Assembly: GCA_049964795.1 (NCBI GenBank)
Contig: JBMFWY010000018.1
Span: 1-14,137, forward strand
Source of the DNA: Candidatus Micrarchaeia archaeon
Lineage (GTDB): Archaea > Micrarchaeota > Micrarchaeia > Micrarchaeales > Micrarchaeaceae
DNA length: 14,137 bases
Reading direction: 5' to 3'
This document shows positions 1-14,137 of the stretch, one piece after another. The notes under the pieces were generated by a model, which was not told where the DNA came from, did not search any database, and saw only the letters and a list, made by a program, of their open reading frames with translations. Position 1 is the first letter of the stretch. Every line of letters starts with the position of its first letter. Both the position numbers and the translations under genes were made by a program.

Positions 1-44
1 AGGCCTTTTCGAAAAGGTGTTTAACCTTTTTTTGATAATTCAAT

Positions 45-483
45 ATGACGCGCATGCATACGCAAATAAAGCAAAATGCAAAAGCCCCGTCTACAATGAA
101 GTACCTGATGACCTACGGCTGGAAGATATTCATAATATCAGTTGTTCTTGGTGCTTTGTTTCAGTCAATTTTAATAATTTATCAACAAGTTCTGACTTTT
201 TCAACAAAGCCACCTAGGAACCTGACAAATTATAAATCTTTTCTTCGTCGTTAAATACAATCCCTACAGCAGGGTTGTTTTCTCTCTTTCAACGGTAAAC
301 CCCTACAGAGAGTAGGAAAAAGTAATAACATGAATATAGCGATCATAAATACAGACCCGGCACCCCATTGCATAGTATCCGCTCAACGGTAATGCCAACG
401 ACTATAGCGGCAATGGCAACAATGGTCAGGCAACAGGAGTAATCTATGTTTCAAACTGGTATTCTGGCTACACGCCACCGTAA
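45..483 (+). pseudogene. Degenerate class III signal peptide (pilin-like) / LamG-like surface protein gene
   Basis: The N-terminus KAPSTMKYLMTYGWKIFIISVVLGALF resembles the Micrarchaeota-type KAQSAMEYLMTYGW-hydrophobic motif. There is an in-frame TAA at 252-254, a +1 shift near 366 and a TAG at 373-375 (probably TGG). Positions 376-483 encode YPLNGNANDYSGNGNNGQATGVIYVSNWYSGYTPP*, a LamG-associated C-terminal motif. Confidence 0.7.
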
Positions 484-617
484 CTTATACTTTTTATTCT
501 TATTAAAACTCTGAATCATGAATTTATGTAAAGAGAGTATAGAAAGCGCTGTGCTTTTATCTCCTATCAAAATACGCACTCTCTTTGAATTTGAATGCTT
601 ATCAAACACCAAGCGGT

Positions 618-2144
618 TCAGAAAAAGTGGACTGCAAACCACCTTATTGCCTTCTTTATCCAGATCCTAGTTCCGCTTGTGTTCTTCTTTATATCCTTTA
701 TCATAGACCTGTAAAGGATCTTCTCCTGCGGGTCAAGCTTCCCTTCCTTTACTATTTGCTGCTTCTTTCCATCTACTACCTGCGTTTCCGTCACGCTTAT
801 TACATCTTTCTTTACCATGCTATACCATTCATCAAGCGTGCTTCCGCTCATGTCCTTGTCCTTTAATATAGCCAGCATGTCTGACATGTTAAGCCTCCTC
901 TCCTTGTTGTACTTGTGCTCATGCAGAAGAGGCCTCATTGCCGCTTTGTCGCATATCCTCTCTATGTCTGCAGGCGTATATCCCATAGTTGCTCTTGCAA
1001 GCCTTCCATAGTTCAGTCTGCCTTTAGGCTTGTTTCTTGTATAAAACTTGAAAAGCTCTACTCTCTCGCGATATTTAGGCGGAGGTATGTAAATGCTGTC
1101 TCCAAATCTTCCGCTTCTCTTTAGGGCGGGGTCTATGTCCCAAGGCTGGTTTGTTGCCCCTATGACGAATATCCCTTCAGGGTTTGCCTCAACGCCGTTC
1201 ATTTCAGTAAGAAACTGGTTCACTGCCAGCCTTATGGAAGAGCTTTCGCCCTGCGGGCTACCGCCGCCCCTCTTTATGCCAAGCGCATCCAGTTCGTCAA
1301 AAAATATTATACATGGTATATTTTCTCTTGCCTGCTGGAATATAGCATGCAAGTTCTTCTCGGTGTTGCCCGTATACATGTCCACGATTTGGTTTATCCT
1401 AGCTATTATTACATTAGCCCCTGCCTCTCCTGCTATTGCGTTTACCATGTATGTCTTGCCTACTCCTGGCGGTCCGTACATTAGCAGGCCTACCCCTAGC
1501 TTCTTCCCATATTTCTTGAAGAGTTCAGGATGCTGTATTGCAAGCACAACATTGTCATACAAGTATTCCTTTACCTTCTTTGAGCCTATTACGCTGTCGA
1601 ATTTCAAATTTGACTTGTAAAATGCAACCTTCTTTATCTGGCCCTCTTCTATTATGTCCTTCTCTTCTTCCTTTCCCTTTTTGTAAGTCTGGTTTTTTTT
1701 AGGGGTGCTTATTTCTACTTCTTCTTCCTTGCTTGTTTCGTCGGTATTTATGTGCATCTTCATGTCTATTTCTTCAAGCTTCTTTTTTGCTTCTAAAAAG
1801 GCGGGATTGTTGTTCAATGACCTTTCATACCAGTACCTTGCGCCTATCAAGTCATTTCTTGCCTCCGCAATATCTCCCATCAAAAATGGCGCATCATGGC
1901 TGTTCGGCTGAAGCTCTATTACTTTCTCAAGGTCATGCATTGCGTTTATGGGCTCATTCAGCACTTTTTCAGTGAGCGCCCTGTTAAAATAAGCATCAGC
2001 GTAGTCGCTTTTTATCTCTATTGCTTTGGTATACTCATCTTTTGCCTCTTCGAAGTTGCCTTCTTGAAAGAAAGAATTGCCTTGTCTCCAGTGGTCTTTC
2101 GCCTGCTCTTGTTGTGTTTTCTGCTCCTCTCCTTCCTCTGCCAT
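618..2144 (-). CDS. TPR-repeat AAA+ ATPase (single AAA module, CDC48/Vps4-related)
   Basis: About 3 N-terminal TPRs (e.g. ADAYFNRALTEKVL), an acidic/Lys linker, Walker A GPPGVGKT, pore loop MYTG, Walker B IIFFDE and SRH ATNQPWDIDPALKRSGRF. Confidence 0.9.
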   Translation of the reverse strand: MAEEGEEQKTQQEQAKDHWRQGNSFFQEGNFEEAKDEYTKAIEIKSDYADAYFNRALTEKVLNEPINAMHDLEKVIELQPNSHDAPFLMGDIAEARNDLIGARYWYERSLNNNPAFLEAKKKLEEIDMKMHINTDETSKEEEVEISTPKKNQTYKKGKEEEKDIIEEGQIKKVAFYKSNLKFDSVIGSKKVKEYLYDNVVLAIQHPELFKKYGKKLGVGLLMYGPPGVGKTYMVNAIAGEAGANVIIARINQIVDMYTGNTEKNLHAIFQQARENIPCIIFFDELDALGIKRGGGSPQGESSSIRLAVNQFLTEMNGVEANPEGIFVIGATNQPWDIDPALKRSGRFGDSIYIPPPKYRERVELFKFYTRNKPKGRLNYGRLARATMGYTPADIERICDKAAMRPLLHEHKYNKERRLNMSDMLAILKDKDMSGSTLDEWYSMVKKDVISVTETQVVDGKKQQIVKEGKLDPQEKILYRSMIKDIKKNTSGTRIWIKKAIRWFAVHFF

Positions 2145-2186
2145 ATTCTCATTTTCTTTTATTGATTACGTGTAATTCTCTAATAT

Positions 2187-2633
2187 TTATAATTTTTGTT
2201 TGCTCGAATTTCCGTTTTCATCAGCAGCGTCAAGGAACTTGTTGAGCTCCTTGTCAACTCTGCTTATGCCTGGAGTCTCCCTCGGCACATTGTTAAATTT
2301 TATATTGAAAAATTTTGAGGCGAGCTTTGAAGCTTCATAATACAGATCCTTGAGGTTTCCTGACCTCACTTTGTATCCTTTGCCAAGCTGCCCTATTATA
2401 AGTGTGCTATCCGAGAACAACTCTATCTCTATATTTTTGGGGTCATTGTGGCTTGCACACCATTCTAGCGCCTTTATTACCGCCATGTATTCCGCATAAT
2501 TGTTCGTCTTTATTCCGTTGTAGAAGACGTCTTTTGCGATTAGTTTGCCTTCTTTATATATTTCATAACCAGAGGCGCTTTTGCCCGGGTTGCCACGCGA
2601 TGCGCCATCTGTATATATTGTCAGCTTCTCCAA
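2187..2633 (-). CDS. rnhA: Ribonuclease HI
   Basis: Motifs IYTDGASRGNPG, TNNYAEY, FSDS and NVPRE...VD. The probable start is TTG at 2633, preceded by a GGTGA RBS; the ORF track extends to 2681. Confidence 0.9.
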   Translation of the reverse strand: MEKLTIYTDGASRGNPGKSASGYEIYKEGKLIAKDVFYNGIKTNNYAEYMAVIKALEWCASHNDPKNIEIELFSDSTLIIGQLGKGYKVRSGNLKDLYYEASKLASKFFNIKFNNVPRETPGISRVDKELNKFLDAADENGNSSKQKL

Positions 2634-2883
2634 AGTTTTCACCTGGTCCAGAACACATGGAAATGTATATTTTGCCGTCAACTGTTAGTTGCGCAGAGCT
2701 TAATCTTTTGCCTATTATTTTTTCTTAGCTTGTTTTTAAAGCGTTATGCTTGTGTAGTTAATCTATTTTTATATGTTATACTAAACTTATACATGATTGA
2801 TTAATACTTTTGATTAATATTTGCTGCATGACAATTCCGCAATTGCTTGCGCTAGCAGGTTTGGAAATTTGCAGGTCGGTAAA

Positions 2884-3573
2884 ATGGAAGCGCTAATATT
2901 GGCAGGAGGTTTTGGTAAAAGGCTTAGGCCAATCACAGAAGAAGTGCCGAAACCCCTGGTGCCTATAGCGGGCAAACCTATTCTTGGCTGGCAATTGGAA
3001 TGGTTATTGGAAAACAACGTAGATTCAATAATCGCAGCTGTAGGTTACAAGAAAGATCAAGTAATAGAATACCTGAAAAAGAGCTGCAAGGCTCTGGGGC
3101 TGGAGTTAAACTACGTGGAAGAAAGCAAGCCTCTAGGTACTGGCGGCGCGCTTAAAAATGCAGAAAGCACAGTAAGCGGCAAAGCATTCTATATGGTAAA
3201 CGGGGATATAATCACAAACATGCCTCTTCACAAGCTTTCCCTAGATGGCGCATTGGCTTCTATTTCTTTGGTCCCTATGCGCAGCCCTTTTGGGATAGTT
3301 GTTGCTGAACACGGGAAGGTGCTGAGTTTTGAGGAAAAGCCGCTGCTAAAAGATTACATGATCAATGCAGGTGCATATCTTCTTGACAGGAAAATATTCG
3401 ACTACGCCCCTCAAAGCGGAAGCATTGAAAAAGATGTTTTTGAAAAGCTGGCTCCAAAAGCGCTGTTGAACGCAACAAAATTTTATGATATCTATTGGAA
3501 GTCTATAGATTCAATAAAGGATATGGAAGAGGCGAGCAAGGAACTTTTAGAAAAGCCCCTGTTCTGGGCATAA
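2884..3573 (+). CDS. NDP-sugar synthase / nucleotidyltransferase (mannose-1-P guanylyltransferase-like, no hexapeptide domain)
   Basis: Motifs LAGGFGKRLRP, PKPL, PLGTGGAL, VNGD, FEEKP and INAGAY. ATG at 2884. Confidence 0.9.
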   Translation: MEALILAGGFGKRLRPITEEVPKPLVPIAGKPILGWQLEWLLENNVDSIIAAVGYKKDQVIEYLKKSCKALGLELNYVEESKPLGTGGALKNAESTVSGKAFYMVNGDIITNMPLHKLSLDGALASISLVPMRSPFGIVVAEHGKVLSFEEKPLLKDYMINAGAYLLDRKIFDYAPQSGSIEKDVFEKLAPKALLNATKFYDIYWKSIDSIKDMEEASKELLEKPLFWA

Positions 3574-3615
3574 GGCATGGGGTCAAAACATCACACAGCA
3601 CGCGACCTTACATAT

Positions 3616-3630
3616 GCAAAGGTTTAAAAT
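3616..3630 (+). promoter_or_regulatory. BRE-TATA promoter of tRNA-Lys
   Basis: GCAAAGG-TTTAAAAT; the TATA starts 34 nt upstream of tRNA position 1. Confidence 0.65.
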
Positions 3631-3656
3631 AAATTTTGAGCAATATATCTTGCAAC

Positions 3657-3763
3657 GGGCCCGTAACTCAGCATGGCCAGAGTGGTGGGCTTTTAACCCA
3701 TCAGTCGTGGGTTCAAAATGCGCTTCTTTTAATAGGGAAGCCTTGAAACTCCCACCGGGCCCG
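3657..3763 (+). tRNA. tRNA-Lys(UUU) with a 32-nt intron at position 59/60 (3718-3749)
   Basis: Acceptor GGGCCCG/CGGGCCC, D stem ACTC/GAGT, anticodon loop CTTTTAA, T stem GTGGG/CCCAC. The T-loop TTCAAA|T is interrupted by an intron forming a BHB/BHL motif (TTCA/TGAA central helix). No encoded CCA. Confidence 0.93.
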
Positions 3764-3894
3764 TAATTATCCATATATTTATGCAAATTCAGCTTGGCAC
3801 GCGTCTCGGCTGTTTCCCTTGCGCTCGCCTTTCTTACAGTATTAAATACCTTTCTGTGATAATATTTGCTTGCTGACGTTTGTTTAGAAACTAT

Positions 3895-4029
3895 GCCAGG
3901 GTGGCGGAAACTGGTAACGCGTACGCCTGGAGTTGCATTCGCATACTTGTAAGCGTATGGCTCCTCGGAGCCTTCTGGGTTCAAAATAAGCTTTTGTGCA
4001 AAAAGTTTATGAATATCCCAGCCCTGGCG
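3895..4029 (+). tRNA. tRNA-Ser(GGA) with two introns: 37/38 (3933-3951) and 59/60 (3986-4015)
   Basis: Acceptor GCCAGGG/CCCTGGC with G discriminator, anticodon stem TACGC/GCGTA, GGA at 3929-3931, long variable arm GGCTCC/GGAGCC, T stem CTGGG/CCCAG. The second intron forms a strict BHB. Confidence 0.92.
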
Positions 4030-4073
4030 TGGTTCTGCAAACCTCTAGCGCTAAGTCAAAAGCAGGTGCTTTA

Positions 4074-4628
4074 TTGGCAGATCAACAGCATGTTCATAAA
4101 GACGAAAAGGAAAAGAGAGCCACCTCCATAGTGAGGATAGCAGGCAAGGATATAGATGGAAAGCTTGGCGTGGAGCGCGCGCTCCAGTCCGTAAAGGGCT
4201 TGGGCCACAACATGTCCCATGCGCTTGCTGGAGTCATAGAATCCAAGCTTTCAATACCAAAAGATACACCCATAGGTTCGCTCGAAGAAGACAAAATTGG
4301 CATGATAGAAAAAGCGATAAAGGACCCTGTGCAATACGGAATACCCAAATACATGCTCAACAGGCGCAAGGATTTTGAATCTGGCAAGGACATGCATGTA
4401 GTAGGCAGCGAGCTGATTTTTGCAATGAGGCAAGATGTCGGCAGAGATGTTTCAATGAGAACCTGGAGAGGCTTCAGGCATCAGTATGGTCAGAAGGTGC
4501 GCGGACAGCACACAAGGTCTACAGGCAGGCAGGGTGCTACGGTGGGAGTCATGAAAAAGACTGTCGCAGCAGCCCAGAAGGCCGCAGCTTCCGGAGGCAG
4601 GGGCGGCTCATCCGAATCAAAGAAGTGA
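4074..4628 (+). CDS. rps13: 30S ribosomal protein S13 (uS13)
   Basis: IVRIAGKDIDG, LNRRKDFESG, WRGFRHQYGQKVRGQHTRSTGR. TTG start at 4074 after a GGTG RBS; the ORF-track start at 3996 lies inside the tRNA. Confidence 0.95.
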   Translation: MADQQHVHKDEKEKRATSIVRIAGKDIDGKLGVERALQSVKGLGHNMSHALAGVIESKLSIPKDTPIGSLEEDKIGMIEKAIKDPVQYGIPKYMLNRRKDFESGKDMHVVGSELIFAMRQDVGRDVSMRTWRGFRHQYGQKVRGQHTRSTGRQGATVGVMKKTVAAAQKAAASGGRGGSSESKK

Positions 4629-4632
4629 TTGA

Positions 4633-5214
4633 ATGGGGGCACCAAGGCTTAATAGGAGGAAGTATGAAAAGCCAAAGAACATGTGGAACAGCCAGAGGAT
4701 CGCTGCGGATCATGCGCTCATGCGAGAGTATGGCCTCAGCAGCATGAAAGAAATATGGAAGGTGCAGACTGAGCTCAGCAGGATAAGGCGCAATGTAAGG
4801 ATACTGCTTTCGCAGGAGCAGAAAAGTGTAGAAGAAAGCATAATAAGCAGGCTTGTGAAGCTCGGCGTGCTTCAATCCGGAGCAAATCTCGATTCTCTTC
4901 TTGATATTGACGACAGGAGGTTCCTTGAAAGGCGCCTGCAGTCAATCGTGTTCAGGAAAGGCCTTGCAAAGTCTATGAGGCAGTCAAGGCAGCTAATAAC
5001 GCACGGTTTTATAGCCGTGAATGGCAAGAGGGTAACTATTCCAGGATATCTTGTAAGTGTAAACGAAGAAGCAGGCATACAATATTACAAGCCCATAGAC
5101 ATAAATGCTGGCGCCTCCGTGCATTCTGTTTCCGGATCAGAGAACAGCAAGTCTTCAGAAAATGCTGGTCAGGCATCTGAGGCTGAAAGTGAACAGGAAG
5201 GCAGCGCTTCATAA
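4633..5214 (+). CDS. rps4: 30S ribosomal protein S4 (uS4)
   Basis: YGLSSMKEIWK, FLERRLQSIVFRKGLAKSMRQSRQLITHGFIAVNG; Ser/Glu-rich C-terminal tail. Confidence 0.96.
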   Translation: MGAPRLNRRKYEKPKNMWNSQRIAADHALMREYGLSSMKEIWKVQTELSRIRRNVRILLSQEQKSVEESIISRLVKLGVLQSGANLDSLLDIDDRRFLERRLQSIVFRKGLAKSMRQSRQLITHGFIAVNGKRVTIPGYLVSVNEEAGIQYYKPIDINAGASVHSVSGSENSKSSENAGQASEAESEQEGSAS

Positions 5215-5260
5215 AAATATTTATCTTAAGATCAAAAAAGTTGAGAGTTGAGGTGCGATA

Positions 5261-5752
5261 ATGGCAAAAAAAGTTGCAACAAAACCTGCAGAGCAAAAGC
5301 AGCAGGTAAAGAAAAAAGAGATCTCCTATGAGGAAAAGGCGATGGAAGCTCCGCGCATGGCTCCAAAAGCCGAGAGGGTAGCCGTAGCTCATATTTATTC
5401 TTCAAAGAACAACACACTTATTACTCTTACAGACCTTAGCGGTTCGGAGACAATTGCCATAGGGAGCGGAGGCATGATGGTAGATGCTGATTCTCAGCAA
5501 GGATCCCCGTATGCTGCAATGCAAGCTGCATACAAGGTTGCTGCTGAAGCGAAGGATAAGGGAATAACAAATATAAACGTGGAAATAAGAGCTCCGGGAG
5601 GTCATGGTATGAAAACCCCAGGACCTGGAGCGCAGGCAGTGCTCAGAGTTTTGGCAAGAAGCGGTCTCAGGATAAATAAGATAGAGGATGTCACGCCTAT
5701 ACCCACTGACACCACAAGAAGGCCAGGAGGAAGGCGCGGAAGAAGGGTCTGA
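5261..5752 (+). CDS. rps11: 30S ribosomal protein S11 (uS11)
   Basis: [50 protein letters not shown]; GAGGTG RBS. Confidence 0.97.
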
Positions 5753-5844
5753 TTTCCCTTCCTTTTTATTTTTAAGAATACTTCTTTATTTTCTATTTAA
5801 ATTTTAGCTAACTCTTCCAGATTTTTTCCATTTTTACTTTACTA
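5753..5844 (+). terminator. Pyrimidine/oligo-T-rich archaeal terminator region after rps11
   Basis: Multiple T5-T6 runs directly after the rps11 stop, between convergent genes. Confidence 0.55.
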
Positions 5845-6513
5845 CTACTTTTTCTTAAGCACTGCGAAAAGATGCAGTGTATCATAAGGCTCCAGATAAA
5901 TCTTCTCCTTCACCTCAAAAACTTCTTTCAAGGTCAAAAGCGCCTCTGCATATACTTCTTCAGGGTTTTTGGCTATGTCTATGCTCTGGGATTTTATAAC
6001 AAAATAGGCAGTCCCATTTTTTTTCAAGAATCTCGAGTTTGCAAGCAGAATCTCCGACTGTTCCTTGGCGGAGACATCTTGGTAAAGCACATCGCAGCTC
6101 TCCTCCTTTATATAGGAGCCGTATTTTTCGGGATACCTTGCGTCTTCTAGTACTGGAAGTATGTTGCTTCTTTTCTCGCACACTTTTATCAGTTCCCTCA
6201 TGCTTCTCTCTGAAAATTCGACTGCATATATCCTGCCCTTTTTCACTATGTCACTGACATGGCTGACAGTCGTGCCTGTTGAAGCACCGAGATAAAGCAC
6301 GTTGCTGTCTTCGCGAAAATCAAAACCTTTCAGCCCTTTCAGCAATGCTGCAGCCAGCTTGCTCCTGTAAGGATTCCAAAGCCTGTACTCTATTCCGCTC
6401 TCGCTGACTAAGCTTTCATTATATACCTTCGAGCCTTTGGCGAGATTGCGCGTAGCAAGCTTGCCGTCTACGAGGAATACTCCTTCAAAAAGTCTTTTTA
6501 TTTCGGCAGGCAT
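5845..6513 (-). CDS. flpA: Fibrillarin-like rRNA/tRNA 2'-O-methyltransferase
   Basis: EYRLWNPYRSKLAAALLKG, VLYLGASTGTTVSHVSDIV, YAVEFS, LEDARYP, YQDVS, IKSQSID. Probable ATG at 6513 with a GTGA RBS. Confidence 0.95.
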   Translation of the reverse strand: MPAEIKRLFEGVFLVDGKLATRNLAKGSKVYNESLVSESGIEYRLWNPYRSKLAAALLKGLKGFDFREDSNVLYLGASTGTTVSHVSDIVKKGRIYAVEFSERSMRELIKVCEKRSNILPVLEDARYPEKYGSYIKEESCDVLYQDVSAKEQSEILLANSRFLKKNGTAYFVIKSQSIDIAKNPEEVYAEALLTLKEVFEVKEKIYLEPYDTLHLFAVLKKK

Positions 6514-6698
6514 TTCAATCACGCGCTGTGCTTTTTTATATGGCAAAGCTTTCCTGCAATATGCCAATTGTGCATGCAGGAGGAGTATACGCTCCAAATG
6601 CTCATATTCATAAAGTTTTTGCGCATATTCTTTATTAGTTTGCTTTGTTGCCGCGATGATTGTGCTTGCATCGCGCATCCTTGCTTAGGCGATCGACT

Positions 6699-8972
6699 AT
6701 GGCTCTTGAAATTGTGCTGAACAAGATAATTGAAGAAGTATTGCCTATGCTGGGCAGTGCCTCAAACGAGGATGATCTCCTTGGCAAATTTTCCTCCTCT
6801 CTTTCCACCCTTTTTGGCATAAGCAGTGTAAATGCAATCGGAACCTACAAGTCGAAAGTCCAGGGCTCCTTATTCGAGTATGTACTTAATACAAAAAAGG
6901 TTTATGTAGACAACCAGCTCAGCGAGTATTCGGCATTTCCTGAGCTTATAGAATACAGGAACAGGGGGTACAAAAGCTGCTCGGTGCTTCCTGTTGTTTC
7001 TAACGGCAAGGTTGTAACACTTCTCGAAATGCTTTCAGAACAGGAAAACAAGTTCACAGAAGATCTTGTAAACAGCATAGCATTTGCGTCGTACCTATTT
7101 GGTTTTGCCCTCATGTATAAGCTTGAAAGCTCAAGGAACGTAAAGCTTGCAGGGTATTTTGACGCTGCATTCAATTCGCCATTGCCCCAAATGCTTGTTT
7201 CTAAAGACGGTTCTATAATAAAATTCAACAAACCTGCAATAAAGCAATTCGGCGTTTCGCAAGGGGCCAACCTTAACGCCTTGGGCATAAGCATCGACAA
7301 GGTCATTCAATCTGCAAAGCAGCATGTTCCGTTCGCCGCTTCCCTAAAATCTTCGCAGGGACAAGCGATTTATTCTTTCTACTCGGAAAATGTGAGTGAC
7401 AGCACATTTTACCTGCTCGCTTCAGACAGGACAAGCAAGGATACACTTTCTTCAATTGCTTTGGCTGCCTCAGGCACGGACCGTGTATGTATGCTAATGC
7501 TTGACAGCTCCTTTTCAATAGAGGAGATCCTGGGCAATGCCGAACACATGTTCAATTATCCAGGAGAGATGCTTTACGGCAAAAGCTTTCTGGAGCTTTT
7601 GGATCAGCGCGACAGGGAATCATTCGAGAAAAGCGCCAAGGCGCTCGGACCTACAGCTTCTACCGAAAGGATAGTGGACTTGCCCCTGGGCAAATTTGGC
7701 AGCATGCACGTGCATATTGCGCTTTCGAAAATGCCGCTCGGCTATGCAGTGTTGCTTGCAAGCGACAATGCCGAAAAATATGTAAAGGACATAAGCTCGA
7801 TGCTGGAGGACTTCATTTCACTTTCGCAGGATCTAATTCTTAGCGTAGACCAATTTGGCTACATCAAGGGAAGCAACATGTCTGTAGAATCTGTGCTAGG
7901 ATACAAGAAGGAAGAGCTCACAGGCAAGGATGTCAAGTCAATGTATATAGAATCTGAGGTGCTCGACAGGGATATTGCTTATGTAAGAAACGGGGGCAAG
8001 GTCGACGGATCTTACGTGACGCTGCGCAAGAAGAGCGGCGAGCTCATACCCGCAATCCATTCTCTGCGCCTCATGCGTGGTTCTTCGGAAAGCGATTTAA
8101 GCTACCTATTTGTAATACATGAGCTTCAGACAAAGCGGACCTTGTCAGATCAGGAGTCGAAGCTCAAGTCGCAGGAAAGCGAAATAAAGAGGCTGAGGAT
8201 GGTGAGCGATCTAAAGTCGCAATTCATCTACAACATTTCGCACGAGCTCAAAACGCCTCTCACTGCGATAAAAGGTTTTGCAAAGCTTCTTTATGGAGGT
8301 GAATTTGGTGCGCTGACCGATGAGCAGAAAGGCTATCTCAACACAATATTGGACGAATCTGATAGGCTGCTGCTTATCATACAGCAGGTTTTGGATGCGT
8401 CGAAGCTGGAAGCCAACAAGGTAAAGCTGGACTTGAAAGAGGTGGACTTCAAGGTGATGCGCAACAACCCAAGTATAAACGCGCTTGAAGAATCCGCAAA
8501 AGGTAAAGGTCTCTCCTTCTCGTGGACTGTGGACTATGACGTTCCAACAATAATAGCAGATCCAAACAGGCTTATACAGGTTTTTGTAAACTTGATAGGC
8601 AATTCAATAAAGTTTACAGAGAAAGGTGGCATAGACGTCCATATAATACGCAAGAGCAGAAAGAGAGTAGAGTGCAAGGTTTCAGATACGGGCATAGGCA
8701 TAAGCGATGATGACAAGAGGAAAATATTCAAGAAATTCTACCAGGCGCCCAAGAAAGATCTTGTCAAGCAGGATGGCGCAGGAACAGGCTTAGGGCTTTC
8801 AATAACAAAGGATATAATTTCTCTTCACGGCGGCAAGATAACGTTCGAGTCGCAGCAGGGCAAGGGCACTACGTTCTCCTTCATACTTCCTATAAGGCCC
8901 CGCGAAAAGAAAAAGGAAAAGCAGCAGCCGCAGCAGGTCGAAAGCCCCGCACCCGCCAAGCCTTCAGCATAG
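6699..8972 (+). CDS. Cytoplasmic sensor histidine kinase (GAF, multiple PAS, HisKA, HATPase_c)
   Basis: GAF-like segment (SCSVLPVVSNGKVVTLLEM) and PAS-like repeats (KDGSIIKFNKPA; NAEHMFNYPGEMLYGK; NMSVESVLGYKKEELTGK). H-box SHELKTPL, N-box VNLIGNSIKF, G1 DTGIGI, G2 GTGLGL. No clear TM segment. Confidence 0.93.
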   Translation: MALEIVLNKIIEEVLPMLGSASNEDDLLGKFSSSLSTLFGISSVNAIGTYKSKVQGSLFEYVLNTKKVYVDNQLSEYSAFPELIEYRNRGYKSCSVLPVVSNGKVVTLLEMLSEQENKFTEDLVNSIAFASYLFGFALMYKLESSRNVKLAGYFDAAFNSPLPQMLVSKDGSIIKFNKPAIKQFGVSQGANLNALGISIDKVIQSAKQHVPFAASLKSSQGQAIYSFYSENVSDSTFYLLASDRTSKDTLSSIALAASGTDRVCMLMLDSSFSIEEILGNAEHMFNYPGEMLYGKSFLELLDQRDRESFEKSAKALGPTASTERIVDLPLGKFGSMHVHIALSKMPLGYAVLLASDNAEKYVKDISSMLEDFISLSQDLILSVDQFGYIKGSNMSVESVLGYKKEELTGKDVKSMYIESEVLDRDIAYVRNGGKVDGSYVTLRKKSGELIPAIHSLRLMRGSSESDLSYLFVIHELQTKRTLSDQESKLKSQESEIKRLRMVSDLKSQFIYNISHELKTPLTAIKGFAKLLYGGEFGALTDEQKGYLNTILDESDRLLLIIQQVLDASKLEANKVKLDLKEVDFKVMRNNPSINALEESAKGKGLSFSWTVDYDVPTIIADPNRLIQVFVNLIGNSIKFTEKGGIDVHIIRKSRKRVECKVSDTGIGISDDDKRKIFKKFYQAPKKDLVKQDGAGTGLGLSITKDIISLHGGKITFESQQGKGTTFSFILPIRPREKKKEKQQPQQVESPAPAKPSA

Positions 8973-9016
8973 CAGACTTTTTTGGGCCTCAAATGCAGCG
9001 GCCGTTCGCCTACTTT

Positions 9017-10063
9017 TCACACTACTTCTATGCCGCACGCGTTGCCTACCTTTAGCGAATCTTCATAGCCTTTGTAAAGTGCCGTATAATTGCTGTCTAG
9101 GAATACTCCGCTCAACGTAATATTTTCTGTAGTCATTGAGGAAATGTTCACCTCTATTGACAGTGCCTTGCCTGTAGTATGCGGAGAGTGCGAGTAAGTG
9201 TAATAGGTGTAGAAATACAGGTAAGGGCTCTTGGTGCTGGAGATGCTACCATTAAGTTTGTAAGGCACCAATGCGCTTTGGTTTTGGTATGTTGCAGGGC
9301 CTGACGGGCTTGTGCCGTAATATGCCTTGTAGCTGGAGTTGTAAAGTGTGCTAGAGCACGCAGTAGTATTGCTGTACGCCGAGGAATAGTTTAGCATAAG
9401 CGGATACCATATGCTGCTCTCCAATGCCTGCATAACTTTTGTGTCGTTGCTGGGCTGCGAAGCCTTGACTGTTGTCGTGGCTGCAATTGTGGTAGTTGGG
9501 GTTGTCGATTTTGCATTTGTGCCTGTGGCGTTTGCGCTTTCATTGGTTATTATTATTTTTATTCCTGAAGAGGAGTTTTGGGCTCCTGGAAGCATGCTCT
9601 TGTATTGCACTTCGGCATAGTCTATTGCGACTCCCAGCGCCGGATCTATGGGTATAAGCGTAACGTTTGCCACATTAGCAGAAAGGCTGTTAAGCCTTAT
9701 TCCCAAGCTTGCATATTGTGTGCCGAAGCCTATGTGCGTAGTATTGCCTAGGTTTGCCTTAACAAGCATAGTGTCACTTGTAAATATTGGCAGCTTTGAA
9801 ACGTAAAATACTGCTTCATTGCCCGAATGCAATGCAAGGCTTATTGAGAAATAAACTCCATGCATATCTACAAGAACTGGCGATTGTGATACTTGGACAG
9901 CTCTTTCCGAGCTCAAGTTTAAATAGCCGTTTCCCTGCAAGCCGATCGCAGCCATCGCCGCGATTATTATTACAATAAGCAAGTAAACAACATACTTTGC
10001 AGTTTTATGCCTCCTTTTTGGAGGAATCTGCCTTCCAGGGTAAGACATCGACACGCTTTCCAT
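9017..10063 (-). CDS. Membrane-anchored surface (glyco)protein of unknown function
   Basis: Basic N-terminus followed by a TM helix YVVYLLIVIIIAAMAAIGL, a Thr-rich linker (STTPTTTIAATTTV) and many N-x-S/T sequons. The start is likely ATG 10063 (or 10048), with a TATA-like TTTATTTA about 40 nt upstream. Confidence 0.75.
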   Translation of the reverse strand: MESVSMSYPGRQIPPKRRHKTAKYVVYLLIVIIIAAMAAIGLQGNGYLNLSSERAVQVSQSPVLVDMHGVYFSISLALHSGNEAVFYVSKLPIFTSDTMLVKANLGNTTHIGFGTQYASLGIRLNSLSANVANVTLIPIDPALGVAIDYAEVQYKSMLPGAQNSSSGIKIIITNESANATGTNAKSTTPTTTIAATTTVKASQPSNDTKVMQALESSIWYPLMLNYSSAYSNTTACSSTLYNSSYKAYYGTSPSGPATYQNQSALVPYKLNGSISSTKSPYLYFYTYYTYSHSPHTTGKALSIEVNISSMTTENITLSGVFLDSNYTALYKGYEDSLKVGNACGIEVV

Positions 10064-10211
10064 ATAACCATCGCAAACGCGTAGCAGCTCTTTTTGAGTA
10101 TGATTAAATAAAGCTTTTAACCTTTGCCTCTGCGCTCTCTTTTGCTGCTTTTTCTCAACGCCCAAGCAAAATTATAATATTGTTGTGTGAGTAGTTAGTT
10201 TAGGTGATCAT

Positions 10212-11402
10212 GTGCCAGAAGACAGCTTCCTACCGGATGTTTTGTCAATAATAAATGACAAGCAGCAAGTTACGTACAGCGAGCTTAGCGACATAGCTTT
10301 CAGCAGGAACATACCAAAGGACAAGCTGGACAGCGCACTTTCTAGCCTTGAAAGTAACAAGATGATCGCCTCGAGGAGCATAGGCGGCATGCTTACATAT
10401 TATACCCTTGAGCAAGACGCTATAAGCAAGGTGCTTATAGTAGAGGACGACAAAAGCATAAACAAGCTCATGGCGCTTTCAATAGGCAAGGGCTTTGAGG
10501 TAAAGCAGATATATGACGGCGGAGAAGCAATGCCTGCAGTAAGAAGCTACAAGCCGCAGCTTGTCATACTTGATCTAATGCTGCCTCACAAGGACGGCCT
10601 TGACATATGCCAAACAATAAAGGAAGATCCCGAGACAAGCGGCACTATAGTAATACTTGTAAGCGCGATGGATCCTACAAGCAACAGGTTCAAAGGGATA
10701 AAATATGGGGCAGACTATTACATAAAGAAGCCTTTTGACCCAAGCGAGCTGAAAAGCCTTGTCACTATCTTCCTGAAGAAGAAAGGGAAAAGGTTTGATC
10801 CTCTTGTGGATCTGCCAAACGAAGAGAGAATTTCAAACGCTGTGAGCAAGTCTATAGATTCAGGAGAGGATTACGCGATAGGCGCATTGAGGATCACTAA
10901 TCTGGGCTCATATGCGAAAAGATTTGGGGAGAAATCCGCAATGGTAATAATAAGGCTTGTCTCGCAGCTTTTGCAAGACGCAATAAACAGCAAGGCTACG
11001 GGCGTTTTTGTAGGGTTCATGAACACAGAAGACTTCATAGTAGCTGGCAGGCGAAGCGATGTTTCTGCTGCAGTAGAAAATGTAAAGCAGGAGTTCAATG
11101 CTGTAATGCCTTTCATACTGCAAGATGAGGGCTATAAGATGATAGATCTCAATATAGAGAGCCTTTTCGAATCCAACGAAGTGCCCAAGCTGTCGCTCGA
11201 ATACAGCGAGCTCGAGAAAAGCGAGATAAAGAAAAGGGTTGATGAGCTTAACAAGGAGAAGGTCGCAACATCAAACGGCGAGATAGGCGCGTATACCTAC
11301 GAGGAGCTGCAGAAACTTTTTGGCAGAGAGGATTTTGACATAAAGATAACGCGTGACGGCGACTCGGTGCGCCTTCATGTAAGCAAGACGGGCGAAAACT
11401 AA
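10212..11402 (+). CDS. Response regulator: N-terminal wHTH-like, REC, degenerate GGDEF-like domain, small C-terminal domain
   Basis: REC motifs LIVEDD, LVILDLMLP, VSA and KPF are intact. They are followed by DPLVDLPN...RFG...FVGFMNTEDFIV, matching the GGDEF scaffold without the catalytic motif. GTG start with a GGTGA RBS. Confidence 0.85.
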   Translation: MPEDSFLPDVLSIINDKQQVTYSELSDIAFSRNIPKDKLDSALSSLESNKMIASRSIGGMLTYYTLEQDAISKVLIVEDDKSINKLMALSIGKGFEVKQIYDGGEAMPAVRSYKPQLVILDLMLPHKDGLDICQTIKEDPETSGTIVILVSAMDPTSNRFKGIKYGADYYIKKPFDPSELKSLVTIFLKKKGKRFDPLVDLPNEERISNAVSKSIDSGEDYAIGALRITNLGSYAKRFGEKSAMVIIRLVSQLLQDAINSKATGVFVGFMNTEDFIVAGRRSDVSAAVENVKQEFNAVMPFILQDEGYKMIDLNIESLFESNEVPKLSLEYSELEKSEIKKRVDELNKEKVATSNGEIGAYTYEELQKLFGREDFDIKITRDGDSVRLHVSKTGEN

Positions 11403-11974
11403 TGCTGTACAAAACAATAAAATCTTCAGCCGCTAAGCGCAGCGCGAGGTCTCAAGCTGCATTGGATTTCATGGTATCCTATGGCATAGCAATAATGATA
11501 ATCACCATAGCTCTTTACATAATCTTTTCTCTCGGTGTTTTCAATCCAAAGCTGGCTTCCCCGCAGTGCACTCCCTCTCCTTCCTTTATATGCCTTTCAT
11601 ATTCGATAAACAAAACCTCTTCGTTTTCAATTATATTATCCCAATCAACAGGTGGCACCATGTACATAACCGGTGTCGCGTGCTCTAGCGCCGTGAATTC
11701 GACTTCAAACATACCTGCATACGGCAATGTGCATGTTCTACCATATTCGCTGGCTCCTCAATACTATCCGAACAACGCACTGCAAAACGGTGCATACCTT
11801 TACAGTGACAACGAAACACTTCTCCAAGTATTTTGCTACAATAGCAAAGGAAAGGCTACAAGTTCATTGGGTTATACTTTTACAGGCTATCTTTGGATAA
11901 ACTATACATTTTCAAACCTGCCTTCAGTACATTACATAAGCAAAGTCGCCTCGTTCACCGCAAGCTATACTTGA
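11402..11974 (+). CDS. Class III signal peptide protein (archaeal type IV pilin-like)
   Basis: Basic leader then RS|QAALDFMVSYG-hydrophobic helix-LGVFNP, followed by Cys pairs (CTPSPSFIC). The ATG overlaps the upstream TAA (TAATG). Confidence 0.82.
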   Translation: MLYKTIKSSAAKRSARSQAALDFMVSYGIAIMIITIALYIIFSLGVFNPKLASPQCTPSPSFICLSYSINKTSSFSIILSQSTGGTMYITGVACSSAVNSTSNIPAYGNVHVLPYSLAPQYYPNNALQNGAYLYSDNETLLQVFCYNSKGKATSSLGYTFTGYLWINYTFSNLPSVHYISKVASFTASYT

Positions 11975-12014
11975 GTCCAAAGTGTAGAAATGCTTTGCCC
12001 CGCGTTGCAGTAGC

Positions 12015-12065
12015 AATGCAATAGGTATCTATTGCATTTATAAAGTTATTTTGCCAAATAACTTT
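12015..12065. promoter_or_regulatory. Two perfect inverted repeats flanking a TATA box (putative operators)
   Basis: AATGCAATAG-gtat-CTATTGCATT (12015-12038) and AAAGTTATTT-tgcc-AAATAACTTT (12042-12065), with TTTATAAA at 12037-12044. Confidence 0.7.
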
Positions 12066-12087
12066 TATTGAATTAAGGTGTTGCAGC

Positions 12088-12927
12088 ATGAGCGCAAGAA
12101 GGGTTGCTTGGCTTTTTGTCTCGTTTGCAATGCTTGCTGTTATGTTTGCCCAGCTCTCTTTCCCCTCTTACGTAAAAGTCATTGAGCCTTATGGCGCTGT
12201 TGTGCATCAAGGTGGAAGCGTATACCTTGGCAATATCGGACCAGGCCAAAGCTTCTATATTGTCATCTCTCCAAATACTACCTCAAGCTCCGGCAAAATG
12301 GTAGAGCTAGGCTGGAACAAGCTTGTAGTGACAGGGCTCAGCGGCTGGGTCGTTGAAAACTCCTCACTTTACTCCTCTGCTCCTTCAGTAGAGATAACTC
12401 CCCCTTCATACACTCCGTTTGGAGTCTATGGATTCAATGTAACGGCCATAAATATAGGAAACTACTCTGGTTTGGGAAACCTTACCTTTAAGGCTTACAT
12501 CAATGTTACTTCAAAAGTATTCAGCTTTAACGCTTCGCCTACAATAGCCAACGCAGGCATAGGCGTTCCCGCATACATTAGCATAAGGATAAACAACACT
12601 GGCGTTTCAGACAATCCATTTGTAATAAGCGCTTCGGGGCTTCCAGGATTCAACGAAAGCGACATAGTTATTGCCCAACATAGCACAGCGAGAAGCTTCC
12701 TATTCCCGATTTACGAGGATACTCCAGGCACGTGGCATGCAATGCTGAAGATAAGCTCTTTGACTAGCCCTTCCATATATGAAACAAAGAACATTACTTT
12801 AATAGTAAAGCCGAGCATGGAGAACGAGCTTCTTGCGCTAGGCAAAGGGACAATAATCTACCCTGTGCTCTATGCTCCTGCATACGCCATACAGTATTTC
12901 ATAGGTTTGCTTTTCAAGGGCAAGTAA
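12088..12927 (+). CDS. Secreted/membrane beta-sandwich-like protein with N-terminal signal and C-terminal anchor
   Basis: Hydrophobic N-terminus, two beta-rich Ig-like segments (GVYGFNVTA; INNTGVSDNPF; PGTWHAML), a hydrophobic C-terminus ending FKGK, and N-glycosylation sequons. GGTG RBS. Confidence 0.75.
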   Translation: MSARRVAWLFVSFAMLAVMFAQLSFPSYVKVIEPYGAVVHQGGSVYLGNIGPGQSFYIVISPNTTSSSGKMVELGWNKLVVTGLSGWVVENSSLYSSAPSVEITPPSYTPFGVYGFNVTAINIGNYSGLGNLTFKAYINVTSKVFSFNASPTIANAGIGVPAYISIRINNTGVSDNPFVISASGLPGFNESDIVIAQHSTARSFLFPIYEDTPGTWHAMLKISSLTSPSIYETKNITLIVKPSMENELLALGKGTIIYPVLYAPAYAIQYFIGLLFKGK

Positions 12928-13083
12928 CAATATCTCCGCCCTGTCTTTTTGCAAGCATCTATTGCCCCATCAAGATTGCGCTTTGCAGTTGTGTATGCAG
13001 AAATAAAAAATATGGGAAAAGATAGAAATGTATAAAAGCATGTGCATCTTAAAAATGCGGTATCAATCTTTTTGCTGATTTGA

Positions 13084-13794
13084 ATGCCCTCAAAAAAATC
13101 CGAGAAGGCAGCCTCCTCTTACGCAATAAGGACTGCATCCTTGCTGGATCTCGTAAGGAATGCATTGAGCAGGGCAGGCCCCTCCGCGTATATTTTTGCA
13201 GTAAGGCAAGGTAACAAGTACCGGCTAGTGCTTCCAGGCGAAAAGATAGGCAGCTTGAAAATAGTCTACTACTTTGACACGGACAAGATTGCAAAATTCG
13301 CAATCTACAGCCCATTCGGCGAAAGCGAAAAGATCGAGATGAAAAACAGCATCGACGGCGAAGAGCACGACTACAAATCTTATAAAATGCAGATTATGGA
13401 ACTTCTTAACAACCCCTTTGAAGGCTATTTTTCTGCAAAATCCAACGCTTCTTCTAAAAAAGCAGGGGGCGCAAACCCTATTATAATGAAAGCGAAAGAT
13501 TACGATTCCCTGGTGCGGCAATCGCTGTCTTTTGCCGCTGAAGATGAAAAGATGGGTAAAATATATTATTTTGAAAGCAACGGCAAAGGGTTTCTTTGCT
13601 CGATAGAGGATTTCAACGATGAAGAAGGAACAATATTGTATGCTGAAGCAGAAAATAAAAATATATTTAACTTTATGCGGTACAACTATATCAGCAATAG
13701 AGTGGAATCGGTAAACTCTTTAGAAGGAGCTGCTTATACCCTTTTGGCTGTGGTAAGGCTTGCAGAACCGTTTCCGTTTTTTAAGCCCGAATAG
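13084..13794 (+). CDS. Hypothetical protein with an internal two-domain duplication
   Basis: 236-aa ORF whose halves share SLLDLVRNALS / DYDSLVRQSLS and IMELLNNPF / VVRLAEPF. The stop TAG lies within tRNA-Asn. Confidence 0.75.
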   Translation: MPSKKSEKAASSYAIRTASLLDLVRNALSRAGPSAYIFAVRQGNKYRLVLPGEKIGSLKIVYYFDTDKIAKFAIYSPFGESEKIEMKNSIDGEEHDYKSYKMQIMELLNNPFEGYFSAKSNASSKKAGGANPIIMKAKDYDSLVRQSLSFAAEDEKMGKIYYFESNGKGFLCSIEDFNDEEGTILYAEAENKNIFNFMRYNYISNRVESVNSLEGAAYTLLAVVRLAEPFPFFKPE

Positions 13795-13856
13795 CTCAGT
13801 GGTAGAGCGACTGGCTGTTAACCAGTAGGTCGCAGGTTCAATCCCTGCTTCGGGCG
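13785..13856 (+). tRNA. tRNA-Asn(GUU), intronless
   Basis: Acceptor GCCCGAA/TTCGGGC plus G, D stem GCTC/GAGC, ACTGG-CTGTTAA-CCAGT, GCAGG-TTCAATC-CCTGC. No CCA. Confidence 0.96.
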
Positions 13857-13871
13857 CACGGATTTTCTGCT

Positions 13872-14137
13872 TTACTGTGGTGTTGCGGATTCGCCGTTCT
13901 GTCTTTTCCTAGGCTTTGTATCAAATTCGTTTATTGGAAGTATGAAATAGAATTTGCTCCCTTTTCCGAGTTCGGATTCCACTCCTATCTTACCCTTGTG
14001 GAGGAGGATTATCTTTTTGGCTATTGACAGCCCGAGACCTGTGCCAGATTTTGGTGGCGAGATAAGGTCCTTTCTAGTGGTTGCCTGGTAAAATTCCCTG
14101 AAAAGCTTTTTTCTGTCTTCCTGGCTTATGCCAATGC
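13872..14137 (-). CDS. C-terminal HATPase_c part of a second sensor histidine kinase (partial, runs off the window)
   Basis: Manual translation: [71 protein letters not shown]...TPQ*. Not in the ORF track because it has no start in the window. Confidence 0.9.

Follow-up and report, generated by a model that had tools for sequence, protein, structure and literature searches.

The locus described here raises the question of what a response regulator of a Micrarchaeal archaeon does with a C-terminal domain that resembles a diguanylate cyclase and appears to have lost the residues of the enzyme. The gene lies in a window of 14,137 nucleotides (the whole stretch of DNA that was analysed; contig JBMFWY010000018.1), part of a ~0.7 Mb Micrarchaeota genome that is 91.6% complete (G000). 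A preliminary description of the window had reported a degenerate GGDEF domain in this regulator. REC-fused, inactivated GGDEF domains in Micrarchaeota have been known since 2018, when a survey of archaeal signalling proteins mentioned such a regulator of Ca. Micrarchaeum in one sentence and left contamination open (Galperin et al. 2018, PMC5847659); the headline of that description was therefore not a discovery. The two proteins of the survey, from Ca. Micrarchaeum acidiphilum, belong to the same phylum and answer to the same description, and are likened to the present regulator by that description. Table 1 of PMC5847659 lists one kinase and one HTH-containing regulator in one complete Micrarchaeota genome, as in G000. 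Relative to the survey's passage on such proteins, the present analysis adds order-wide conservation, an affinity to the GHIGGDDF type, a pilin operon and family-wide residue losses. A literature search on Micrarchaeota response regulators, pili and histidine kinases gave this survey as the only relevant paper. The Ca. Micrarchaeum harzensis co-culture paper (PMC8975820) contains none of the terms response regulator, two-component, histidine kinase, pilus, pilin or type IV, and the available portion of the Mia14 paper (PMC5498576) mentions pili and neither a two-component system nor GGDEF.

The regulator gene and its parts, in window coordinates, are as follows.

10212..11402, plus strand: response regulator gene, 396 aa, GTG start; putative winged helix, REC domain and predicted inactive GGDEF-like domain.
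10212..10409, plus strand: putative winged-helix domain, residues 1-66 (AF2 topology H-E-H-H-E-E; weak Pfam matches in orthologues).
10425..10778, plus strand: REC receiver domain, residues 72-189 (Pfam PF00072, E 4.3e-23).
10770..10817, plus strand: nearly invariant linker FLKKKGKRFDPLVDLP, residues 187-202 (invariant columns of alignment A2).
10794..11333, plus strand: GGDEF-like (palm) domain, residues 195-374 (structure model and structural alignments).
10890..10943, plus strand: β1/α1 segment RITNLGSYAKRFGEKSAM, at the place of D-x-D-x-F-K-x-x-N-D-x-x-G-H-x-x-G-D (alignment A3).
11022..11036, plus strand: NTEDF, residues 271-275, at the GG(D/E)EF position (HMMER register against 6eib and alignment A3).
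11340..11381, plus strand: C-terminal β-hairpin, residues 377-390 (DIKITRD...VRLHVS), following the last helix of the domain.

All strings quoted in the preliminary description (DPLVDLPN, YAIGALRITNLGSYAKRFGEKSAMVIIRLVSQLLQDAI, FVGFMNTEDFIVA, QEFNAVMPFILQDEGY and VPKLSL) were located in the translated part of the gene (10212-11399, plus strand). The interval assigned there to the domain, 10797-11220, corresponds to residues 196-336; its placement directly C-terminal to REC stood, and its extent was too short, the structural alignment spanning residues 195-374. The linker FLKKKGKRFDPLVDLP is the counterpart of the NPLTGLPGN segment of GGDDF-type proteins in alignment A3, and its residues 189-202 had pLDDT values below 50 in the whole-protein model. 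The strands of the C-terminal hairpin correspond to E191-196 and E199-204 of the domain model; its ITRD aligned with the IDRR end of GGDDF-type proteins (A3), and I379 and R381 were invariant. A separate small domain formed by the last 45 residues was considered and rejected, because these residues stand opposite the C-terminal helix and the I-D-R-R strand of the GGDDF type in the alignment and because the structural alignments extend to model residue 188.

The PF00990 match of the regulator itself was weak (13.6 bits, E 0.059, profile positions 3-92 of 161; 13.5 bits in the genome scan) and did not reach the Pfam gathering score of 23.8 bits. Across the family, PF00990 was matched by 53/73 orthologous C-terminal domains at E<=1, the best value being 3.2e-7, and every other family by at most 2 of the 73; among the 120 homologues listed, the precomputed annotation carried PF00990 for P0058 only. 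A profile of the domain made from alignment A2, free of REC, found 200 proteins at E<=1e-3 in a library of 1.84 billion representatives and reached proteins with PF00990 above cut-off at E 1.1e-12 to 1e-5, such matches being present in 27 of the 29 proteins P0143-P0171. Against the PDB, a single-sequence phmmer search with the C-terminal 211 aa returned three matches, all at E>0.4 and none GGDEF, and the family profile ranked the GGDEF chain 6eib first (E 0.065). In the latter alignment vGflnsdefvi stood opposite cGRVGGEEFII, the same register in which NTEDF had originally been placed at the GGDEF position.

The AlphaFold model of the domain (pLDDT 83.2, pTM 0.81) contained the β-α-α-β-β-α-β core of the GGDEF/palm fold. 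When the model was compared with 48,161 chains by VIA-align, ranks 1-32 were all GGDEF domains (Z 9.9-7.1, 119-138 residues aligned, rmsd 3.4-4.2, model range 9-188); family-A polymerases and class III cyclases followed at Z<7. Typical background is, by the tool's own account, Z 7-8, and the best Z of ~10 is only moderately above it, so homology is argued from the uniformity of the top matches combined with the statistics of the sequence searches. All 35 Foldseek rows listed were likewise GGDEF-domain proteins (best E 2.6e-4). The C-terminal domain, with a mean column identity of 61% over 73 species, is a true homologue of the diguanylate cyclase GGDEF domain; the palm fold that the preliminary description had proposed to check by AlphaFold and Foldseek was indeed predicted, with GGDEF proteins heading both lists of matches.

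These data bear on the explanation that the GGDEF similarity is spurious, or that a bacterial gene has contaminated an archaeal bin, to which we give next to no credence. It drew on the sub-threshold Pfam score of the regulator and on the contamination left open in the survey passage (PMC5847659). Homology is established by the orthologue matches to PF00990, the REC-free profile, Foldseek and VIA-align. As to contamination, genes for fibrillarin and the archaeal ribosomal proteins S13/S4/S11 lie in the same window, on the same contig, and the same neighbours accompany the gene in up to 79/80 related loci, one of which (L049) is on a finished chromosome, that of Ca. Micrarchaeum sp. A_DKE. The regulator was present in 164/177 sampled genomes of the order and 188/401 of the phylum (87/93 in family f1, 76/83 in f2 and 1/1 in f3; the tallies include one unpublished genome, G029), and 239 species loci encode a relative. 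The family has one copy per genome and is nearly universal across the order. Thus homology, gene context and distribution refuted this explanation, and the regulator gene is a lineage-wide, syntenic archaeal gene.

In active cyclases the metal is held by an Asp of β1 and guanine by an Asn and an Asp, N335 and D344 in the numbering of PleD, from whose literature these roles are known. The β1 position is R227 in the regulator, with Asp in 0/73 orthologues and Lys or Arg in 62/73. The guanine positions are A235 (Asn in 0/73) and M244 (Asp in 0/73). The glycine pair of the motif was also lost, Gly occurring at column 271 in 0/73 and at column 272 in 5/73 orthologues; the flanking G268 and F269, and F275, were kept in all 73. 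The claim that the β1 Asp, the ND..GH..GD residues and the GG pair were gone thus held family-wide, and the domain is predicted from these residues to be catalytically dead.

At the third motif position 59/73 orthologues have Asp or Glu, and at the fourth 45/73 have Glu or Asp. A degenerate GGDEF domain, that of GdpP, has reported ATPase/GTPase activity. The acidic N(S/T)(D/E)(E/D)F residues might accordingly be read as supporting some residual catalysis of another kind, either nucleotidyl transfer or a GdpP-like ATPase/GTPase; one orthologue weakly matched PF24898 GGDEF_GdpP (E 0.057), and a variant GGDDF motif can be active, as described for GSU1937 in the available text of PMC8835794. Such activity is very improbable. 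The β1 position is basic in the great majority of orthologues, the phosphate-holding GG turn is absent in 73/73, and 28/73 have V, Q, M, S, A, I or G at the fourth position, so no catalytic set is conserved.

Which branch of the GGDEF family the domain came closest to was examined with the A2 profile. Among the best 150 profile matches the motif read GGDDF in 93 and GGDEF or GGEEF in none. The GGDDF proteins scored 36-64 bits and the canonical Micrarchaeal GGDEFs at most 13.6 bits, a contrast that is partly circular because the GGDDF set was picked by the same profile. By sequence, the domain is therefore closest to the bacterial GHIGGDDF type, which is usually fused to REC; the REC-GGDDF likeness first noticed in the preliminary description is borne out by these matches and by alignment A3, and the closest named proteins are bacterial. 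This type, which is annotated 'diguanylate cyclase' and is exemplified by the clusters of P0143 (Chloroflexota), P0145 (Thermodesulfobacterium) and P0153 (Thermodesulfobacteriota), supplied the best matches of the domain profile outside the family (E 1e-12 to 1e-4). Both groups share NPLTxLPGN / DPLxDLP, Y..(N/A)., FVG(H/F)., F..P..Y and an I(D/T)R(R/D) end, have REC directly upstream of the domain, and are covered by Pfam over the first ~two thirds of the PF00990 model. They differ in that the GHIGGDDF type lacks an N-terminal winged helix and keeps DLDNFK, YND.YGF..GD and GGDDF, all lost from the Micrarchaeal family; in the regulator, DLDNFK, YNDxYGFxxGD and GHIGGDDF are replaced by RITNLG, YAKRFGEKSA and GFMNTEDF. 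The one GGDDF enzyme tested in print, GSU1937, differs from the GHIGGDDF type in architecture, as far as the accessible text of PMC8835794 describes it. A search for literature using the motif name 'GGDDF' returned nothing on the Micrarchaeal family.

A quick unrooted IQ-TREE tree (SH-aLRT, no bootstrap; 51 of 91 GGDDF rows dropped and 13 canonical Micrarchaeal GGDEF rows added) placed the Micrarchaeal regulators in one group (SH-aLRT 97) on their own long branch of 1.03, and the canonical Micrarchaeal GGDEFs in a different clade (100% SH-aLRT). As judged from the sequences, the Micrarchaeal family is a derived sister or offshoot of the GHIGGDDF subfamily and not a member of it. Because the tree is unrooted, no donor or direction of transfer is claimed, and the proposal that a bacterial cyclase was domesticated finds no support in it.

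The preliminary description had also treated c-di-GMP signalling as essentially bacterial, which fails for this phylum. PF00990 was found above cut-off in 146/401 sampled genomes. Of the 18 loci that were read, 16 had intact motifs, with DxD, NDxxGHxxGD, RxxD and GGDEF kept in most. These are short GGDEF-only ORFs, like the stand-alone canonical GGDEFs of DPANN archaea described in a paper that reports cyclase activity of archaeal GGDEF proteins in bacterial test systems (Sidorov et al. 2026, Mol Microbiol, PMC13725321); in the available text of that paper, Micrarchaeota by name has 0 occurrences. Unlike the regulator's domain they have intact motifs, and they score no higher than 13.6 bits with the regulator family profile. 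No canonical GGDEF was found in G000 or in its 3 sampled congeners, and 74 of the 87 regulator-bearing genomes of family f1 gave no match; the other 13 also carry an intact stand-alone GGDEF. The genome search proposed earlier for EAL, HD-GYP, PilZ and MshEN domains was run on G000: other GGDEF, EAL, PilZ, HD_5 (HD-GYP) and MshEN domains were not found, which at 91.6% completeness is no proof of absence.

Degenerate GGDEF domains can serve as receptors, those of PopA, PelD and SgmT binding c-di-GMP through RxxD. The domain might similarly gate the regulator by binding a nucleotide (GTP, c-di-GMP or another cyclic oligonucleotide) that comes from stand-alone Micrarchaeal GGDEFs or from biofilm neighbours. 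In favour of such a nucleotide sensor are these receptors, the spread of canonical GGDEF genes in the phylum, their occurrence with the regulator in 13 genomes of family f1, and the cyclase activity of archaeal GGDEFs in the excerpt of PMC13725321. The regulator has no RxxD I-site. The two columns, 9 and 6 residues before the motif start, which we took to be those of the I-site by PleD numbering, hold A and V, and across the orthologues Arg occurs in 1/73 and Asp in 0/73. With the guanine-binding Asn and Asp lost throughout the family, canonical GGDEFs not found in most f1 regulator genomes, in G000 or in its 3 sampled congeners, and EAL, PilZ, HD_5 and MshEN not found in G000, a nucleotide-sensing role is unlikely, and the regulator would act independently of c-di-GMP.

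The putative winged-helix domain at the N-terminus was absent from the preliminary description. The AF2 model of residues 1-66 has an α-β-α-α-β-β topology (H7-17, E19-21, H22-31, H36-48, E52-57, E60-65; block pLDDT 67-87). Pfam gave no winged-helix family match in the regulator's own sequence, a weak Penicillinase_R match in 4 of 28 orthologues (best 3.7e-6) and a TrmB match in P0140 (1.2e-4). Residues 1-66 are thus a putative winged-helix DNA-binding domain, on the evidence of the model. In REC (PF00072, 82.1 bits, residues 74-184), E78, D79, D80, D121, S151, K173 and P174 were invariant in 28 orthologues; these include the acidic pocket, the phospho-acceptor Asp and the conserved Thr/Ser and Lys known from REC domains, and by these residues the domain is intact. 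A scan of the 725-kb genome gave no other REC match.

The neighbouring features in the window are the following.

6660..8972, plus strand: histidine kinase, 770 aa, with GAF, PAS, HisKA and HATPase_c domains (Pfam).
9017..10165, minus strand: divergent gene for a protein predicted to cross the membrane once, by its one hydrophobic segment (residues 54-72), and to have an outer part rich in Ser and Thr.
10163..10211, plus strand: promoter-like block, with a TATA-like A/T-rich AATTATAATA at 10170-10179 and AGGTGA at 10202-10207.
11402..11974, plus strand: type IV pilin-like protein with a putative class III signal peptide (RSARSQAALDFMVSYGIAIMII), assigned from its sequence and from the neighbours in related loci.
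12088..12927, plus strand: conserved gene, the product of which has a hydrophobic signal segment at its N-terminus (tblastn match in 69/80 loci).
13084..13794, plus strand: conserved gene for a soluble protein (tblastn match in 58/80 loci).
13872..14135, minus strand: C-terminal end (HATPase_c) of a second histidine kinase, truncated where the contig stops.

The kinase at 6660..8972 is the only HisKA match in G000. With one REC and one HisKA, this is the sole two-component system of the assembly, and the kinase is the presumed partner of the regulator. It contains no hydrophobic segment (KD>=1.8), which makes it a predicted cytoplasmic sensor, and tblastn found a counterpart in 61/80 related loci, mostly ~3.3-3.5 kb upstream on the same strand. 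Gene order around the regulator was conserved across these 80 loci. The membrane protein had a minus-strand match in 62/80, at ~-1.1 to -1.3 kb. It belongs to no Pfam or NCBIfam family, and nor do the proteins of 12088..12927 and 13084..13794; for the last, a protein atlas search gave no usable match. In the block ahead of the regulator, AGGTGA stands four bases before the GTG start, and similar GCAAAGCATAATATT...GTTGATA...GGTGAC blocks were seen upstream of orthologues when 41 of the 64 extracted regions were inspected by eye. This block may function as a promoter.

The preliminary description had supposed that the regulator might have kept a link to pili. Such a link was indeed found in the next gene, the ATG of which overlaps the regulator's TAA (TAATG), and for which tblastn gave a match in 79/80 loci. 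RSARSQAALDFMVSYGIAIMII is read as a class III signal peptide of the kind present in archaeal pilins. A search for sequencing runs covering window positions 9000-13800 listed none, and no RNA data. In 72 related loci most downstream ORFs begin (K/R)(A/S/G)Q..(L/I)DF..SYG..., and the only Pfam match of the pilin-like protein was DUF7287 (E 0.094).

Taken as a whole, the regulator probably controls transcription of the pilin operon, switched by phosphorylation and with the dead domain serving assembly or partner binding. The explanation favoured here, with modest confidence, is that of a dead GGDEF homologue within a kinase-switched winged-helix regulator of its own pilin operon. The cytoplasmic GAF-PAS kinase upstream would phosphorylate D121 of REC, and this would switch the assembly state of the regulator. 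The N-terminal winged helices would then bind DNA at the conserved promoter of the regulator's own operon, which would comprise the regulator, the pilin and the two conserved genes. The dead GGDEF domain would have a structural or regulatory part in this, through self-association or partner docking, and would be neither an enzyme nor a classical c-di-GMP receptor. The system would thereby tune pilus or adhesion proteins that the episymbionts use on their hosts. A complex prediction that paired the domain with itself, from alignment A2, gave no answer (score 0.00, mark 0.42) and says nothing for or against self-association.

The GGDEF-like domain had initially been read as the output of the regulator; it need not be, since a putative N-terminal winged helix is present. 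Helix α2 has strongly conserved polar residues (R248, S251, Q252, Q255 and D256), and Q304 and D305 are invariant. These positions could belong to a site for a ligand or a partner, so the dead domain might be the real output. It would then act through protein-protein contact, docking on the pilus-assembly or other cell-surface machinery, with the winged helix as an interaction or localisation module. The extreme conservation of these residues, of FLxKKGKxFDxLxDLP and of Y361/Y363/E365 argues for such contact, as does translational coupling to the pilin gene, which is followed by two conserved genes of no family, one of them for a soluble protein. By analogy, FimX and other degenerate GGDEF proteins dock in this way in bacteria. 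The 2018 survey argues that archaeal two-component signalling is mostly of the protein-protein kind (PMC5847659). This alternative is possible and rather unlikely: no partner was identified, the three T2SSE ATPases and one prepilin peptidase of the genome lie elsewhere, on other contigs, and a winged helix beside REC is the usual DNA-binding layout of archaeal HTH-REC regulators such as LtrR and FilR1 (PMC5847659).

Comparison with known systems set out what is shared and what is not. The top structural matches of the whole-protein model were WspR, PleD and DgcR, covering both REC and GGDEF over 239-332 columns at 9-18% identity. They have, like the regulator, an intact phospho-acceptor set in REC. 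Unlike the regulator, all three are active enzymes that carry GG(D/E)EF and an RxxD I-site, and they have a helical stalk between REC and the domain, where a low-confidence linker without a stalk was predicted here. The degenerate GGDEF domains of PopA, FimX, LapD, PelD, SgmT and CsrD are non-catalytic modules that, like that of the regulator, kept the palm fold after motif loss; structures of FimX and LapD GGDEF domains were among the structural matches (3hva, 3pjx, 6pwk), and FimX is linked to type IV pili. The regulator lacks the RxxD through which PopA, PelD and SgmT bind c-di-GMP and the EAL domain on which FimX and LapD rely, and none of the six has a winged helix ahead of REC. In LtrR and FilR1 a winged helix is N-terminal to REC, the layout that is putative for the regulator, and transcriptional control is expected. 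These two have no GGDEF-like domain and come, in the relevant passage of PMC5847659, from haloarchaea and methanogens, not from DPANN archaea.

For the biology of these archaea, the regulator is the sole response regulator of episymbiont genomes of ~0.6-1.3 Mb, and is under strong constraint despite a predicted dead domain. Among GGDEF proteins, the little-studied GHIGGDDF branch is either the ancestor or the sister of its family. Together with the report of active archaeal GGDEFs (in the available part of Sidorov et al. 2026), it indicates that live stand-alone and dead fused GGDEF proteins are both common in the phylum. A more ambitious proposal, doubtful at this stage, is that the sole Micrarchaeales two-component system is a host-contact switch of a pilin/adhesion operon for attachment to Thermoplasmatales, in which the dead domain, from a bacterial GGDDF-type enzyme and now a nucleotide receptor or protein dock, would couple pilus expression to archaeal GGDEF cyclase, host or biofilm signals. 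DPANN archaea are thought to hold their hosts by pili-like structures, according to the portion of Golyshina et al. 2017 (PMC5498576) that treats them. One conserved regulator ahead of a pilin operon would offer a tractable handle on the control of attachment, and the cultivated Ca. Micrarchaeum harzensis A_DKE carries an orthologue. The added context, namely that the gene is not contamination, is the sole regulator, occurs order-wide and is coupled to a pilin, makes this regulator worth an experiment.

The regulator gene lies in the window as follows:

10212-11402, + strand: regulator ORF of 396 aa, GTG start with AGGTGA ahead of it

All strings quoted in the preliminary description were present in its translation, and the coordinates proposed there, 10797-11220, correspond to residues 196-336. 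An intact receiver domain (REC) was found at residues 74-184 (Pfam, E 4.3e-23), and for the C-terminal 211 aa the sole Pfam match was to GGDEF, at 13.6 bits (E 0.059, profile positions 3-92 of 161), below the PF00990 cut-off of 23.8 bits. The whole-protein AlphaFold model (pLDDT 71.6) was composed of four parts: a winged-helix-like N-terminus, REC, a low-confidence linker and an alpha-beta-alpha-alpha-beta-beta-alpha... domain. A word-index search returned 387 homologues, nearly all of about 400 aa and the named ones Micrarchaeota; among scanned species genomes, 239 loci coded for a relative, and 80 of these loci were kept for comparison. The assembly carrying the window comprises 725 kb in 34 contigs and is 91.6% complete. 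In two genomes of one genus, a regulator-like copy was interrupted by a single in-frame TGA (G009:C6:5897-6526 and G072:C8:3173-3802); pseudogenisation, recoding and a sequencing error are all conceivable, and G009 also had an intact copy.

The C-terminal domains without REC from 72 loci and the window were aligned (73 rows, 61% mean column identity). In individual Pfam scans of these rows, PF00990 was matched by 53 of 73 at E<=1 (best 3.2e-7) and no other family by more than two. The profile of this alignment gave 200 matches at E<=1e-3 among 1.84 billion representative proteins, those beneath family members and fragments ranking at E 1e-12 to 1e-4. Among matched proteins P0143-P0171, PF00990 was above its cut-off in 27 of 29, the exceptions being a REC-only fragment and a repeat protein. 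Against PDB sequences, the single regulator sequence found no GGDEF; the top match of the profile was the GGDEF chain 6eib (E 0.065), with vGflnsdefvi opposite cGRVGGEEFII.

The predicted structures gave the same assignment. The best Foldseek matches of the whole-protein model were the REC-GGDEF cyclases WspR, PleD and DgcR, over 239-332 columns. With a domain-only AlphaFold model (pLDDT 83.2, pTM 0.81), GGDEF-domain proteins made up 35 of 35 among the Foldseek matches listed (best E 2.6e-4). In an exhaustive VIA-align comparison with 48,161 chains, ranks 1-32 were GGDEF chains at Z 9.9-7.1, the top Z of about 10 being not far above the stated background of 7-8; 119-138 residues were aligned over model range 9-188, and Family-A DNA polymerases and class III cyclases ranked next (Z <7). 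GGDEF homology is settled by the uniform VIA-align list taken with the independent sequence statistics, and the structure predictions did not refute the GGDEF/palm fold of the preliminary description.

Two divergent relatives, P0151 (318 aa) and P0140 (380 aa), shared the winged helix-REC-GGDEF-like layout, with degenerate motifs different from the regulator's (HVEENKF and GFIGDSFF). P0151 scored above the Pfam GGDEF cut-off (24.5 bits), lay on a long branch beside the regulator family and may represent an intermediate form.

Neighbours of the regulator recurred in the same order and orientation across the 80 related loci.

Recurrence of neighbouring genes at 80 related loci
Kinase (6660..8972, + strand; GAF-PAS-HisKA-HATPase_c): 61/80
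Divergent single-pass membrane protein gene: 62/80
Gene directly downstream of the regulator (11402..11974, + strand; pilin): 79/80
Two genes after the pilin: 69/80 and 58/80

The GGDEF-like domain, predicted to be catalytically dead (residues 195-374 in the regulator), was present in 188 of 401 sampled genomes of the phylum, a tally that includes the unpublished genome G029, where it was also matched. Within the window's order it occurred in 87/93, 76/83 and 1/1 genomes of families f1, f2 and f3; several other families did not carry it (f4, 0/30; f9, 0/76). Fibrillarin, archaeal S13/S4/S11 genes and the kinase lie in the window as well. The conserved neighbours and the spread of the domain in the phylum thus remove the contamination caveat of 2018. 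That the gene is a contaminant, or that the resemblance to GGDEF is an artefact, is hardly credible.

The preliminary description had read the metal-binding Asp, NDxxGH and GG(D/E)(D/E)F residues as lost in the window's protein; indeed, the loss was borne out in 73 orthologues. The roles given to the counted positions follow the PleD literature.

Active-site positions (counts over 73 orthologues, in the register of the alignment with GGDDF-type proteins)
Beta1 metal Asp: R227 in the regulator; D in 0/73, K or R in 62/73
Guanine-binding Asn: A235; N in 0/73
Guanine-binding Asp: M244; D in 0/73
First G of motif: N271; G in 0/73
Second G of motif: T272; G in 5/73
RxxD I-site Arg: A262; R in 1/73
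RxxD I-site Asp: V265; D in 0/73

These counts indicate that the loss is old and family-wide. Residual catalysis is very improbable beside them. G268, F269 and F275 are invariant in the 73 orthologues. Also invariant were the linker FLxKKGKxFDxLxDLP and R248, S251, Q252, Q255, D256, Q304, D305, Y361, Y363, E365 and R381. Such strong conservation despite the residue losses argues, at the level of sequence, for a new, selected, non-catalytic role.

The nearest relatives were the type named in the preliminary description, with NPLTxLPGN ... DLDNFKxYNDxYGFxxGD ... FVGHIGGDDF ... IDRR. GGDDF, mostly as (V/I)GHIGGDDF, occurred in 93 of the best 150 representatives matched by the profile, and GGDEF or GGEEF in none of these 150. 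Named members of the GGDDF-type clusters were bacterial (Chloroflexota, Thermodesulfobacterium and Thermodesulfobacteriota/'Deltaproteobacteria'). A quick IQ-TREE analysis, left unrooted, placed the Micrarchaeal regulators and their divergent kin in a single group with a long branch (length 1.03, SH-aLRT 97), apart from both the GGDDF-type rows and the canonical Micrarchaeal GGDEFs. With no root to give the tree a direction, import of the domain from bacteria is no more than plausible. Canonical Micrarchaeal GGDEFs scored at most 13.6 bits against the profile versus 36-64 bits for GGDDF-type proteins, a contrast that is partly circular as the GGDDF set was chosen with the same profile; as far as these scores show, the canonical proteins are not where the dead domain came from. 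The accessible part of the only paper found on an active GGDDF motif describes GSU1937 of Geobacter, which has a different architecture (PMC8835794).

No other GGDEF and no EAL, PilZ, HD_5 or MshEN domain was found in the window's genome (91.6% complete), and canonical GGDEF was likewise not found there or in three other sampled genomes of its genus. Elsewhere in the phylum, PF00990 was above cut-off at other loci in 146 of 401 sampled genomes (G029 included). An intact (G/A/S)G(D/E)(D/E)F ORF was present at 16 of 18 canonical loci read, most of about 195-260 aa, with RxxD upstream of the motif in 15 of the 16. DxD, NDxxGHxxGD, RxxD and GGDEF were intact in most of the canonical ORFs read (L082-L099), and f9, a family with the dead-GGDEF regulator in 0/76 genomes, had canonical GGDEF in 48/76. 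These ORFs fit the short GGDEF-only proteins described in DPANN MAGs by Sidorov et al. 2026 (PMC13725321), who report that archaeal GGDEF proteins act as cyclases in bacterial hosts; Micrarchaeota are not named in the accessible text ('Micrarchae', 0 occurrences). Among 87 regulator-bearing f1 genomes, 13 had a canonical GGDEF match and 74 had none, so the regulator cannot, as a rule, rely on an endogenous cyclase for its role. Nucleotide sensing by the dead domain, conceivable in those 13 genomes, is improbable given also the altered guanine-binding and I-site positions.

The regulator was the sole REC match in its genome and the adjoining kinase, which lacks a hydrophobic segment, the sole HisKA match. 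This agrees with the part of Galperin et al. 2018 consulted (PMC5847659), where the first complete Micrarchaeota genome is credited with one kinase and one HTH-containing regulator. The regulator's TAA and the ATG of the next gene share a base (TAATG), coupling the two translationally. The downstream product begins ...RSARSQAALDFMVSYGIAIMII, and most of the 72 loci read had a (K/R)(A/S/G)Q..(L/I)DF..SYG start, which we take to be an archaeal class III (type IV pilin) signal peptide. Other contigs of the genome encode three T2SSE-type ATPases and one A24 prepilin peptidase.

Locus L028 had a 305-aa downstream pilin with a classical QSAMEYLMTYGWAILII N-terminus, other loci having the ~185-aa QAALDFMVSYG type, a difference suggesting that the pilin in this operon position has been exchanged. 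A second histidine kinase (13872-14135, - strand; HATPase_c, 50.6 bits) is cut by the contig end, with its last 87 codons present, and the pilin cluster may be flanked by two kinases; a kinase-like match lay downstream on the minus strand at 4/80 related loci. With its listed TTG start (6660), the kinase ORF shares 19 bases with the 5' end of the fibrillarin ORF (5845-6678), which runs divergently, and the true start of either or both is probably further in. A TPR-AAA ATPase (618-2144, - strand), an RNase H (2187-2681, - strand) and a 133-aa ORF of no known family (3583-3984, - strand), upstream of the ribosomal protein genes, adjoin the regulator in 0, 0 and 1 of the 80 loci.

Upstream of the regulator, the following element was read:

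10163-10211: promoter-like block, AAGCAAAATTATAATATTGTTGTGTGAG

Upstream of the orthologues, 41 of 64 regions were read by eye, without statistics; a TATA-like block recurred there, as did a GGTGA(C/T) element, many orthologues among L002-L081 reading GCAAAGCATAATATTCTTT.CGTTGATA ... GGTGAC .. ATG and showing the conserved GCAAAGCATAATATT...GTTGATA block. The stretch downstream of the TATA-like element may serve the winged helix as an operator.

The layout with its predicted winged helix, the intact REC, the constrained GGDEF homologue that is predicted to be dead, the sole two-component system and the translational coupling to the pilin gene are established. We propose that the GAF-PAS kinase would phosphorylate D121 of the regulator, changing its assembly state; the N-terminal winged helix would then bind its own promoter and thereby control the pilin operon, the dead domain supplying a self-association or docking surface. 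Alternatively, the dead domain itself would be the output, through protein contact; its invariant residues are compatible with this and the winged helix next to REC points to DNA binding, leaving it a minor possibility. The identity of the regulator is close to certain, the kinase-to-pilin-operon mechanism has about an even chance against its rivals, and the two taken together are slightly favoured.

An inactivated GGDEF fused to REC in Micrarchaeota is already known, matched by description in the part of Galperin et al. 2018 consulted. Order-wide conservation, the GHIGGDDF affinity, family-wide residue losses and the pilin operon appeared in none of the papers searched. A specialist would be surprised neither by the feature nor by its type, but it is real and biologically suggestive for DPANN host attachment.
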